Of a DNA stretch of 64,000 nt, positions 1 through 64,000 are shown piece by piece. The DNA is from an uncultured SAR86 cluster bacterium. Lineage in GTDB: Bacteria > Pseudomonadota > Gammaproteobacteria > Magnimaribacterales > D2472. Both the position numbers and the translations under genes were made by a program. The stretch covers positions 22,880-86,879 of the forward strand of contig CACLXS010000004.1 in assembly GCA_902610905.1 (NCBI GenBank), written 5' to 3'. Numbering within the stretch: position 1 is the stretch's first letter; every line of letters begins with the position of its first letter. Below the pieces are notes generated by a model. It had not been told where the DNA came from, did not search any database, and saw nothing but the letters and a program-made list of their open reading frames with translations.

Positions 1-19
1 TTAAAGTATTATAACTAAT

Positions 20-1312
20 ATGAAGATACATATCTTAGGCATTTGCGGAACCTTTATGGGTGGCCTTGCACAAATACTCAAAGAATCGGAACATCAAGTA
101 TCAGGTTCGGATAACCAGTTTTATCCACCTATGTCAGATCATCTAGATTCTTTAGAGATTGAATTAATTGAAGGTTATTCACTAAAGATGCTTCCTAAAG
201 CTGACCTATATGTGATTGGAAATGCTCTCTCCAGAGGAAATGAATCAGTGGAATATATTCTGAACAACCAACTGCCTTTTAAGTCTGGACCTGAAATTTT
301 AGGTGAAATATTAAAAGATAGAAAAGTTCTTGCAGTGTCTGGAACCCATGGCAAGACAACAACTTCATATATGCTGGCTCATATTTTTCTATCCTTAAAT
401 AAAAATATTGGTTATTTGGTTGGAGGAGTCTCAAATAGTATTTCTGGATCAGCATCATTAGGTTCTCATGAGGTATTTGTAATCGAAGCTGATGAATATG
501 ATTCAGCTTTTTTTGACAAGAGGTCAAAATTTATACATTACTCCCCATCTACAGTAGTGATTAATAATATTGAATTCGATCATGCTGATATATTCAATAA
601 TTTGGATGATATAAAAAGACAATTTAATCATTTGCTAAAAATTGTACCCTCATCAGGAAATATAGTTTGTTTTTATGATGATAAAAATATTAAAGACGTT
701 TTGCGAATGGGCACTTGGTCAAATGTTATTAAAATTAATCATAGAGACATTAAAGTTGACTTTAGTAAAAAAGAATTAAGCATCACTAATGAAAAATATT
801 CATTAGCAAAACTGCCATTAATAGGGGAACACAATTTCAAAAATTATATTGCTGCGATTTTAGCTGCAAATACTTGCGGTATTGAAATTAGAGATGCTAT
901 AGAGTCTCTAGAAAGTTTTAATGGGGTAAAAAGAAGACTAGAGTTTAAAGGCGAATACTCTGGAATCAAAATTTATGATGATTTTGCACACCATCCAACT
1001 GCAATCTCCTATACTGCAAAAGCTATAAGGGATAAATTTAAGGATAAAAAAATCTTTGGAATTATAGAATTGGGTTCAAATACAATGTCATCTGGCTATC
1101 ATGGTCAAGCTATTTATAGCTCAATAAATAACTTTGATAGAGTTGAGTGGCTAGATCATAATAACGTTCTAGAGGAAGAAAACTCATATCAAAACCATGA
1201 TGATTTTTTAGCTGCTATAAAAAATGCTATAAGGAATTATGAAGTTGTTGTATTAATGACCAATAAAGACAGTAATAAAATTATTCAACCATTAATTGAT
1301 TATTTATTATGA
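20..1312 (+). CDS. mpl: UDP-N-acetylmuramate:L-alanyl-gamma-D-glutamyl-meso-diaminopimelate ligase (murein peptide ligase)
   Basis: N-term MKIHILGICGTFMGGLA, P-loop GTHGKTTT, EADEYDSAFFDKRSKF, DDFAHHPTAI are Mpl hallmarks. Confidence 0.95.
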   Translation: MKIHILGICGTFMGGLAQILKESEHQVSGSDNQFYPPMSDHLDSLEIELIEGYSLKMLPKADLYVIGNALSRGNESVEYILNNQLPFKSGPEILGEILKDRKVLAVSGTHGKTTTSYMLAHIFLSLNKNIGYLVGGVSNSISGSASLGSHEVFVIEADEYDSAFFDKRSKFIHYSPSTVVINNIEFDHADIFNNLDDIKRQFNHLLKIVPSSGNIVCFYDDKNIKDVLRMGTWSNVIKINHRDIKVDFSKKELSITNEKYSLAKLPLIGEHNFKNYIAAILAANTCGIEIRDAIESLESFNGVKRRLEFKGEYSGIKIYDDFAHHPTAISYTAKAIRDKFKDKKIFGIIELGSNTMSSGYHGQAIYSSINNFDRVEWLDHNNVLEEENSYQNHDDFLAAIKNAIRNYEVVVLMTNKDSNKIIQPLIDYLL

Positions 1313-1890
1313 AAAACAGCCTTCCAATTTTTCCACTTGCCTTAGTCGCTTTACCAGGGACTATTCAGTCTTTGCAGATTTTTGAAGAAAGATATTTGAA
1401 TATGGTTAAGCAATGCATGTCTGAAAATCATGGGTTCGTAATTGTTTTAAAAATAAACGATTCTTCTGAATTTGGTATTTCAAAAAAAGGCACATATGTA
1501 GAAATAATTGATTTTAATACCTTGCCAAATGGTCTTTTAGGAATAACCGCAAAAGCTGACAATAAAGTTTCAATAAATAATGTATGCCAACTTGCAGATG
1601 GTCTACATATTGCAGATGTGAAGCCTGAAATAGATCCGGAAGTTGACAATCAAGCCTTGTTAGCAGAGTATCCTGAGATTACTAATATATTATCTCAAAT
1701 AATAAAACATCCAAAAATTAATGAGCTTCCTATAAAAGTTGACTTTAATTCTGCAGATTCCATTGCATATCATTTAGCTGGTCTGATTCCCTTAACATCA
1801 AGTCAAAAACAAAACCTACTTGAAGCATTTGATGCCTCTCAAAGACTTTCAATTTTAGCAAAATATATTGAAAAAATTTCTAGTTTGTGA
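1309..1890 (+). CDS. Stand-alone LON peptidase substrate-binding (N-terminal) domain protein
   Basis: LPIFPL..VALPG...LQIFEERYLNMV motif; KQNLLE near C-term; no AAA+/protease domain. Confidence 0.85.
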   Translation: MKNSLPIFPLALVALPGTIQSLQIFEERYLNMVKQCMSENHGFVIVLKINDSSEFGISKKGTYVEIIDFNTLPNGLLGITAKADNKVSINNVCQLADGLHIADVKPEIDPEVDNQALLAEYPEITNILSQIIKHPKINELPIKVDFNSADSIAYHLAGLIPLTSSQKQNLLEAFDASQRLSILAKYIEKISSL

Positions 1891-1891
1891 C

Positions 1892-2320
1892 CTAACTTAC
1901 TTTTAAAGGTGGCTTATTTGACTTCCTTCTAAGCCAATTGATAGATTTTAAAATTGTTGGAATGGCAATAAATTTTTTCTCTATTATATACTTGCCTGGA
2001 TAATTGCTAAGCATAAGTCCAATGATGATGGTAAACAAACCTTGACCAGGAAGAACCAGCATAATTACACCACCTAAAATAAGTGAGTATCCAACTAGAT
2101 TCTTTAGAATTAAAATGAAATACCAAATCAATGGATTTTGAGACTTTATTTTTGAAACTCTTTTTATTACAAAATAATCTTCAGGAATTAGTGCAACGAG
2201 CCACTTAATACTTAACAAACTAAATAAGAAAACAAAAAGTGATATTGATCCGAACCAAATAATGACATTTTTATATGCATTAAAAATCTCAATCAAAGTA
2301 TTAAATGATATTAATTCCAA
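1892..2320 (-). CDS. PGPGW-family-like putative membrane protein
   Basis: Several hydrophobic segments and MLVLPGQGL motif (PGPGW variant); TTG start. Confidence 0.7.
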   Translation of the reverse strand: MELISFNTLIEIFNAYKNVIIWFGSISLFVFLFSLLSIKWLVALIPEDYFVIKRVSKIKSQNPLIWYFILILKNLVGYSLILGGVIMLVLPGQGLFTIIIGLMLSNYPGKYIIEKKFIAIPTILKSINWLRRKSNKPPLKVS

Positions 2321-2413
2321 AATTAGTCCCCTTTTTGATTAATAATGATTTAGTATAACTCTGAATGTTAATTAATTTTTTAGTAATCCATAATTTCTGA
2401 GATATAAGCAAAC

Positions 2414-2761
2414 TTGACTGAAAAAAAACTTCAAAACATTTGTCAAAATAGTTTAAAAGATAATAAAGCTGAAAATATTTTGTCCCTAGATATAGAAAGT
2501 ATATCTTCTTTTGCAGATACCATAATAATTGCAACTGCAAACTCAAACAGACATGCAAAATCTCTTGCAGATAAGCTAGTTGAGTCGATAAAAGATCACA
2601 AAAGGAATGTTATAAATGTTGAAGGTAAAGTTGAATCTGGCTGGATCTTGGTTGACTGTGGAAGTGTTATTGTAAACATTATGAAAGAAGAAATAAGAGA
2701 TTTTTATGACTTAGAAGGTCTTTGGGGAGAAAACACCCTTCTTAGTAACATAAATCAATGA
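2414..2761 (+). CDS. rsfS: Ribosome silencing factor RsfS (Iojap)
   Basis: DNKAENI, ATANSNRH, WILVDCGSVIVNIM...RDFYDLEGLW; adjacent to rlmH; TTG start. Confidence 0.95.
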   Translation: MTEKKLQNICQNSLKDNKAENILSLDIESISSFADTIIIATANSNRHAKSLADKLVESIKDHKRNVINVEGKVESGWILVDCGSVIVNIMKEEIRDFYDLEGLWGENTLLSNINQ

Positions 2762-3222
2762 ATTTATCTGTCATCTCGGTCGGTAATAAACCAAATAAGT
2801 GGGAATTAGAGGGGATTGAGCATTATTTAAAGCAGCTTAAAAATAATATAAAAATTAATTTTATAAATATTAAAGGGCAGCAGAATCCTAAAAGAACAAT
2901 TGAAGAGGTTATTAAAATTGAATCAGACCTAATTTTAGAAAAAATTCCATCCACTAGTTATCTCATTTCATGGGATATAGAAGGAGAAAAAATCAACAGC
3001 AAAGAGCTAAGTATGATATTTGAAAGGTCTATGCAAATAAACGCTAACATATGCTTGGTTATTGGAGGCTCATTCGGAATATCTAAAGATATTAAAAAGC
3101 TCTCTGAAAGAGTGATCTCTGCTTCAAATTTTACTTTCCCTCATAGGCTTTTTAGAATAATTCTTATTGAACAAATCTATAGAGCAATTTCTATAATTAA
3201 TAAAAAGCCTTACCATAAATGA
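2758..3222 (+). CDS. rlmH: 23S rRNA (pseudouridine1915-N3)-methyltransferase
   Basis: IGGSFG, TFPHRLFRIILIEQIYRA...PYHK SPOUT motifs; rsfS-rlmH-mrdA synteny. Confidence 0.95.
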   Translation: MNLSVISVGNKPNKWELEGIEHYLKQLKNNIKINFINIKGQQNPKRTIEEVIKIESDLILEKIPSTSYLISWDIEGEKINSKELSMIFERSMQINANICLVIGGSFGISKDIKKLSERVISASNFTFPHRLFRIILIEQIYRAISIINKKPYHK

Positions 3223-5057
3223 TTGACATAGATGAGAGGTACGTTGAGAAAAAAAGTTTTTTTAATAGACTTTTGGTGGTTTATATTTTTTTTGGCATCG
3301 CATTCTCATTTTTTCTGCATAAGACATATTCTTTGCAGATATCTGAATACACAAACTATGAATCAGCATCAATTAAAAATAAGACAAAAGAGGTTTTAGT
3401 TCAACCAGTAAGAGGAGTAATTTATGATAGAAATGGCAACATTATTGTTAAAAATGTTCCAACTTATGATCTTATATTAAAACCCTCAAAAGTAATTAGT
3501 ATTGAGAATTTTTTAAATAATATATCTGAAATTATTGATTTTAATGAATCCGAATTTGATTACATAAAAGAAAATTTTGCTGCTAAAGCTAGTCTCAATA
3601 GAGAGCTTGTAATTAAAAAAGATTTATCAATGGAAGAAATTGCTAAATTTGAGGTAAGAAGCTTCAGATTTCCTAGTGCTTTTATTGATGTAAGATATAG
3701 TCGCATTAATAATTATCCTCATTTATTTTCACATGCAGTTGGTTATGTGAGTGGTGTTAACAATGAAGAAATCGAAGAAATTCTAAGGAATCAAGACTTA
3801 GCTCAAATAGAAACAATTTTTAAATATTCCAATGGATTTCAAATGGGTAAAACAGGTTTGGAAAATACCTATGATGATTCTCTCAGAGGTAAATTTGGTA
3901 AAAAGGTCTATCAAGTAGATGCAAGAGGCAGGTTATTAAAAGAAGAAGAATATATAAAGCCTATAAATGGTGAAGATCTTTTTACATCATTGGATATTGG
4001 AGCGCAAAAAATTGCATACAACCAAATGAATAATAGGCGTGGAGCAGTTGTTGCAATTGAAATTGATACTGGGGCAATTGTTTCTTATGTTAGCACTCCC
4101 AGCTTCTCAACCAATGCAATATCAAATGGAATTTCATCAAAGGAGTTCAATTCACTAATTAAAGATATTAATAAGCCTTTTTTTGATAGGGCATCTCAGG
4201 GAAGATATTCTCCAGCATCAACTATCAAACCTGCAATCGGCTTATTTGGAATTGAAAAAAATATTATCGATTGGAATTTTTCAATGAAAGATCCAGGATT
4301 TTTTGTCTTGCCAGAAGACCAAAGAGTTTACAGAGGATGGAGAGAAGGAGGTCATGGTAATGTTAATTTAAACAAGGCGATAATTGTTAGCTCAAACACT
4401 TTTTTCTTTTCATTAGCATACAAATCAGATATTAATGAATTAATAAATCATCTATCTAATTTTGGCTTTGGAAAAAATGTGTGCATTGATTGTTTTAATC
4501 CTGATAATGGATTATTACCAACACCAGAATGGAAAATGAATAATTTAAATTTTGGATGGTTTAAAGGAGATACTGTTAATTTAGGAGTTGGTCAAGGTTA
4601 CTTGAGTGCAACTCCATTGCAACTCGCATATTATTCAATGATCTTAGCAAATTACGGCATTTCTCAAAATCTTTCCTTTGTTCATGAAAATAAAGAAAAG
4701 AAAAAACATAAAATAAATATTGAAAATATTAATGATCAGGACTGGAACAAGCTTCACGCAAGCATGATAGGGGTTATCGATAGTCCAATAGGAACTGCTA
4801 AAAGATTACAGAAATTAAAAAAATTTAAAGTTGCAGCAAAATCAGGAACAGTAGAATTAGTAAGTACTGATACAAAAGAAGATTATAAAATTATTAGAGA
4901 AAATGAAGGGAATAGAGATCATGCAATCATTATTGCCTTTGGACCAATGCCTAACCCAAAATATGCTGTAAGCGTAGTTATTGAAAACGGTGAAAGTGGA
5001 GGTTCAGTTGCCGGACCGGTTGCTATAGCAGTACTCAATGATTTGTTAGAAAAATGA
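3219..5057 (+). CDS. mrdA: Penicillin-binding protein 2
   Basis: N-term TM, RGVIYDRNG, SxxK (STIK), SxN (SSN), KSG; upstream of rodA. Confidence 0.95.
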   Translation: MIDIDERYVEKKSFFNRLLVVYIFFGIAFSFFLHKTYSLQISEYTNYESASIKNKTKEVLVQPVRGVIYDRNGNIIVKNVPTYDLILKPSKVISIENFLNNISEIIDFNESEFDYIKENFAAKASLNRELVIKKDLSMEEIAKFEVRSFRFPSAFIDVRYSRINNYPHLFSHAVGYVSGVNNEEIEEILRNQDLAQIETIFKYSNGFQMGKTGLENTYDDSLRGKFGKKVYQVDARGRLLKEEEYIKPINGEDLFTSLDIGAQKIAYNQMNNRRGAVVAIEIDTGAIVSYVSTPSFSTNAISNGISSKEFNSLIKDINKPFFDRASQGRYSPASTIKPAIGLFGIEKNIIDWNFSMKDPGFFVLPEDQRVYRGWREGGHGNVNLNKAIIVSSNTFFFSLAYKSDINELINHLSNFGFGKNVCIDCFNPDNGLLPTPEWKMNNLNFGWFKGDTVNLGVGQGYLSATPLQLAYYSMILANYGISQNLSFVHENKEKKKHKINIENINDQDWNKLHASMIGVIDSPIGTAKRLQKLKKFKVAAKSGTVELVSTDTKEDYKIIRENEGNRDHAIIIAFGPMPNPKYAVSVVIENGESGGSVAGPVAIAVLNDLLEK

Positions 5058-6154
5058 AAAAAAAATTAGAATTTAAAAATTTTTCAATATATTTTGATCA
5101 ATACCTATTTATATCTATTGCTTTATTGTCAGTTTTGGGCTTATTTTTTTTATACAGCGCATCTCAGGGAGATTCTAATACTGTTATAAAGCAATCAATA
5201 TTTGTTGGTTTCGGATTGCTTCTAATGTTTATATTAAGTCAACCAGATCCCGATTTTTATAAAATTTTTTCAAGTTTATTTTTATTTATAGCAATAGTCT
5301 TAATGTTTGCAACCATGATTTTTGGTAGGGAAATTAATGGAGCAAAAAGATGGTTGGATTTTGGTTTTTTTACACTACAAACATCAGAAATAATTAAGAT
5401 AGCTTTACCAATATTTTTAGCTTCATATTTATATAATAAGCCCTTACCAATTAGCTTAAAGCATACATTCATAACATTAACTCTAATTTGTTTTATTTTT
5501 TATCTAGTTTATTCTCAGCCTGATCTTGGAACAGGCCTAGTTGTCTTTATGGCAGGTGTCTATATTTTATTTTTAGCAGGATTAAGTTGGAAATTTATTT
5601 TTACTTCTTTTGGTTTAATCATTCTTTCAATGCCATTTTTATGGAGTAATTTTTTAGAACCGTTCCAAAGACAAAGAATATTGACTTTTATTAATCCATC
5701 CAATGATCCATATGGTAGCAGCTGGAATATAACTCAATCAAAAATTGCTATTGGTTCAGGTGGAATGAATGGCAAGGGATACTTAGATGGATCTCAAGCT
5801 AATTTAAATTTTTTACCAGAAGCAGAAACAGATTTTATTTTTGCTGTAATTGCTGAAGAATTTGGTTTTATCGGTATTTGTATATTGTTATCTTTTTTCT
5901 TTTTTATTTTGTTAAGGTGCATATATCTTGCATTTAATGCTAGGGATAGATTTTGTAGATTAACTATTGGTGGACTTAGTCTAGTTTTTGCATCAACATT
6001 ATTTATTAATATAGGCATGGTTGTTGGGATAATGCCTGTTGTAGGAATGCCTATGCCATTTATCAGCAAAGGTGGCTCATCTTTGTTATCATTCTACATG
6101 GCTTTTGGAATTATTATATCCATGGCAACACACAAAAAATTAATGCAAAAATGA
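5054..6154 (+). CDS. rodA: Rod shape-determining SEDS glycosyltransferase RodA
   Basis: GAKRW, QPDLGT, QSKIAIGSGG, PEAETDFIFAV, PFISKGGSS. Confidence 0.95.
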   Translation: MKKKLEFKNFSIYFDQYLFISIALLSVLGLFFLYSASQGDSNTVIKQSIFVGFGLLLMFILSQPDPDFYKIFSSLFLFIAIVLMFATMIFGREINGAKRWLDFGFFTLQTSEIIKIALPIFLASYLYNKPLPISLKHTFITLTLICFIFYLVYSQPDLGTGLVVFMAGVYILFLAGLSWKFIFTSFGLIILSMPFLWSNFLEPFQRQRILTFINPSNDPYGSSWNITQSKIAIGSGGMNGKGYLDGSQANLNFLPEAETDFIFAVIAEEFGFIGICILLSFFFFILLRCIYLAFNARDRFCRLTIGGLSLVFASTLFINIGMVVGIMPVVGMPMPFISKGGSSLLSFYMAFGIIISMATHKKLMQK

Positions 6155-7038
6155 AAAAAATTATATTAATAACATTAATAATTACTTCCTCTTTGCAGGG
6201 CAATTACTTAGAACATCCTAAATCAAAGGCTTTAATTGATGAGCTTGTAATAGAGCATGGATTTGAGAAATCTTTCGTAGAAGACGTTTTATCTAGTGCT
6301 ATGAAACAACAAAAAATAATTGACTCTATTTCAAAGCCGGCTGAATTTACTTGGACTTGGGATAGATATAAAAATTTATTTATAGAAGAAAAAAGAATTG
6401 CTAATGGAAAATTATTTATTAAACAAAACCTTAAAACTCTTGAGAGAGCAGAAAGAGAATTTGGAGTACCAAAGGAAGTAATCACATCAATTCTTGGTGT
6501 AGAAACAAGATATGGAAAGATTCAAGGGAATTATAGAGTCATTGATAGTTTGCTAACACTTGGTTTTGACTATCCTAGAAGAGCTAAATTCTTCAGAAAA
6601 GAGCTTGTTGATTTCTTTTTGTTAACGAGAGAAAACCAATTGAATATTAATCAGATAAAGGGCTCATACGCCGGAGCTATGGGGTATGGGCAATTTATTT
6701 CTTCAAGTTACAGAGCATATGCAATTGACTATGATGGGGACGGGTATGCAGATTTATTTAACTCAGTTGATGATGCTATAGGAAGTGTAGCTAATTATCT
6801 ATATATTCATGGGTGGAAAAAAGAGGGTGAAATTATTTATGATGCTTATCCTAATAATGTAAGAAAAGTTTTTAAACCTAATAAAGCACTTTCGAAGTTT
6901 ATACCTCTAAGTTTTAATGAAGATGGAAAAGAAATATATTTCATTGGAGATGACAACTTTGTTGCAATAACCAAATATAATATTAGTCATTTTTATGCAA
7001 TGGCAATTTATTATTTATCAGAAGAGTTAACAAAATGA
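6151..7038 (+). CDS. mltB: Lytic murein transglycosylase B
   Basis: GVETRYG catalytic Glu, GSYAGAMGYGQF, DYDGDG EF-hand, ITKYN.S..YAM. Confidence 0.93.
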   Translation: MKKIILITLIITSSLQGNYLEHPKSKALIDELVIEHGFEKSFVEDVLSSAMKQQKIIDSISKPAEFTWTWDRYKNLFIEEKRIANGKLFIKQNLKTLERAEREFGVPKEVITSILGVETRYGKIQGNYRVIDSLLTLGFDYPRRAKFFRKELVDFFLLTRENQLNINQIKGSYAGAMGYGQFISSSYRAYAIDYDGDGYADLFNSVDDAIGSVANYLYIHGWKKEGEIIYDAYPNNVRKVFKPNKALSKFIPLSFNEDGKEIYFIGDDNFVAITKYNISHFYAMAIYYLSEELTK

Positions 7039-8192
7039 AAAAAATATTAATAATACCTCTATTAACATCAGTATTCGCTTTTGGACAAAGTTTTGTGCCT
7101 GATGCCCCAGAACTAGATTTAAAAAGCTATATTTTAATTGAACCAAACACAAATACAGTAATTGCAGAGTTTAATTCAACTTCAGAAATAGAGCCTGCAA
7201 GTATGACAAAGATAATGACAGCATATGTAGCAGCTGATCAAATATCTAATGAATTAATTGCACTTGATGATGAGGTTTTAATTAGTGAAAAGGCATGGCG
7301 CATGGAAGGTTCAAGGATGTTCATCGAAGCTGGTAAAAGAGTTAGTGTATCTGATTTGCTTAAAGGAATAATAATTCAGTCAGGTAATGATGCTTCAGTT
7401 GCAATTGCTGAGTATGTGGGTGGTACAGAGAGGGGTTTTGTTGACCTTATGAACGCTTATGCAGGCTCACTAAATATGAATAACACCAATTTTCAAAATT
7501 CTACTGGGCTTCCTGCCGTGAATCATTTTTCATCAGCTAAAGATCTTGCAATCTTGACCTCTAATTTAATAACTGAGTTTCCAGAAATCTATTCTTTTTA
7601 TAAAGAGAGGCAATTTACTTTTAATGAAATTAAGCAATTGAATAGAAATAAACTTTTGTGGAGAGATGACTCGTCTGATGGAGTCAAAACAGGTCATACC
7701 AAAACTGCAGGTTATTGTTTGGTTGGTTCTGCTAAAAGAGGGGATATGCGATTAATTACTGTTGTTGCTGGCAGTGACTCAGATAATAATAGATTTATGG
7801 CAAGTCAAAGATTATTAGAATATGGCTTTAGGTTTTTTGCAACACAAAAAATTCTTAATGCAAATCAAGAATATAAACAAATAAATATATGGGGTGGGGT
7901 TGAAAAATCTCTTGGTCTTGGTGTTTTAGAAGATATATCCATAACACTTCCAAGAACTAGTTTTAAAGATCTAGTTGTTAATTATAATTACAGCAATAAC
8001 ATTCAGGCTCCAATTGAGATTGGCCAAAAAATAGGAATATTAGAAATTGTAAATAATGATGAAATAGTATTTTCTACAGACCTATTAGCTTTACAGAATA
8101 TAAAAGCTAAAGGATTTTTTGGTAGATTGTGGTCTAAATTTGTTTTGTGGATACTGAGCTTATTTGGTATGACTGACAATGGATCAGATTAA
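7035..8192 (+). CDS. dacA: D-alanyl-D-alanine carboxypeptidase (PBP5/6)
   Basis: PASMTK, SGN, KTG motifs; signal peptide. Confidence 0.92.
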   Translation: MKKILIIPLLTSVFAFGQSFVPDAPELDLKSYILIEPNTNTVIAEFNSTSEIEPASMTKIMTAYVAADQISNELIALDDEVLISEKAWRMEGSRMFIEAGKRVSVSDLLKGIIIQSGNDASVAIAEYVGGTERGFVDLMNAYAGSLNMNNTNFQNSTGLPAVNHFSSAKDLAILTSNLITEFPEIYSFYKERQFTFNEIKQLNRNKLLWRDDSSDGVKTGHTKTAGYCLVGSAKRGDMRLITVVAGSDSDNNRFMASQRLLEYGFRFFATQKILNANQEYKQINIWGGVEKSLGLGVLEDISITLPRTSFKDLVVNYNYSNNIQAPIEIGQKIGILEIVNNDEIVFSTDLLALQNIKAKGFFGRLWSKFVLWILSLFGMTDNGSD

Positions 8193-9006
8193 AGCCGTAT
8201 TTAATGGTAATTTTGATTACATAGAAAATATAAAAGTTTCTCCCTTCTCAAGGGCATATACATTTTCAGATAGTGTTTACGAAGTTATACCTTTTTATAA
8301 TAAGAAATCTATTTCATTTGAAAGTCACATTGAAAGGTTACAAAAAAGTGTAGATGCTCTCTCCATAAAGGTAGATTTAAACAAGGTTACAGATGAGATA
8401 AATCAGCTTTTATCTTCATCTGCTTTTGATAATGGTTATATTTATTATCAAGTTACTAGAGGACAGGATATGGTTAGATCGCACATTTACTCTGATAAAA
8501 TTAATACAGAGACTTTTGGCTATATTACTTCCTGTTCATTTGAAACTAAAAAATTAAATGTAATGATATGTGATGATATAAGATGGGGAAGATGCAATAT
8601 AAAATCAACTTCACTATTAGCCAATGTATTGAATATGAATAATGCTAAGTTACATAATTGTGATGAAATTATTATGCATAAGGATGGAATTCTGACTGAG
8701 GCTGGTGCTTCTAATTTATTTTTTATTAAAAATGAAACTGTTTGCACACCATCTTTGTCTAACAACATTTTGCCAGGTATAACAAGGTCAATTTTAATTA
8801 ATGCCTTATCGAATAAAGGTATTAAGGTTCTTGAGGGAGATTTTAATTATCTAGAATTGAAGACGGCTTCATCTGCCTGGCTCACAAGCTCTACTAAAGG
8901 AATAGCCCCAATAGAAAATATAGTTAACTTTGATCACTCTTTAAGTATTGATGATCCTTGTTATATTTCTTGTAAGGAAATTTTTGATTCTAAATTCTTT
9001 GGTTAA
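8179..9006 (+). CDS. Class IV PLP aminotransferase, D-amino-acid aminotransferase-like
   Basis: HIERL, YYQVTRG, IKSTSLL (PLP Lys), EAGASNLF, ILPGITR; position after dacA. Confidence 0.8.
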   Translation: MDQIKAVFNGNFDYIENIKVSPFSRAYTFSDSVYEVIPFYNKKSISFESHIERLQKSVDALSIKVDLNKVTDEINQLLSSSAFDNGYIYYQVTRGQDMVRSHIYSDKINTETFGYITSCSFETKKLNVMICDDIRWGRCNIKSTSLLANVLNMNNAKLHNCDEIIMHKDGILTEAGASNLFFIKNETVCTPSLSNNILPGITRSILINALSNKGIKVLEGDFNYLELKTASSAWLTSSTKGIAPIENIVNFDHSLSIDDPCYISCKEIFDSKFFG

Positions 9007-9010
9007 TATT

Positions 9011-9991
9011 TTAATTAGTAGTCAGATTTACAATCATTCTATCTACATCATCCCAGAAATTTTTTTGAGATAAGCCTTTGCTAGTAAGGTCAAGTTCATA
9101 AACATTTTTTTGCATTGATATGAGTTTTTGTAAAGAATGAAATTTAATAAAATTCATATAACTTGAAATTTTGCTGCTCCAGATACCGGATTTTTCTAAA
9201 CTTAATCTAGGATTTGTGTTTTGTTTTGCAATAGCTGAACTGGTGACAATTTTACCAATTATCCATACTAACAAAGGAGCATAATGTGCTTCAGAATCTT
9301 TAATTGAATTAGTAATCCTTAAAGCATGTTTTACATTCAAATTTACAAGAGCATCTTCAAGTTCGAATGGAGCAAATTCAGCTGAATCTGTGTAAAAAAG
9401 ATTAGAAATATCCATATCGTTTTCATAAATTAATTTAAGAATATTTATTTCATTTTGTTGAGCAACCAAGTTTCCAGCATTTAATTCGCTCATGTTCTTT
9501 ATTAAATTTTTTTTGTCTTTTTCAGGAATAAATTCTAATTGAGCCTTTAGCCATATTTTTTCTTCAAAAGATTTTAATTTTCTACATTCAACAATAAGTG
9601 CATTTTTTTCCATAGCTTTATAAAGCTTTGTTTTAGTATTTAATTTTTCATTATGAGAGTTAATAATAATCGTAATATTTTCATTGTTGAAAATATTCTC
9701 TATTTGAAATATTTTTTCTAATTTATCTGGCAATCGACCTTGATCATGACTTATATCGATAATTAATTTTGATCCAAAAAGAGATCCACCTGAACTCTCA
9801 ATAATAATCTGCTCTATTTGATCAAAATTTTCTTTTGTAATCAGCCTTCTTTCATTGAACCCTTTTTGAGATAAATATTTTTTTATTAAATCTTTTGAAT
9901 TATTTCTTAAGACAACTTCAGAGCCATATATAAAAAAAATATTTTGAGATTTTTCTAGATATTTCCCTAGAGAAAGAGATTCACATTTCAA
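9011..9991 (-). CDS. holA: DNA polymerase III subunit delta (divergent)
   Basis: FIYGSE, SLFG, GNLVAQQNEINIL; leuS-lptE-holA synteny. Confidence 0.85.
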   Translation of the reverse strand: MKCESLSLGKYLEKSQNIFFIYGSEVVLRNNSKDLIKKYLSQKGFNERRLITKENFDQIEQIIIESSGGSLFGSKLIIDISHDQGRLPDKLEKIFQIENIFNNENITIIINSHNEKLNTKTKLYKAMEKNALIVECRKLKSFEEKIWLKAQLEFIPEKDKKNLIKNMSELNAGNLVAQQNEINILKLIYENDMDISNLFYTDSAEFAPFELEDALVNLNVKHALRITNSIKDSEAHYAPLLVWIIGKIVTSSAIAKQNTNPRLSLEKSGIWSSKISSYMNFIKFHSLQKLISMQKNVYELDLTSKGLSQKNFWDDVDRMIVNLTTN

Positions 9992-10448
9992 AGAAATTAA
10001 CCTCTAGCAGTATTTGATTAAATATTTCATTATCAATAATTTCTTTGAGACTTCTGATTGCTTCTTGTTCAGCATAAGGATTTAGCTCGCTCGAATTATA
10101 CCTTTTCATTACTTTAATGTTTTTATTATTTGTTTTTGAATTACTAATAATTTCAAGTTTAATGCTTGCAGTCACTTCGCCTTCTAGAGACCTAAGTGAA
10201 GATCCTGCATATATATTGTAGTTAGTGGAATTAAAGTCTTTTATGAAAATACGAGTTTTATTTTCATCTTTAGTAGATGAATGTCTAAAAGACATATCTA
10301 TTATTTCTTTAAGAGATTCAGGAATGGAATCATCATAGCTAACTGTATAGTTCTTACCATTATCCGGACCTAATGCTATTTGATTAAAACTACAACCTGA
10401 AACAAGAAATATAGAAATGAATAAAATTAAAGAATAAAGAAGCTTCAT
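9981..10448 (-). CDS. LptE-like lipoprotein (highly divergent)
   Basis: Lipobox LVSG-C after a hydrophobic stretch; lies between leuS and holA where lptE normally sits; ATG at 10448 preferred. Confidence 0.6.
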   Translation of the reverse strand: MKLLYSLILFISIFLVSGCSFNQIALGPDNGKNYTVSYDDSIPESLKEIIDMSFRHSSTKDENKTRIFIKDFNSTNYNIYAGSSLRSLEGEVTASIKLEIISNSKTNNKNIKVMKRYNSSELNPYAEQEAIRSLKEIIDNEIFNQILLEVNFFEM

Positions 10449-10505
10449 AAAATTTATCTTAACTAGCAAATAAAAAATATTAAAGTATTAAGAAAAATTA
10501 ATTAG

Positions 10506-12920
10506 CTAGATAACAAAATTCATGATTTTTCCTTTGATATAAATTACTTTTTTAATATTTTTTCCCTCAAGATTAATGGCAACATTTTCAATTTTTTTTG
10601 CAATTTCTTCTATTTTATTTTGGCTATCTTCAATTTTTGCAGTTGTTTTACCTCTTACTTTCCCATTAATTTGTATTACTAATTCAAATTCAGAAATTTC
10701 TAATAAGCTGTCCTCAACTTTTGGCCATGAAGATTCTATTTCTTCTGGAGCATTAGATTTATAAAAATGATTCCATAAGTGCTCTGAAACATGTGGCGCA
10801 ATAGGATTAAGGGTTTTAAGAATAATAATTATTGTTTCATTCAAACAATATTTTTTTGAGTCTGAAGCATCTTTGTTTTTAAATTCATCAGGTATAGCAT
10901 TAAGAAGCTCCATTATCGAAGCTATTGCAGTATTAAAGGAAAATCTTGTTTCAAAATCATTGGTAACTTTTTTCAATGTTGTGTGTGTTTTTCTTCTTAG
11001 TTCTAGCTCTTCTTTTGAAAAGTTATTTGGGGTACTAATTTCTTCGTAATTTTTGTTAATCACTAAATTCCATATCTTTTTTATAAATCTGGATGCACCC
11101 TCAACTGAAGATTCAGACCATTCTAAACTTTGTTCTGGTGGTGCAGTGAACATCATGTAGAGTCTTACTGTATCGGCACCATATTTATCAATATAAGACT
11201 GTGGGTCGACTGTATTACCCTTTGATTTAGACATCTTTGCGCCATCTTTAAGAACCATGCCTTGGGTTAATAGTTTTTTAAATGGTTCATTGCCCTCAAC
11301 CATACCCATATCTCTTAGGGCCTTATGAAAAAATCTTGAATAAAGTAAGTGAAGTATGGCATGTTCAATGCCGCCAATATATAAGTCTACTGGAAGCCAA
11401 TACTTTGTGTTTTCATCAAAAATTTCACTATCATTATCAGCAGAAGTAAATCTAGCATAGTACCAAGATGAATCCATAAAGGTATCAAATGTGTCAGTTT
11501 CTCTTTGCACTTCATTAGATATTTTGAAGAAATTTTCATTTTGATTTAAAGGGATCGGTGGAGAATTTTTTGGTAAATCTGGAAGAATTACAGGAAGTTC
11601 ATTTTCCTCAATCAATTTAGCATCACCGTTTTCATATATTACAGGTATTGGACATCCCCAATATCTTTGTCTACTAACTCCCCAATCTCTTAATCTAAAC
11701 TGTATAAGCCCTTCACCAAGATTTTTTTCACTTAGTTCTTCAATGATTTTTTTTGATGCTGAATCTGAGTTCAAGTCATCATATTTATCCGAGTTAATCA
11801 AAATACCTTTATTGAGAACAGGTAATTTATCATCTTTGCCAATTGAAATAACTTGTTTTATATCAAGATCATATTTAGAAGCAAATTCAAAGTCTCTCTG
11901 ATCATGTCCAGGAACACCCATAACAACTCCTGTGCCATAATCAAGAAGTACAAAATTCCCAATCCATACTGGTATTCGTTTATTTGTAAGAGGGTGTATA
12001 ACTTTAATTCCAGTATCAATTCCCAACTTTTCTGCTTTAGCCATATCTGCTTCAGCAGATGATGTTTCTTTGCATTTGATTAAGAAAGATTCAATTTCCT
12101 TATCTTTTTTTGAAAGGCTTAATGCAATTTCATGATTTGGAGAAATAGCTACAAAAGAGACGCCAAAAATTGTATCAGGCCTTGTTGAGAAAGCAGTTAG
12201 GCATTCTTCTGAGCCTTCAATTTGATATTTAATTTCTGCTCCATGAGATTTACCAATCCAGTTTTCCTGCATTGTTTTCACATTTTCTGGCCAATCAACT
12301 TCACTTAATGATGAGAGTAGCTCATCAGCGTAATAAGTAATTTTTATAAACCACTGATCAATTTCTTTAATTTCTACTTGCGCGCCAGACCGCCATCCTT
12401 TTCCATCTATTACTTGTTCGTTTGCCAGCACAGTTTCATCTACCGGATCCCAATTAACTAGTGATTTTTTTTTATAAACGAGACCTTTCTCAAAGAATTT
12501 TTTAAAGATTAATTGCTCCCATTTATAATAATTTGGTTCGCATGTTCTTAGTTCTTTAGACCAGTCATATCCTAATCCCAGAGATATGAGCTGTTGCTTC
12601 ATATGTTCTATGTTGTCATTTGTCCATTCTTTAGGGCTGACTTTATTAGCAATTGCTGCATTTTCTGCAGGTAGCCCGAATGCATCCCAGCCCATTGGTT
12701 GAAATACATTAAAATTATTCATTCTTTTGTATCTAGATATTACATCGCCAATGGTATAGTTTCTGACATGACCCATATGGAGTTTGCCTGATGGATATGG
12801 AAACATTGAAAGACAATAGTACTTTTCACGATTATCAGGCTTTGCTTCAAATCTTCCATCCTCAATCCACTTTTTTTGAGCAGATTCTTCAATTTTTTTT
12901 GGATTATATTCAGTTGCCAT
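10506..12920 (-). CDS. leuS: Leucine--tRNA ligase
   Basis: HMGH and KMSKS motifs, editing domain ([18 protein letters not shown]). Confidence 0.98.
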
Positions 12921-14259
12921 CTTTCAAAAATTCATTTTCTAAATAGTTAATTGTATGCTTATTATCAACAAAAGTTTTGTCATGAAGAATTCTTTGATGA
13001 AGAGAATGATTGGTTTTAATTCCATCAATAAAAAACTCATCTAATGCACTAATCATTCTTTTTATAGCAGAATTCCGTGAATTGGCTTGAGTTATTATTT
13101 TTGCTAGAAGAGAGTCATAATAAGGTGGAACAGTATAACCTCCATATATATGTGAATCATATCTAATACCAAAACCACCAGGTATATGCATTTTTGTTAT
13201 TTTTCCAGGAGAAGGTTGGAATGTTTCTGGATCCTCTGCATTAATTCTACACTCCATAGCATGCCCATTAAAATTTATAGATTCTTGTTGTAAAGTTATT
13301 TCCATACCAAGGGCAATTCTTAGCTGAGCCTTAACAATATCAAATCCAGTTATCATTTCTGTAACAGGATGTTCAACCTGAATCCTTGTATTCATTTCAA
13401 TGAAGTAGAATTCAGCATTTTCATATAAAAATTCAATTGTTCCTGCTCCTTCATATTTAAGTTTTTTACATAGTTTTATAGAAGCTTCATATGTTTGATC
13501 GAGCGCATCTTGGTCGATATTTTTTGCAGGTGCTTCTTCGATAATTTTCTGATGTCGCCTTTGCATGCTGCAATCTCTAGTTCCCAGATGGATAGCATGA
13601 CCCTTACCATCGCCAACTACCTGAATTTCAATATGTCTGGGATTAGGAATAAATTTCTCTAAGTAGATTTTCTCATTACCAAAAGCATTTTTTGCTTCTT
13701 GCATTGTTATTTCTGCACTTGAAATAAGATCATCTTCACTTTCGACAACTCTCATTCCTCGACCACCGCCACCAGCAGTAGCCTTAATCATGATTGGATA
13801 ACCTATGTTTTTTACAATTTTTTTAAATTCTTCCGGATCTTCTGGAATATCTTCTTTATAACCTGGAACGATTTGAATACCTGATTCTTCAGCTAATGTT
13901 TTTGCAGTTATCTTATCTCCCATATTTTTAATAGTTTCTGAGTTAGGCCCAATAAATTTAAAACCACTTTTTTCACACATCTCTGCAAAATTAGAATCCT
14001 CAGCAAGGAAACCATAGCCAGGGTATATTCCATCCACTTGAGTTAACTCAGCAGCAGAAAGAATTGCTGGTGTGTTCAAATAGCTTTCAAGTGGAGAGGC
14101 TGGACCTATGCAAACTGTTTCATCTGAAAACTTCAAATGTTTGAGGTCTTTATCACCCTCTGAATAAACTGAAACAGTTGAAATATTTAACTCTTTGCAG
14201 GCTCTTATAGCCCTAAGTGCTATTTCCCCTCTGTTTGCGATGAGAACTTTAAAAGGCAT
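12910..14259 (-). CDS. accC: Acetyl-CoA carboxylase biotin carboxylase subunit
   Basis: [42 protein letters not shown]. Confidence 0.97.
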
Positions 14260-14265
14260 GATAAT

Positions 14266-14703
14266 TTAGTTAATCGTTATAATATGTTGTCCGTATTCGA
14301 CTGGCTGCCCATCTTCTACGTTAATTGAAACTACCTTACCGCTAAAATCAGATTTTATCTCATTCATCATTTTCATAGCTTCAATGATACAAAGTACATC
14401 ACCTTCTTGAACAACATCACCAACTTTAATAAACGGATCCTTATCTGGACTTGGTTTTCTATAAAATGTGCCAACAATTGGCGATGTTATTTGATTGCCT
14501 TCAATATCTTCTTGTTGAACCTCTTTTTCTGAAGCAACATTTGTTTCATGAACAACCTGTTTTTGTATTACCGGCTCGACGTGTGTTTGAGATTTATTAT
14601 CTCTTGAAATACGAACCGACTCATCTCCTTGGCTAACTTCTATTTCTTTGAGATCAGAGTCCTGCAACATTTCTATTAATTTTTTAATTTTTCTAATATC
14701 CAT
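14266..14703 (-). CDS. accB: Biotin carboxyl carrier protein
   Basis: [12 protein letters not shown]-term; EAMKM biotinylation motif. Confidence 0.97.
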
Positions 14704-15147
14704 CTAACTCTCCAAGTTATTATTAATAGCTTCATTAAGTGCTAGTTCATAACCTTTAAAACCCTGTCCTTTGATAACATTTGTTGCTATATCAGAAAGG
14801 TATGAAAATTTTCTAAAATCTTCTCTATTATCAATGTCAGAAATGTGTACCTCATAGAATGGAATTTCTACACTAGAAAGAGCATCTCTAATTGCAATAC
14901 TAGTGTGCGTATAGGCTCCAGGATTTATAATAATTGAATTTATATTGTCCTTTAATTTTGCATCATGAATAGCATTAATTATTTCATGTTCAGCATTGGT
15001 CTGCTTGCAATATAATTTGCAGCCTTGCTTTTCAGCAAGAATTACAAGGTTTTCTTCTAGCTCGGACAATGTTGCCTCACCATATATGCCTTTTTCTCTC
15101 ATACCTAATAGATTTAAATTAGGCCCATTTATTAATAAAATGTTCAT
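14704..15147 (-). CDS. aroQ: Type II 3-dehydroquinate dehydratase
   Basis: NGPNLNLLG.RE..IYG, INPGAYTHTSIAIRDA, EVHIS. Confidence 0.96.
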   Translation of the reverse strand: MNILLINGPNLNLLGMREKGIYGEATLSELEENLVILAEKQGCKLYCKQTNAEHEIINAIHDAKLKDNINSIIINPGAYTHTSIAIRDALSSVEIPFYEVHISDIDNREDFRKFSYLSDIATNVIKGQGFKGYELALNEAINNNLES

Positions 15148-15188
15148 TTTAAGATTTTAACAGAAATTAAACGAATTTATAAAGTTTT

Positions 15189-15605
15189 TTAAAGAAGTTT
15201 ATGTATTTGTATTGGGTAGCAGATACCTATATCAGCACAGCCTTGGTATTTTATCAATATATTATTTAAATCCAACCCTGTCGTATTATTTAATTTAATT
15301 AATACTTTATTCCTGAATATTCTACTTTCACCAAAGAATTCATCTTTATGCATATATTCTTCAGATTTTAAAATTTCAAACTTAAATGTCTCGTTAGTAT
15401 TTTCAATTTTTATACTTTCAAAGTATAAGTAGTACCCCTCTTTAATGTCCCATGAAATTAATACAGCCTCATCACTTATGACTGTTTCTATATTAAACGC
15501 TTTTATTGGTGGCAAAACGCCACTTTCTTTATTTAAAAAGTCTAGTGTGCTTGAATTTGAGTATAAATTTAAAGATAGGAGTATAATTATAATTAATCTC
15601 ATCAT
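15189..15605 (-). CDS. Stand-alone DsbD N-terminal (alpha) domain protein
   Basis: Signal peptide, WDIKEGYYLY, DEFFG, YQGCADIGICYP; ends right after the alpha domain; ATG at 15605 preferred. Confidence 0.8.
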   Translation of the reverse strand: MMRLIIIILLSLNLYSNSSTLDFLNKESGVLPPIKAFNIETVISDEAVLISWDIKEGYYLYFESIKIENTNETFKFEILKSEEYMHKDEFFGESRIFRNKVLIKLNNTTGLDLNNILIKYQGCADIGICYPIQIHKLL

Positions 15606-15665
15606 TGAGTTTAAAGAATAAACTTCTAAGTAAGCAAAATAAAGCACAAAATTATTTAAATAATC

Positions 15666-16673
15666 ATGAGAACTATATTGTTAAAAAATTTTTTTCTAAT
15701 ACCATTATGGTTTTTTAATATCTTTATAAAAAAGAGACCTCCATATAGAGGTCATATTTTTGACCAACAGTCTCAAGCTTTAATTAGTCTTCAGCCATCA
15801 ATAGATCTTACGACTGTTCCAGATAATGAAATTTCTGATATTAGAAAGTTAATTGCAGAAAATAGAATCAAGAACAAGCTATCACTGAATCCCAAAAATC
15901 CTGTCATGAAGTTCGATCACTTTTTAGGTATTGATAAAAATGTTTTACTTCGTGAATATAATCCCTATTCTATAAATACTGATAAGGTTGTTTTATTTTT
16001 TCATGGTGGCGGCTATGTATTAAATTCTGTTGAAACGCACGACGATACAGTTTCTTATATGGCTGAAAAATTAAAGGCGAGATTTTTTTCTTTGGAATAC
16101 AGACTTTCTCCAGAGAATAAATACCCAGATTCACTAGATGATGCATTATTCGCTTATGAATGGTTAGAGAAAAATGGATATACGTCGGGTAAAATTTCTG
16201 TATGTGGGGATAGTGCAGGCGCTCACTTAGCAGCTTCACTGGTTCATAAACTTATAGCTGATAACTGCGACAGACTTCCTGACAGTCAGTTCTTGATTTA
16301 TCCTATGTGTGATCCTAGCTGTAAATCTGAATCATATGATGACTTGGCAGAAGGTTATTTGCTTACAAAGAAAACGATGATTTGGTTCTGGGAAAAATTA
16401 GGAAAAAGTGAAGAGAATATAAAAGACCAAGCGTTTAATTTACTGAAGTTAGATACTGATTTGGCAATGCCCAATACCATAATTATTACTGCTGGATTTG
16501 ATCCATTGTGTGATGATGGAGAAAAGTATGCATATTTGTTGCATGAAAAAGGAGATAAAGTAAAACAATTGCATTATCCTAATATGTTCCATGGCTTTGC
16601 ATCTGCAACACGAATAAAAGCTGCTCAAATAGCTGTGGATGATTTTTTAAGTGAATATAAAAAAATACTATGA
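15666..16673 (+). CDS. Alpha/beta hydrolase, HSL-family esterase/lipase
   Basis: HGGGY oxyanion motif, GDSAG nucleophile, DPL acid, HGF His. Confidence 0.92.
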   Translation: MRTILLKNFFLIPLWFFNIFIKKRPPYRGHIFDQQSQALISLQPSIDLTTVPDNEISDIRKLIAENRIKNKLSLNPKNPVMKFDHFLGIDKNVLLREYNPYSINTDKVVLFFHGGGYVLNSVETHDDTVSYMAEKLKARFFSLEYRLSPENKYPDSLDDALFAYEWLEKNGYTSGKISVCGDSAGAHLAASLVHKLIADNCDRLPDSQFLIYPMCDPSCKSESYDDLAEGYLLTKKTMIWFWEKLGKSEENIKDQAFNLLKLDTDLAMPNTIIITAGFDPLCDDGEKYAYLLHEKGDKVKQLHYPNMFHGFASATRIKAAQIAVDDFLSEYKKIL

Positions 16674-18268
16674 GTAATATATTAGAAATTAGCAACTTAA
16701 GTATAAATTTTGCTACAAGGGATGGAAGTTTTAAAGCAGTAGATGATATAAGTTTTAATATAGAAAATAATAAGACTATGGCACTTGTTGGCGAGTCAGG
16801 GTCAGGAAAATCTGTTACAGCTATGTCTATTCTTCAATTACTACCGAGACCACAGGCATCATATTCACAGATCTCATCAATAAAATTTAAAGGTGATGAA
16901 ATAATTGATGCTCCTAATGATAAATTACTAAACATAAGAGGTAACATTGTCTCAATGGTTTTCCAGGAGCCAATGACATCATTAAACCCATACCATAGAG
17001 TTGGTAATCAAATAACAGAGTCAATAATACTTCACACTAATACCTCTAAAAAAGAAGCCATTGATGAAGCTAAAAAGCTACTTGAACTTGTAGAAATTGA
17101 TGATGTTGAAAGAAGATTTTATGCATATCCTCATGAATTATCTGGAGGTCAGAGACAAAGGGTTATGATTGCAATGGCACTGGTCAATAAACCTCAATTA
17201 CTAATAGCAGACGAGCCTACCACTGCATTAGACGTAACTATTCAGGCTCAAATTTTAGATTTGATGTCTAAATTAAAAAATGAACTAGGCATGTCAATTT
17301 TATTCATAACTCATGATCTTGGCTTAGTTCAGCAGTTTTCAGATAACGTATGTGTAATGAAAGATGGGGTTATTGTTGAACAAGGGGTAACGTCAGATGT
17401 TTTCAATAATCCAAGCCATGATTACACAAAAAGACTTTTAGACGCTGAACCAAAACCCAAAGAAACAAGGACATTAAATAATAATCCGATAATTGAAGTA
17501 GATAATTTAAATGTTTTCTATAACATCCCGTCTGTAAACATTTTTAAAAAAAATACCTTCCATGCTGTAAAAGATGTTTCATTCAAAATATTTGAAAATA
17601 CTACAATTGGATTGGTGGGTGAGTCGGGATCTGGAAAGTCAACTCTTGGTAAAGCAATAGCTCGATTGGTTGATTATGAAGGAAATGTATTCTTTAAAAC
17701 CAAGAACATTGATTCCAATTCTCATAAAAATAATAAAGAGTTAAAAAAAGACATTCAAATAGTCTTTCAAGATCCTTATGGTTCACTTTCACCAAGAATG
17801 ACAATTGGAGAGATTGTAGGAGAAGGACTAGGAGTGCATTTTAAACTGTTAAAAAAAGAAAAAGAATTTAAAATAGATAAGGTTCTCTCAGATGTAGGAA
17901 TTGAAATTAATGCAAAAAATAAATATCCGCATGAGTTTTCAGGAGGACAAAGACAAAGAATTGCTATTGCAAGGTCATTGATAATGAATCCTTCATTTAT
18001 GATTTTAGATGAGCCTACTTCTGCATTAGATAGATCAATACAGATACAAGTAATTAATCTTCTTAAGAGTATTCAAGATGAATATGGCTTGACCTATCTT
18101 TTTATAAGTCATGATTTAAAGGTTATAAGATCAATGTCGGATTATATTTTCGTAATGAAAAATGGTGAGATTGTTGAGTCTGGAATTTCAGAGGAAGTTT
18201 TTCATAAACCAAAAGAAGAATATACTAAAAAACTATTAACAGCTGCTTTAAGGTATGCATCTGAATAA
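16670..18268 (+). CDS. Dual-domain peptide ABC transporter ATP-binding protein (YejF-like)
   Basis: Two NBDs: GESGSGKS twice, LSGGQRQR/FSGGQRQR, DEPT twice. Confidence 0.88.
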   Translation: MSNILEISNLSINFATRDGSFKAVDDISFNIENNKTMALVGESGSGKSVTAMSILQLLPRPQASYSQISSIKFKGDEIIDAPNDKLLNIRGNIVSMVFQEPMTSLNPYHRVGNQITESIILHTNTSKKEAIDEAKKLLELVEIDDVERRFYAYPHELSGGQRQRVMIAMALVNKPQLLIADEPTTALDVTIQAQILDLMSKLKNELGMSILFITHDLGLVQQFSDNVCVMKDGVIVEQGVTSDVFNNPSHDYTKRLLDAEPKPKETRTLNNNPIIEVDNLNVFYNIPSVNIFKKNTFHAVKDVSFKIFENTTIGLVGESGSGKSTLGKAIARLVDYEGNVFFKTKNIDSNSHKNNKELKKDIQIVFQDPYGSLSPRMTIGEIVGEGLGVHFKLLKKEKEFKIDKVLSDVGIEINAKNKYPHEFSGGQRQRIAIARSLIMNPSFMILDEPTSALDRSIQIQVINLLKSIQDEYGLTYLFISHDLKVIRSMSDYIFVMKNGEIVESGISEEVFHKPKEEYTKKLLTAALRYASE

Positions 18269-18273
18269 CAATT

Positions 18274-19935
18274 ATGACAAATAGAAAATTTTCAAAAAAT
18301 CTTGTAGATGGTCCAAATCAAGCTGCCTCAAGATCTATGCTTAGAGGTGTTGGGTTTACGTCTGAGGATTTTAAAAAACCATTTGTGGGCATAGCGTCAA
18401 CTGGTGCAAAGGTCACTCCGTGCAACATGCATATAAATCAATTAGCTGATGTAGTTGAGCATTCTATTGATAACTCTGGTGGTAAGGGAGTGCTATTCAA
18501 TACAATTACCGTCTCAGATGGAATATCTATGGGAACTCAAGGAATGAAATATTCTCTAGTTTCAAGAGAAGTTATAGCTGATTCAATTGAAACTGTTGTT
18601 GGATGTTTAGGCTATGACGGTGTCATTGCTATAGGTGGATGTGATAAAAATATGCCTGGCTGTATCATTGGTTTGGCAAGGCTTAATAGACCCTCTATAT
18701 TTATATATGGAGGTTCAATAAAACCGAGTTCTGAAAATACTGACTATGTTACTGTCTGCGAGAAGACTGGAGAATTTTCAAAAGGTGAATTGGAAGAATC
18801 TGAGTTAATCCACGTTGAGAAAATTTCAGTTAAAGGTCCTGGTTCATGTGGCGGTATGTATACTGCAAATACAATGGCATCTGCAATTGAAGCCCTAGGG
18901 ATGAGTTTGCCTGGTAGCAGCAGTCAAGATGCAACTTCTGAAGATAAGCAAAAAGATTGTATTGATTCAGGTCAGGCAATTATGAACCTTCTAGATAAGG
19001 ATATAAAACCTTCTGACATAATGACTAAGGAAGCATTTGAAAATGCAATTACTCTAGTTATATCACTTGGGGGTTCCACAAATGCAGTTCTGCATATGTT
19101 AGCAATGGCTCATGCTATCGGAGTTAAACTAGATTTAGATGACTTTACAAGAATTGGTAAAAAGACACCCGTTATGGCAGATTTAAAACCTTTCGGCTCT
19201 CATTATATGTCAGAGTTAAACGCTAACGGAGGCATACAACCCTTGATGAAAACATTACTTGATAAGGGTTTGCTTCATGGAGAATGTTTAACGGTCACAG
19301 GGAATACACTTGCTGAAAATTTGTCTAATGTTACACCTTACGAAGATAATCAAAATATTATAAGAAGCTTTGAAAACCCAATTAAGTCAACAAGTCATCT
19401 TAGAATACTTTATGGTAATCTTGCATCAGAGGGTGCTGTGGCAAAAATAACAGGAAAAGAGGGAACTTCTTTTAATGGAAAAGCCAGAGTTTTCAATTCT
19501 GAAGAAGAAGGTGTAGAAGCTATATTAAATAAATCTATTGAAGCTGGTGATGTGGTAGTTATTAGATATGAAGGACCAAAGGGAGGTCCTGGAATGCGTG
19601 AAATGTTGAAACCAACATCTGCAATTATGGGCCAAGGCTTAGGAGATAAAGTAGGATTTATAACAGATGGAAGGTTTTCAGGTGGTACACACGGTTTTGT
19701 GGTCGGGCATATTACTCCTGAAGCTGCAGATGGTGGCGTAATTGCTATTGTTGAAGATGGAGACACTATTCTAATTGATGCTGAGAAAGATGAACTAACA
19801 CTAAAAGTGTCATCAGAAGAAATTGAAAAAAGATTAGGAAATTGGACAAATCCAAAAACTCCTCCTCAAAAAGGAGTTTTGTCAAAATTTGCTAAAAGTG
19901 TAAAATCTGCAAGCCTTGGGGCTATTACAGATTAA
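18274..19935 (+). CDS. ilvD: Dihydroxy-acid dehydratase
   Basis: PCNMH, GCDKNMPG, CGGMYTANTM, GGPGMREML, TDGRFSGG. Confidence 0.96.
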   Translation: MTNRKFSKNLVDGPNQAASRSMLRGVGFTSEDFKKPFVGIASTGAKVTPCNMHINQLADVVEHSIDNSGGKGVLFNTITVSDGISMGTQGMKYSLVSREVIADSIETVVGCLGYDGVIAIGGCDKNMPGCIIGLARLNRPSIFIYGGSIKPSSENTDYVTVCEKTGEFSKGELEESELIHVEKISVKGPGSCGGMYTANTMASAIEALGMSLPGSSSQDATSEDKQKDCIDSGQAIMNLLDKDIKPSDIMTKEAFENAITLVISLGGSTNAVLHMLAMAHAIGVKLDLDDFTRIGKKTPVMADLKPFGSHYMSELNANGGIQPLMKTLLDKGLLHGECLTVTGNTLAENLSNVTPYEDNQNIIRSFENPIKSTSHLRILYGNLASEGAVAKITGKEGTSFNGKARVFNSEEEGVEAILNKSIEAGDVVVIRYEGPKGGPGMREMLKPTSAIMGQGLGDKVGFITDGRFSGGTHGFVVGHITPEAADGGVIAIVEDGDTILIDAEKDELTLKVSSEEIEKRLGNWTNPKTPPQKGVLSKFAKSVKSASLGAITD

Positions 19936-19940
19936 AAACT

Positions 19941-20939
19941 ATGAATGTAAAAAGAAATTTTCCAGATTCTAGACTTAGACGTCTTAGGGCAAGTGATAAT
20001 TTAATTAAGTTAGTTTCTGAAACAAGCTTGTCCTCTAATGATTTAATTCAGCCATTATTTATTAAAGAAAATCTTGTAGGCATAGAGCCGATTGACTCTA
20101 TGCCTAACATATCAAGATTCAGTGCAGATAGAGTTCTAAATGAAGTTGAGGATTTATTAAATAGCGGTATTAACTCTATTGCCTTATTTCCCGTAATTGA
20201 CGAAAGTAAGAAAGATGATCTTGGTAAAGAGGCACTGAATAAATCAAATCTAATTTGCGAATCAATTCAATCAATCAAAAAAAGGTTTCCAGAAATTATT
20301 ATTATTGCAGATGTAGCATTAGATCCTTATACAAATCATGGGCATGATGGAATTATTAAAGATAATTACGTCGATAATGATTTAACACTTGATGCATTAA
20401 AATCTCAATCACTTTTATTGGCTGAATCGGGTGCTGATATTATTGCACCTTCAGATATGATGGACGGCAGAATTGGAATTATAAGAAAAGCATTAGAAGA
20501 AGCTAATTATAAAAATACAATTCTTTTGTCTTATGCTGCTAAATATAACTCAAAATTTTATGGTCCCTTTAGAGATGCTGTAAATTCAGCTGGCAATCTT
20601 GCAGGAGCATCTAAGTCTTCCTATCAAATGTCATTTTATAATAAGAATGAAGCTATTCATGAAGTTGCAATGGATATAAGTGAGGGTGCAGATATTGTGA
20701 TGATTAAACCTGGAATGCCTTATCTTGATATAATTTCATTGGTTAAAGATACTTTTAAAGTTCCTACTTTTGCATATCAAGTTAGTGGAGAATATAGCAT
20801 GTTAAAACTTGCTATTAATAAAGGGTGGCTAGACGAGAATGTTATGTTAGAATCTCTTGTAAGCTTTAAAAGAGCTGGTGCAGACGCAATTCTATCGTAT
20901 GCAGCTAAAGAAATTTCCAAGGAGATAACATCAAAATGA
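19941..20939 (+). CDS. hemB: Porphobilinogen synthase (Cys-free metal site type)
   Basis: RLRRLR, APSDMMDGR, FYGPFRDA, MIKPG, YQVSGEY. Confidence 0.96.
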   Translation: MNVKRNFPDSRLRRLRASDNLIKLVSETSLSSNDLIQPLFIKENLVGIEPIDSMPNISRFSADRVLNEVEDLLNSGINSIALFPVIDESKKDDLGKEALNKSNLICESIQSIKKRFPEIIIIADVALDPYTNHGHDGIIKDNYVDNDLTLDALKSQSLLLAESGADIIAPSDMMDGRIGIIRKALEEANYKNTILLSYAAKYNSKFYGPFRDAVNSAGNLAGASKSSYQMSFYNKNEAIHEVAMDISEGADIVMIKPGMPYLDIISLVKDTFKVPTFAYQVSGEYSMLKLAINKGWLDENVMLESLVSFKRAGADAILSYAAKEISKEITSK

Positions 20940-21262
20940 GTAGCGTTATAGAATTACATGATGAAGAAAATTTTAATAATGATGTATTAAATTCTGATGT
21001 GCCGGTGCTTGTAGACTTTTGGGCTGAATGGTGTGGGCCATGTAAACAACTATCTCCAACCGTAGAAGAAATAGCAGAAGAAAATAAAGATAAAATCAAA
21101 GTTTGTAAAATGGATGTTGACTTAAATAGGGAGTTAGCAGCAAAATATGGAATTAGATCAATCCCATCATTAATAATATTTAAAGACGGAGAGCCCGCAG
21201 GAGTAGAAATAGGAGCTTTAAGCAAACAACAATTAGAGGAGTTTATAAGCACTGTTGTTTAA
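20936..21262 (+). CDS. trxA: Thioredoxin
   Basis: WCGPCK; directly upstream of rho. Confidence 0.96.
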   Translation: MSSVIELHDEENFNNDVLNSDVPVLVDFWAEWCGPCKQLSPTVEEIAEENKDKIKVCKMDVDLNRELAAKYGIRSIPSLIIFKDGEPAGVEIGALSKQQLEEFISTVV

Positions 21263-21275
21263 TTAAAGATTAATT

Positions 21276-21304
21276 TTGCATCTTTAGTTAAAAACAATTA
21301 TCAT
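21276..21304 (+). promoter_or_regulatory. Putative sigma70 promoter of rho
   Basis: TTGCAT-17 bp-TATCAT in the trxA-rho gap. Confidence 0.55.
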
Positions 21305-21377
21305 TTTAGCATCACGATCTTAGATCATCACCTTATTAAATCCTCTTTTAAATAAATATAAAAACGGAAAAATTTAT

Positions 21378-22655
21378 ATGAATCTCACTGAAATAAAAGT
21401 TAAACCAATTAACGAATTGGTTGACATAGCATCCGAGCTTGGTCTTGAAGATGTTGGCAGACTCAAAAAACAAGAAATAATTTTTAGAATTTTCAAACAT
21501 AAAGCTTCTGAAGGTATTGATATTTATGGCGGTGGAGTTTTAGAAATACTTAACGATGGGTTTGGTTTTCTTCGTTCTCCAGAGGGTTCATATTGTGCAG
21601 GTGAAGATGATATATATGTTTCTCCAAGTCAGATAAGAAAATTTGGTCTTAGAAAAGGGGATTCTATTGCTGGTAAAATTAGAACACCAAAAGATAAAGA
21701 GAGATACTTTGCTTTAATTCAGGTAGACACTATCAATGGTGAAGAGCCTAAAAATACAAAAAATAAGATTTTATTTGAAAATTTAACACCTCTTTTCCCC
21801 AATGAAAGATTAATTCTTGAACAGGGAAGCGGCTCTAATGAAGATCTTTCATCACGAATTATTGACCTGATAGCACCAATCGGTAAAGGTCAGCGTGGAT
21901 TAATCGTTTCTCCACCTAAAGCTGGTAAGACACTAATGCTTCAGAGCATAGCTCATTCTATTAAAAGTAATAATCCAGAAGTTGAATTAATAGTATTGCT
22001 TATCGATGAGAGACCAGAAGAGGTTACAGAGATGTCAAGAACTGTTAAAGGAGAGGTTGTTGCAAGTACATTTGACGAGCACCCAAGCAGACATGTTCAA
22101 GTAGCAAACATGGTTATTGAGAAAGCTAAAAGGTTAGTTGAACATAAAAAAGATGTTGTTATTTTGTTGGACTCAATTACTAGACTTGGAAGAGCATATA
22201 ACTCAGTTCAACCAGCATCTGGAAAAATACTAAGTGGGGGTGTTGATTCAAATGCTCTAGAAAGACCAAAAAGATTCTTTGGAGCAGCAAGAAATCTAGA
22301 AGAGGCAGGCAGCCTAACTATTTTAGCAACTGCTTTAGTTGAAACTGGATCTAAAATGGATGAAGTTATTTACGAAGAATTTAAAGGTACAGGTAATATG
22401 GAGATCCATTTGGAAAGAAAAATTGCAGAAAAACGTATCTTTCCAGCAATTAATATTAGAAGATCGGGCACACGAAGAGAGGACTTGTTAACTTCAGAGG
22501 ACGAACTCCAAAGAATGTGGGTTCTTAGAAAAATCCTTGATGAAATGGAAGATGCACAATCAATACAGTTCTTAATTGACAGGCTTAAGTCACATAAAAC
22601 AAACGACGAGTTTTTTACTTCGATGAAAGCTGGAAATGGGAAAAAATCTAAATAA
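21378..22655 (+). CDS. rho: Transcription termination factor Rho
   Basis: [42 protein letters not shown]. Confidence 0.98.
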
Positions 22656-23370
22656 TTTCTTTAGCTTTTTCTAACATATCCTCATCCATATAAGACTTTG
22701 AAACATAAATCTTATTGAGAATTTCTGTATCTTCAACTATTTTTGAAACTTCTGATTTAATCCTTTCAGATGCAAGTACAAATGATTTATTTTCAATTAA
22801 ATTCCCTACAAGGTTTTTATAAATAAATTCAAATGTTAAAAAATTATATATGAGTATTACCGCAGAGCTTTTTGGCACATCCCTAAGCTGATTTATATCA
22901 AATATTAATTTATAACATACTACTTCGTTCATATTTTCTTTAAAAGCATTTTGCAAATTCATATTTGAATTCTCTCCACAAAAAATTAAATTTTTCCCTG
23001 GAAATTTTTCTTTAATTAGATCAATAATGCCTTGAGATGATTTATTGATTGGTGTTATCGATTTAAATCCATTATCAATCAATATTTTTTTAGTAGCATC
23101 TCCTACAGAAAAAAAATTTTGTTTTGAATTGAGCATCTTGGAATTTTTATTAAACAACTCAGAACCGAATTTTGCTGAGGCTTGGCTAGTAAAAATTATA
23201 TTAGAAAATGTATGAATATTTTTTACTACCTCTTGATGTATCTGTTGTTTTTTTGTACCAGATAAAAATTCAATTTTAGACATATGAACGTGCCTACATT
23301 CAACTTTTTGATGCACAAACAGTTCAATAATTTTTTTTGATACTGCTTTTGGCCTAGTATTAATTATCAT
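22648..23370 (-). CDS. hemD: Uroporphyrinogen-III synthase (divergent)
   Basis: INTRP, IIFTS, VGDAT, VCY; follows hemC. Confidence 0.8.
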
Positions 23371-24275
23371 TAGGTAAGAATTAATTTATTAGCACCTAAA
23401 GATATGAATTTTTGAGACAAATCATCAATATCTTTTTGTATGGATTCAAATGAGCTGCTAATCTCTTTATATATTTGCTTGTCTCCATTTTGAGATAATA
23501 CTCTTGCAGAAATTAACACTTTATCTGAATTCTGTCTGCAATATATTGCAATTGGTGATAAGCATGAGCCATTTAATTTTCGAACAAAATCTCTTTCTGC
23601 TTCAGCAAGAATTAGATCTTTTGGTGAATTGATTATTTTTAAAATATCTAAAATTTTCTCATTTGATGTTAAACATTCCACACCTATATAACCTTGTGAG
23701 GCTGCAGGTAACATTTCTCCAAAAGAAAATTCATAGCAATTATCATTACTTATGTTTAGTCTTTCTAGTGCAGCCTTGGCAACCACTAAACCACCAATAT
23801 TTTCATGATACAGCTTGCTAATTCTCGTTGCTATATTTCCTCTAATAGGAACAATTTTAATTTCAGGAAATAAATTTTTAATTTGAGCATACCTTCTGGG
23901 ACTGGAAGTTGCTATTGTAGAATTTATAGCCAGATCTTTGATTGAACAACCATTATTAGTAAGGAGCATGTCGCCAGCGGAAGCCCTTTCTAGAACAGCT
24001 GCAATACAAAAGCTTTTATCAAGCTTTGCTGGAACATCTTTTAAACTATGAACTGCTATATCAGCTTTATCTTTTAGAAGGGCAGATTCAAGTCTATTTA
24101 TAAAAAGACCTTTACCACCAATTTGATGAAGTGGTGCGTCTGTTTCATCTCCATCTGAAGAAATTGGAACTAGTTCAACCTTTAGACCGCTATTTTGTTC
24201 AATTAGTTTTTCAGCAACCAAGTTTGCTTGAAATAATGCTAATTCTGATTTTCTAGTCGCTATTCTAATTTTCAT
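23370..24275 (-). CDS. hemC: Hydroxymethylbilane synthase
   Basis: IATRKSELA, GGKGLF, AVHSLKDVP, TSSPRR, RGNI.TR, GSC. Confidence 0.96.
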   Translation of the reverse strand: MKIRIATRKSELALFQANLVAEKLIEQNSGLKVELVPISSDGDETDAPLHQIGGKGLFINRLESALLKDKADIAVHSLKDVPAKLDKSFCIAAVLERASAGDMLLTNNGCSIKDLAINSTIATSSPRRYAQIKNLFPEIKIVPIRGNIATRISKLYHENIGGLVVAKAALERLNISNDNCYEFSFGEMLPAASQGYIGVECLTSNEKILDILKIINSPKDLILAEAERDFVRKLNGSCLSPIAIYCRQNSDKVLISARVLSQNGDKQIYKEISSSFESIQKDIDDLSQKFISLGANKLILT

Positions 24276-24825
24276 CTTTTACTAAGAGTAGTGCTTTAAC
24301 ATCTCCAACTTCCTTTTCTTTAAGAACAATAAATCCTTTTGGTATTTCAATCTCATTATACTTGCTATATTCAAGATAGATTTTGCAGAATGGCTTTAAA
24401 TCTTTCTTTTTAAACAATTGATTAAGAATCTTGGTTTCGAAATCCTTGTTAAAGGGAGGATCTAAAAAAATGATATCAACTTCCGAAAGATCATAATTTT
24501 TAAGCCAAGAAAATGCATCTTTGAAAAAAATTTTACACTTATCTCTTATGCCTAAACACTTTAAGTTTGTTAATAATGAGGAATAATTTTTCTTATTAAG
24601 TTCAACAAAAATTACTTTAGGAGAACCTCTTGAAAGAGCCTCTATACCAAGTGAGCCAGTGCCTGCAAATAAATCTAAGCAAATGCATTCATGAATTTCG
24701 AACTGAACCCAATTAAACAAAATTTCTTTAAGCTTGCTTGAAGTAGGTCTAAGAGAATCTTTAAATTCAAATGGTATTTTTTTGCCCCTAAGATTTCCTC
24801 CAGATATTCTTAAACTATTCTTCAT
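24265..24825 (-). CDS. rsmD: 16S rRNA (guanine966-N2)-methyltransferase
   Basis: LRISGG..RG, LRPT, LDLFAGTGSLGIEALSRG, FLDPPF. Confidence 0.94.
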   Translation of the reverse strand: MKNSLRISGGNLRGKKIPFEFKDSLRPTSSKLKEILFNWVQFEIHECICLDLFAGTGSLGIEALSRGSPKVIFVELNKKNYSSLLTNLKCLGIRDKCKIFFKDAFSWLKNYDLSEVDIIFLDPPFNKDFETKILNQLFKKKDLKPFCKIYLEYSKYNEIEIPKGFIVLKEKEVGDVKALLLVKDEN

Positions 24826-24889
24826 TTTTTATTAGATAAAATTATAAATAACAAGATATTTTTTTATTTAAACTAAGTATAATTCAAAC

Positions 24890-25354
24890 ATGTCTCTTCA
24901 AGATAATTTTAGAAAAGCAATGAGAAGTTATGTTTACTCTGTAAGCATTTTGTCGAATGTAAGTGAAAATAATGAATATCATGCGATTACTGTTTCATCT
25001 GTTACATCAGTTTCAATAGATCCTCCAAGCATATTGGTTTGCATAAATAAAACTGCTGGTATTCATGATTCAATAAAACTCGGAACTAAGTATTGCATTA
25101 ATCTTCTCACCAAAACTCATGAAGAACTTTCAAATATCTGCAGTAATTATGAAGAAGAAAAAAATAGATTTATATCCGATCAATGGGATCTTTCAGACAT
25201 TCCATTTTTAAAGGACGCCCAAGCAAATATCTTCTGTGAAGTTGATCAGTTAATTGAATATCACACTCATACAATTGTTATTGGAAAAGTAGTTGAATCT
25301 AAGAATTTAGATGCAATTAATACTCTTACTTATGTTGATGGATCTTATGAATAA
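24890..25354 (+). CDS. Flavin reductase-like (HpaC/RutF family) protein
   Basis: FRKAM, TVSSVTSVSIDPPSILVCIN, HTIVIG. Confidence 0.88.
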   Translation: MSLQDNFRKAMRSYVYSVSILSNVSENNEYHAITVSSVTSVSIDPPSILVCINKTAGIHDSIKLGTKYCINLLTKTHEELSNICSNYEEEKNRFISDQWDLSDIPFLKDAQANIFCEVDQLIEYHTHTIVIGKVVESKNLDAINTLTYVDGSYE

Positions 25355-25769
25355 GATTGTTATTACAGGTTTTTTATCTTTTATATTTTTCATGCAGGCT
25401 GAAGAATGCTTACCAGAGCCTAATGCTAGTGTCTATTTTATAAGCCCACAAGATAACTACATTTCGAAAAGTTCTGAAGTAAAGATAGTTTTTGGAATTA
25501 AGAATTTTGATATATTGCCAGCTGGTGTTATTGGTTGCAATTCTGGACATCATCATCTTGTTATTAATGCTGAATTACCAAACTTATCAAGGCCCATACC
25601 AAGTACAGAGAATTATATTCATTTTGGAAAGGGTCAGACAGAAACAACCATTAATTTAAAACCTGGTAAACATACTCTTCAACTTTTAGTCGGAGACTAT
25701 GCTCACATCCCTCATAAAAATCCTATTTTTTCAGAAAAGATAAATATTGAAATAATTAGCTCTGAATGA
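25347..25769 (+). CDS. DUF4399-like exported protein
   Basis: VYFISP, GHHHLVIN, IHFGKGQTE, PGKHTLQLLVGD..H; ATG at 25347 gives a signal peptide and overlaps the upstream stop. Confidence 0.75.
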   Translation: MNKIVITGFLSFIFFMQAEECLPEPNASVYFISPQDNYISKSSEVKIVFGIKNFDILPAGVIGCNSGHHHLVINAELPNLSRPIPSTENYIHFGKGQTETTINLKPGKHTLQLLVGDYAHIPHKNPIFSEKINIEIISSE

Positions 25770-26370
25770 GGCCTGTTAATACTTTATCCAAATGATCTTC
25801 TAAGTTAGTTGCTATAACACTTGCAGTTGATATAGGTCCAACACCCTCATCAAAGTCATCTCCAACTACTTGAACCTTTCTTAATATACCAACCAGCCCG
25901 TGAACCATTGACCATAAAGTAATACATTTAAAAGCTATAACTTCATCACTGTCACTGGCCAATTTAGAAAAACTTAATCTCATATTTTCATAAGTCGAGT
26001 TTGCTGATTCTAGTAATTCAGGATATTCAGCAAAGTTACCAACGGCAGTGCCAAACATAAGATCATAGGTATTAGCATTTTTAAGACCAAACTCAATATA
26101 GTTATATCCTATTTCAACAAGATGCTTTTTCGTAATTTTTTTATCTGCATCAATATGGCAAGCTTTTGAAAGTTTTTTAAAGCCTTCTGTTGCAACTGAT
26201 GCATATAATGTTTCTTTTGTTTCAAAGTGACGATAGGGTGCAGTTTGTGATACTCCGCTTTCCTTAGCTAGCGAGCGAATACTTAATTTCGTATACCCAT
26301 CTCGTTCACATAACCTACAAGCACAATTTATTAATTCTTGTTTAAGGTTTCCGTGATGATATGATTTCAT
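25756..26370 (-). CDS. TetR/AcrR family regulator (WHG-type C-terminal domain)
   Basis: YHHGNLK, HTH SIRSLAKESGVSQTAPYRHF, WSMVHG. Confidence 0.92.
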   Translation of the reverse strand: MKSYHHGNLKQELINCACRLCERDGYTKLSIRSLAKESGVSQTAPYRHFETKETLYASVATEGFKKLSKACHIDADKKITKKHLVEIGYNYIEFGLKNANTYDLMFGTAVGNFAEYPELLESANSTYENMRLSFSKLASDSDEVIAFKCITLWSMVHGLVGILRKVQVVGDDFDEGVGPISTASVIATNLEDHLDKVLTGLIQS

Positions 26371-26379
26371 TTTATTTAA

Positions 26380-26427
26380 ATGTTGACACTGCTAACATAT
26401 TAGCTATCATGTTTACACTGCTAACAT
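26380..26427. promoter_or_regulatory. Tandem 19-bp operator-like repeats overlapping a sigma70 promoter between TetR and RND genes
   Basis: ATGTTGACACTGCTAACAT (26380-26398) and ATGTTTACACTGCTAACAT (26409-26427); both have ATGTT..AACAT palindromic ends; TTGACA at 26383 and TATCAT at 26405. Confidence 0.75.
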
Positions 26428-26452
26428 TAAATTTTTTAGTTAATAAAGTCAA

Positions 26453-27439
26453 ATGATCAAATATATTATTAATAGACTAAATTTATTTTTGATATCAATA
26501 ATTTTAAGTTCCGAATTGCTCTCGCTTGAAATACTTGAAGTTAAAATGATGGACTCTTATAAGATTACAAGAGAGTTTCCTGGAAAATTATTACCTACTC
26601 AGCAATCCAATCTAGCATTTGAAATACCAGGAAAAATTAATGTTATAAATGTTGATATTGGAGATGCTGTAAAAAAGGGACAAATACTCGCAGAATTAGA
26701 TAACCGCGAAGCAACAGCTCAATTTAAACAGGCTAAAGCCAAATATGATTTAGCTAAACAAGTATTAAATAGATACACAGATCTTAGATCAGAAGGGCAT
26801 ATATCTATTCAAGATCTAGATAATGCTAATTCCGAAGAGCTTATAGCTAAATCACAATATGAGTTTTTTAAGGTAAAACTTGAGCAAACTAAACTAATAG
26901 CACCCTTTGATGGAGTTATTCAAAACAGATATCTTGATACGGGTTCCGTTATAAACGGCGGAATTCCAATTGTAGAAATTTTAGGATCTAAAAATGTGAA
27001 GGCCCATATATCTATCCCTTTAAAATTTATTGAAAAATTAAATATTGGCAATTTTTATGATTTCAAAATTGGCAACAAAAAATCTAAAGGTGTTCTTGCA
27101 AGACTTGCTCCCATGACACCAGGAGGTTCAGATAATAGGCTGGCAATTTTTAATTTTGATACATTTTTTGATCCTGGTTCAATTGCAGAATTAAAGTTAA
27201 GTTTAAATATAAAAGGAAGAGGCACATGGGTGCCCATCAAATCTTTATCTCAATCCGAACAGGGCATATGGGCAGTTTATACAGTTAATGATAAAAAAGT
27301 TGTTGTTAGAGATCTTGTAGAAATTTTATATTTTGAAGGTGAATATGCATTTGTTAATGGAACATTAAACGATGGCGATCTTGTGGTATTGGGTGGGGCT
27401 CAAAAAATTATTGAAGGTAAGTCTTTAAATATACAATGA
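26453..27439 (+). CDS. RND efflux periplasmic adaptor (MFP) subunit
   Basis: LAFEIPGKI..I.VDIGD.VKKGQILAELD lipoyl half, coiled hairpin, LIAPFDGVI. Confidence 0.92.
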   Translation: MIKYIINRLNLFLISIILSSELLSLEILEVKMMDSYKITREFPGKLLPTQQSNLAFEIPGKINVINVDIGDAVKKGQILAELDNREATAQFKQAKAKYDLAKQVLNRYTDLRSEGHISIQDLDNANSEELIAKSQYEFFKVKLEQTKLIAPFDGVIQNRYLDTGSVINGGIPIVEILGSKNVKAHISIPLKFIEKLNIGNFYDFKIGNKKSKGVLARLAPMTPGGSDNRLAIFNFDTFFDPGSIAELKLSLNIKGRGTWVPIKSLSQSEQGIWAVYTVNDKKVVVRDLVEILYFEGEYAFVNGTLNDGDLVVLGGAQKIIEGKSLNIQ

Positions 27440-30400
27440 GTTTTATAAATCTTCTTATTGAGAAACCAAGAATATTATTTCTTACCCTTTCTTTTATTCT
27501 ATTAGCCGGAATTTCTTCAGCAATTTCAATTCCCATTCAAGAGAATCCTGAGCTTGCACAGCGTTGGTCAGGAGTAAGAGTTTTTTATCCAGGCGCATCA
27601 CCAGAAAGAATTGAAACTCAAATAGTAAATGAACTTGAAATTAAGCTTAGAGAAGTAGAAGAGATTAAGGAATTAGATTCAATTATTTCTCAAGGATATG
27701 CAAGCATTACTGTTGAGTTAGAACATAGTATCCATCCAGATTTAATCGAACAAACATGGTCAATGGTCCAAGATAAATTAGCTCAGTTTATATCTCCAGA
27801 AGGGGTTGAAGTTATTCTCGACAGAAGTAGCGGACCACCAATAACCGTTCAATATGCTATATCTTGGAATGGTTCGGGCGAGGCACCAATTGTAATGATG
27901 TCAAGGTTAGGCAATCAGCTAAAAAGGAAACTTAGTTCAATTGGCGCCACTCATGCAACTGCAATTTATGGAGAAACAGATGAAGAAATTGTAGTTGAAG
28001 TAGATTCTAATAAAATTTCTTCGCTGGGTTTAACATATAGCCAGATTTCAAATGCTCTGGAGTCTTTTGACAATAAGAGAGCAGCAGGTGTCTCTTCAAA
28101 CCAAAATTCTGAGTTTTTGATTAGACTAAAAGATAACACTCAAAGTATTCAAAAAATTTCTGAAATTCCTATTAAAGTTGTCAACAACTCTGAAATTATT
28201 CAACTTCAAGATATTGCAAACATTTCAAAAAAACCATTATCACCTGTTGAAGATATTTTCTTATATAACGGAAGAGTTGTTGTCTCAGTCGCAGCACTAG
28301 GATCTATGTCACAAAGGGTTCATGATTATGTTGATCGAGCAAGATTAGTTGTAGATGAAATGCGATCCTCTTTACCAGAAGAAATCACTATTGAAGAAAT
28401 ATATAATGAATCATCATATACAACACAGAAATTTAATGAGTTAATAAAAAGTTTTTCTCTTGCTATATTTTTTGTTCTAAGTATTAGTCTATTTTTTTTG
28501 GGTTTAAGGCCTGCAATTATTGTTACTTTAATACTCCCTTTTTCAGTATGTTTGGTGATGATTGGATGTAGGGCTATTGGCTTGCCTCTTCATCAGACAT
28601 CAATAACTGGGATAATAATTGCTCTTGGTCTATTGATTGACAATGGAATTATAGTTGTTGAAGATTATAAGCACAGAAGAAACATTGGTCTTTCTATAAA
28701 GGATTCAATTAGTGAATCAGTAAAACACCTCTTAATACCTCTCACAGCTGCAACCGGAACAACAGTATTTGCATTTTTACCAATTGTTACTGGAGAGGGC
28801 CCTAGTATTGAGTTTGTTAGTGGCTTAGCTTTGACAGTTATTATGTCCATTACTTCATCTCTAGCCTTAGCAATTTTATTAGTACCAGTTTTAATGAGTT
28901 ATATGGAAAAAATTCCATATTTTAAAAATGTTGATATTCATAGTGAGGGCTATCACAACAAAAAGATTCTTGATCAATATAGAAGTTTTTTAACTTGGTC
29001 TTTCGCAGTTCCAAGAAGAGCATTATTAATTTCTATTTCTTTACCTGTCCTTGGATTTTTACTATTTACAACTTTACCAAAGGATTTTTTTCCCGCACAA
29101 GACAGAGATATGTTTAGGATTAATATTGAGTTGCCATCCAATGCGTCTGCTGAAAAGACCCTTGAGAGAGCAAAGATTATAAGAAATCAGGTTCTTGAGT
29201 CTGGCCTTGTTGAAGTTGAAAAAGATTATTGGTTTGTAGGGAGACGAATGCCAAGAGTTTTAATGAACATTGTTGGTGGTAAGGAAAAGCAAGGCTCAAA
29301 TAATGTAGCTCAGTCTGTATTTTTTGCAAAAGATTATTATCAAATGATTGATAATTTGCCTGAGCTTTCAAAACTCATTGTAGATAAAAATCCAGATATT
29401 ATTGTAATAGTAGATAGCTTTATTGCAGGCCCTCCAGTTTTTTCAGATGTTAGTTATGTAATATTTGGCGATGATCCCTATGTTCTGAAACAGCTTGGAG
29501 AAAAATTGGAACTCATCATTAATAATGCTCCTGATATAAGTCTTACAAAATCAGAAACCTCAAACATAAATACTAATATTGAGCTTGAGCTCAGCAATTC
29601 AAATATTTCTTTGTCAGGCATAAATCCAAAAAATTTAGTTAATGAATTATATGCTGCCAATAACGGTGTAATTGTTGGAACCATGCTAGATTCTAATAAA
29701 GAAATCCCAATTAGGCTAAAAGGCATTAACAAACCTGATGATATTTTAGGGTCAGCAAGTTATTTAACCATCCCTTCTCAAAATGGTTTTGAATATATAG
29801 ATAGTTTTGGTGAAAGTAGAATAACAAATAAGTCTTCAATCATTACAAGACAAGATGGTCAAAGAATCAACAGTGTTGAGGGTTGGGTTTGGACAGGGAC
29901 CTTATCATCTGCAACAGAAGAGTATATTAAAAATGATGTCGAGCAGTTCAAGAGTGAGTTGCCTCTAGGATATTCTATAAAACAATTGGGAGAAGCTGAA
30001 ACAAGAGGAGAATCGCAAGCTTCCTTATATTCATCAGCAGTTATTTATTTAATTCTGATTGTAATTGGACTGGTGCTAGCATTAAATTCTTTCAGACAGG
30101 CTGCAATAATTTTATCAGTTGCAATTTTGTCAGTTGGACTATCTTTTTTAGGTTTATTTATTGGACAACAGAACTATGGGTTTATAGGAACTGTTGCTGC
30201 TGTTGGCTTGATAGGACTTTCAATAAATGACTCAATTATAGTTTTATCACATATAAAAGAAGAGGCTGAAAAAAAATTAATATCAAAGGCTGAATTAATA
30301 GAAGTTGTTATAAGATCAACAAGACACATAATTACTACTTCTTTGACTACTCTTGGCGGGTTTGCTCCTTTAATTTTTGCAAGTGTATTTTTTAGGCCTT

Positions 30401-30498
30401 TAGCTTGGGCTATGAGCATTGGTGTATTGGGAGCAACAATGACAGCGTTACTATATATTCCTGCAATGTTTATAGTACTAAAAAAAATTAAGCATTAG
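27436..30498 (+). CDS. RND efflux permease (AcrB/AcrD/AcrF family)
   Basis: 1020 aa, YPGASPERIE, GLLIDNGIIVVE (TM4), R..HIITTSLTT. Confidence 0.93.
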   Translation: MSFINLLIEKPRILFLTLSFILLAGISSAISIPIQENPELAQRWSGVRVFYPGASPERIETQIVNELEIKLREVEEIKELDSIISQGYASITVELEHSIHPDLIEQTWSMVQDKLAQFISPEGVEVILDRSSGPPITVQYAISWNGSGEAPIVMMSRLGNQLKRKLSSIGATHATAIYGETDEEIVVEVDSNKISSLGLTYSQISNALESFDNKRAAGVSSNQNSEFLIRLKDNTQSIQKISEIPIKVVNNSEIIQLQDIANISKKPLSPVEDIFLYNGRVVVSVAALGSMSQRVHDYVDRARLVVDEMRSSLPEEITIEEIYNESSYTTQKFNELIKSFSLAIFFVLSISLFFLGLRPAIIVTLILPFSVCLVMIGCRAIGLPLHQTSITGIIIALGLLIDNGIIVVEDYKHRRNIGLSIKDSISESVKHLLIPLTAATGTTVFAFLPIVTGEGPSIEFVSGLALTVIMSITSSLALAILLVPVLMSYMEKIPYFKNVDIHSEGYHNKKILDQYRSFLTWSFAVPRRALLISISLPVLGFLLFTTLPKDFFPAQDRDMFRINIELPSNASAEKTLERAKIIRNQVLESGLVEVEKDYWFVGRRMPRVLMNIVGGKEKQGSNNVAQSVFFAKDYYQMIDNLPELSKLIVDKNPDIIVIVDSFIAGPPVFSDVSYVIFGDDPYVLKQLGEKLELIINNAPDISLTKSETSNINTNIELELSNSNISLSGINPKNLVNELYAANNGVIVGTMLDSNKEIPIRLKGINKPDDILGSASYLTIPSQNGFEYIDSFGESRITNKSSIITRQDGQRINSVEGWVWTGTLSSATEEYIKNDVEQFKSELPLGYSIKQLGEAETRGESQASLYSSAVIYLILIVIGLVLALNSFRQAAIILSVAILSVGLSFLGLFIGQQNYGFIGTVAAVGLIGLSINDSIIVLSHIKEEAEKKLISKAELIEVVIRSTRHIITTSLTTLGGFAPLIFASVFFRPLAWAMSIGVLGATMTALLYIPAMFIVLKKIKH

Positions 30499-30706
30499 CA
30501 CATTCATTAGAGCAAAAGTTTTTACCTTTTTTTTTAATTACAATCGATTCGTGTGAGTAAGTTCCACATTTATCACACGCAAACATCAAATCATCTTTAT
30601 TTGATTTTTTATTGGTGAAAAGATACTTTAAATAACCTTTGGCAATTATCGGAATTAAGAAGATTATTAATGGTATCAATAAGGGAAGGATCTTTAAAAA
30701 GATCAT
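30488..30706 (-). CDS. PP0621-like small membrane protein with Cys motifs
   Basis: N-term TM, M.ACDKCGTY...FCS.EC; next to bamD. Confidence 0.7.
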   Translation of the reverse strand: MIFLKILPLLIPLIIFLIPIIAKGYLKYLFTNKKSNKDDLMFACDKCGTYSHESIVIKKKGKNFCSNECANA

Positions 30707-31534
30707 CTATTTTGTATTTGGCTCGGGTTTAGAATTTCCAAGAAAACCCCATGACCAGTCAGACTCTTCTGATGTATTCGAAGCATTATCGGGATAGTTA
30801 AGTGCAATTATTTTGAGTATATCATCACGAAGATCTTCATAACCAAGGGCTTTATATGATTTTTCTAAAACCTTAAGAGCTCTGAAATTCTCACTCGAAT
30901 TTGGTATGTTTTCAATAACATATTTTGCTCTTCTTATAGCTGCGACATGAGCATCTATTGACTGATAATAGTCTGCAGCTGCTAATTCATTTCTTGCAAT
31001 CATATTTCTTAAATAAATATTTCTTTGTTTTGCATATGGAGCATATTGACTATCAGGAAACCTAGTCAAAAATTCAGTTAATTCTGCAAATGACTCCTTT
31101 GCTCCAGTTATATCTCTATTTGAGATATCTGTATTGGTAAATCTAATAATAAGATCCTTATCGCGAGTGTAGCTTGAAAGGCCTTTCATAAAATACGCAT
31201 AGTCAATATTTGGATGTCGAGGGTATAGCCTAATAAATTTTTCAGCTGCAGCATGTGATCCAATAGTTTGACCATTCATAAAATTTGCGTAAATTAATTC
31301 AACTTGGGCTTGTTCTGCGTATCTGCCAAAAGGATATTTTGATTCAATGGCTTCGAGAGATTCTATAGCACCAATGTAATTCTGATTTAACATTCTCTTT
31401 TGAGCTAAATCATAATAAATTTTTTCAGGCTGCTCTATTTCAGGACCGTCAGAGTTACAACTAACAATTAATGTGGATACAATAAGAGTACAAATTAATT
31501 TTTGAACATTTTGACTATATTTCATTATCTGCAT
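30707..31534 (-). CDS. bamD: Outer membrane protein assembly lipoprotein BamD
   Basis: Lipobox IVSC, YPFGRYAEQAQ, HPNIDYAYFMKG, FPDSQYA; divergent from rluD. Confidence 0.94.
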   Translation of the reverse strand: MQIMKYSQNVQKLICTLIVSTLIVSCNSDGPEIEQPEKIYYDLAQKRMLNQNYIGAIESLEAIESKYPFGRYAEQAQVELIYANFMNGQTIGSHAAAEKFIRLYPRHPNIDYAYFMKGLSSYTRDKDLIIRFTNTDISNRDITGAKESFAELTEFLTRFPDSQYAPYAKQRNIYLRNMIARNELAAADYYQSIDAHVAAIRRAKYVIENIPNSSENFRALKVLEKSYKALGYEDLRDDILKIIALNYPDNASNTSEESDWSWGFLGNSKPEPNTK

Positions 31535-31605
31535 ATTTTACCTGCATAATTGTAATTTAAGTTTTAAAACATGTATTTAGATAAGTTTTTTTTTTGTAAG
31601 TTCAT

Positions 31606-32538
31606 ATGATTTTAAAAAATGTACCATCAAATTTAGTAAATCAAAGATTGGATAAAGTTGCTACAGTACTTTTTCAAACCTATTCAAGAACGCAAATAAA
31701 AAAATGGATTTTGGAAGGAAGAGTGTTAGTAAATGGAGAAATATCAAATCCAAAAGATCTAGTTAATGAAAACGACGAAATAGAAATTAATCCTATTGAA
31801 GAAAATAAAATTTCATGGGCAGGTCAAAAAGTTGATTTTGACGTCCATTTTGAATCAGATAATTTTATTATTATTAATAAGTCGCCTGGATGTGTAATGC
31901 ACCCTGGTTCAGGTTGTAACGATGGAACATTAGCAAATGGCTTATTATATAAATATCCTAAACTAGCTAATTTGCCCAGGAGTGGAATTGTTCATAGGCT
32001 CGATAAAGATACTTCGGGTGTTTTATTGGTTGCAAAAAATGAAAAGTTTAGAAATTATTTCATACAGCTCATGCAAGAGAGAAAAATTACAAAAGAATAT
32101 ATTGCTGTCGTAGCTGGACCAACCCTTGGAAGTTTTACTATTGACTATCCAATTGGTAGAGATAAATTTAATAGAACTAAAATGGCATTAAGGTCCGATG
32201 GCAAGGATGCAATAACAAATGTTAAATTAAATCAGAGCTTAGGCAATTATTCAGTACTCGATGTCTCAATAAAAACAGGCAGGACTCATCAAATACGCGT
32301 TCATTTATCATCAAAAAAGTTGCCCATTATTGGCGATAAAACATATGATCCATCAAAGACTATAACAAAAGGATCTTCTAAAGAGTTAATAGAAATTATA
32401 AGATCATTTTCTAGACAAGCATTGCATGCAAGATTGTTATCTTTTGAATGCCCTGATACTCAAAAAAAATTATCTTTTGAAATACCTATGCCCTCTGATA
32501 TGAAAAATTTAATTTCAAGCCTAAAAAAACATTCTTAA
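31606..32538 (+). CDS. rluD: 23S rRNA pseudouridine synthase RluD
   Basis: S4 domain, GIVHRLDKDTSG, TGRTHQIRVH, RQALHA; bamD/rluD synteny. Confidence 0.9.
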   Translation: MILKNVPSNLVNQRLDKVATVLFQTYSRTQIKKWILEGRVLVNGEISNPKDLVNENDEIEINPIEENKISWAGQKVDFDVHFESDNFIIINKSPGCVMHPGSGCNDGTLANGLLYKYPKLANLPRSGIVHRLDKDTSGVLLVAKNEKFRNYFIQLMQERKITKEYIAVVAGPTLGSFTIDYPIGRDKFNRTKMALRSDGKDAITNVKLNQSLGNYSVLDVSIKTGRTHQIRVHLSSKKLPIIGDKTYDPSKTITKGSSKELIEIIRSFSRQALHARLLSFECPDTQKKLSFEIPMPSDMKNLISSLKKHS

Positions 32539-32602
32539 ATATTCTTTAAAAACTTGTTTTTTAATCATTAAAATAATATAAACGCTATTCTTATTTGTTT
32601 TT

Positions 32603-34348
32603 ATGGGTACTAAATTGAAACTTTCTGGCGCAGATATGCTAATGCGAGCACTCCACGATGAGGGTGTTGAGCTTATATTTGGTTATCCAGGCGGTGCTGC
32701 ATTGCATATATATGACGCTCTTTTTAGGCAAGATAAGATTGAACACATTCTTGTAAGGCATGAGCAAGGTGCCACACATGCTGCTGACGGTTATGCAAGA
32801 GCAACAGGTAAGCCTGGAGTTGTTTTAGTTACCTCTGGCCCTGGAGCAACAAATGCTATAACAGGTATTGCAACTGCGTTTATGGATTCGATTCCAATGG
32901 TGGTGATTTCTGGACAAGTGGCAAGCCACCTTATTGGTACAGATGCTTTTCAAGAAACAGATATGATTGGTATTTCAAGACCAGTAGTAAAGCATAGTTA
33001 TACTGTTTTTGATGCAAGTGAAATCCCAAAGATTGTTCAAGAGGCTTTTCATGTTGCAACATCCGGTAGACCTGGACCAGTTGTTATAGACATCCCTAAA
33101 GATATGACAGCTCCTGAAAATCTATTTGAATATCATTATCCAGAAAAAGCTAATATAAGATCTTATAATCCGCCAATAGAACCAGATGTGGAGCAAATTG
33201 ATAGAGCTGTAAAAGAAATCCTGAAAGCTAAAAAACCAGTTATTTATGCTGGAGGAGGTGCAATAGCTAGTAATGCAGAGGACGAGCTATTTAGACTTAA
33301 TGAAATTTTAGATGCTCCTGTAACAAATACTTTAATGGGCCTTGGCATATATCCTGCAACCCATCAACGTTTTCTTGGCATGTTAGGAATGCACGGAACA
33401 TATCAAGCAAATATGGCCATGCACAATTCTGATCTTATAATTGCGGTTGGAGCAAGGTTCGATGATCGTATAACCAATAATCCATCAAAATTTTCTCCTG
33501 ATGCTAAAGTTATCCATTTAGATGTCGATCATTCATCTGTTTCAAAAATAATTGAAGCAAACATTGCAGTATTTGGGCAAGTAAAAAATTCGTTAGCTGC
33601 AATAATTAAGGGATTAGAAAACAATCTAAATGAATATAAAAAAGAGAAATTAGAGCCATGGCATAAGCAGATAAAAAATTGGAAATCCTCTCATGGTTTG
33701 AATTATGATTTATATAAAGACGAATCAGATGACAATCCTATTCTTCCTCAGGCAGTAGTGCAGCATGTATACAACATAACAGAAGGTAGGGCTTTTGTGA
33801 CCTCAGACGTAGGTCAACATCAAATGTTTGCTGCTCAATATTATCATTTTGATGAACCAAGAAAATGGATAAATTCAGGTGGCTTAGGAACCATGGGATT
33901 TGGTTTGCCAGCAGCAATGGGTGTTAAATTAGCCTTTCCAGATGATGAGGTTTTATGTATAACTGGTGAAGGCAGCATACAAATGTGCATTCAAGAGTTG
34001 TCTACATGTCTTCAATATAATCTTCCAATTAAAATTATTAATATCAATAATGAAGCACTTGGCATGGTTAAGCAGTGGCAAGACATGAATTATGGAGGAA
34101 GACATTCTCAGAGCACTTATCAGAATTCTCTACCAGATTTTATAAAATTATCTGAGTCATATGGCCACGTTGGCATAAAAGTAGAAAAAAATTCTGAATT
34201 AAAACCTGCTTTAGAAAAAGCATTTTCTATGAAGGATAAACTGGTGTTTGTAGATGTATATGTTGATCCATCTGAGCATGTTTACCCGATGCTAGTCGCC
34301 AATCATAGTCTTGAAGATATGTGGTTATCAAAGGATAAAAAAACATGA
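32603..34348 (+). CDS. ilvI: Acetolactate synthase large subunit
   Basis: GYPGGA, RHEQGA, TSGPGATN, DVGQHQM, SGGLGTMG. Confidence 0.93.
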   Translation: MGTKLKLSGADMLMRALHDEGVELIFGYPGGAALHIYDALFRQDKIEHILVRHEQGATHAADGYARATGKPGVVLVTSGPGATNAITGIATAFMDSIPMVVISGQVASHLIGTDAFQETDMIGISRPVVKHSYTVFDASEIPKIVQEAFHVATSGRPGPVVIDIPKDMTAPENLFEYHYPEKANIRSYNPPIEPDVEQIDRAVKEILKAKKPVIYAGGGAIASNAEDELFRLNEILDAPVTNTLMGLGIYPATHQRFLGMLGMHGTYQANMAMHNSDLIIAVGARFDDRITNNPSKFSPDAKVIHLDVDHSSVSKIIEANIAVFGQVKNSLAAIIKGLENNLNEYKKEKLEPWHKQIKNWKSSHGLNYDLYKDESDDNPILPQAVVQHVYNITEGRAFVTSDVGQHQMFAAQYYHFDEPRKWINSGGLGTMGFGLPAAMGVKLAFPDDEVLCITGEGSIQMCIQELSTCLQYNLPIKIININNEALGMVKQWQDMNYGGRHSQSTYQNSLPDFIKLSESYGHVGIKVEKNSELKPALEKAFSMKDKLVFVDVYVDPSEHVYPMLVANHSLEDMWLSKDKKT

Positions 34349-34674
34349 TAAAAAGAAAATTAATTTTGATCATGGAAAACAAGCCTGGAGCTTTAGTCAG
34401 AGTTGTTGGTTTATTTCATCAAAGAGGATATAACATTGAAAGTCTTCATGTTGATCCAGTAGATGATTTCACACCTTATAAATTTATAGAGGATGAACTA
34501 GAAACAAAATTTAAAAATAATGAAATTTCTAGGTTAACTATACAAACATTAGTTTCCGATTCTCTCATGAGACAAATATTAAGACAGCTAAACAAATTAA
34601 TAGATGTTATTGCTGTCAGCAACGAAGAAACAACATACTTAAAAGGAGTTTTGTTAGATGAAAATTTATTATGA
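34345..34674 (+). CDS. ilvH: Acetolactate synthase small (regulatory) subunit, ACT domain only
   Basis: [32 protein letters not shown]; between ilvI and ilvC. Confidence 0.88.
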
Positions 34675-35701
34675 AGATGACGCAAACATAGAAATAATTC
34701 AGAACATGAATGTAACCATCATCGGTTACGGTTCTCAGGGACATGCTCATGCAAATAATTTACATGAATCAGGAGTGGATGTAACAGTTGCTCTTAGAGA
34801 AGGCTCATCATCATGGAAAAAAGCTGAAGAGGCTGGATTAATGGTAAGTTCTGTATCAGAATCTGTTAAAGATGCAGACCTGGTTATGATTTTAGCACCA
34901 GACGAATTTCAAAAAGACATCTATGAATCTGAGGTAAAACCTAATTTGAAACAGGATGCTATTTTAGCATTCGCTCATGGGTTTAACATTCATTTTGAAA
35001 AAATCACACCACCTGAGACTAATAGTGTCATCATGATTGCACCAAAAGGTCCAGGTCATACCGTGCGCAGCACATATATTAATGGAGGCGGAGTACCTTC
35101 TTTGATAGCTGTCTATAGAGATTCTATAAACAGTAATGAATTTTCGGCTAGGGATGTTGCTCTTTCATATGCAAAAGCAAATGGAGGAACAAGAGCTGGG
35201 GTACTTGAAACATCTTTCAAAGAAGAAACAGAAACAGATTTATTTGGGGAGCAAGCTGTTTTATGTGGAGGTATTACAGCTTTGATAAAAGCAGGCTATG
35301 AAACACTTGTTGAAGCTGGCTATAGTCCTGAGATGGCATACTTTGAATGTTTACATGAAACTAAATTAATAACTGACTTAATTCAAGAGGGTGGAATAGC
35401 AAACATGCATTATTCAATTTCAAATACAGCTGAATATGGTGACTACCTAAGTGGCCCTAAAGTCATTACGGATAAAACTAAAGAAGCAATGAAAGAAATT
35501 CTTGAAAATATTCAATCAGGAAACTTTGCAAATGAGTTTCTAAATGACTGTAGACAGAGCAATGATGGCTCTGGCGGACCCTTTATGAAAACTAATAGAG
35601 AGGCAACAAAATCACACCCCATAGAAGAGGTTGGAAAGGAACTTAGATCGAAGATGAAATTCCTTAATTCTCAGAAATTAGTAGACAAAGAAATTAATTA
35701 A
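34658..35701 (+). CDS. ilvC: Ketol-acid reductoisomerase
   Basis: [36 protein letters not shown]. Confidence 0.97.
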
Positions 35702-35742
35702 AATTAATTAAAAAAAGGGTATCTTCTTGGCAATATCTTAGT

Positions 35743-35783
35743 TAGAATACGCGTCCGTCCTTGAGACGGTTGTTCTTTAAAAA
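35743..35783 (+). promoter_or_regulatory. rRNA operon -10/discriminator and boxA antiterminator
   Basis: TAGAAT followed by GC-rich ACGCGTCC; TGTTCTTTAAAAA (35771) resembles boxA; -35 is weak. Confidence 0.55.
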
Positions 35784-35865
35784 TATTTGGTTACTCGTGT
35801 GGGTGTTCAAAATACGAGAAAAAAAAATTTAGATTTTTATATTAAAAATCAATAAACATGATAAA

Positions 35866-37400
<1,535 letters not shown>

Positions 37401-37599
37401 ACGAAAAATTCGCGTTTTAAACGCCCACACGAGTAATCAAATATTAATAAACAACATTTAGTTATGTAAAATTATTGGTATGTAATTTTCTAGTGTATGC
37501 AAATGCATACATAAGATCACTGCAATTAAAAAGTAATTAATAATATTTTATTAAGTTACTCTCAAAAAAATAATTAAGTAACCTTTTTTAAGGTTATAT

Positions 37600-40489
<2,890 letters not shown>

Positions 40490-40562
40490 TGTAACCTTAA
40501 GAATGGTTATAAGATTTGAGTAACATTGTAGTGAAAAAATAAATAAAAGTTACATACCAGTT

Positions 40563-40680
40563 TGCCTGATGACAATAGCAACTTGGAACCACCTGATCCC
40601 ATCTCGAACTCAGAAGTGAAACGGGTTTACGCCAATGGTAGTGCAGGGTCTCCCTGTGTGAGAGTAGGAAATCGTCAGGC
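40563..40680 (+). rRNA. rrf: 5S rRNA
   Basis: TGCCTGATGAC...CCACCTGATCCCAT..CGAACTCAGAAGTGAAAC...GTCAGGC. Confidence 0.97.
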
Positions 40681-40690
40681 TTTTTTCTTT

Positions 40691-40725
40691 AAGGCTTCTA
40701 GGTAATCTAGAAGCCTTTTTTTTTT
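40691..40725 (+). terminator. Intrinsic terminator of the rRNA operon
   Basis: AAGGCTTCTAG-GTAAT-CTAGAAGCCTT perfect 11-bp stem plus T-tract. Confidence 0.9.
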
Positions 40726-40744
40726 ACTTTAGTATAATGCCAAT

Positions 40745-41341
40745 ATGATTATTGGGTTAACTGGTGGAATTGGATCTGGAAAATCAGCAGCTGCATCTGT
40801 ATTTAAAGATTTAGGTATAGATTTAATAGACGCTGATGATCTCGCTAGAGACTCTTTAAATATCAATTCAAAGGGGTATAAATTATTTATTAATGAATTT
40901 GGTGAAAAATATCTTGATGAAAATAAAGATATTAATCGAGAATTATTAAGAAAAGATATTTTTAATGATCCTGCCACAAAAATAAAACTAGAGAATATAA
41001 TTCATCCTTTTGTAAGATCTGGTATTCAAGATTTTATAAATAGCTCAAAATCTGATTATTGTATTATTGTCGTACCCTTAATATATGAAACAAGCTCCTC
41101 TGAACTTTATGACAGGATTTTAGTTATAGATTGTGATGTTGATATTCAGATTGAAAGAACATCTAAAAGAGACAATCAAACTATAAGTCAAATAGAAAAC
41201 ATACTTGATAAACAAGCTACAAGAGAAGAAAGAATAAGCATTGCTGACGAAGTTATTTTGAATAATGGTTCTATAGAGCATTTAAGAAAATCTGTTTTAA
41301 ATATTCATAGAAAGTACATGGAGATTGTTAAAAATGGCTAA
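40745..41341 (+). CDS. coaE: Dephospho-CoA kinase
   Basis: GLTGGIGSGKS, IDAD, LENIIHP, VPLIYE. Confidence 0.95.
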   Translation: MIIGLTGGIGSGKSAAASVFKDLGIDLIDADDLARDSLNINSKGYKLFINEFGEKYLDENKDINRELLRKDIFNDPATKIKLENIIHPFVRSGIQDFINSSKSDYCIIVVPLIYETSSSELYDRILVIDCDVDIQIERTSKRDNQTISQIENILDKQATREERISIADEVILNNGSIEHLRKSVLNIHRKYMEIVKNG

Positions 41342-41498
41342 GTGTCCAAGGTGTGAAAAAAAAGTAGATTTAACTATCAAAAATGAGCACAGGCCTTTTT
41401 GTTCAGAAAAATGCAAATTAATAGATTTTGGTTCTTGGGCTAACGAAGACAATAAAATCTCAAGACCAATTCAATCTGAAGACTTTTATGAGGATTAA
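41334..41498 (+). CDS. yacG: DNA gyrase inhibitor YacG (54 aa; absent from the supplied ORF track)
   Basis: Read by hand: MAKCPRCEKK...RPFCSEKCKLIDFGSWANE; overlaps the coaE stop, matching coaE-yacG synteny. Confidence 0.9.
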   Translation: MAKCPRCEKKVDLTIKNEHRPFCSEKCKLIDFGSWANEDNKISRPIQSEDFYED

Positions 41499-41516
41499 TT
41501 GATTATAAAACTTAGG

Positions 41517-44243
41517 TTAAATAATTTTCCAATCACCTGAATCAATTAAAGGCTGAGCTTTTTTAAATTTAATTTCTTTAGTTTCCTTACCATTTGAAAT
41601 TTTAACAATATCGTTCCTTCCAACCTTAGGTTCATTTCTTGTAATTGTTTTGATGTCTTCAACTGGCTGAGGTTCATTTACAGTTTCATTAATTACAGAG
41701 GGCGAATTATCTTTTTGTAATTTGATATCTTGAACATCTTGTTCTGGCGATAATGAATTAAGGTTTTCATGATTTTTTATTTGCAGACTAAATAATATTC
41801 TTACTGTTTCACTGTTAATTTCATCAAGCATATTTTCAAACATTGAATATGCCTCTCTTTTAAATTCATTTTTCGGATTTTTTTGAGCATATGCGCGCAA
41901 TCCTATGCTTCCCCTTAAATGATCAATCTCAGATAAGTGCTCTTTCCAGTGGACATCGAGAACTTGGAGCATGACTTGTTTTTCTAATAACACTCTATCA
42001 CTACCAATAGCTTGATATTTATTTTTATATGACTCTTTAGCAATTTCAATAATTTTTGAGCCAATTGATTCTGGTATTAAAGATTTATCATCTTTAACAA
42101 TTTGATGAATATTGGTATGCAGAGAGTAAGATTCACTTAAGTAATCATCCAGCTCTTTTGTTTTCCATTGGGGCTCTATAGATTCTATTGGTACATATGT
42201 ATTTGAAATAGACTTAAACTGATCTTCAATAAGTATATCTATCGACTCTGATATATTTTCCTCTTCTAGTAGCTGATTCCTTAATAAGTATATTGCCTGC
42301 CTTTGATCATTTGAAACATCGTCATATTCAAGAAGGTTTTTCCTAGCGTCAAAATTTTTATTTTCGATTCTTTTTTGAGCATTTTCAATTCCTCTTGAAA
42401 GCATTTTATGCTCAATATGATCATCACCCATACCAATTTTTTCAAAAAGACTCCTTCTGCTATCTGATATAAATAGTCTTAATAAATCATCCTCTAAAGA
42501 TAAAAAGAATCTTGAGTAACCTGGATCTCCTTGTCTTCCTGATCTTCCTCTTAATTGATTATCAATTCTTCTAGATTCATGTCTTTCTGTTCCTAAAATA
42601 TGTAGGCCGCCTGACGATAAAACTAATTTATTATTTTCTTTCCAGTCTACTTCATTTTGATCTTCTTTTTTGCCACCAAGAACAATATCAGTTCCTCTTC
42701 CTGCCATATTTGTAGCAATGGTGACCATTTTTGGCTTTCCTGCATTTGCAATTATTTGTGCCTCTTTTTCATGGTGCTTTGCATTCAAGATTTGATGTGG
42801 AATTTTTTTTAATTTTAAAAGCTCAGATATTTCTTCAGAAGATTCTACAGAAACAGTGCCAACTAGTATGGGTGCCGATTTTGATCTTATTGATTCAATT
42901 TCTTCTACAAGAGCATTGTATTTGGCTTTTTTTGTAAGAAAAACGAGGTCATTATGATCTTCTCTTATCATAGGAACATTAGTTGGTATGATGATGACAT
43001 CTAGCTTATATATTTGTTTGAATTCAACAGCTTCTGTATCAGCAGTACCAGTCATTCCTGATAATGTATTAAACAATCTAAAAAAGTTTTGAAAGGTAGT
43101 AGACGCAAGTGTCTGCGACTCTCTTTGTATGGGAACATTTTCTTTACATTCCAATGCTTGATGAACTCCTTCACTCATCCTTCTTCCAGGCATCGTTCTT
43201 CCTGTGTGCTCATCTATAAGCAGGACTTCGTTATTTCTTACAAGATAATGGATATTTTTTTTAAATAAGAAATTAGCTCTAAGTGTAGCTTGTACAAATT
43301 TCATAATTTTTAAATTTGAAATTGAATACAGACCCTCTGATGAACCAATAACTCCAGCTCTTTCTAATAGCTCTTCAACCAAGATATAACCATCATCAGT
43401 AAGCTCAACACTTCTATTCTTTTCGTCAATTAAATAATGTCCTTTTTCATGGTCTTTTAGAGGATCTTCATCACTACCTTCTCTTAGCTGCATTGTAAGA
43501 CTCGGTATAAATTTTTTAATTTGCTTGTACATTTCCGAACTTTCAGAAGATGGACCTGAAATTATTAATGGAGTTCTTGCTTCATCTATTAAAATAGAAT
43601 CAACCTCATCAATTACAGCAAAATCAAGAGAACATTGAACTCTATTTTCACTTGATAAAGCCATATTGTCTCTAAGATAGTCAAAGCCAAGTTCATTATT
43701 TGTTGCGTATATGACATCAGCTTTATAGGATTTGATTTTCTCATCTAATTCTTGATTAGATATAACTACCCCAACTGTTAACCCTAAAAACTCATAGATT
43801 GGTCTCATCCATTCAGCGTCTCTTTTTGCAAGATAATCGTTAACAGTAACCAATATTGCTTTATTACCTATAACTGAATTTAGATAAGATGGTAATGTTG
43901 CTACAAGAGTCTTCCCCTCACCAGTTTTCATTTCTGCAATATTCCCATCAGCAAGAGAAATTCCTCCAAGCATTTGAGAATCAAAATGCCTAAGCCCTAT
44001 TGTTCGTTTAGAGGCCTCTCGAACTGCTGCAAATGCAAAAGGTAAAATGCTGTATATGTCCTTATTATTTTCTAGATATTTTTTATAAAGAGTATCTTTT
44101 AAAGTTTTAAAATGTTCATCACTTTCTTTGGATAGTTTATCTTCAAGAGAATTAGCCTGATGAACATGACGCATCATTTTTTTTATGGTTCTGTCATTGC
44201 TAGAACCAAAAAGTACAGAAAAAGGATTAAGTATATATTTCAT
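41517..44243 (-). CDS. secA: Preprotein translocase ATPase SecA
   Basis: MKTGEGKT, DEVDSILIDEARTPLIISG, ESRRIDNQLRGRSGRQGDPG. Confidence 0.98.
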   Translation of the reverse strand: MKYILNPFSVLFGSSNDRTIKKMMRHVHQANSLEDKLSKESDEHFKTLKDTLYKKYLENNKDIYSILPFAFAAVREASKRTIGLRHFDSQMLGGISLADGNIAEMKTGEGKTLVATLPSYLNSVIGNKAILVTVNDYLAKRDAEWMRPIYEFLGLTVGVVISNQELDEKIKSYKADVIYATNNELGFDYLRDNMALSSENRVQCSLDFAVIDEVDSILIDEARTPLIISGPSSESSEMYKQIKKFIPSLTMQLREGSDEDPLKDHEKGHYLIDEKNRSVELTDDGYILVEELLERAGVIGSSEGLYSISNLKIMKFVQATLRANFLFKKNIHYLVRNNEVLLIDEHTGRTMPGRRMSEGVHQALECKENVPIQRESQTLASTTFQNFFRLFNTLSGMTGTADTEAVEFKQIYKLDVIIIPTNVPMIREDHNDLVFLTKKAKYNALVEEIESIRSKSAPILVGTVSVESSEEISELLKLKKIPHQILNAKHHEKEAQIIANAGKPKMVTIATNMAGRGTDIVLGGKKEDQNEVDWKENNKLVLSSGGLHILGTERHESRRIDNQLRGRSGRQGDPGYSRFFLSLEDDLLRLFISDSRRSLFEKIGMGDDHIEHKMLSRGIENAQKRIENKNFDARKNLLEYDDVSNDQRQAIYLLRNQLLEEENISESIDILIEDQFKSISNTYVPIESIEPQWKTKELDDYLSESYSLHTNIHQIVKDDKSLIPESIGSKIIEIAKESYKNKYQAIGSDRVLLEKQVMLQVLDVHWKEHLSEIDHLRGSIGLRAYAQKNPKNEFKREAYSMFENMLDEINSETVRILFSLQIKNHENLNSLSPEQDVQDIKLQKDNSPSVINETVNEPQPVEDIKTITRNEPKVGRNDIVKISNGKETKEIKFKKAQPLIDSGDWKII

Positions 44244-44264
44244 TACAACTTATGAAAGTTATTA

Positions 44265-45179
44265 TTAAATGTCTCCAAAAGGAGGCCTTACATATGAAAT
44301 AGGGGCATTTTCTGAATTTTCAAATTCAACCACCTCATAGGCGTCATTGTCTTCAATAATTTTTCTTAATAATTGATTGTTTAAAGCATGGCCAGATTTA
44401 TATCCAGAAAATTGACCAATTAAATTTCCACCAAGTAAATATAAATCACCAATAGCATCTAACATTTTATGTTTGACAATCTCATCGTTAAACCTGAGTC
44501 CTTCTTCATTTAGAATTTCTTCTTCTCCAAAAACTATTGCATTAGAAACACTAGCACCTAAAGCTAAATTTTTTGACTGTAATAATTCCTTCTCATTCCA
44601 AGATCCAAACGTTCTAGCTCTGCAAACTTCTTTAACAAAAGAGGTTGAAGAAAAATCAATAATAGATTCACTAGGAAGTTTTTTGTGAACAGGATGATCA
44701 AAATCTACTTTGAAAGAAACTTTAAATCCATTAAATGGCTTAATGGAGGCATATGCATCATCTCTGGTAACAGAAATCTCTTTTTTCACCTTTATAAATT
44801 TTTTGAGTGCATCTTGATCCTGAAGACCTGCTGATTGAATTAAAAAAACAAAAGGACTGGAACTGCCATCCATTATTGGAACCTCAGGACCGTTTACTTT
44901 CACAACACAATTATCAACACCTAAACCAGCAATGGCTGATAATAAGTGTTCAATTGTTGAAATTTTTATATCATCCTTAATCAAGGCAGTTGATAGACTA
45001 GTATCTCCAACATTTTCTGCTATGGCTGGTATTAAGAAATCTTCACTAACATCTGTTCTTATAAAACTAATACCAGTATTAATCTCAGCAGGAAGAAGCT
45101 CCATAGAAATATTTTTGCCAGTATGAAGTCCTATGCCTACTGCTTTTATTGGATTTCTTAGTGTTCTTTGTTTTAGCAT
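44265..45179 (-). CDS. lpxC: UDP-3-O-acyl-N-acetylglucosamine deacetylase
   Basis: [36 protein letters not shown]. Confidence 0.97.
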
Positions 45180-45187
45180 TATATTTT

Positions 45188-45910
45188 TTATTTTATTTGA
45201 CGCTGCCTATTAGCTTCGGAGAGTATTATCCCAGTTGCAACAGAAACATTAAAGCTTTTAAATAGTTTATTATTGCTTAGATTAATTTTAAAGTCGCAGC
45301 TTTCCAAAGTCTTTTCTCTAATGCCAGATTCTTCTGCGCCCATAATAATTGCACTTGGGCTTGTAAAATTACATTCTAAGTGGCTTTCTTTAGCATGTTC
45401 GCTAAGACCATATATATTAACGTTTGATTCCTTAAGAAATTTTAAACAGTTAACAAGGTTTGTAACATGAAAAATTTTTATAACTTCAACTCCTCCTGCT
45501 GAAACTTTGTGAGCAACTGAATTTATTGGCGCACAATGATGCTTATTTATAATTAGCGCATCAACTCCAATTACTGCAGCTGACCTTATGCAAGCGCCAA
45601 GATTCCTTGGATCAATAATATTATCAAGAATCAAAATAAGAGGTTTTGTAACTTCTAAACTGAGAAAATTTTTAAGATCTTTAAAATTTAATTCATTTTC
45701 ATTAACAATTATTGCTTCAGGTTCTTGTTTTAGCTTTGAAGACAAGTCATATTTAATACTATTTTTTTCCAACGCAAGAACTAATGATGAAATTCTTTGA
45801 TCATTTCTATTTGCTGGCAATGTAACTTTCTTTATTTTATGAGGATTATTACTAAGAATGCTTTCAATACTATGAAAGCCTACACGTAAGCTATTTTCTT
45901 TTTTATTCAT
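45188..45910 (-). CDS. rlmB: 23S rRNA (guanosine2251-2'-O)-methyltransferase RlmB
   Basis: [32 protein letters not shown]; follows rnr; ATG at 45910 preferred. Confidence 0.88.
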
Positions 45911-45923
45911 TTTTTTACAAATC

Positions 45924-47399
45924 TTAGCATGGTATAAGAGTAATTTTTCTCTCTGATGGAAGCACATTCATAATTTTAATTTTTATGTCTTGACCTAGTC
46001 TATATACTCTTCCAGTTCGCTTGCCTTTTAATAAATTAGCATCCCTATCATAAAAATACCTATCTCCAGGCAAGTCTGCAACATGAATTAAGCCCGATAC
46101 ATAAAAATTATCTATTTCAGCAAATAGACCAAAATCTGTGATGCCTGTTACAGTACTATTGAACTCATGGCCAATATATTTTTTTAAATGATGACAAATC
46201 ATTTGTTGAACAACTTGTCTAGAAGATTTTTCAGCATTTCTCTCAAGTTCTGACATATCACCACAAATCTCTTCAATTTTATCCTTGTTAATATCTAAAT
46301 TACCTTTATTAATAATATTCTTTATTAACCTATGAGCCATTAAATCAGGATATCTTCTAATTGGTGAGGTGAAGTGTGAGTATCTATCAAGCTGTAATCC
46401 AAAATGTCCAATTTCTTTGATTGAATATTCAGCTCTTTTTAAACTCTGCAAAACAACAGTTTGAAGAACTTTATTTAATTTATTTTTTGATGAAAATTGA
46501 AGACATTTATTTATTAAGGCAAGAGGAGTATCTTTATTGTGGCTAGAAAAGCCTTTTAATGAAAAAAAAGATTTTAGACTTTCAAGTTTTAATTCCTCAG
46601 GTTTTTCATGAACTCTGTAAACTCCAAATTTATAGTGTTTATGCATGAAGTTAGCTGCACAAACATTAGCTGCCAGCATAGATTCTTCAATCATTTGGTG
46701 GGCATATAACCTATGAGGTAAATCAATGCTGGAAACTTTCCCATCACCATCGATGCTCAGTACGGGTTCCTTACTTTCAATTTCTAATGCTTTCCTTTGA
46801 TTTCTTTTAACTAATAAATTTTTTGTAAGATGGTTAAGCGCATCAAGAGAGGTTTTTATTTTTTTTGAAACATCCGAGTTATTATTTTTGATATATTCTT
46901 CTACTTCTGCGTATGTCATTCTTTTGTGTGACATGATTTTGGCTTGAAAGAATCTATATGATTTTACTGAACCATCTAATGAAAAATTTATTTCACATAC
47001 CAAAACATTGCGAATTTCATCTGGTACCAAGGAACATAAATTATTGGAAATTTTTTCTGGAAGCATTGGTATGACTTTAGATGGAAAGTAAATTGATGTG
47101 CCCCTTTTTTTAGCCTCCTTATCAAGATATGAATTTTCGCTGACTAATTCTGCAACATCAGCAATGGCCACATTAAGCAAAAATCCAGAATCATTTAAAT
47201 TACAAAAAACAGCATCATCAAAATCTTTAGCATCGGCACCATCGATAGTTACAAAAGGTACTTTAGTTAGATCTTTCCTTGGATGATCCTTGGTATTTAA
47301 GTTTAGATCTTTAACTTCTGTATTAACCTCTTCACTCCATTCAGTAGAAATTAAATTTTCTTCAATGACTTGAGAGATAGTGCTTTTAAGATGATTCAT
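45924..47399 (-). CDS. rnr: Ribonuclease R, N-terminally shortened (RNB + S1)
   Basis: TIDGADAKDFDDA, IEESMLAAN, HFGL...YSHFTSPIRRYPDL, C-term S1; rnr-rlmB synteny. Confidence 0.88.
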   Translation of the reverse strand: MNHLKSTISQVIEENLISTEWSEEVNTEVKDLNLNTKDHPRKDLTKVPFVTIDGADAKDFDDAVFCNLNDSGFLLNVAIADVAELVSENSYLDKEAKKRGTSIYFPSKVIPMLPEKISNNLCSLVPDEIRNVLVCEINFSLDGSVKSYRFFQAKIMSHKRMTYAEVEEYIKNNNSDVSKKIKTSLDALNHLTKNLLVKRNQRKALEIESKEPVLSIDGDGKVSSIDLPHRLYAHQMIEESMLAANVCAANFMHKHYKFGVYRVHEKPEELKLESLKSFFSLKGFSSHNKDTPLALINKCLQFSSKNKLNKVLQTVVLQSLKRAEYSIKEIGHFGLQLDRYSHFTSPIRRYPDLMAHRLIKNIINKGNLDINKDKIEEICGDMSELERNAEKSSRQVVQQMICHHLKKYIGHEFNSTVTGITDFGLFAEIDNFYVSGLIHVADLPGDRYFYDRDANLLKGKRTGRVYRLGQDIKIKIMNVLPSERKITLIPC

Positions 47400-47408
47400 T
47401 ATTGAATA

Positions 47409-50000
47409 TTAGTTTCTATACTCAAAACTTATGCCAATAATTCTTCCTCTTGGATCATGAACCCTTGTATCAAAGCTAAAATCTGGAGCATCGTAAAGTC
47501 TCGGTGCTGCTTCATCAAAAACATTAATGACTGATAGCTTGATATCAGTTTCACCTCTATTTGTAATTAACAATTTTTTTACTGAAAGGTCGTGAATCAA
47601 AAAAGAATCAACATAATTGTTATATCCATATGCTGTTCCAAGACTATTGATCGGTCGCTCATTACTATATCCATCAATATATCGTGAATTAAAGTTAAAA
47701 TCGTAATCTTGATATTTCCAATTTAAAAAAGCATTGATTCTATTTTTAGGAAGAGAATGGGTATTAGTATCGTAATTAAATTTACCAACTCTATTTATCA
47801 TAATTTCACCATCTTCATTTCCAAGAGCTGGTGTAAGAAATTCTATTAAAGTTGTTGAATTTATTGATAGTGATAGATTTCCAAATTTATCTGAGCTTGC
47901 TATAAGCCTATTAAAACTTAAATCAAGTCCTGAAACTTCAGTTGACTCTTCATTAAAATAGGTTGTGGTAACCCCAATTAAATCACCACTAGAATTTCTT
48001 GTAATGCTTGGACCATTTGGGTCTGTGTTAAGTATTACTTGTGCACTTTGAGATTCAATTTTATTTTTGTAATCGATATTCCAATAATCAATGCTTAGTC
48101 TATTTTTTTGATTTTCAAAAATAAGTCCAATATTTAAATTCTTAGAGGTTGCAGGCTTAAGGTTCGGGTTGCCGATTTGTGCTTGCCTCACAAACGGTGA
48201 ATTGCCATTAAAATCTCTTACGCTTCCAAGGTTAATATCACTTGAAAACATTTGTGCCATGGAGGGCATAGAAAAAGATGAACTTTTAGAAGCTCTTAAA
48301 GTTATATTTTCAGATGCGATATATTTAAAAGAGATTTTAGGGTCAAATGATGAGTCATTCTCAAACTCTTCAAATCTTCCAGCAATCTTGATATCAATAT
48401 TTTCTATTGGCTTGGGCTGAATTTCAAAAAAACCAGCATATTTACTTCTATTTTTTGAGACGTTTATACCTCCACCTAAAAAGAACAGGTCTGCTGATTT
48501 AATAATCTTGCCATCTGCATCAAATTGAGCTCTGCTAACATCATCATATGAAATTTTAAGCTCCTCATCATTCAATTGAAGACCATATGCTATTTCGTAG
48601 CTATTCATATTAGTTCTAAATATAAAATCAAGAGTTGTTAAAGATGCTTCTTTTGAAGAAACCTCAGCACCTCTTACATAATCAATTAATTCTTGAGAAT
48701 TCTGCGTTGAATCAAAAATATTCCAATACATAAGATTTCCATTAGATTGTCCCATGGTTGTGCCATTTAATGCTTCTAGGAACCTTGAATCGATAATATC
48801 CGGCCTGTAATGATCATTAGAGTGACTGCTAATAGTTAAAGAAGCTTCTAGTTCAGTGCTTTCATTAATATTAGTATTGATTGTCTGACTAAGATTATAT
48901 TGTTTTATATCCTTTGGAGAATATGGGGAATCAAATTCAGATCCAAGAGGACGTCCATACCAAGTAACTGGAACATTAAAAGGATTACCTCCTTGATTAG
49001 GTTGAATTTGTCTCGATAAAAAAGGAAGAGCAGGGTATGAGGGTGACTGAGGGTTATCATTTACTTTAACCGCTGATCCCATAAAGGTTATCTCATAAAC
49101 ATAACTGCTTCTTTCAAACAATAAATTGGCATATGCTTTGGAATGATCTTCATCATTCACTATGTTAAATCTGGTACCATATAAGAATCTGCAACGAGAC
49201 CCATCTAATATGCCACCATTTGCCTCACATTGAGGGTCAGGTACAAATTGATTAGCATCATAATTGCCTGAATATAAACCAGTACTAACAATATCATCAG
49301 CAGAAATCTTAAAGGTTTTACCTAAGCCGCTAAGACCAAGCTCTGCTATTCCAGGTATTTCAGATGCAGACAGAGCTGATCTTTCTAGAATGCTAAGACC
49401 AATTACATAGTTACCATTTTTATACTTAGATCCTAGCAATAACCCTAAGGATTTATCACTCTGACTATAATTTGAAGTTTCAAAGTGATTAATTCTTAAT
49501 TTAAATCCTTCAAAATCTTTCTGAGTTAAAACATTTACAACACCAGCAACGGCGTCAGACCCATACAATGAGGTGGCTCCTTCTTTTAAAACTTCAATTT
49601 GTTTGATTGCTATTTCAGGAACTATGTTTACATCAATATATCCTTCGCCTTGATTAGAGGGTGTTCCAGCAAAAGTATGTCTCTTTGAATTAAGTAGCAA
49701 CAGAGTAGAGGAGTGTTCTAAACCTCTTAAGGTTATTGAGGCCATTCCTTGATCAACTCCCTCAAGTGCATTTGTTTGGAAATGTGAACCAGATGATGAT
49801 GTTAGGTATTTACTAATTTCTGCAAAATTAGAAATATTAAATTTTTCAAAATCTTCTTTAGTTATAACATTTACTGGCGAGGCGTCTTTTTCTGAATTAT
49901 TAATTAATGACCCAGTTGTAACTATCTCTTCAACATTCGAGTTAGTCATGATGAGTGGACTCAATAGTAATAAGTATATGAATTTAATATGTTTAATCAT
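47409..50000 (-). CDS. TonB-dependent receptor, substrate unknown
   Basis: TonB box EEIVTTGS, plug IEVLKEGATSLYGSDAVAGVVN, GNPNLKP, C-term PRGR..; ATG at 50000 preferred. Confidence 0.9.
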   Translation of the reverse strand: MIKHIKFIYLLLLSPLIMTNSNVEEIVTTGSLINNSEKDASPVNVITKEDFEKFNISNFAEISKYLTSSSGSHFQTNALEGVDQGMASITLRGLEHSSTLLLLNSKRHTFAGTPSNQGEGYIDVNIVPEIAIKQIEVLKEGATSLYGSDAVAGVVNVLTQKDFEGFKLRINHFETSNYSQSDKSLGLLLGSKYKNGNYVIGLSILERSALSASEIPGIAELGLSGLGKTFKISADDIVSTGLYSGNYDANQFVPDPQCEANGGILDGSRCRFLYGTRFNIVNDEDHSKAYANLLFERSSYVYEITFMGSAVKVNDNPQSPSYPALPFLSRQIQPNQGGNPFNVPVTWYGRPLGSEFDSPYSPKDIKQYNLSQTINTNINESTELEASLTISSHSNDHYRPDIIDSRFLEALNGTTMGQSNGNLMYWNIFDSTQNSQELIDYVRGAEVSSKEASLTTLDFIFRTNMNSYEIAYGLQLNDEELKISYDDVSRAQFDADGKIIKSADLFFLGGGINVSKNRSKYAGFFEIQPKPIENIDIKIAGRFEEFENDSSFDPKISFKYIASENITLRASKSSSFSMPSMAQMFSSDINLGSVRDFNGNSPFVRQAQIGNPNLKPATSKNLNIGLIFENQKNRLSIDYWNIDYKNKIESQSAQVILNTDPNGPSITRNSSGDLIGVTTTYFNEESTEVSGLDLSFNRLIASSDKFGNLSLSINSTTLIEFLTPALGNEDGEIMINRVGKFNYDTNTHSLPKNRINAFLNWKYQDYDFNFNSRYIDGYSNERPINSLGTAYGYNNYVDSFLIHDLSVKKLLITNRGETDIKLSVINVFDEAAPRLYDAPDFSFDTRVHDPRGRIIGISFEYRN

Positions 50001-50016
50001 GTTATGACGCAAAAAA

Positions 50017-50049
50017 GCGCATTCTACAATATATTTGCTATGAAAGTAA
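50017..50049 (-). promoter_or_regulatory. Putative sigma70 promoter of the TBDR-rnr-rlmB-lpxC-secA run
   Basis: Minus strand TTACTT-17 bp-TAGAAT-GCGC. Confidence 0.45.
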
Positions 50050-50077
50050 TTTAAGAAGATTTTTTGAATTTAAAATT

Positions 50078-50482
50078 TTAAGCTTTTGAAGTATCGTGGC
50101 AGTCACAATTTACTTTTTTACAGATTCTATAGTTTCTGTAATGGCAAGCAATTACCATCAGCGAGCCAATAGTAGTTAAAATTAGTTCTGCATTTTCACC
50201 AATGCTTTCTCCAATTAAAAGCGCTGAAATAAGAATTGTTAATCCAGCAATGCCAGTATAGATAATGGAGTTATTAGGATGATTTTTATATCCCAGGCTA
50301 ATTGCAAAAATGCTAACTGGAATAGTTAAAAGCAATATAGCTTTATGAATAAGCTCACTTTCGACAGTTAATGCTAAAGAGCTATATGAAAGTATTATTA
50401 AAGATGGGGCAAATAGGCAATGAATCATGCACATAGCTGAAAACGACATTGCAAATTTATCTGATATTAGTTGTGATTTCAT
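50078..50482 (-). CDS. MerC-domain membrane protein (probable metal transporter)
   Basis: DK.A...S.MCMIHC..P in TM1, four TM segments, H in TM2, H..N and CxxxxCxCH at the C-term; no mer operon nearby. Confidence 0.8.
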   Translation of the reverse strand: MKSQLISDKFAMSFSAMCMIHCLFAPSLIILSYSSLALTVESELIHKAILLLTIPVSIFAISLGYKNHPNNSIIYTGIAGLTILISALLIGESIGENAELILTTIGSLMVIACHYRNYRICKKVNCDCHDTSKA

Positions 50483-50488
50483 AATATT

Positions 50489-50523
50489 AAAAAACCCCCA
50501 AACCTTATTTAAAGTGAGGGGGC
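50489..50523 (-). terminator. Probable intrinsic terminator after the His-rich receptor
   Basis: Minus strand GCCCCC-TC-ACTT-TAAATA-AGGT-TT-GGGGGT followed by a T-tract. Confidence 0.6.
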
Positions 50524-50547
50524 CTATATTAATTGAAAAAATCTAAT

Positions 50548-52779
50548 TTAGTAAGTTAAATTAAATTTAATTCCATAGTTTCTTCCCGGAAGAGGAACTT
50601 CATTCTTAACAAAAGAAGCATGATTTCTTGCAACTTCATCTAGAAGATTTCTTCCGAATAGTGAAACTTTAAGCTTACTTTTTCCACTTAAATCAAATGT
50701 CTTAGTCAGCCTTGTGTCCAGCATTTGATATCCAGCAGTAGCTGTTTCGCCTTCACCAACATCATTTTGTTTTTCAACATCTTTTAAATGTAACTTAAAG
50801 ACTATGTCATCTTGAGCATATGAAAGTAAGTAAACATTTCTTGCAGGATTTATTCTTGGTACGTTATGACCATCTGTAAATTGAGCATTTACAACATCTC
50901 TACCAAAAGATAATGTCATTTCACCAGCACCCAAATCAAATGTTCTTCCAAATTCGATTTCATATCCATCAAACTCAGCATCTTCTTGAACATAATTAGC
51001 ATGAATGAGATTGCCATGACCATGGTCGTCTCCATGATCATCATCGTCATGATGCTCGTCTTCATCTTCATGATGCTCTTCCTCATTATGCTCATCTTCA
51101 TGACCTTCGTCTTCATCAATTAGAGCAATATAGTTATCTACATCATTAATAAAGAAGCTTGCATATGCAAAATATTCTCCGTTATCAAAATTTAATGAAA
51201 TATCAAAATTATTTGAAGTTTCAGAAGTTAGAGTAGGATCTCCTACTTCAAATCTACCTGTAGCATTATGAGGACCATTCATAAATAATTCAATTACAGA
51301 TGGCAGCCTCTCTACGCTAGAATAGCCGAGGTTTAACTCTAATGTATCAGAAAGATCTCTGCCAATACTGACAGCAAAGTTTGAAACATCATCATCTATA
51401 GTAAAATTATCTACATCGCCATGATCTTCATCAGTAACACTTCCAGTTCTTGTAACTTGATCTAATCTAATTCCCAAATCTACATGAAACATATCAAAAT
51501 CTTGACCTACAAAATAACCAAGTGTTAGCACTTCATTGTTTGCGGGATTCATGAATGCCTCTTCTCCAACTATTGAAGAATCTTCATCAATATAATTAAA
51601 TGATAATTTTTGAGTTCTTATGTCATTTGAGATATCAAAAATCGTACTATATTCAGTGGCATTGTTAGCAAAAACTGTTGGAGCATGTTCTTCATGTTCC
51701 TCTTCGCCTTCATGTTCATCATGTCCCTCTTCTTCGGCATGCGCTTCAGTTAAGGTGTAGTCAGTATCTCTATATGTATAGTCAATTTTGTTAATTAAAT
51801 TGCCATTGAGATTATAGGAACCTTTTATAGTAAAGCTTTCAGAATCTGTTGTTGAGAAAATTCTTTCCTCACCATGTTCATCGTGATGCTCATCTTCATC
51901 ATGCTCATCTTCGTCATGATGATCTTCATCACCATGCTCATCTCCATGTTCGTCACCATGGAAAGGGATTCCATATAAACTTTCAAGGTTGTCCACTGAA
52001 ACACCAACATAACCCCAGTCACCTGCTCTTGAAATACCAAATTTAGTAGCCTCTACAGCAAAGTCAGAATTATTAACAAATCCGAGATTTTCTTCATGCT
52101 CATCTTCGTCGTGATGATCTTCATTACCATGATCATCGTGTTCTTCCTCTTCATGCATTATCGCACCATTAGGAATATCATAATTTCCAAATTCAGTATT
52201 TTTATAACCAACATTGACGTTAAAGCCATTGAAATTATTTTTAAAGTTAATGAATTCAGATGAACCATCATTCACTGATTGAGTTTCATAACCAACTTTC
52301 AATTCAGGAAGCTCGTAATTCATTGCTGCGATGAAGTCATCTACAACATTAATGATTCCACCAATAGTTCCATTGGCATAGAGTAATGATGATGGACCCT
52401 TAACAATTTCTATTTGTTCAATATCATTAAGATCAACATCATTTAAATGATCGGCGCCAAGACCAGAAACATCTCTATTCACCATTCCATTTTTTAGAAT
52501 TTTTACTCTAGGTCCTGACATGCCTCTAATTATTGGCTGTCCAACAGCAGCACCATAATCTGCAATAGAAACTCCAAGATAGCTATCAATAGCATCTCCT
52601 AGGCTTGTTGTTGCATCATCGATAATCTCATCGCCGTCTATAACGTACAATGGATTTGTAATTTCGGTTGTGTCTATCAAAGCAGACGTAACCACGATAA
52701 TTTCTTCAACATCTTGTGAAGCGATTTCGTTTGTGTGTATAGCACCTAATATTATTAATGTGCTTAAAAATTTTTTCAT
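50548..52779 (-). CDS. ZnuD-like TonB-dependent metal receptor with His/Asp/Glu-rich loops
   Basis: Plug QPIIRGMSGPRV...DVS....DH, KGPSSLLY, ELFMNGPHNATGRFEVG, RNHASF...PGRN resemble the ZnuD family; four His-acidic tracts; SD AGGAGG. Confidence 0.85.
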   Translation of the reverse strand: MKKFLSTLIILGAIHTNEIASQDVEEIIVVTSALIDTTEITNPLYVIDGDEIIDDATTSLGDAIDSYLGVSIADYGAAVGQPIIRGMSGPRVKILKNGMVNRDVSGLGADHLNDVDLNDIEQIEIVKGPSSLLYANGTIGGIINVVDDFIAAMNYELPELKVGYETQSVNDGSSEFINFKNNFNGFNVNVGYKNTEFGNYDIPNGAIMHEEEEHDDHGNEDHHDEDEHEENLGFVNNSDFAVEATKFGISRAGDWGYVGVSVDNLESLYGIPFHGDEHGDEHGDEDHHDEDEHDEDEHHDEHGEERIFSTTDSESFTIKGSYNLNGNLINKIDYTYRDTDYTLTEAHAEEEGHDEHEGEEEHEEHAPTVFANNATEYSTIFDISNDIRTQKLSFNYIDEDSSIVGEEAFMNPANNEVLTLGYFVGQDFDMFHVDLGIRLDQVTRTGSVTDEDHGDVDNFTIDDDVSNFAVSIGRDLSDTLELNLGYSSVERLPSVIELFMNGPHNATGRFEVGDPTLTSETSNNFDISLNFDNGEYFAYASFFINDVDNYIALIDEDEGHEDEHNEEEHHEDEDEHHDDDDHGDDHGHGNLIHANYVQEDAEFDGYEIEFGRTFDLGAGEMTLSFGRDVVNAQFTDGHNVPRINPARNVYLLSYAQDDIVFKLHLKDVEKQNDVGEGETATAGYQMLDTRLTKTFDLSGKSKLKVSLFGRNLLDEVARNHASFVKNEVPLPGRNYGIKFNLTY
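51001..52155 (-). repeat. Four low-complexity CAT/GAT/GAA-codon tracts encoding His/Asp/Glu loops
   Basis: Tracts at ~51001-51117, ~51685-51741, ~51867-51960 and ~52090-52155, e.g. HGDEHGDEHGDEDHHDEDEHDEDEHHDEH. Confidence 0.85.
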
Positions 52780-52781
52780 AA

Positions 52782-52847
52782 GAACTCCTCCTATAAATAA
52801 AAAATAAAAATTTAAAATATAAAAAATTTATTTTTTTGGTGGAGCTC
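52782..52847 (-). promoter_or_regulatory. Predicted mRNA hairpin pairing the RAPP codons with the receptor Shine-Dalgarno
   Basis: mRNA GAGCUCCACC (52847-52838) pairs with GGAGGAGUUC (52791-52782): 9 of 10 pairs including one G-U; can extend through A-tract/U-tract pairing. Confidence 0.65.
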
Positions 52848-53106
52848 GAGATAGATAGTTACTCTGATTTTTTAAAGAAGAATTATCAGGGGCTAATTCT
52901 TCAACAAAAGAAATTTGAATTAATTCACTGACTTCAGAATCAGCATTTTGAAGATCAAAAGCTTTATTTTCACAAAGTTGACATTCAACAATAGATTCAG
53001 ACTGATGCTCATCAATATGATCATGAAGTAAAGTATCAGCAGAAAGAGATGCAATGAAAAAAATTCCAAAAAATAAAATTAGTTTTGATTTGATATATTT
53101 ATTCAT
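52828..53106 (-). CDS. DUF2946/CruR/CutF-like leader peptide with CxxC and C-terminal RAPP arrest motif
   Basis: Hydrophobic N-term, HDHIDEH, CQLC, ends YLSRAPPKK; 48 bp upstream of a metal TBDR. Confidence 0.75.
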   Translation of the reverse strand: MNKYIKSKLILFFGIFFIASLSADTLLHDHIDEHQSESIVECQLCENKAFDLQNADSEVSELIQISFVEELAPDNSSLKNQSNYLSRAPPKK

Positions 53107-53111
53107 GCAAA

Positions 53112-54164
53112 TTAATGTTTGAGACAGACCAACCCTTTAATGTTACCTGACTTAAGATCAGCAAGTGTATCACTTGCTTGTGAGGCAGGTCTAGTCTCTA
53201 CTTCTATAGGTTCAATTTTACCAGATCGTACAAGTTCCATAAGCTCATTCATCTCTTTTAAACTTCCTACGTATGCACCTTTAATAGTCCTAGCTGTAAA
53301 AGTATGAAGAGGTAGTTGGAGGTTAAAATTACCTCCAATTAATCCAACTAGAATATACAAACCGCCTTTATTAATACCAAATAGACCATACCCAAAAGAT
53401 ATTGAGCTTTGTGATCCAACAAAATCAATAATTTTTGTAACTTTGCCTCCAGATAATCTTATGATCTCTTCAGAAGCATTTTCACTTTTTGAATTTATTA
53501 CATTATTTGCACCAGCTTTTTTAGCAACATCTAGCTTTTTATCATCAATGTCTATAACTATTGTCTTAACGTTATATGCTGCTTGTGCAATTTTTAATGC
53601 TAACAATCCCATTCCACCAGCACTAATTATTACAATACTTTCACCGTCCTTGATTTCTGCTTTCTTTAAAGCACTATATGCAGTTAAGCCTCTGCATGCA
53701 TAACTTCCGGCTAATTCTTCTGGAGTTTCTCCAGCATCAAAAAGATATTTTGCATCTTTTACTAAAACGTATTCACCATAACCACCGTCAACAGAAACAC
53801 CAATATTTTCAGCAGTGAAAGGTGAACAATAGTGCTCCATATCATTTTGGCATTCATTACAGCTGCCACAACCAATCCAAGGATATACAACGTATTTTTT
53901 GCCAATTTGTATGTTTGTAACTTTGTCTCCAACTTCTACAACTTCTCCAAAAACCTCATGGCCCATTGCTAGGTTCTCAGTCACTCTTGATGGAATATGA
54001 GTTTTATCACCCAAGTCAAAATAACCATCATGAATATGTATATCTGTATGGCAGACACCGCACGAGATTGTCTTTATTAGAATCTCTTTACCCGTAGGAG
54101 AGGGCTCATCTATTTGTTGTTCTTCAAGAGGTTCCCCATTTTTAACAACTTTATATGACTTCAT
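53112..54164 (-). CDS. Zinc-dependent alcohol dehydrogenase (MDR family)
   Basis: CGVCHTD, GHE, structural CGSCNEC...C, Rossmann-like SAGGMG. Confidence 0.92.
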   Translation of the reverse strand: MKSYKVVKNGEPLEEQQIDEPSPTGKEILIKTISCGVCHTDIHIHDGYFDLGDKTHIPSRVTENLAMGHEVFGEVVEVGDKVTNIQIGKKYVVYPWIGCGSCNECQNDMEHYCSPFTAENIGVSVDGGYGEYVLVKDAKYLFDAGETPEELAGSYACRGLTAYSALKKAEIKDGESIVIISAGGMGLLALKIAQAAYNVKTIVIDIDDKKLDVAKKAGANNVINSKSENASEEIIRLSGGKVTKIIDFVGSQSSISFGYGLFGINKGGLYILVGLIGGNFNLQLPLHTFTARTIKGAYVGSLKEMNELMELVRSGKIEPIEVETRPASQASDTLADLKSGNIKGLVCLKH

Positions 54165-54234
54165 AATAGAATTTAAACATTAAAAATATTTTTTAGATTA
54201 TAGTGTATAAACTTTTTTTATTTATACTATTGGT

Positions 54235-55611
54235 ATGAAAAATATATACATATTCTTTTACTTTTTTTCTTTATTTATAGTTGCTGAAAACTATGAACCC
54301 TTTGAATCAACTTACGAGCCTTTGCCGCCAACAAATACTATCTTTAGGAATGCAAGTATTTATGACGGTGAAGGAAATGAATTAAATAATACGGATTTGA
54401 TTATTAAAGATGGCAAGGTTGTTGCAATGGGCGTTGATCTTCCTAGTTCTTCTGACTTAATTGAAGTTGATGCATCTGGCAAATGGATTACTCCAGGCAT
54501 TATTGATATCCATTCTCATATGGGTGTCTATCCTGCACCAAGTGTTCGAACAAGTTCAGATGGCAATGAGGCAACTAGCCCTGTTACTGCTGAGGTATGG
54601 GCTGAACATTCTATATGGGTTCAAGACCCTCAATACGCACTCGCTCTTAAGGGAGGTGTTACAACTTTTCATGTTCTCCCAGGTTCGGCAAATTTAATTG
54701 GTGGAAGAGGAGTTACTGCAAAAAATTTACAAAGAAATACTATTAATTCTATGAAATTTCCAAATGCACCTCACTCCCTGAAAATGGCATGTGGAGAAAA
54801 TCCCAAGAGAGTTTATGGCAACAAAGGACAATCACCATCTACAAGAATGGGTAATGCGGCTGGATATAGAAAATCATGGATCAAAGCTCAAAGTTATTTG
54901 AGTAGATTAGATGAATATGAAGAAAAATCTGAAGAGGCAAAAGAATTGTCATATAAACCAACCAGAGATCTTGAATTAGAAACTTTGGCTGGCGTTTTAA
55001 GAGATGAAATCTTAGTTCACAACCATTGCTATAGAGCTGATGAAATGGCAACAATGATAGAAATAGCTAAAGAGTTTAATTATAAAATTACTGCTTTCCA
55101 TCATGCAGTTGAAGCTTATAAGATTGCTGATTTGTTAGCTGAGAATAATATCTGCGCAGCTCTTTGGGCTGATTGGTGGGGTTTTAAACATGAAGCTTAT
55201 GATATGGTCCAGGCAAATATAGCTATTGTTGATCAAGCTAGAAATGGAACAGGTTGTGCAATTGTTCATTCAGATGATGAGATAGGTATTCAACATCTAA
55301 ATGTTGAAGCTGCTAAAGCTTTATCGGCTGGCATTAAAGCTGGCTACGATATATCTAAGGCACGAGCAATAAATTGGATAACAAGTAATCCTGCAAAAGC
55401 AGCTGGAATTTATGATCAGACTGGATCATTAAAAGTTGGTAAGAATGCTGACGTTGTTTTGTGGTCTAAAAATCCATTTAGCATATATGCTTTAGCAGAA
55501 AAGGTTTATATTGATGGTGCAATAGCTTTTGATCGATCTTCAGGTCTCGAGCCCAGTAGTGATTTCGATGTTGGAATTATCAATCCTTCAAAAAACAGGA
55601 TAGAAGAATGA
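54235..55611 (+). CDS. Exported metal-dependent amidohydrolase
   Basis: TPGIIDIHSH, LKMACGENPKRVY, HNHC, FHHA, HSD, NPAKAAG, GSLKVGKNAD. Confidence 0.88.
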   Translation: MKNIYIFFYFFSLFIVAENYEPFESTYEPLPPTNTIFRNASIYDGEGNELNNTDLIIKDGKVVAMGVDLPSSSDLIEVDASGKWITPGIIDIHSHMGVYPAPSVRTSSDGNEATSPVTAEVWAEHSIWVQDPQYALALKGGVTTFHVLPGSANLIGGRGVTAKNLQRNTINSMKFPNAPHSLKMACGENPKRVYGNKGQSPSTRMGNAAGYRKSWIKAQSYLSRLDEYEEKSEEAKELSYKPTRDLELETLAGVLRDEILVHNHCYRADEMATMIEIAKEFNYKITAFHHAVEAYKIADLLAENNICAALWADWWGFKHEAYDMVQANIAIVDQARNGTGCAIVHSDDEIGIQHLNVEAAKALSAGIKAGYDISKARAINWITSNPAKAAGIYDQTGSLKVGKNADVVLWSKNPFSIYALAEKVYIDGAIAFDRSSGLEPSSDFDVGIINPSKNRIEE

Positions 55612-56882
55612 TTAAAAATAAATTTTTATTAGCTTTTATAATTTTAACTTCCAATTCAGTATTTTTAGAATCATCAAATTTAGTTATTAAAAATGCTAAA
55701 ATTTATGACGGTATTGAAAATAACTCATACCAAGGACACATATTAATTAGCGAAGGTGTCATTTCTAAAATTTCAAAGACATCAATACCTTATGCAGAAA
55801 AAATTTACGACGCTAAGGGGAAAATAGTTACTCCTGGATTTATTGCCCCAGATACACAAATAGGTATTATAGAAATAGGTGCTTTAAGTGTTACTCGAGA
55901 TGATGAAGCTTCCATATATAACATAGGCTTTAGCATTCATGATGCCTTCAATCCTAATTCGGTCTTAATTCCATGGAATAGAGCAAACGGTATCACTTCT
56001 GCAATTACCCTTCCTAGAAATACCTCAAGCCCTATCGGAGGTTTGGGTTCATTCTTTTTATTAGACAGTAATTTAGATATTTCAAGCGAAGCAGATATTG
56101 TAATGATTGGAAGATTTGGAGGAAGTGGGTCTTCCTCTAGAGCAGAAACACTTGCCTTGATAGATGATATGCTTTCTTTTGTATCATCGCTGGATAAAAA
56201 AGATATCTCATCAGATGCTTCTATTGATGAGGTTATTGATGATTCATCTCTTGCATCTCACATGGATTTTAAACCTAGAGATGTTAAAGCACTTTATAGT
56301 CTAATTCATGATAATTTACCTTTAATAATAAAAGCTCACAGAGCTTCAGACATAATTAAACTTATTGAACTAAAAAATACTTACGACCTGAATTTAATTA
56401 TTATGGGAGCACAAGAGGCATCTTTAGTGACAGATGAAATTATTGAAAATAACGTTCCTCTTATAGTTAACCCTATAAATAATATACCAAATTCTTTTGA
56501 TGAATTAGCATCAAATATAAATATGACATCAATGCTTGAAAAAGCTGGTGCCACTCTAATGTTTAATGTCTCAAGGTCTCATAACTATCATTTGATTCGA
56601 CAGGGTGCTGGAATAGCTGTTGCTAATGGGATGTCATACGGTGGAGCAATAAAAGCCTTAACAAGCAATGTTGCAAAGACATTTAATCTGAACAATAGAG
56701 GGTCTATTAAAGTAGGTAATATGGCAGATATTGTTGTTTGGGAAGATGATCCACTTGAACCATCAAGCATGCCAGAAAAAGTTTTCATTAATGGCCTTGA
56801 TACAGATTTAACCACGAGATCAACAAGGCTAAGAGATCGATATATTAAGGATTTAGAGAAACCTAATACCTATAGGAATTAG
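55608..56882 (+). CDS. Amidohydrolase-fold protein lacking metal ligands
   Basis: TPGFIAPDT in place of PG.ID.HxH; RGSIKVGNMADIVVW; overlaps the partner's stop (ATGA-type coupling). Confidence 0.8.
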   Translation: MIKNKFLLAFIILTSNSVFLESSNLVIKNAKIYDGIENNSYQGHILISEGVISKISKTSIPYAEKIYDAKGKIVTPGFIAPDTQIGIIEIGALSVTRDDEASIYNIGFSIHDAFNPNSVLIPWNRANGITSAITLPRNTSSPIGGLGSFFLLDSNLDISSEADIVMIGRFGGSGSSSRAETLALIDDMLSFVSSLDKKDISSDASIDEVIDDSSLASHMDFKPRDVKALYSLIHDNLPLIIKAHRASDIIKLIELKNTYDLNLIIMGAQEASLVTDEIIENNVPLIVNPINNIPNSFDELASNINMTSMLEKAGATLMFNVSRSHNYHLIRQGAGIAVANGMSYGGAIKALTSNVAKTFNLNNRGSIKVGNMADIVVWEDDPLEPSSMPEKVFINGLDTDLTTRSTRLRDRYIKDLEKPNTYRN

Positions 56883-56887
56883 TTAAC

Positions 56888-56963
56888 TGGTGCCGGCACC
56901 AAGAGTCGAACTCGGGACCTACTGATTACAAATCAGTTGCTCTACCAGCTGAGCTATACCGGC
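56888..56963 (-). tRNA. tRNA-Thr(TGT)
   Basis: GCCGGTATAGCTCAG...ACTGA-TTTGTAA-TCAGT...GTTCGA...GCCGGCACCA cloverleaf with encoded CCA. Confidence 0.96.
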
Positions 56964-57010
56964 GCGGGGCGAATTTTACATTAATTAAATCTTTCAGGGA
57001 ATAGGTTATT

Positions 57011-57565
57011 TTAAATATCTAATGCGCATCCAGTTCCTCCAAGACCACAATACCCGTTAGGATTTTTTGCAAGATATTGTTGATGATATTCTTCAGCAAG
57101 ATAAAACTTTGGGGCAAGCAATATTTCTGTTGTAATCTGCTGATAATTATTTTTGCTCAAAACTTCCTGATACTTTTTCATGGTTGAAAGGCTTGCACCT
57201 AAATCTTCTTCAGATGAACAATAAATTACTGATCGATATTGTGTTCCTTTATCATTACCTTGTCGCATGCCTTGTGTTGGGTCATGACATTCCCAAAAAG
57301 TTTTAAGAAGAGCATCGATTGAAATTACTAATGGGTCATAAACAACTTTTACAACTTCAACATGATTTGTTTCTTCATAACAAACTTGTTCATATGTAGG
57401 ATTTATAGAATTTCCTCCAGCATAACCAACAGAGGTTAGCCATACGCCTTCTAATATCCAGAATTTTCTTTCCACTCCCCAAAAACATCCTGCACCAAAA
57501 ATTATTTCATTGAAATCCTCAGGTTTATCTGAACTGAGATCAATGCCGCTAAGAAAATGTTTCAT
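57011..57565 (-). CDS. msrA: Peptide-methionine (S)-S-oxide reductase
   Basis: GCFWGVE, NPTYEQVC, HDPTQGMRQGND.GTQYRS, AEEYHQQY. Confidence 0.96.
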   Translation of the reverse strand: MKHFLSGIDLSSDKPEDFNEIIFGAGCFWGVERKFWILEGVWLTSVGYAGGNSINPTYEQVCYEETNHVEVVKVVYDPLVISIDALLKTFWECHDPTQGMRQGNDKGTQYRSVIYCSSEEDLGASLSTMKKYQEVLSKNNYQQITTEILLAPKFYLAEEYHQQYLAKNPNGYCGLGGTGCALDI

Positions 57566-57567
57566 AT

Positions 57568-58308
57568 TTAATAAATACCCTCAATTGATATCTCTCCATG
57601 CTCATATTTCATTTCTTCATTGTTCTTCATTTTAAGATTAAGACTTCCATCAGCATTTATCCCTAAAAAGATACCTTCATTAATAATGTTGTTGTTTTGT
57701 TTAATTTTAATTTCATGATTTAAATGAACGCAATGTTTATGCCAAAGCTTTTGCCAATCAGAAATCCCGTTATCATAAAATTTAATATAACCATGAAGTA
57801 TTTTATTGATTAGTTCATCTCTTCTTAGATGAATTCCGAGCTTATACAAATCTCCCCACCAATCTTCTTTTTCAGGATGATTAAGATTTATACCTATACC
57901 TACTATATTATTATTATCCTTTCCCATAATCTCTTTTTCAACAAGAATGCCTCCAATTTTTTTCTTATCAAGGAGCATGTCATTTGGCCATTTGAGCCCA
58001 ATAGAACCATTTTTAATCATTGAATTTAGAGTTTCTACGCATATTAAGCCAACTAAAAGGCTAAGCGGGATATTTTTTGGAAGTTCTTTAGAATAAATTG
58101 ACATATAAACGTTGCCAGAACTTGGACTAGACCAACTTTTTCCAAGCCTTCCTTTGCCCATTGTTTGTTTTTCAGCAATTACTACATGAAAATCTTTTTT
58201 TTGGTTAATTCTTTTACATTCCTCATTGGTAGAGTCAATATTTTCAAACAAATGTAATTCAACCCTATTCTTAGGCAATTTATCTAAAATTTTGTGTTTA
58301 TTTAACAT
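57568..58308 (-). CDS. birA: Biotin--protein ligase without DNA-binding domain
   Basis: DSTN, AEKQT.GKGRLG..W, LKWPND, KIGGILVE; ATG at 58308 preferred. Confidence 0.92.
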   Translation of the reverse strand: MLNKHKILDKLPKNRVELHLFENIDSTNEECKRINQKKDFHVVIAEKQTMGKGRLGKSWSSPSSGNVYMSIYSKELPKNIPLSLLVGLICVETLNSMIKNGSIGLKWPNDMLLDKKKIGGILVEKEIMGKDNNNIVGIGINLNHPEKEDWWGDLYKLGIHLRRDELINKILHGYIKFYDNGISDWQKLWHKHCVHLNHEIKIKQNNNIINEGIFLGINADGSLNLKMKNNEEMKYEHGEISIEGIY

Positions 58309-58369
58309 ATTCACTTTAAAAAACTGTTGACTTAAATGCATTCTAGAACAAAAATAGCTTGCTTGATAT

Positions 58370-58453
58370 GGAGAGGTGGGTGAGTGGTTAATACCAGCAG
58401 ACTGTAAATCTGCCGCTTCGGCTACGTAGGTTCGAATCCTACCCTCTCCACCA
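58370..58453 (+). tRNA. tRNA-Tyr(GTA)
   Basis: GGAGAGG/CCTCTCC acceptor, GCAGA-CTGTAAA-TCTGC, long variable arm, CCA. Confidence 0.96.
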
Positions 58454-58512
58454 CGTCTATTTTAAGAGCAAAAAACACTATAAAAATAATCCCAAATTTA
58501 TGTTAAAAAAGG

Positions 58513-58549
58513 TTGAGTTTATAACTATTTAGAGGGATAATACGCCACC
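58513..58549 (+). promoter_or_regulatory. Putative stable-RNA-type promoter for tRNA-Thr-tuf
   Basis: TTGAGT-17 bp-GATAAT-ACGCCACC, A-tract upstream. Confidence 0.6.
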
Positions 58550-58574
58550 TTAAAATAGGATGCTGCGTGAACGG

Positions 58575-58649
58575 GCTCATATAGCTCAGCGGTAGAGCAC
58601 TTGCTTGGTAAGTAAGAGGTCACCGGTTCAAGTCCGGTTATGAGCTCCA
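58575..58649 (+). tRNA. tRNA-Thr(GGT)
   Basis: GCTCATA/TATGAGC acceptor, CTTGC-TTGGTAA-GTAAG, CCA; precedes tuf. Confidence 0.95.
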
Positions 58650-58687
58650 TTTAAGTATATTTAATTATTTCAGAGAGGCATAAAAAA

Positions 58688-59878
58688 ATGGCAAGAGAAA
58701 AATTTGAAAGAACGCTTCCCCACGTTAATGTAGGGACAGTTGGTCACGTTGACCATGGTAAGACAACACTTACAGCTGCACTAACAAAAGTTGCTGCTGA
58801 AGTATATGGTGGAGACGCTGTTGACTTTGCAAATATTGATAATGCTCCAGAAGAAAGAGAAAGAGGTATTACTATTGCTACTTCTCATGTTGAGTACGTT
58901 TCAACTGCACGTCACTACGCGCACGTTGATTGTCCAGGTCACGCAGACTATGTAAAAAATATGATTACTGGTGCTGCTCAAATGGACGGCGCAATATTAG
59001 TAGTAAGTGCTGCTGACGGTCCAATGCCTCAAACAAGAGAACATATCCTACTAGCTAGACAGGTTGGTGTTCCTTATATTGTTGTTTATATGAATAAAGC
59101 TGATCAAAATGATGATCCTGAAATGATAGAGCTTGTTGAAATGGAAATTAGAGAGCTATTGAATGAATATGACTTTCCAGGAGATGATACACCTATCATT
59201 GTTGGCAGTGCTCTAAAGGCTCTTGAAGGTGATACATCTGAAATTGGTGTTCCTTCAGTACAAAAGCTTGTAGAAACATTAGATTCATACGTACCAGAAC
59301 CAGAAAGACCAGTAGATGGTGCTTTCCTTATGCCTATCGAAGACGTATTTACTATTTCAGGAAGAGGAACTGTTGTAACAGGAAGAATTGAAACTGGTAT
59401 TGTTAATACGGGTGATCCTTTAGAGATTGTAGGTATTAAAGATACATCTACAACAACATGTACTGGTGTGGAAATGTTCAGAAAATCTTTAGATGAAGGA
59501 AGAGCAGGTGAAAACTGTGGTGTTCTTCTTAGAGGAGTTGAAAGAGACGCTGTTGAAAGAGGCCAAGTTATTGCCAAGCCTGGTTCAATTACACCTCACA
59601 CAAAATTTGAAGCTGAGATATACGTACTAAGTAAAGATGAAGGTGGAAGACATACACCATTCATGAATAACTACAGACCTCAGTTTTATTTTAGAACAAC
59701 TGATGTAACTGGTGCTTGTGAGCTTCCAAGTGGTGTTGAAATGGTAATGCCTGGTGACAACATTAAAATGAATGTTGAGCTTATTGCTCCAATCGCTATG
59801 GACGAAGGTCTAAAATTTGCGATTAGAGAAGGTGGAAGAACAGTTGGTGCTGGCGTAGTATCAAAAATTATTGAGTAA
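58688..59878 (+). CDS. tuf: Elongation factor Tu
   Basis: [40 protein letters not shown]. Confidence 0.99.
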
Positions 59879-59891
59879 TCAAGAACTTATT

Positions 59892-59915
59892 AGCCGAGAC
59901 CTTTGTGTCTCGGCT
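59892..59915 (+). other. 9-bp hairpin between tuf and tRNA-Trp (stabiliser, processing site or weak terminator)
   Basis: AGCCGAGAC-CTTTGT-GTCTCGGCT; no clean U-tract. Confidence 0.5.
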
Positions 59916-59948
59916 TGCTTGTCTCTGAGGAATATGAAAATTAATTTT

Positions 59949-60024
59949 AGGCCAGTAGCTCAATTGGTAGAGTACCGGTCTCCAAAACCGGGGGTTGTGG
60001 GTTCGAGACCCTCCTGGCCTGCCA
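59949..60024 (+). tRNA. tRNA-Trp(CCA)
   Basis: AGGCCAG/CTGGCCT acceptor, anticodon loop CTCCAAA, CCA; tuf-tRNA-Trp-secE synteny. Confidence 0.95.
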
Positions 60025-60054
60025 AGCTTGACTTGGAGCCGAAATAGGAAATAT

Positions 60055-60417
60055 ATGGCTAAAGGATCAACTTCAAAATTATTAGATAACATCAAATGGT
60101 TTGCTGCATTATCAGTATTCTCTGCTGCTGTTATAGGTAATAGTTATTTTGTAGAGGTTGCCTTTTTATATCGAGTCCTTGGAGTTGTATTCTTATTTAT
60201 TGTAGGTCTTGGCATATTAGCCGTGACAAACTTTGGTTCGAATGCTATTAAGTTAATGAGAGAATCTAGAACAGAAATAAGAAGAGTTGTATGGCCAACT
60301 CGTATAGAAACAACTCAAACTTTTTTAGTAGTTTTTGGTTCAATTATAGTTTTGTGCCTATTCTTTTGGGCGCTTGAATCACTTCTAACTTTTTTAACTA
60401 AACTGGTACTAGGATAA
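60055..60417 (+). CDS. secE: Preprotein translocase subunit SecE
   Basis: Three TMs, EIRRVVWPTR; ATG at 60055 after AGGAA. Confidence 0.94.
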   Translation: MAKGSTSKLLDNIKWFAALSVFSAAVIGNSYFVEVAFLYRVLGVVFLFIVGLGILAVTNFGSNAIKLMRESRTEIRRVVWPTRIETTQTFLVVFGSIIVLCLFFWALESLLTFLTKLVLG

Positions 60418-60421
60418 CATC

Positions 60422-60949
60422 ATGGATTGGTATGTAATTCAAGCTTATTCGGGCTACGAGCAAAAGGTTAAAGCTGCTCTTGAAGAGAAAATTGAACTTA
60501 ATAATCTTGCTGATAAATTTGGCGAGATATTAATACCAACAGAACAAATAGTTGAGCTAAAAGGTGGTTCAAAAAAAACAACTGAAAGAAAATTTTTTCC
60601 AGGCTACATATTAGTGCAAATGATTTTGGAAGATGATTCTTGGCAATTAGTCCAATCAACACCTAGAGTTTCAGGTTTTGTTGGAGGAACAAAAGACAGA
60701 CCCTTACCAATTTCTGAAGAAGATGTTAATAACATTATAAATAGAATTGAAGTAGGTGAAGATGCACCAGCTCCAAAAACAATATACGAACCTGGTGAAG
60801 TAGTTAGAGTTTGTGACGGACCTTTCAATGATTTCAATGGTGTTGTTGAAAACGTTGATTATGAAAGGAATATGGTTAAGGTTTCAGTTCAAATTTTAGG
60901 AAGAGCAACACCAGTTGATCTTGAGTTTATACAAATTGAGAAAACATAA
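60422..60949 (+). CDS. nusG: Transcription elongation factor NusG
   Basis: [34 protein letters not shown]. Confidence 0.97.
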
Positions 60950-61377
60950 TGGCAAAAAAAGTAGCAAATATTCTTAAATTACAAATACCTGCGGGCGCAG
61001 CTAATCCAAGTCCTCCAGTTGGACCTGCTTTAGGTCAAGTTGGTGTAAACATAATGGATTTTTGTAATGCATTTAACTCTGAAACTCAAAATGCAGAAAA
61101 GGGCTTGCCTCTTCCAGTAGTTATAACTGTATACGAAGATAAATCTTTCACATTTGTTGTTAAAACACCACCTGCTGCCGTTTTGATTAAAAAAACTTTA
61201 GGAATACCAAAAGGAAGTGGTGAGCCAAATAGAGAAAAGGTTGGAAAATTATCAAGAGCACAACTTGAAGATATAGCAAAACAGAAAGAACCTGATCTAA
61301 ATTCAAATGACATAGATGCTGCAGTATTAATTATTGCAGGAACAGCAAGAAGTATGGGTGTTGAGGTAGATTTATGA
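60949..61377 (+). CDS. rplK: 50S ribosomal protein L11
   Basis: [24 protein letters not shown]. Confidence 0.98.
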
Positions 61378-62066
61378 GCAAGTTAACAAAAAAACAAAAA
61401 ATTCTAGTTGAAAAGGTAGATCCTGAGAAAACTTACTCAGTTTCTGAAGCTCTAGAAATAATGCAGTCTGTTAAGTCAGCTAAGTTTGAAGAATCTGTTG
61501 ATATTGCAGTAAGGCTAGGCGTGGATCCTAATAAATCTGATCAAAATGTTAGAGGTGCTGTAACGCTTCCTAATAGTTTAGGTAAAGCTGTAACAGTTGC
61601 TGTTTTTGCAGACGGAGATCAAGCAGATGCAGCAAAAGATGCTGGAGCTGAATTTATTGGAATGGATGATTTAGCAGAAAAATTTACAAAAGAAGAAGTA
61701 AGCGCTGATGTAGTAATTTCAACAAATGCTGCAATGAAAGTTGTTGGTAAGCTTGGTCAAGTTCTAGGTCCAAAAGGTTTAATGCCAAATCCAAAGACTG
61801 GAACTGTAACAGATGATGTTGCAACAGCGATTAATAATGCAAAAGCTGGACAAGTAAGATTTAGAACAGATAAAAATGGAATTATTCATGGAAGTATTGG
61901 CAAAGTATCTTTTGATACGGACAAAATTATAGCCAATGCGTCTGCATTACTAGAAGAATTAAAAAAATTAAAACCAGCATCTGCTAAGGGTGTATATATA
62001 GGCAATATTGCTTTAAGTAGCACTATGGGGCCTGGAATAAAAATTAATTCCTCAGAGTTGGTATAA
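61374..62066 (+). CDS. rplA: 50S ribosomal protein L1
   Basis: [29 protein letters not shown]. Confidence 0.98.
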
Positions 62067-62115
62067 GTTTTAGCTTTATAAGAAATTATAAAGTTAGATA
62101 GTTGCGTTTACGCAG

Positions 62116-62165
62116 CCGTCAAAGACCGTAGGTGTCGTAAGACTTAATTTCCTACGTAGGTGGTG
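62116..62165 (+). promoter_or_regulatory. L10 leader (rplJL autoregulatory RNA)
   Basis: CCGTC.AAGAC.GTAGG...CTTAA..CCTACGTAG..GGTG resembles the L10 leader as recalled; position upstream of rplJ. Confidence 0.8.
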
Positions 62166-62227
62166 TTCAAATTGTAATTTTGCAATTTGTCGCCGAATGG
62201 CCGAGAGGCTTAAATAGGAGAATTGCT

Positions 62228-62758
62228 GTGGCGTTATCGAAAAGTGAAAAAGAAAAAATTGTAGGCGAAGTTAAAGAAGTTGCATCTAATGCATCATCTT
62301 TAGTTATTTCAGATGCTAGAGGCCTTAAGGTCAGTGAGCTATCTGAGGTAAGACAAAAAGCTACTCAAGCAGGTATTCATATTCAGGTTATAAAAAACTC
62401 ACTTGCTAAATTGGCATTTGAGGGTACTGATTTTGGATGTTCTGATGAAGTTTTAGTTGGCCCATCATTATTTGCTTTTTCATTTGAAGAGCCTGGTGCA
62501 GCTGCAAAGTTGCTCAAAACATATGCTAAAAACTTTGATAATCTAGATATCAAAGCATTAGTTGTTGAGGGTCAATTGCTTGATGGAAGCCAGATAGATA
62601 TTCTAGCTAGCTTACCTTCTAAAGATGAGGCTTATGGTCTTATTGCTAATGTATTGCAAGCGCCAGTTACCAAGTTTGCTACTTTATTAAATGAAGTACC
62701 AAGTAAACTTGCAAGAGTTTTATCAGCAGTTCATGACAAAAAAAAGGCATCTGCCTAA
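62228..62758 (+). CDS. rplJ: 50S ribosomal protein L10
   Basis: GTG start after AGGAGA; RGLKV, VIKNSL, LASLPS. Confidence 0.96.
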   Translation: MALSKSEKEKIVGEVKEVASNASSLVISDARGLKVSELSEVRQKATQAGIHIQVIKNSLAKLAFEGTDFGCSDEVLVGPSLFAFSFEEPGAAAKLLKTYAKNFDNLDIKALVVEGQLLDGSQIDILASLPSKDEAYGLIANVLQAPVTKFATLLNEVPSKLARVLSAVHDKKKASA

Positions 62759-62777
62759 ATTATAAGGAGAATTAAAA

Positions 62778-63158
62778 ATGGCAACTAGTAAAGAAGATAT
62801 TTTAAAGGCTATTGAGGAAATGTCTGTGATGGATCTTGTTGATCTTATTTCAGATATTGAAGAAAAATTTGGTGTAACAGCAGCAGCAGCAGTTGCGGCA
62901 GCGCCTGCAGCAGCAGGTGGTGGCGACGCTCCAGCAGCAGAAGAAAAAGATTCTTTTGATGTTGTTTTAAGTGCAGCTGGAGATCAAAAAGTTCAAGTAA
63001 TTAAAGCTGTAAGAGCGATTACAGGTCTTGGACTTAAAGAAGCAAAAGATATGGTTGATGGAGCACCAAGTACTGTTAAAGAGGGTGCAAGTAAAGATGA
63101 TGCAGAGGCAATGGTTGCCCAGCTAACTGAAGCCGGTGCAACAGCTGAACTTAAATAA
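62778..63158 (+). CDS. rplL: 50S ribosomal protein L7/L12
   Basis: EEKFGV, Ala hinge, GLGLKEAK. Confidence 0.98.
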
Positions 63159-63199
63159 CATTAAACCTATAAATCTATATTAATTAAAAGGGCGCATTT

Positions 63200-64000
63200 A
63201 TGTCATACAGTTATACAGAAAAGAAAAGAATAAGAAAAAACTTTGGTACTTTCGCAAAGGTAATGGATCTTCCAAATCTTATTGAAACCCAAACAAAATC
63301 TTATTCTGAATTTTTACAAGCTGATGTGGCACCTGAAGCAAGGCAAAAACAAGGACTTGAAGAAGTTTTCCAGTCATTATTTCCTATTAAAAGTGTTTCA
63401 GGTAATGCTGCTCTTGAATATGTTTCATATGAACTCGGAAAGAATACCTTCGATGTTAAGGAATGCTTAATACAAGGCTTATCATATTCTGCACCCCTAA
63501 GAATTAAAGTTAAACTAGTTCTCTATGACAGAGAGTCTAATTTTAAAGAAGTAAAAGATATTAAAGAAGGCGAAGTATTTATGGGAGAAGTTCCTTTAAT
63601 GACTTCTGATGCATCTTTTATAATTAATGGAACTGAAAGAGTAGTTGTGTCGCAACTGCACAGATCTCCTGGTGTTTTTTATGATCACGATAAAGGTAAG
63701 ACCCATTCTTCAGGTAAAGTTTTATATTCTGCGAGAATAATTCCTTACAGAGGTTCATGGTTGGATTTTGAGTTTGACCCTAAAGACATTTTGTTTAGTC
63801 GTATTGATAGAAGGAGAAAAATACCTGCAACAATAATGCTTAGAGCATTAGACATGGGTACCGAGGAAATATTGTCTGAGTTTTATGATGAAGATATTTT
63901 TACCCTAGAAAAAGACACTGTAAAACTCGCTCTCATACCTGAAAGGCTTAGAGGTGAAACTTTGCCTGTAGACCTTAAGGTTAAAAGCAAGGTTTATGTA
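63200..64000 (+). CDS. rpoB: RNA polymerase beta subunit (5' part, runs off the window)
   Basis: Read by hand: [15 protein letters not shown]..., [33 protein letters not shown]. Confidence 0.97.

Follow-up and report, generated by a model that had tools for sequence, protein, structure and literature searches.

Arrest peptides and metal-responsive leaders

SecM, ApdA, ApdP and VemP are arrest peptides that monitor secretion, and their arrest is released by the force of translocation. CruR from Bordetella pertussis (Bp2923, a DUF2946 protein) exerts RAPP-dependent control over a TonB transporter, which is relieved by copper acting through a CxxC motif (Roy et al. 2022, PMC9426467). CruR has a conserved 45 residues between CxxC and RAPP, varying by 1–2 residues either way within the family, and a GC-rich spacer of 162 nt with Rho-dependent termination, long spacers being usual among its relatives (PMC9426467); in vitro, Pro3 occupies the P site and Pro4 the A site at arrest (PMC12992588). 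[quoted passage not shown] 2023, PMC9973294; bioRxiv 10.1101/2025.02.05.636593), and CutF-like proteins with other ligand sets have been proposed to sense Ni or Co (10.1101/2025.02.05.636593). A survey has since found secretory upstream ORFs with RAPP or RGPP to be enriched 5' of TonB-dependent receptors across Gram-negative bacteria, with RAPP leaders also occurring 5' of DsbA and thioredoxin genes (EMBO J 2025, PMC12992588). Amongst the receptors themselves, ZnuD of Neisseria meningitidis (PDB 4rdr) has a high-affinity zinc site formed by Asp99, His100, Glu340 and His499 (PMC4557270).

A leader–receptor locus in a SAR86 genome

We analysed a 64,000-nt stretch of DNA, referred to here as the window, from an uncultured SAR86 cluster bacterium (assembly GCA_902610905.1, contig CACLXS010000004.1, positions 22,880–86,879) with a genome of 1.02 Mb, 78.6% completeness and 32.6% GC. 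An earlier note on this DNA had listed four co-oriented parts that together might form a metal-sensing switch, and all of these are present on the minus strand in the order given, with a 92-aa leader followed by a 48-nt spacer that contributes to a predicted hairpin, a ZnuD-like TonB receptor and a MerC-family protein. We consider it reasonably probable that the leader acts in cis as an exported arrest peptide of the same kind as CruR and CutF, controlling the initiation of receptor translation. The features referred to below are as follows (positions are those of the window, with the basis for each in brackets).

53112..54164, minus strand, zinc-type alcohol dehydrogenase, context only (profile searches)
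52828..53106, minus strand, leader ORF, a candidate CruR-like arrest peptide of 92 aa (sequence and orthologues)
53035..53106, minus strand, signal-peptide-like N-terminus, leader residues 1–24 (read from sequence)
53005..53025, minus strand, His-rich motif HDHIDEH, leader residues 28–34 (sequence and alignment)
52972..52983, minus strand, CQLC (CxxC), leader residues 42–45 (31-row alignment)
52837..52848, minus strand, RAPP codons CGA GCT CCA CCA, leader residues 87–90 (sequence)
52782..52847, minus strand, predicted hairpin from the RAPP codons to the receptor SD (fold, comparative folds and genome controls)
52780..52827, minus strand, A/U-rich spacer of 48 nt from leader stop to receptor start (sequence)
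50548..52779, minus strand, His-rich ZnuD-like TonB-dependent receptor of 743 aa (profile, PDB and alignment)
50489..50525, minus strand, terminator-like GC-rich hairpin and U-run in the receptor/MerC gap (fold)
50078..50482, minus strand, MerC-family membrane protein of 134 aa (PF03203)
47409..50012, minus strand, second TonB receptor, downstream, context only (profile search)

The stop codon of the alcohol dehydrogenase lies 5 nt ahead of the leader start in this genus, and in other genera the gene upstream of the leader is a different one. The second TonB receptor comes after the His-rich receptor in many relatives, and in one genome (G022) the body of this second receptor is fused behind the leader. 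The sources holding relatives of the locus are marine metagenomes, which fits SAR86, as do the size and GC content of this genome. Contigs from marine RNA libraries carry the leader, spacer and receptor, and one of these runs from the receptor through its start codon and the entire spacer into the RAPP codons.

Conservation of the leader and a fixed spacing

The N-terminus of the leader is Lys-rich and continues into a hydrophobic core of 13 residues and SLSA/D, resembling a signal peptide, and at the other end RAPP is followed by KK and the stop, two codons away. No other frame amongst the 12,364 open frames of at least 30 codons in this genome ends in R[AGS]PP plus 0–8 residues, and RAPP occurs just once across all of the open frames of at least 100 codons. 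When we surveyed related genomes that hold the receptor, the leader was found directly 5' of it in 49 of 50 (46 read as sequence and three from coordinates), which bears out the claim that a Cys/His-containing, probably exported leader ending in RAPP is tied to this receptor. Pairs of leaders are as little as 17% identical and conservation is confined to the two Cys, a single His and RAPP: C42, C45, A88, P89 and P90 never vary in an alignment of 31 sequences, and each of H28 and R87 is kept in at least 90%, with a single QAPP variant. The His-rich stretch differs in length between relatives, and the tail after RAPP varies from one to four residues.

CxxC and RAPP are separated by 41 residues in the window leader and by 40 or 41 in each of the 32 loci measured, as well as in 87 of 101 metagenomic representatives with both motifs. 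The sequence of this segment of about 40 residues is unconserved yet its length is fixed, suggesting that it acts as a ruler and not as a fold. This bears on the simplest alternative, in which the leader would be no more than a small, exported, metal-binding protein that serves the receptor as a periplasmic partner, and neither RAPP nor the hairpin would have a regulatory role. The export features, the metal-ligand residues and the position next to the receptor (49/50) would all suit such a protein, but RAPP is retained at the extreme C-terminus despite being rare in the genome, and its codons pair with the receptor SD, and we find this explanation very improbable.

A further alternative is that the arrest responds to export or to disulfide formation in the periplasm and not to metal, with the receptor being tuned to secretory or redox capacity. 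The signal-peptide-like N-terminus is in keeping with this, as secretion monitoring is the best-known role of RAPP arrest peptides, and so are the RAPP leaders preceding DsbA and thioredoxin genes (PMC12992588) and the ability of CxxC to act as a redox pair. However, what follows the leader is a gene for a metal-type receptor and not for any component of the Sec, YidC or Dsb systems, and the Cys pair comes together with a conserved His-rich stretch. Two relatives (L043 and L048) and a few metagenomic representatives lack the second Cys, and these single-Cys members still have RAPP, which argues against an obligatory disulfide. We regard control by export or redox state as improbable.

The earlier note had advised a profile search of the leader against DUF2946 and DUF2607, and no Pfam-A model, DUF2607 included, matched it at E ≤ 1. 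PF11162 (DUF2946) likewise gave no match at E ≤ 1 to the window leader or to any of the 31 leaders (0/31), and none at E ≤ 10 across the entire genome. In a profile comparison between the leaders and DUF2946-type sequences, just the last 12–13 columns could be aligned, and DUF2946-type ORFs from other Gammaproteobacteria have CxxC–RAPP spacings of 43–45 by hand count. A weak bridge between the two is provided by one leader (L079), found with a ZnuD-like receptor from outside the order, which scores E = 0.03 against PF11162 and can be aligned with 85 columns of the leader profile at 92% probability.

Predicted pairing between the putative arrest codons and the receptor SD

The earlier note had proposed that a hairpin hides the SD of the receptor gene, and fold prediction together with genome controls point the same way. 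In the predicted helix, GAGCUCC from the Arg-Ala-Pro codons (52841–52847) pairs with GGAGUUC at the receptor SD (52782–52788), and a helix between an A-run and a U-run is predicted to extend the hairpin inward. While the 121-nt fold at this locus is unremarkable against shuffled sequences (z = -1.3, with 19/200 shuffles equally stable), the duplex between the leader 3'-end and the SD, at -14.5 kcal/mol, ranks first in a genome-wide set of 35 comparable gene pairs (mean -5.3, sd 3.2), and the cost of opening the receptor ribosome-binding site, at 10.3 kcal/mol, ranks fourth amongst 97 genes.

Comparative folds indicate that this pairing is found in two registers. The first, GCU CCA with GGAGUU, forms a perfect 7/7 helix in 15 of 31 loci, and the second, CCU CC with GGAGG, forms a perfect 6/6 helix in six, with no locus perfect in both and ten perfect in neither; codon choice and the SD flank shift together between the two. 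In a third clade the SD is paired with the stop codon together with the two codons that follow RAPP, as it also is in an unrelated, small AT-rich genome (L082), and another clade (L058, L061 and L062) has a local SD hairpin only. Matched arms average -11.2 kcal/mol compared with -9.6 kcal/mol for mismatched arms, and none of 2000 permutations reached the observed mean, although this count is uncorrected for kinship and overstates the support because the loci are kin. It should be noted that the pairing comes partly for free, as CCUCC within Pro-Pro codons is inherently complementary to an SD.

It had also been proposed that a stalled ribosome would hold the hairpin open, and our modelling agrees with this across the loci as a group more than it does for the window itself. 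When the stalled ribosome was modelled as a mask, the opening cost of the ribosome-binding site, averaged over 31 loci, fell from 11.3 to 6.0 kcal/mol, but at the window locus it fell from 10.5 to 7.8 kcal/mol, a gain of just 2.7. The gain was less than 1.5 kcal/mol in six of the 31 (L046, L053, L055, L056, L061 and L062), the mean unpaired probability of the SD window was nearly unaltered by the mask (0.31 vs 0.34), and roughly one third of the loci have a weak SD-occluding effect or none.

The same peptide sensor might instead have an output like that of CruR, in which a stalled ribosome blocks Rho-dependent termination or Rho acts on untranslated receptor mRNA, with the hairpin being secondary. 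CruR works through Rho (PMC9426467), a Rho gene is present in this genome, and with its SD occluded, the receptor mRNA would go untranslated and be accessible to Rho. However, the spacers of this locus and its relatives are A/U-rich, nearly C-free and merely 36–62 nt long (mostly 38–48), compared with the 162-nt GC-rich spacer described for CruR, and a model involving Rho only leaves the co-variation between the arrest codons and the SD unexplained. This makes a Rho-based output rather unlikely, and we prefer control of translation initiation through the hairpin.

The receptor, the MerC neighbour and the metal

The receptor has the Plug and barrel domains recognised by Pfam. Its best score amongst 22 NCBIfam matches is with the ZnuD model NF038289, at 213.1 bits, which is far under the 950-bit cut-off for this model, while the TonB-copper model scores 46 bits. 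ZnuD (4rdr, 8.9e-32) is the sole PDB match at E ≤ 1e-10. These results favour a zinc-like target over one of the copper type, as in the earlier description. His makes up 5.1% of the receptor, and there are four His/Asp/Glu-rich stretches at residues 209–231, 274–305, 349–365 and 555–590; these residues are abundant in the receptor loops and the leader alike, and both are without Met or Cys clusters. Three receptor residues, D110, H111 and H504, are invariant in 29/29 orthologues and align with Asp99, His100 and His499 of ZnuD, assuming an inferred PDB numbering offset of 14, and the region of the fourth ligand, Glu340, lies outside the alignment. The ligand-like Asp-His and His positions, however, lie in the plug loop and in a box that is conserved in haem receptors too.

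The MerC-family protein had been included as part of the module in the earlier note. It is a clear member of its family (PF03203, 1.9e-24, 86.8 bits against a gathering score of 27.6, profile positions 1–108), but the hairpin in the receptor/MerC gap is terminator-like and stable (-20.9 kcal/mol, z = -3.3, with 0/200 shuffles equally stable), and a strict script counts similar hairpins past the receptor stop in 12 or more of the 29 loci, with further ones visible in folds. A MerC gene can be located in the genomes of 49 of 61 relatives, but it adjoins the receptor in just part of the order, in this genus and a few others. This hairpin and the variable position of MerC suggest that the conserved unit is made up of the leader and receptor, and that MerC is probably outside the regulated unit.

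ZnuD is controlled by Zur in known cases. The Fur-family gene of this genome is Fur and not Zur, 40 of 41 relatives have one Fur-family gene each, and Zur was not found in the 41 related genomes. The usual zinc importers are similarly scarce, with ZIP in 0/41 and ZnuA in 1/41, and there is no MerR_1 or ArsR-type match in this genome. Furthermore, none of 32 loci showed a Fur- or Zur-box-like match above background in the 220 nt ahead of the leader, in line with the earlier note, which had seen neither a metalloregulator gene nor an obvious Zur box in the window. As the genome is 78.6% complete, we refer to missing regulators as not found rather than as absent.

These observations lead us to consider Zn(II) the most likely metal. 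Cu(I) is classically coordinated by the Cys pair of a CxxC, and MerC-family proteins carry thiophilic metals. The same switch could thus sense and import copper, as for CruR/BfrG and OprC, or Co, Ni or Cd, as the leader has Cu(I)-type ligands, both studied members of the class are described as responding to copper, CutF-like proteins with other ligands have been proposed to sense Ni or Co, and the role of the MerC family would count for a metal other than zinc. Set against this are the ZnuD and TonB-copper scores and the closest solved relative of the receptor, the His/Asp/Glu-rich loops and leader, and the rarity of the usual zinc importers in the 41 relatives searched. We judge a metal other than zinc to be unlikely, while giving it an appreciable chance, and zinc is retained in the model described below.

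Proposed mechanism

What the sequences themselves show is the make-up of the locus, how far it is conserved, the fixed ruler, the arrest codon–SD pairing with its co-variation, and the link to the receptor; stalling, metal binding, the polarity of the switch and the identity of the metal are what we infer in this model. The leader probably stalls its own ribosome and is likely to switch the receptor gene on when metal is scarce. The ribosome would pause once the first Pro codon of RAPP has reached its P site, a placement taken from CruR, and would cover the Arg-Ala-Pro codons that otherwise pair with the receptor SD. This would free the SD, which lies approximately 25–35 nt past the leading edge of the ribosome, and the receptor would be made. 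The fixed distance of 40–41 residues to RAPP suggests that CxxC and the His-rich stretch would have just emerged from the exit tunnel at the point of arrest. Once metal is bound there, folding or export would pull on the chain and release the arrest, and with the hairpin re-formed, receptor synthesis would end.

A bolder proposal is that the nascent leader is the only zinc sensor of the cell and the first zinc-responsive arrest peptide, with its four arrest codons serving as the anti-SD. The first part of this follows from Zur and ZIP not being found in the 41 genomes, ZnuA being found in one of them, and MerR/ArsR-type regulators not being found in this genome, but we put it forward tentatively and consider it doubtful as a whole. 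If true, a single ORF of 92 codons would replace a transcription factor, an operator and an attenuator in these streamlined marine Gammaproteobacteria.

Comparison with known systems

The novelty of this switch is less than was claimed for it in the earlier note, because a TonB receptor under the control of CruR, the SD-shielding stem-loop of CutF and the 2025 survey of RAPP/RGPP leaders are already in print. Copper switches of this kind are known, and we see the leader–receptor pair as a new branch of a known idea; what is new is a branch invisible to the Pfam DUF2946 model, a ZnuD-like target, arrest codons acting as a putative anti-SD, and a lineage whose 41 searched genomes gave no Zur or ZIP and ZnuA in just one.

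The likeness to SecM, ApdA, ApdP and VemP lies in the C-terminal RAPP or RAGP arrest motif and, for our leader, a putative signal peptide, and the SecM stall also opens a hairpin shielding an SD; these peptides, however, precede Sec or YidC genes, whereas our leader has conserved, putative Cys/His ligands and precedes a metal-type receptor. ZnuD is the best solved relative of the receptor, three of its ligands align on the inferred numbering with invariant receptor positions, and the receptor has His/Asp/Glu-rich external stretches, but about half of the receptor chain is unaligned, the acidic His-rich stretches are far longer here, and the Zur that controls ZnuD was not found in the 41 genomes of this lineage that we searched.

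The leader belongs to the same class as those in the RAPP/RGPP survey (PMC12992588), with a putative signal peptide, a RAPP near the C-terminus and a downstream TonB receptor. That survey is based on motifs and annotation, and its accessible portion names neither a link to zinc nor a hairpin involving the RAPP codons.

CruR is similar in having CxxC and RAPP at a fixed spacing directly 5' of a TonB-dependent transporter, and the polarity we propose would be the same, with the stall as the ON state and metal freeing the ribosome. In contrast to the published description of CruR, the leader has no PF11162 match (0/31), has a ruler of 40–41 and not 45 residues, and carries an additional conserved His-rich stretch. 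It starts 5 nt after another gene and is not clearly the first in an operon, and the 48-nt A/U-rich spacer with its predicted SD-occluding hairpin differs from the 162-nt GC-rich spacer and Rho of CruR; the target is ZnuD-like, and the receptor is not followed by a PepSY_TM gene.

CutF would share with our leader the use of a nascent, exported, metal-sensing peptide and a stalled ribosome that melts a stem-loop shielding the SD, as we propose here. The motifs of CutF are CxxxC and PPP in place of CxxC and RAPP, the gene it controls encodes a detoxifying multicopper oxidase and not a receptor, and its stall is described as being induced by metal, the opposite of the polarity we propose. Finally, unlike the stem-loop described for CutF, the predicted anti-SD arm at this locus consists of the arrest codons themselves.

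Organisation of the locus

The leader, hairpin, receptor and MerC gene, which the earlier note had described as co-oriented parts, were all found on the minus strand and in that order. The features of the region are as follows.

3' end at 53112, minus strand: zinc-type alcohol dehydrogenase gene, directly 5' of the leader
53107–53111, minus strand: gap of 5 nt separating the dehydrogenase and leader ORFs
53106–52828, minus strand: leader ORF of 92 codons
48 nt, minus strand: A/U-rich spacer between leader and receptor
52779–50548, minus strand: His-rich TonB-dependent receptor of 743 aa (Pfam Plug and barrel domains)
65 nt, minus strand: spacer between receptor and MerC gene, with a strong GC-rich hairpin and U-run
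50482–50078, minus strand: MerC-family protein of 134 aa (Pfam MerC, 1.9e-24)
50012–47409, minus strand: second TonB receptor (Pfam Plug and barrel domains)
21531–21749 (G000:C4:44410–44628 in genome coordinates): Rho termination factor gene

The leader has no credible Pfam match. Its N-terminus consists of a Lys-rich start, a hydrophobic core and SLSA/D, residues 28–34 are HDHIDEH and residues 42–45 are CQLC, and the protein ends with RAPP at residues 87–90 followed by KK and the stop codon. It is the only one of the 12,364 open frames of 30 codons or more in this genome to end with R[AGS]PP plus 0–8 residues; as RAPP is expected about once per genome by composition (a rough estimate), this single occurrence is not in itself significant. 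No SD-like word is present ahead of the leader at the dehydrogenase–leader junction of the window and the gap is just 5 nt; translation of the leader in the window's genus may be coupled to that of the dehydrogenase. A scan for sigma-70-like promoters returned fewer sites than were found in shuffled sequences (13 compared to 21.9), and none of these makes a credible leader promoter.

Conservation of the leader and its linkage to the receptor

A protein search found leader-like matches in most of 61 related genomes, and we examined the wider contexts of 33 relatives plus the window. In 32 of these 34 contexts we found a leader combining CxxC with an xAPP end, L043 and L048 being the two exceptions, and in 31 of the 32 the orthologous receptor was the next gene, 36–62 nt downstream. 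The receptor itself is present in 50 of the 61 genomes. Nine of these lacked a leader match at first search, and eight of the nine have a RAPP-ending ORF directly upstream of the receptor, with genome G031 the sole exception among the 50. The synteny survey suggested in the earlier note therefore places the leader directly upstream of the orthologous receptor in 49 of 50 receptor-bearing genomes (46 determined from sequence, and three, G008, G034 and G048, from match coordinates).

A leader without the His-rich receptor was found in two genomes. In G049, the leader is followed by a gene on the opposite strand. In G022, which represents one species of the window's genus, a chimeric receptor (locus L097, G022:C20:1500–5400) follows the leader and a perfect 8/8 SD helix, its signal peptide resembling that of the His-rich receptor and its body being 67% identical to the window's second receptor (47409–50012); here the His-rich receptor and MerC genes appear to have been deleted through recombination of the two adjoining receptor genes. 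We also note that the His-rich receptor frame is broken at codon 283 in L036 (G004) and at codon 326 in L038 (G019), and that the receptor match at G008:C1:906–1457 contains two TAA codons; these interrupted frames may be pseudogenes or assembly errors.

In our alignment of 31 leaders, where identity to the window leader falls to 17%, no variation occurs at residues C42, C45, A88, P89 and P90, and conservation reaches 90% or more at H28 and R87. The stretch that separates CxxC from RAPP is unconserved in sequence and has a fixed length of 40 or 41 residues in 32/32 loci. The Cys pair is not obligatory in all members, because the first Cys alone is kept, along with RAPP and the His-rich stretch, in the leaders of L043 (G027) and L048 (G044) and in six metagenomic cluster representatives (P0021, P0023, P0052, P0073, P0094 and P0096).

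Searching 1.84 billion cluster representatives with the leader profile recovered 188 proteins at E<=1e-3, of which 68 reached E<=1e-10; almost all are about 90 residues long. Among the best 150 of the 188, both CxxC and a C-terminal xAPP were found in 101, with a spacing of 40 residues in 25 of them, 41 in 62 and 42–46 in 14. The other 49 are mostly truncated or chimeric metagenome ORFs, plus a few variants having one Cys, RGPP or RSPP. Three representatives (P0064, P0131 and P0136) share an unrelated tail which looks like sequencing-adapter read-through, and are chimeric ORF calls in the public collection.

Predicted pairing between the RAPP codons and the receptor SD

In the predicted fold of the window, a helix forms between GAGCUCC, which lies within the Arg-Ala-Pro codons, and GGAGUUC of the receptor SD, and it is extended by pairing between an A-run and a U-run. 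The fold by itself is unremarkable (z = -1.3, with 19 of 200 shuffles folding equally well), and comparison between loci is more informative. Two helix registers were scored in 31 loci (the window plus the contexts of 30 relatives): register A (GCU CCA with GGAGUU) forms a perfect 7/7 helix in 15 loci, and register B (CCU CC with GGAGG) a perfect 6/6 helix in six, with both being perfect in none and neither in ten. It should be noted that the CCUCC of Pro-Pro codons is SD-complementary by nature. Among the ten loci with neither register, those of one genus pair the SD with the two post-RAPP codons and the stop, which a stalled ribosome would likewise cover. In L058, L061 and L062, which come from another genus, in a sister family, the SD has no more than a local hairpin. 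The receptors of this clade without RAPP-codon pairing are also the least His-rich (1.5–2.1% His compared to 2.6–5.5% elsewhere), and its spacers are longer at 54–57 nt.

Matched 5' and 3' arms pair at -11.2 kcal/mol compared to -9.6 kcal/mol for mismatched arms, with the observed mean reached by none of 2000 permutations, a count which overstates the support because the loci are kin. Within the genome, the window duplex (-14.5 kcal/mol) ranks first among 35 comparable gene pairs, and the cost of opening the receptor RBS (10.3 kcal/mol) ranks fourth among 97 genes (mean 5.3, sd 2.4).

We modelled a stalled ribosome as a mask extending from -12 to +15 nt relative to the first Pro codon, placed after the CruR toeprint (PMC12992588). 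Over the 31 loci, the mask lowered the mean RBS opening cost from 11.3 to 6.0 kcal/mol; in the window the cost fell from 10.5 to just 7.8 kcal/mol, and in six of the loci the drop was less than 1.5 kcal/mol. The mean probability of the SD window being unpaired, which is a coarser measure, failed to distinguish free from masked mRNA (0.31 and 0.34, respectively). In this model the SD window starts 21–47 nt past the 3' edge of the mask, depending on the locus, which would leave room for a second ribosome.

MerC and the downstream genes

The earlier note had included MerC in the regulated module, and this part of its reading is not borne out. The hairpin and U-run between the receptor and MerC genes fold at -20.9 kcal/mol (z = -3.3, with none of 200 shuffles folding equally well), and this hairpin was missed in the promoter scan because its loop is long. 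With strict scoring, a similar terminator-like hairpin lies 3' of the receptor at 12 or more of 29 loci (8 of 31 by another script), and as both scripts are crude these counts are usable as a lower bound. MerC is encoded somewhere in 49 of the 61 genomes and is next to the receptor in part of the order only, and the gene 5' of the leader also varies, with the dehydrogenase occurring there just in the window's genus and at one other locus. The conserved unit is therefore the leader plus receptor, and the regulated unit probably does not include MerC. For MerC, no relative of solved structure was found at E<=1, and a literature search, diluted by word-start matches, found nothing on MerC as a zinc importer. 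The small ORFs which follow the receptor in another family of the order were considered as a conserved third gene and rejected, as they are unrelated (cupin-like and pyrimidine-dimer-glycosylase-like).

Sequences matching the window stretch were found in marine and seawater metagenomes and in six metatranscriptome runs. Contigs from four RNA-library runs (three studies) cover the leader, spacer, receptor and MerC, and one of 538 nt (X20) links the receptor, start codon included, through the entire spacer to the final 28 nt of the leader. These contigs indicate presence only and not a single transcript, level or strand, with DNA carry-over possible, and their uncovered parts are uninformative (e.g. 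52622–53077 in X15 and X16). The X17 contig covers MerC up to its start (50483) and then has 20 letters more, which are the reverse complement of the dehydrogenase-stop–leader-start junction (about 53098–53117); this is either a strain with the dehydrogenase directly before MerC and no leader or receptor, or the result of the assembler joining similar 5' ends.

Candidate metal and other regulators

ZnuD ranks first among NCBIfam models for the His-rich receptor (213 bits compared to a cut-off of 950), with the TonB-copper model at 46 bits, and ZnuD is the only solved relative at E<=1e-10. The zinc ligands of ZnuD include Asp99, His100 and His499 (PMC4557270), and given an inferred numbering offset of 14 these align with D110, H111 and H504 of the receptor, which are invariant in 29/29 orthologues; the fourth ligand falls in a region unaligned with the receptor. 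The receptor also has four external stretches in which nearly every residue is His, Asp, Glu or Gly.

The earlier note had found neither a metalloregulator gene nor an obvious Zur box in the window. The best Zur-box score upstream of the leader did not exceed background (15 of 23; background mean 13.2, maximum 17), and nor did the best Fur-box score (12 of 19; mean 11.7, maximum 15). The one Fur-family gene of the window's genome is Fur (166 bits compared to 25 bits for Zur), and exactly one such gene is present in 40 of 41 relatives, including 21/21 high-quality genomes. No match to ZnuA, ZIP, MerR_1 or ArsR-type proteins was found in the window's genome (78.6% complete), which does encode Rho; among the relatives, ZnuA was found in 1/41 and ZIP in 0/41.

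From these sequence features, our best guess for the metal sensed by the leader would be zinc. CxxC also binds Cu(I). The studied members of the class, CruR and CutF, are both copper-responsive (PMC9426467, PMC9973294).

Relationship to known arrest-peptide systems

The interpretation offered in the earlier note stands as far as the arrest-peptide-plus-hairpin architecture is concerned, which is well backed by comparison between loci, and falls short where it included MerC in the regulated unit; we infer leader stalling, the metal and the polarity of the switch. If it works as proposed, metal-sensing arrest peptides would reach beyond copper to a receptor for zinc-type uptake, and abundant ocean bacteria with tiny genomes could regulate trace-metal uptake without a dedicated transcription factor. 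Should receptor expression track metal supply, it would be a possible zinc-stress marker in ocean metatranscriptomes and metaproteomes. The leader and spacer (about 330 nt), with a fixed ruler of 40–41 residues and arrest codons acting as anti-SD, would also make a compact model bearing on how a nascent chain turns ligand binding into release of RAPP arrest, a conversion left open by the work on CruR and CutF (PMC9426467, PMC9973294, PMC12992588).

The class to which the leader belongs is already known from published work. The cruR gene lies upstream of that for the TonB transporter BfrG, and copper relieves CruR arrest, leading to Rho-dependent termination in a 162-nt spacer (PMC9426467); the arrest has been shown in vitro (PMC12992588). 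In Rhodobacter, a stem-loop shields the cutO SD and stalling on CutF is induced by copper, CutF-like proteins can be grouped by their ligands into Cys, His and mixed clusters, and their genes often have TonB-like genes as neighbours (PMC9973294; bioRxiv 10.1101/2025.02.05.636593). A 2025 survey across Gram-negative bacteria found an enrichment of RAPP or RGPP secretory leaders in front of TonB receptor genes (PMC12992588). None of the papers listed in a literature search links CruR or CutF with ZnuD or SAR86, judged by titles and the start of abstracts, and 'zinc' occurs 0 times in the parts covered of the key CruR, CutF and RAPP/RGPP-survey papers.

An HMM search of the leader against DUF2946, as proposed in the earlier note, gave no match: PF11162 recognised 0/31 leaders at E<=1 and nothing in the window's genome at E<=10. 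The spread of such leaders has probably been underestimated, because the Pfam model used in earlier surveys misses this family. When compared with DUF2946-type ORFs from other Gammaproteobacteria, the leader profile aligned over the last 12–13 columns alone, corresponding to the RAPP end, in what is a weak test because the five-sequence DUF2946 alignment is poorly aligned at CxxC. Eight loci with a ZnuD-like receptor were examined in other families within the class, and four of them have a His/Cys leader ending in RAPP or RGPP. One of these four leaders, that of L079, scores E=0.03 with PF11162, and its alignment to the leader profile spans 85 columns at 92% probability; it forms a weak bridge suggesting that our leaders are a divergent branch of the CruR/DUF2946 superfamily; convergence on a short motif set could also account for the likeness. 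An equivalent module is found in an independent small AT-rich genome from another family (L082 in G246; 1.1 Mb, 31% GC), where a leader with His, CxxC and RAPP is followed by a spacer of 40 nt and the SD pairs with the RAPP codons and those beyond them.

The window's module would have its type of sensor and target in common with CruR, and its predicted type of output, an SD-shielding hairpin, in common with CutF and SecM. What is new in comparison with CruR and CutF is the ZnuD-like receptor as the putative target, the predicted use of the arrest codons themselves as the anti-SD, and the occurrence of such a candidate switch in a lineage where the searched genomes lack the usual regulator and importers for zinc.

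Follow-up and report, generated by a model that had tools for sequence, protein, structure and literature searches.

How does a small leader peptide that ends in Arg-Ala-Pro-Pro (RAPP) pass its arrest on to the receptor gene behind it? RAPP leaders are widespread upstream of TonB-dependent receptor genes in Gram-negative bacteria (PMC12992588), and the sole worked-out output of such a leader is the Rho-dependent termination described for CruR (PMC9426467). The question is raised again by a locus of an uncultured SAR86 cluster bacterium, which lies in a 64,000-nt stretch of contig CACLXS010000004.1 (hereafter the window, to which all positions refer; Table 1). We propose, at a probability of about 60%, that this locus combines a CruR-like arrest leader with a hairpin of the SecM/CutF type, which masks the receptor gene's Shine-Dalgarno (SD) sequence and in which the arrest codons themselves serve as the anti-SD.

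Table 1. Features of the leader-receptor locus and of the rho gene, in window positions.
Feature	Position	Strand	Basis
Leader ORF, 92 aa (stop included), MNKYIKSKLILFFGIFFIASLSAD...ECQLCENK...SRAPPKK	52828..53106	(-)	ORF list
Signal-peptide-like N-terminus, residues 1-23 (Lys-rich start, hydrophobic core, SLS-AD)	53038..53106	(-)	by eye, translation and 28-orthologue alignment
His-rich stretch HDHIDEH, residues 28-34	53005..53025	(-)	translation, alignment
CxxC motif, C42-Q-L-C45	52972..52983	(-)	translation, alignment
Arg-Ala-Pro-Pro codons CGA GCU CCA CCA (putative arrest motif)	52837..52848	(-)	sequence
5' arm, G+C part, GAGCUCC-A-CC (anti-SD)	52838..52847	(-)	minimum-energy fold
5' arm, A-rich part, AAAAAAUAAA (two Lys codons, stop codon, 1 nt)	52827..52836	(-)	minimum-energy fold
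3' arm, U-rich part, UUUAUUUUUU	52799..52808	(-)	minimum-energy fold
3' arm, G+C part, GG-A-GGAGUUC, with receptor SD GGAGGAG (52791-52785)	52782..52791	(-)	sequence, minimum-energy fold
TonB-dependent receptor, 743 aa, His/Asp/Glu-rich loops; putative regulated gene	50548..52779	(-)	Pfam Plug, TonB_dep_Rec_b-barrel
MerC-family membrane protein, 134 aa, next gene after receptor	50078..50482	(-)	Pfam MerC, E 1.9e-24
rho gene	21381..22628	(+)	TIGR00767, 693.5 bits, over cut-off

The leader, its neighbouring genes and their orthologues

The assembly comprises 1.02 Mb in 27 contigs, has a G+C content of 32.6% and is 78.6% complete. The leader AUG is located 5 nt past the stop codon of an upstream alcohol-dehydrogenase gene. 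The leader is separated from the receptor gene by a 48-nt spacer, and the receptor gene is followed by the MerC-family gene, which, judged from its position only, may be part of the same operon. The best of 21 NCBIfam families matching the receptor is ZnuD (NF038289; 213.1 bits, E 8.4e-63), the score being under the curated cut-off of 950 bits; by its sequence, the receptor is ZnuD-like and no ZnuD equivalog. A consensus scan of 52400-53600 found no terminator-like site, which leaves no reading by an intrinsic terminator for this interval, and four promoter-like sites versus 6.8 expected.

The 28 leader orthologues that we aligned are 16-35% identical to the window's leader, except for one close relative at 90%. 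The sole residues invariant throughout the alignment (28/28) are Cys42, Arg87, Ala88, Pro89, and Pro90. The HDHIDEH stretch keeps its His/Asp/Glu-rich character in most orthologues, its position not being invariant. Directly 3' of the RAPP codons are AAA AAA UAA (52836-52828), and the leader hence ends in SRAPPKK-stop. Among the six-frame ORFs of at least 30 aa in the 1.02-Mb assembly, R[AG]PP occurs once, namely in this leader. Such uniqueness fits the depletion of the motif from proteomes reported in PMC12992588.

The receptor is present in 50 of 61 relatives and in 205 of the 266 genomes of the order. The 110 loci retrieved comprise the 30 best full-length matches and 20 further matches of the 61-relative search, and 60 loci of the order-wide search, the last being picked to spread over genera and not a random sample. 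One locus (L024) holds the 3' part of the receptor only. The remaining 109 hold the receptor 5' end; they consist of 102 loci with an R[AG]PP leader parsed by the script, one with a RAPP leader that the start-codon rule of the script missed (L091), five with QAPP (genus g9), and one without a leader (L027). The leader-receptor arrangement is found in 107 of the 109 loci, the two others being L027 and L017, the latter with a leader cut by the contig start and therefore unscored. Statistics on 102 loci, which represent 20 genera, omit L091 and the five QAPP loci; the test of codons against the SD flank includes them (108 loci).

The spacing of the two leader motifs is conserved as well. CxxC was scored in 80 of the 102 leaders. 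Seven of the other 22 are full-length leaders in which the second Cys is missing (five in genus g4, two in g13), and from the remaining 15 the script recovered only a fragment of 5-6 aa, in which the motif is unscorable. In all of the 80 loci with CxxC, the Arg of RAPP is located 41-43 positions after the second Cys, which corresponds to 40-42 intervening residues (41 in the window's leader). One to five residues are C-terminal to RAPP across the 102 loci. The unique R[AG]PP, the invariant RAPP, and the fixed Cys-RAPP spacing together make the leader look like an arrest peptide.

CruR, the leader of the CruR-BfrG pair of Bordetella pertussis, is a DUF2946 leader, and downstream expression requires its RAPP (Roy et al., 2022, PMC9426467). 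Like CruR, the present leader is small and exported, with a CxxC, a RAPP two to three residues from the C-terminus, and a conserved spacing between these motifs; it is also first in its operon, with a gene for a TonB-dependent metal receptor next. The two differ in the number of residues between CxxC and RAPP, which is 41 here (40-42 among the orthologues) and 45, within one or two, in CruR (PMC9426467). Unlike CruR, the leader has no Pfam DUF2946 match: the family matched neither the window's leader (E up to 0.1) nor any of the 28 orthologues (E up to 1). A protein search with the leader gave 172 matches. The best 120 of these, which are the matches listed, are 85-99% identical to the query and unnamed or annotated as 'hypothetical protein'; none of the 120 has a precomputed Pfam domain, and none is a DUF2946 member. 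As the architecture is shared and a DUF2946 match is not found, we call the leader CruR-like and not a demonstrated member of the family.

Predicted pairing of the RAPP codons with the receptor SD

The stretch GAGCUCCACC (52847-52838) spans Arg positions 2-3, Ala, Pro, and Pro positions 1-2. Aligned antiparallel to GGAGGAGUUC (52791-52782) on the minus strand, it pairs at nine of ten positions with one G-U pair and one A.A mismatch, exactly as an earlier note on this DNA had counted. The order of pairs is G-C, A-U, G-U, C-G, U-A, C-G, C-G, A.A, C-G, and C-G. The same note had suspected pairing beyond the GC patches, and the minimum-energy fold indeed contains, aside from the G+C stem, an A/U helix between AAAAAAUAAA (52836-52827) and UUUAUUUUUU (52808-52799). 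The receptor AUG is at 52779, and 45 nt separate the SD from the last Pro codon, in agreement with the previous estimate. The 48-nt spacer contains one C and five G.

The predicted hairpin is favoured on folding, again as had been anticipated. The hairpin segment, defined as position -6 of the Arg codon to the AUG, has a folding energy of -16.4 kcal/mol compared with -7.3 +/- 2.3 kcal/mol after shuffling (z -3.94), and none of 300 shuffles is as stable. For a 101-nt stretch, the z value is -2.1, and eight of 200 dinucleotide shuffles are as good. The SD core is predicted to pair with the RAPP codons with a probability of 0.998. We then ranked SD occlusion over the whole genome, using 901 crude ORFs of at least 120 aa. 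Only 74 of these carry GGAG at -17..-4, and within this set a single SD is more occluded than that of the receptor, whose P(unpaired) is 0.002.

Across the order, the hairpin segment of the genus representatives has a z below -2 relative to dinucleotide shuffles in 17 of 20 cases, with a mean of -3.34. The exceptions are L043 (g15, z +0.63), L086 (g22, -0.66), and L031 (g13, -0.91). The spacer measures 32-62 nt in the 102 loci. The SD core has a P(unpaired) below 0.2 in 82 of them. Its partner (P above 0.5) is the RAPP codons in 84 loci and the last sense codon together with the stop codon in 11 (g16 and g21), whereas seven loci show neither kind of pairing. The predicted hairpin is conserved across this order of small marine genomes. 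At least five pairing registers are used, and these shift between clades together with the SD flank: GAGCUCC with GGAGUU[CU], (A)CCUCC(U) with (A)GGAGG(U), CC-N-CCUU with AAGG-A-GG, UCUUAA or UCCUAA (Ser-stop) with UUAGGAG or UUAGGA, and CCAAAAAA with UUUUUUGG.

The loop of the hairpin carries repeat expansions of the AAUUUUU type in orthologues.

Built-in and selected complementarity

Codons for Ala-Pro-Pro are C-rich and readily contain CUCC or CCUCC. A hairpin might therefore come about incidentally in an AT-rich genome, with C-rich Ala and Pro codons and the A-runs of the Lys and stop codons facing a G-rich SD and a U-run, and have no part in regulation. We consider this unlikely, and the window itself provides a point in its favour. 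The native SRAPPKK codons pair at -14.5 kcal/mol versus a mean of -15.4 kcal/mol for synonymous recodings (percentile 0.64); since the recodings pair equally well, the complementarity at this locus follows for the most part from the juxtaposition of RAPP codons and a strong SD. Between-genus swaps point the same way in that swapped partners retain about 83% of the native duplex energy. The native pairs of arrest region and SD are nevertheless the stronger ones, with -10.1 versus -8.4 kcal/mol. They exceed the swapped pairs in 15 of 20 genera (Wilcoxon p 0.006), and none of 20000 genus-level permutations is as good. When native codons are compared with synonymous recodings, the native ones come out ahead on average, at a genus mean percentile of 0.32; the percentile is under 0.5 in 16 of 20 genera (Wilcoxon p 0.003). 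This main recoding test used an SD region tighter than 20 nt; with a 20-nt SD region, poly-A/poly-U pairing dominated, the median percentile was 0.34, and two of 47 loci were at or below 0.05.

The codon choice in the motif tracks the nucleotide flanking the SD core. We grouped the loci into 45 clusters by at least 50% identity over the 60 residues upstream of the motif. GGAG followed by U is accompanied by Ala GCU in 12 of 13 clusters compared with seven of 32 others (Fisher 1.8e-5), and GGAG followed by G is accompanied by CCU for the first Pro in 20 of 26 clusters compared with one of 19 others (Fisher 1.9e-6); these values, like the genus-level ones, are optimistic because the tests treat lineages as independent, which is valid only insofar as synonymous sites are saturated. 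The four-fold sites of the receptor gene are saturated at protein identities of 80% or less (0.35-0.48 versus 0.39 expected). Codon usage of the receptor gene is equal between the groups, with GCT at 0.44 versus 0.40 and CCT at 0.47 versus 0.44. Hence, neither inheritance nor codon bias explains the link between codons and SD flank well.

Within genera, the signal is not significant. Among 11 phylogenetically independent within-genus pairs, which were chosen by SD-region distance alone, five contrasts are favourable, three are zero, and three are unfavourable (sign test p 0.36). The covariation across orthologues that the earlier note had called for is thus seen as codon choice following the SD flank among the 45 clusters, and not in the within-genus contrasts, whose lack of significance agrees with an incidental hairpin. 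An incidental hairpin would account neither for the z below -2 in 17 of the 20 genus representatives nor for the codon/SD-flank association (p 1e-5 to 1e-6), which is seen where synonymous sites are saturated and the groups do not differ in background codon usage. Nor would it account for the receptor SD, which is unusually strong and among the most occluded of the few GGAG sites in the genome. Judged from these comparisons of sequences, the pairing appears to be both, in part free and in part selected. More specifically, a single 12-nt stretch may encode RAPP and act as the anti-SD, with selection holding its synonymous sites complementary to the SD flank of each lineage. We put this forward tentatively, at slightly less than even odds; the locus would then illustrate how dual coding constrains synonymous sites.

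Ribosome position and receptor translation

In the free mRNA, the RAPP codons would pair with the receptor SD, and the Lys and stop codons with the U-run before it. With the SD masked in this way, the receptor would be poorly translated. If the ribosome arrested with Pro89 in the P site and Pro90 in the A site, it would sit over the whole 5' arm. This assignment is borrowed from CruR, for which toeprinting placed the two Pro codons in these sites during arrest in vitro (PMC12992588). With Pro89 in the P site, the modelled footprint extends from about -12 to +15 nt, i.e. 52854-52827. The SD, 45 nt downstream of the last Pro, is outside this footprint, as the earlier note had placed it. It would become single-stranded, and a second ribosome could initiate on the receptor gene. 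The stalled ribosome would, in short, probably switch receptor translation on.

Folding with and without the ribosome is consistent with this geometry in the window, where the free segment gives a P(SD unpaired) of 0.002 and folding nothing but the RNA 3' of the footprint raises the value to 0.85. In most orthologues, the SD is predicted to be released only in part: the corresponding medians of the 102 orthologous loci are 0.002 and 0.32, and a value below 0.2 in the free state combined with one above 0.5 in this downstream-only folding is found in 26 of them. With the footprint forced unpaired and the upstream leader kept, P(SD unpaired) is 0.074 in the window and has a median of 0.29 in the orthologues, as the SD then finds partners far upstream; we judged such pairing around the ribosome to be unrealistic and added the downstream-only folding for this reason.

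Binding of a metal by the nascent His-rich/CxxC segment may modulate the arrest. As this segment is fixed 41 residues before RAPP, it would be just out of the exit tunnel at the stall, which parallels the co-translational copper sensing proposed for CruR (PMC9426467). Without metal, the leader would arrest, the SD would be open, and the receptor would be made; with metal, the arrest would be relieved, the hairpin would re-form, and the receptor would be off. The metal-off sign is what we expect if the receptor is taken as an uptake receptor.

The locus may alternatively work as described for CruR. In this case, the stalled ribosome would block Rho, its release would lead to termination before or inside the receptor gene, and the hairpin would be secondary or irrelevant. 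This has a precedent in the CruR family (PMC9426467), the genome has a rho gene scoring over the cut-off, and C outweighs G in the last ~80 nt of the leader (20.5% versus 7.7%), which weakly echoes the C-over-G bubble of cruR. The absolute C content of this region is low, however, and the spacer differs. It is 48 nt long and A/U-rich, compared with 162 nt and G+C-rich in B. pertussis, whose mapped termination stop point lies in the intergenic region (PMC9426467); order-wide it does not exceed 62 nt, and in the window it offers a single C. The CruR authors regard long spacers as typical and as incompatible with translational coupling (PMC9426467). The output predicted here is an SD-masking hairpin versus the Rho-dependent termination described for CruR, and control by Rho would leave unexplained both the tracking of the SD flank by the codons and the second rank of the receptor SD in occlusion. 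We therefore give Rho as the sole output a low probability. The two mechanisms are compatible, since an untranslated receptor mRNA invites Rho polarity. They could plausibly be combined, such that the SD is masked first and the untranslated receptor mRNA is then subject to Rho polarity.

That the leader ribosomes, on reaching the stop codon, simply open the stem or reinitiate 48 nt downstream, with no role for arrest or metal, is the least probable explanation: the stop codon does lie inside the 5' arm, 9 nt past the motif, and the hairpin is retained where RAPP has become QAPP, but RAPP is the sole invariant stretch besides one Cys and unique in the genome, and if there were no co-translational sensing at an arrested ribosome, the fixed Cys-RAPP spacing would be difficult to account for. 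Two of these points also bear on the arrest-dependent hairpin that we favour. A ribosome at the stop codon would open the stem too, which makes the stall-specificity of the switch an assumption. In genus g9, QAPP is found in place of RAPP in five of five loci and the hairpin is retained; either Gln is tolerated by the arrest, or the hairpin is independent of it. This lineage is the observation that best fits an incidental hairpin or one that acts without a stall.

The earlier note had held that the same nucleotides encode the stall and form the switch, in a secM-secA-like coupling rather than Rho-dependent control. The hairpin, its conservation, the footprint geometry, and the codon covariation speak for the first part, in which the arrest and the control of the receptor are still conjectural. 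The words 'rather than' went too far, given the presence of rho and the excess of C over G at the end of the leader.

SD masking by a stalled leader is known from related and unrelated systems. CutF of Rhodobacter capsulatus, a DUF2946 member, controls cutO via an SD-shielding stem-loop (PMC9973294). As in our model, stalling of a metal-sensing exported leader is proposed to melt the stem-loop (PMC9973294, bioRxiv 10.1101/2025.02.05.636593). Hence, such masking has a precedent in the broad protein family of CruR and CutF. CutF differs from the present leader in its CxxxC, its PPP motif, and its target, a multicopper oxidase for detoxification, and in that copper induces its stalling, which makes the sign of its response opposite to that expected here; its stem-loop is described between cutF and cutO, and our comparison is one of descriptions, not of sequences. 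In E. coli SecM-SecA, the classic case, as well as in MifM and VemP, the stalled ribosome prevents formation of an SD-sequestering stem-loop (PMC7897499). These leaders share with ours the exported nature, the C-terminal arrest sequence, and the SD-masking stem-loop (predicted in our case). They differ in monitoring secretion or insertion activity and in acting on Sec or YidC components instead of a metal receptor, and the arrest motif of SecM is RAGP in a longer context versus RAPP here. Both hallmarks of the SecM/CutF type are found in the models of the locus, namely an SD-sequestering stem-loop and a stalled ribosome that overlaps one arm with the SD outside. The leader also resembles ApdA, ApdP, and the RAPP/RGPP leaders before TonB-dependent receptors in having a signal sequence and RAPP near the C-terminus. 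For ApcA, ApdA, and ApdP, the structure prediction of the authors gave no SD-sequestering hairpin (PMC7897499). The words stem-loop, hairpin, Shine-Dalgarno, anti-SD, and secondary structure are all absent from PMC12992588 (2025), and in the literature searched we found no description of RAPP codons as an anti-SD.

With its arrest codons as anti-SD, the locus offers a compact and testable alternative to the Rho output. Its natural variants are a ready mutational series, which includes the five registers, the QAPP genus, the loss of the second Cys, and the different loop lengths. If the 12-nt stretch does have both roles, a metal receptor is regulated purely translationally throughout an order of streamlined marine bacteria, with need for neither a transcription factor nor Rho. 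It would suggest how genomes of ~1 Mb, with few regulators and few SD-led genes, control the uptake of trace metals in the ocean. The complementarity of Ala-Pro-Pro codons to SD sequences (CUCC, CCUCC) may then ease the wiring of RAPP leaders generally.

Traces of the locus are found in RNA libraries. In 17 runs, which come from at least 12 studies, 41-81% of the words sampled from 52000-53400 are present, and the assemblies with this stretch are labelled marine, seawater, or salt marsh. As the contigs indicate presence and not transcript ends or levels, nothing on regulation follows from them. Run X1 breaks at 52783-52825, which is flagged as a skipped repeat, and runs X2 and X8 cover parts only. 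One contig of run X5 spans 52318-52855 and covers the RAPP codons, the spacer, and part of the receptor gene; RNA libraries may contain DNA, and we take this contig as no more than a weak hint of the leader-receptor operon arrangement.

Variation in the Cys and Arg residues of the leader

The RAPP motif at the leader's C-terminus, the putative arrest motif, is replaced by QAPP in all five fetched loci of genus g9 (L038, L103, L104, L105, and L106), which belongs to the same family as the window's genome. These QAPP leaders retain CxxC, and folding of the five loci predicts the SD-masking hairpin there as well, at -14.6 to -17.3 kcal/mol. Genus g9 provides a natural test of the Arg requirement for arrest, if there is one, in these leaders. 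In the window, the Arg is encoded by CGA (52846-52848), the first base of which lies outside the hairpin stem. CGA makes up 5% of the Arg codons in the window's genome versus 74% for AGA, and among close relatives the codon varies between CGA, AGA, and AGG. The second Cys of CxxC is absent from the leaders of L025 and L067-L070 (genus g4) and of L035 and L036 (genus g13), where the site reads, for example, SCEYFENK, ECQYNENK, or ECEYTENF. The first Cys, RAPP, and the predicted hairpin are all retained in these leaders.

Hairpin loop, a receptor locus with no leader, and SD sites

The leader and receptor are separated by 32-62 nt, with 62 nt in L010. In genus g1 loci, L010 among them, the loop of the predicted hairpin consists of AAUUUUU-type repeats in variable copy number, and the arms stay constant while the loop grows. 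One orthologous receptor (L027, genus g8; 59% identity) has no leader; its upstream sequence is different and carries a weak SD, AAGGGG. Unlike L027, other g8 genomes retain the leader. Across the whole genome assembly containing the window, 901 crude ORFs are at least 120 aa long, and just 74 of them carry GGAG at -17 to -4 of the first AUG, so strong SD sites are rare in this genome. Two further sites match the receptor SD in predicted occlusion (table).

Neighboring genes

A consensus scan of window 52400-53600 found no convincing promoter for the leader. Hence, the leader may be co-transcribed with the upstream alcohol dehydrogenase gene, whose stop codon precedes the leader AUG (53106) by 5 nt (region 53107-53114), or be served by a promoter within that gene. 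The MerC-family gene is followed on the same strand by a second TonB-dependent receptor.

Neighboring genes in the window and further occluded SD sites in the genome
Feature	Position	Strand	Remark
Zinc-type alcohol dehydrogenase gene	54164-53112	minus	upstream of leader
Second TonB-dependent receptor, 867 aa	47409-50012	minus	weak CirA/FepA-like matches
SD site as occluded as the receptor's	contig C10, script offset 10101	minus	predicted occlusion
SD site as occluded as the receptor's	contig C7, script offset 16031	minus	predicted occlusion

Follow-up and report, generated by a model that had tools for sequence, protein, structure and literature searches.

A candidate metal-sensing arrest peptide of CruR/CutF type encoded upstream of a ZnuD-like receptor gene in SAR86 bacteria

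The window analysed here, the whole 64,000-nucleotide stretch of DNA from an uncultured SAR86 cluster bacterium, carries on its minus strand a short leader ORF set between a gene for a Zn-type alcohol dehydrogenase and a gene for a TonB-dependent receptor, with a MerC-family gene and a second receptor gene following (Table 1). The window also encodes Rho. The assembly to which it belongs comprises 1,024,525 bases at a GC content of 32.6% and is 78.6% complete. Translation of the leader ORF gives MNKYIKSKLILFFGIFFIASLSADTLLHDHIDEHQSESIVECQLCENKAFDLQNADSEVSELIQISFVEELAPDNSSLKNQSNYLSRAPPKK (92 aa) and confirms the exact layout that an earlier note had read from the letters, namely an export helix, HDHIDEH, CQLC, 41 residues, RAPP, KK, and stop. 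In the AlphaFold2 model, the peptide forms a single helix at residues 3-27 (block-mean pLDDT 86-94 over residues 1-20) and is predicted to be disordered beyond it, with no folded domain, the spacer being without secondary structure and having a block-mean pLDDT of ~48-56 across most of its length.

Table 1. Coordinates of the genes, peptide segments, and RNA features at the leader locus (positions of the window)
Feature	Position	Strand	Remarks
Second TonB-dependent receptor, 867 aa	47409..50012	-	Pfam/NCBIfam matches
MerC-family membrane protein, 134 aa, Cys/His-rich C-terminus, candidate inner-membrane metal carrier	50078..50482	-	PF03203, E 1.9e-24
TonB-dependent receptor, ZnuD-like, 743 aa, four long His/Asp/Glu-rich inserts	50548..52779	-	plug and barrel domains
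Intergenic region, 48 nt, 87% A+T	52780..52827	-	leader stop to receptor start
Predicted hairpin	52782..52847	-	MFE -17.3 kcal/mol, z -2.08
Receptor ribosome-binding site AGGAGGAG	52785..52792	-	GGAG-type
Leader ORF, CruR/CutF-like, candidate metal-sensing arrest peptide	52828..53106	-	92 aa
Two Lys codons and TAA stop of leader	52828-52836	-	directly after RAPP
RAPP codons CGA GCT CCA CCA, candidate arrest site	52837..52848	-	leader residues 87-90
Spacer, exactly 41 residues	52849..52971	-	leader residues 46-86
CQLC	52972..52983	-	leader residues 42-45
His cluster HDHIDEH	53005..53025	-	leader residues 28-34
Candidate export signal / N-terminal anchor	53038..53106	-	residues 1-23: Lys-rich start, hydrophobic core, SLSA-D (sequence inspection)
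Zn-type alcohol dehydrogenase	53112..54164	-	stop 5 nt ahead of leader start

Pfam and NCBIfam scans place the leader ORF in no family, and the candidates that surfaced in them (DUF7674 at 16.2 bits, DUF3978, and InvH) were set aside as sub-threshold noise, as were zinc-finger peptides suggested as structural relatives when the leader-family profile was compared with solved structures (E 0.11-0.39, not significant). The family is nevertheless sizeable: the searches gave 172 close relatives, 31 cluster representatives out of 1.84 billion (E<=0.001), and hits in 193 of the 266 genomes of the order, so that a family spread through an order without a Pfam or NCBIfam model constitutes an annotation gap. 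The earlier note had expected standard annotation to call such an ORF hypothetical and, in agreement with this, the listed relatives are nameless or labeled "hypothetical protein", apart from one cluster with a stray kinase name, and none of those listed carries a precomputed Pfam domain. The motif itself is rare in this genome. Neither RAPP nor RGPP occurs in the 849 ORFs of at least 150 aa of the assembly (306,734 residues), where composition would lead one to expect ~0.8 occurrences of RAPP; the ORF scans found the sole RAPP of the 1.02-Mb assembly in the leader ORF, which is also the sole case of up to 300 aa with R[AGSD]PP within the last 12 residues among 3,568 ORFs of at least 40 aa. 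The motif layout of the leader exceeds chance.

Conservation was assessed in 70 loci of the same order, one per genome, a non-random set made up of the 30 best matches of a genome search and 40 loci picked across genera. Separate alignments of relatives leave aside 10 of 149 short relatives that have no RAPP and all lie on short contigs; these match as far as the CxxC region or beyond before diverging and are probably frameshifted or truncated calls. RAPP is present in 65 of the 70 loci, the other forms being QAPP in four, which are all four loci examined in one genus, and RDPP in a single genome. CxxC is found in 64 loci, and the second Cys is substituted in the other six (CQYN three times, CEYF, CQFY, and CQFH), whereas all 70 loci have between one and six His in the 22 residues ahead of the Cys. 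Across 28 diverse sequences, His-28 and Cys-42 are invariant and Cys-45 nearly so, and Arg-87, Pro-89, and Pro-90 are conserved alongside the former two in the alignment of relatives. The spacer measures 41 residues in 46 loci, 40 in 22, and 42 in two, while its sequence drifts to the point that most positions have no majority residue and the consensus is mostly "x". The tail after RAPP comprises 1-5 residues (two in 60 of 70 loci), and the extreme C-terminus, [ST]RAPP plus two residues, is the best-conserved region besides the export helix and the His/Cys patch. The earlier note had proposed this comparison of homologs as its test, stating that loss of RAPP or of a constant CxxC-to-RAPP distance would speak against an arrest peptide; both were found to be kept, the distance within 40-42 residues in every locus, and the arrest-peptide interpretation of the leader ORF is, at the level of sequence, supported.

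A receptor gene follows the leader in 68 of 70 loci, confirmed by Pfam in all 11 of the longer loci that were scanned. The top NCBIfam match of the receptor in the window is ZnuD (NF038289; E 8.4e-63, 213 bits versus a cut-off of 950 bits), and its sole solved relative at E<=1e-10 is ZnuD as well (4RDR). ZnuD is also the top family, at 188-250 bits and so below the 950-bit cut-off, for the receptors downstream of the leader in seven of seven relatives, as opposed to none of the nine receptors found among 11 ORFs after true DUF2946 genes. Judged by these scores, the downstream receptor is ZnuD-like and not a ZnuD equivalog. Among 12 longer loci of relatives, a MerC gene occupies the equivalent place in three, a second receptor of similar size follows in eight, and the upstream neighbor is a Zn-ADH in four and an Fe-ADH in one. 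The leader is not the first gene of its row in the window, and several relatives likewise have a same-strand gene ending a few bases upstream. In one genus, a gene for an SCO1/SenC copper chaperone lies immediately upstream of the leader.

The region between leader and receptor is 32-62 nt long in relatives, and the receptor start codon lies 46-59 nt beyond the end of RAPP in 67 of 68 loci, a near constancy that arises because tail and intergenic lengths compensate. A GGAG within 18 nt of the ATG is found for just two of the 48 genes of the window, and every one of the 67 folded loci has a GGAG ahead of the receptor gene. The predicted hairpin joins GAGCUCC, from the Arg-Ala-Pro codons, to GGAGUUC at the ribosome-binding site, with further pairing between the A-rich tail and a U-rich stretch of the intergenic region. 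RAPP codons are by nature complementary to a Shine-Dalgarno sequence. Nine of 200 shuffles fold as well as the hairpin of the window, and across the 67 loci the junctions have a median z of -2.58 against shuffles, with z < -2 in 42. The ribosome-binding site is predicted to be paired in 66 of the 67 loci and to pair with the Ser-RAPP codons in the MFE structure of 60; in one clade that lacks the latter pairing, it pairs with the tail and stop codons instead. The figure of 66 is not strong evidence, because shuffles mostly pair the site too (mean unpaired probability 0.045 for native sequences versus 0.15 for shuffles), and at the locus of the window the native pairing of the site is equaled or exceeded in 45 of 60 shuffles. 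The native RAPP codons have no pairing advantage over random synonymous codons (median P 0.30; P 0.63 for the window; P>0.5 in 14 of 67 loci), and the idea that the choice of RAPP codons was selected for pairing was dropped after this test. RNAalifold returned no consensus pairs in 39 junction sequences, an outcome explained by differences in pairing register from clade to clade and by misalignment of the ribosome-binding site in MAFFT. Support from relatives for the predicted hairpin is mixed, and its selective value is weak on several tests.

The arrangement recalls CruR (Bp2923) of Bordetella pertussis, a DUF2946 (PF11162) protein described by Roy et al. in 2022 (PMC9426467), for which mutations of RAPP or CxxC and changes to the spacer were reported to alter regulation (PMC9426467) and for which stalling in vitro was reported, one of the two Pro codons lying in the P site and the other in the A site (PMC12992588). 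Both are small ORFs with an N-terminal export signal, a CxxC, a spacer of conserved length, and RAPP 2-3 residues from the end; both lie directly upstream of a gene for a metal-uptake TonB-dependent transporter; the product is predicted to be poorly structured in either case, as one helix and disorder in the leader; and the expected logic would be the same, metal shutting off uptake. On the other hand, the leader family is shorter (88-96 aa versus 122-159 aa in 27 extracted DUF2946 ORFs) and so is its spacer (40-42 residues versus 43-47 with a mode of 45 in the same ORFs), His residues cluster ahead of the Cys, the stretch between leader and receptor gene is short and AT-rich (32-62 nt versus 162 nt and GC-rich), the receptor is ZnuD-like and not heme-, siderophore-, or copper-type, the partner gene is MerC-like instead of PepSY, and in the window the leader does not begin its row of genes as it does in the CruR arrangement. 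Roy et al. took a match to PF11162 as the criterion for DUF2946 (PMC9426467), and the leader ORF gives none at E<=1, nor does its own genome at E<=10, whereas DUF2946 turns up with the same search in 31 of 121 genomes belonging to a different order. Alignment of the two families by hhalign covers 13 columns around CxxC with a probability of 19.8%, cross-profile hmmsearch gives at most 17.5 bits with small sets, and one 102-aa intermediate form reaches 23.4 bits against PF11162 and 13.9 bits against the leader-family profile. DUF2946 does account for 12 of 30 language-model neighbors that have a Pfam name (score 0.92). Because the sequence methods give no tie, the leader and CruR may have converged.

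A second precedent is CutF of Rhodobacter capsulatus and the CutF-like class (Ozturk et al. 2023, PMC9973294; bioRxiv 10.1101/2025.02.05.636593), for which a hairpin model has been put forward in the same two sources. As given in PMC9973294, the class comprises ORFs of <150 aa that have PP no further than 15 residues from the C-terminus, begin with a signal, and have a gene on the same strand within 1,000 nt, and the leader has all four features (92 aa, PP at 89-90, an N-terminal export helix, and a same-strand receptor gene 48 nt downstream). Some clusters of the class also have mixed Cys/His sites and TonB-like neighbors. CutF further resembles the leader in its short intergenic region with a stem-loop over the ribosome-binding site of the next gene, which for the leader is a prediction with mixed support from relatives. 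However, what CutF induces, through a stall prolonged by copper, is a multicopper oxidase for detoxification, whereas the leader precedes an importer, from which a polarity opposite to that of CutF would be expected; moreover, the CutF stall involves a PPP motif and depends on EF-P, whereas RAPP arrest is reported to be EF-P-resistant (PMC12992588). Sensing takes place in the cytoplasm in CruR and on the periplasmic side in CutF. In a GTDB-wide survey, RAPP/RGPP leader ORFs with signal peptides were reported to be over-represented ahead of genes for TonB-dependent receptors across the Gram-negative bacteria (PMC12992588). The leader shares with ApdA, ApdP, and ApcA a C-terminal RAPP core near the stop codon and a localization signal; these three are monitors of Sec or YidC whose arrest is relieved by translocation force, whereas the His/Cys patch and the receptor gene of the leader point to metal, and the gene next downstream of it encodes a TonB-dependent receptor and no Sec or YidC component. 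The natural QAPP form in one genus also runs counter to the Arg reported as irreplaceable in ApcA, ApdA, ApdP, and SecM (PMC12992588). DUF2607 (PF10795) makes up four of the 30 named language-model matches (score 0.92), and a weak 99-aa example of it (21.1 bits, under the cut-off) has a hydrophobic start, a His-rich stretch, one Cys, ~44 residues, IRAPPR, and stop; the gene next to this example is by eye not recognizable as a receptor, and PF10795 matches neither the leader ORF nor anything else in its own genome.

With a probability of roughly two-thirds, we propose that the leader ORF is a cis-acting leader of the CruR/CutF type, in which a stall at RAPP would open the hairpin and turn the receptor on and metal would release the stall; stalling, the identity of the metal, and the role of the hairpin are parts of this scheme that we infer. 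The product would matter during its own synthesis. By analogy with RAPP peptides studied elsewhere, the ribosome would stall with Pro-89 in the P site and Pro-90-tRNA in the A site, at which point residues ~1-45 should, given the 40-42-residue spacer, have left the exit tunnel, and with them the export helix, the CxxC, and the His cluster. The stalled ribosome would cover the RAPP codons, the two Lys codons, and the stop codon, which form the 5' arm of the predicted hairpin, the 3' arm being the strong ribosome-binding site of the ZnuD-like receptor gene. A stall without metal would thus free this site and switch on the receptor, since the ribosome would be sitting on the 5' arm, and probably the MerC-like carrier and the second receptor too. 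When metal is plentiful, it would bind the His/Cys patch of the nascent chain and release the arrest, after which termination would allow the hairpin to re-form and uptake to be shut off, possibly with some added polarity by Rho.

Rho might also play the central part, as in CruR, such that the stalled ribosome blocks Rho, release of the stall leads to Rho termination ahead of the receptor gene, and the hairpin is incidental. This is unlikely, yet several points are in its favor: the Rho gene is in the window, codon choice gives no sign of selection for a hairpin, and the last 60 nt of the leader contain 16 C versus 6 G, resembling the stretch of cruR to which a rut site was coarsely mapped (PMC9426467). 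However, the intergenic region of 48 nt has 2% C and remains at 32-62 nt in relatives, whereas it is 162 nt in B. pertussis and described as "generally long" for cruR homologs (PMC9426467), and regulation at the step of translation initiation is suggested both by the strength of the ribosome-binding site, of a kind seldom seen in this genome, and by the conserved RAPP-to-start-codon distance. Less probable still is that the functional product is the mature exported peptide (~69 aa), acting as a periplasmic or secreted metal-binding helper for the receptor, with RAPP merely a slowly translated tail. The export signal, the conserved His/Cys patch, and the constant position beside the receptor would suit such a role, and CutF was itself first conjectured to be a copper chaperone (PMC9426467), but the AlphaFold2 model has no folded domain, the extreme C-terminus is conserved while the 41-residue spacer drifts, RAPP is avoided elsewhere in the genome and reportedly across bacterial proteomes (PMC12992588), and mature CruR seems short-lived (PMC9426467). 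A polarity like that of CutF, in which periplasmic-side metal sensing during co-translational export prolongs the stall and turns on the downstream genes of an operon for metal excess, is very improbable. The MerC family, known by its Pfam name from mercury resistance, would suit it, but the regulated gene encodes a ZnuD-type TonB-dependent importer whose induction by its own metal would be harmful, and MerC is represented in just three of the 12 longer loci.

Under the proposed cis-acting scheme, the likeliest sensed metal is zinc, at somewhat under an even chance; copper is doubtful, and a metal other than these two slightly more so. The assignment to zinc derives solely from the ZnuD-likeness of the downstream receptor and is a lead only, because the ZnuD scores of 188-250 bits fall far under the 950-bit cut-off. 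Zur was not found in the 78.6%-complete assembly, since its lone FUR-family gene is Fur. In its fullest and decidedly speculative form, the scheme would have Zur-less streamlined marine Gammaproteobacteria use a zinc-sensing nascent peptide, a RAPP-stalled ribosome serving as the zinc sensor for ZnuD-like uptake and the RAPP codons supplying the switch. If true, post-transcriptional sensing of zinc, by whatever kind of sensor, would be on record for the first time, and a single sequence would act as both arrest motif and RNA switch; according to a statement in Roy et al., no riboswitch for copper or zinc is known (PMC9426467).

Metal-sensing arrest peptides are a young field, the two described in the sources cited here, CruR in 2022 and CutF in 2023, being copper-sensing (PMC9426467; PMC9973294). 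The architecture has already been published in the form of CruR of Bordetella, CutF of Rhodobacter, and the GTDB-wide catalogue of RAPP leader ORFs; new here are a shorter, Pfam-invisible family, its shorter spacer, a ZnuD-like His-rich receptor, and a 32-62-nt intergenic region with a predicted hairpin. If the proposal is correct, a compact, clade-wide form of ~90 aa paired with a ZnuD-like receptor would extend the principle to another metal, would explain control of trace-metal uptake in very small marine genomes with few regulators, and would offer a minimal model (short spacer, 48-nt switch) for studying how a RAPP stall is relieved once metal binds at the tunnel exit. The locus is also represented in seawater RNA libraries, where contigs from four runs cover the ADH gene, the whole leader ORF, and the 5' part of the receptor gene, although carry-over of DNA is possible. 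All of these contigs end at the AT-rich intergenic stretch, none crossing a junction by at least 31 letters, and in two of the seawater RNA runs the leader ORF is recovered with zero differences.

The leader ORF most likely encodes a CruR/CutF-like leader peptide of a compact sequence family for which there is no Pfam or NCBIfam model, and across an order of marine Gammaproteobacteria with small genomes this family is tied to a ZnuD-like TonB-dependent receptor. A second reading of the sequence returned exactly the layout described in the earlier note, from HDHIDEH and CQLC through 41 residues to RAPP, two Lys and the stop, and all flanking genes lie on the same strand. In the assembly holding the window (1,024,525 bases, 27 contigs, 32.6% G+C, 78.6% complete), RAPP and RGPP are both absent from the 849 ORFs of at least 150 aa, about 0.8 RAPP being expected by composition, and among 3,568 ORFs of at least 40 aa the leader ORF is the sole one of up to 300 aa whose final 12 residues contain R[AGSD]PP. 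The pattern is more than chance.

Features of the leader ORF, its gene neighborhood, and two intermediate leader ORFs of other genomes
Feature	Position	Strand	Remarks
Leader ORF	52828-53106	-	92 codons; read from sequence
Lys-rich start, hydrophobic stretch, end SLSA-D	residues 1-24	-	read from sequence
His cluster HDHIDEH	residues 28-34		
CQLC	residues 42-45		
Spacer	between CQLC and RAPP		41 residues
RAPP	residues 87-90		codons CGA GCT CCA CCA; then KK and TAA
Zn-type alcohol dehydrogenase	53112-54164	-	stop 5 nt upstream of leader ORF
Intergenic stretch	leader ORF to receptor		48 nt; 87% A+T
TonB-dependent receptor	50548-52779	-	743 aa; after 48-nt intergenic stretch
MerC-family membrane protein	50078-50482	-	downstream of first receptor gene
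Second TonB-dependent receptor	47409-50012	-	downstream of MerC-family gene
rho gene	21381-22628	+	693.5 bits to TIGR00767; within window
Intermediate leader ORF, L034 (genome G296)	1402-1710	+	~100 aa
Intermediate leader ORF, L121 (genome G276)	1483-1782	+	~100 aa

The mechanism that the earlier note had derived from sequence alone is an already published one. As described by Roy et al. 2022 (PMC9426467), a TonB-dependent transporter operon begins with the 145-aa leader ORF CruR (Bp2923, Pfam DUF2946), whose product is exported and has 45 residues between its CxxC and a RAPP that lies three residues from the C terminus. Changing RAPP abolished transporter expression, changing CxxC abolished the copper response, and a five-residue change in the spacing made that response weaker. 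In the model proposed there (PMC9426467), the ribosome stalled without copper excludes Rho, and copper frees the stall, leading to Rho termination in a 162-nt intergenic region. For CutF, a C-terminal stall is reported to be prolonged by copper during co-translational export and to melt a stem-loop over the ribosome-binding site of the next gene (Ozturk et al. 2023, PMC9973294; bioRxiv 10.1101/2025.02.05.636593); the same sources group 5,334 small exported proteins that carry C-terminal PP motifs into a "CutF-like" class, in which some members have mixed Cys/His sites and TonB-like neighbors, and regard part of the class as probably not copper-specific. According to a 2025 EMBO J study (PMC12992588), in vitro stalling on CruR places the two Pro codons in the P and A sites, proteomes avoid RAPP and RGPP, and leader ORFs that combine RAPP with a signal peptide show enrichment upstream of TonB-dependent receptor genes in GTDB genomes.

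The relatives of the leader ORF argue for the same interpretation. A word-indexed search found 172 close relatives, and the 120 of these that were listed are 85-99% identical, carry no Pfam domain, and are nameless or called "hypothetical protein," as had been anticipated for the leader ORF itself; among 1.84 billion cluster representatives searched exhaustively, 31 were relatives at E<=0.001. Across 18 full-length sequences 27-46% identical to the window's leader ORF, H28, C42, R87, P89, and P90 are invariant and F17, S86, and A88 almost so, and the spacer has no majority residue, the drift that the earlier note predicted; a 28-sequence alignment gave the same result with C45 added. The family profile matched 193 of the 266 genomes of the window's order, mostly once per genome; of the 57 high-quality genomes it matched 47, and 21 of the 22 genera were represented. 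Among 70 loci read, one per genome (the 30 best matches and 40 picked from the listed rows for genus spread), the motif is RAPP in 65, QAPP in 4, and RDPP in 1; CxxC is present in 64, the second Cys being lost in 6; the spacer measures 41 residues in 46, 40 in 22, and 42 in 2; the tail after RAPP has 2 residues in 60 and 1-5 in the others; and 1-6 His occur in the 22 residues before Cys in all 70. Loss of RAPP or of its distance from CxxC, which would have spoken against an arrest peptide, was therefore not what these loci revealed, and the His residues were likewise retained. The motif Arg is reported to be irreplaceable in four arrest peptides, and Ala-to-Asp to be partly tolerated (PMC12992588); therefore, in genus g5 of the order, where all four loci examined (L073-L076) have SQAPP instead of SRAPP, either arrest has been lost or the context compensates. 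These g5 loci retain CxxC, spacer, hairpin, and receptor despite SQAPP. RDPP occurs in one genome of a different family from g5 (L099). The C-terminal part is missing from 10 of 149 short relatives; these sit on short contigs and are probably products of frameshifts or of truncated gene prediction.

A close relationship to DUF2946 itself is less apparent. By the family's own criterion, the leader ORF lies outside DUF2946: PF11162 gave no match to it at E<=1 and none across the whole genome at E<=10. The same search did find DUF2946 elsewhere, in 5 of 151 genomes drawn from across the class and, within another order, in 31 of 121 genomes. The extracted DUF2946 ORFs (27 of 122-159 aa, plus one of 102 aa) differ in having spacers of 43-47 residues (mode 45) and tails of 2-7 residues. 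Profile-profile comparison aligned just 13 columns around CxxC (probability 19.8%), and cross-profile scores, obtained against small sets, were at most 17.5 bits. DUF2946 accounts for 12 and DUF2607 for 4 of the 30 named language-model neighbors of the leader ORF (score 0.92, few shared features). L034, a 102-aa ORF of another gammaproteobacterium with HEINHQFH, CEMC, 45 residues, and SARAPP, is intermediate (23.4 bits to PF11162, 13.9 bits to the leader family profile), and L121, a weak DUF2607 example from a further gammaproteobacterium, is built alike: a stretch rich in His and a single Cys are followed, after about 44 residues, by IRAPPR. Both lie at or just below the DUF2946 or DUF2607 cut-offs, and their shared layout (CxxC or single Cys, 44-45 residues, [AI]RAPP) suggests a continuum of such families poorly covered by current models. 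Common descent with DUF2946 is possible. The leader ORF also satisfies the rule-based definition of CutF, and our conclusion is that it most likely acts in the way CruR and CutF do; the interpretation put forward in the earlier note is supported by sequence comparison and published precedent.

The predicted product fits a peptide acting while nascent: AlphaFold2, given the 28-sequence alignment, modeled residues 3-27 as a single helix, with block-mean pLDDT of 86-94 in the first 20 residues, and left the rest unstructured; the mean pLDDT overall is 63.7. The ribosome exit tunnel holds some 30-40 residues. With Pro89 on the P-site tRNA, the distance to the peptidyl transferase center would be 44-47 residues for CxxC and 55-61 for the His cluster, and we infer that both would lie just past the tunnel at the stall.

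Downstream, a long ORF whose N terminus is a receptor plug domain begins 32-62 nt past the leader stop in 68 of the 70 loci; the sequence available around the other two contains no such ORF. In all but one of these 68, the receptor start codon lies 46-59 nt past the end of RAPP, the intergenic stretch being shorter where the leader tail is longer. Pfam confirmed the receptor in all 11 scanned of 12 longer loci, the gene in the twelfth being split in two ORFs. Such a split, seen in L105 and L107, could reflect either a frameshift or faulty assembly.

How the stall would be relayed to the receptor gene is more likely through a hairpin than through Rho, because the intergenic stretch is short and C-poor and the RAPP-to-start distance is conserved. 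At the window's junction, the predicted hairpin (-17.3 kcal/mol, z -2.08, 9 of 200 shuffles equally good) pairs GAGCUCC of the Arg-Ala-Pro codons with GGAGUUC at the receptor AGGAGGAG site, and the U-rich intergenic stretch with an A-rich tail. A stalled ribosome reaches about 15 nt past the first P-site base, and one stalled at RAPP would mask the 5' arm up to and including the stop codon. GGAG lies within 18 nt upstream of the ATG in only 2 of 48 window genes, the receptor among them (first ATG, ORFs of at least 120 aa); Shine-Dalgarno sites seem rarely used in this genome, and therefore AGGAGGAG stands out. GGAG precedes the receptor in all 67 folded loci, the site pairs with the Ser-RAPP codons in the minimum free energy structure of 60, and the junction folds better than shuffles (median z -2.58; z < -2 in 42 of 67). 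In the g21 clade (L111, L112), where the RAPP codons are unable to pair, the tail and stop codons (AACUCUUAA) act as the partner of the site instead. Against the hairpin, pairing by the native RAPP codons does not exceed that of randomly drawn synonymous codons (median P 0.30; 0.63 for the window's own locus), so the complementarity comes with any RAPP coding; shuffled controls pair the receptor site too (at the window's locus, 45 of 60 at least as well), and RNAalifold gave no common pairing register. Rho, which the genome encodes, may also contribute to receptor control.

Zinc is our first guess for the metal sensed, on the strength of receptor similarity. The receptor has ZnuD as its best NCBIfam match, at 213 bits in the window and 188-250 bits in 7 of 7 relatives, all far under the 950-bit cut-off, and ZnuD is its sole solved relative at E<=1e-10. 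By comparison, ZnuD is the best family for none of nine receptors, all N-terminal fragments, that follow true DUF2946 genes (11 ORFs scanned, two without a family), which best matched heme (4), siderophore (2), copper (1), PqqU (1), and B12 (1) families. The receptor carries four long His/Asp/Glu-rich inserts, which we take to be far more His-rich than the His/Asp loop of ZnuD. They are very long and acidic, e.g. HEEEEHDDHGNEDHHDEDEHEE and DEDEGHEDEHNEEEHHEDEDEHHDDDDHGDDHGHG. Another pointer to zinc is that Fur is the only FUR-family gene in the 78.6%-complete assembly, with no Zur found. Pointing away from zinc are the low ZnuD scores, the nature of CxxC as a classic copper motif, and, in one genus (g21; L111, L112), an SCO1/SenC copper-chaperone gene immediately ahead of the leader ORF. 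The interest of the family is moderate and would be greater if zinc sensing were shown.

Part of the stretch is present in 17 RNA-library runs from marine or salt-marsh samples, and contigs of four of these span the alcohol dehydrogenase gene, the whole leader ORF, and the receptor start, with breaks at the AT-rich junction; this shows that the leader ORF is present in RNA libraries and says nothing on regulation.

The wider neighborhood varies. Upstream of the leader ORF in the 12 longer loci are Zn-type alcohol dehydrogenase (4), Fe-type alcohol dehydrogenase (1), SCO1/SenC (2), and other genes (5); the Fe-type enzyme occurs in a single genus (L108), whereas the Zn-type is found in the window and four longer loci, which may reflect chance or a metal-sparing swap. 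Downstream, a second receptor of about 860 aa is present in 8 of the 12 longer loci and a MerC-family gene follows in 3. In the window, the MerC-family protein encoded between the two receptor genes has CMIHC near its start and a C-terminal CKKVNCDCHD, and may serve the same uptake route at the inner membrane.
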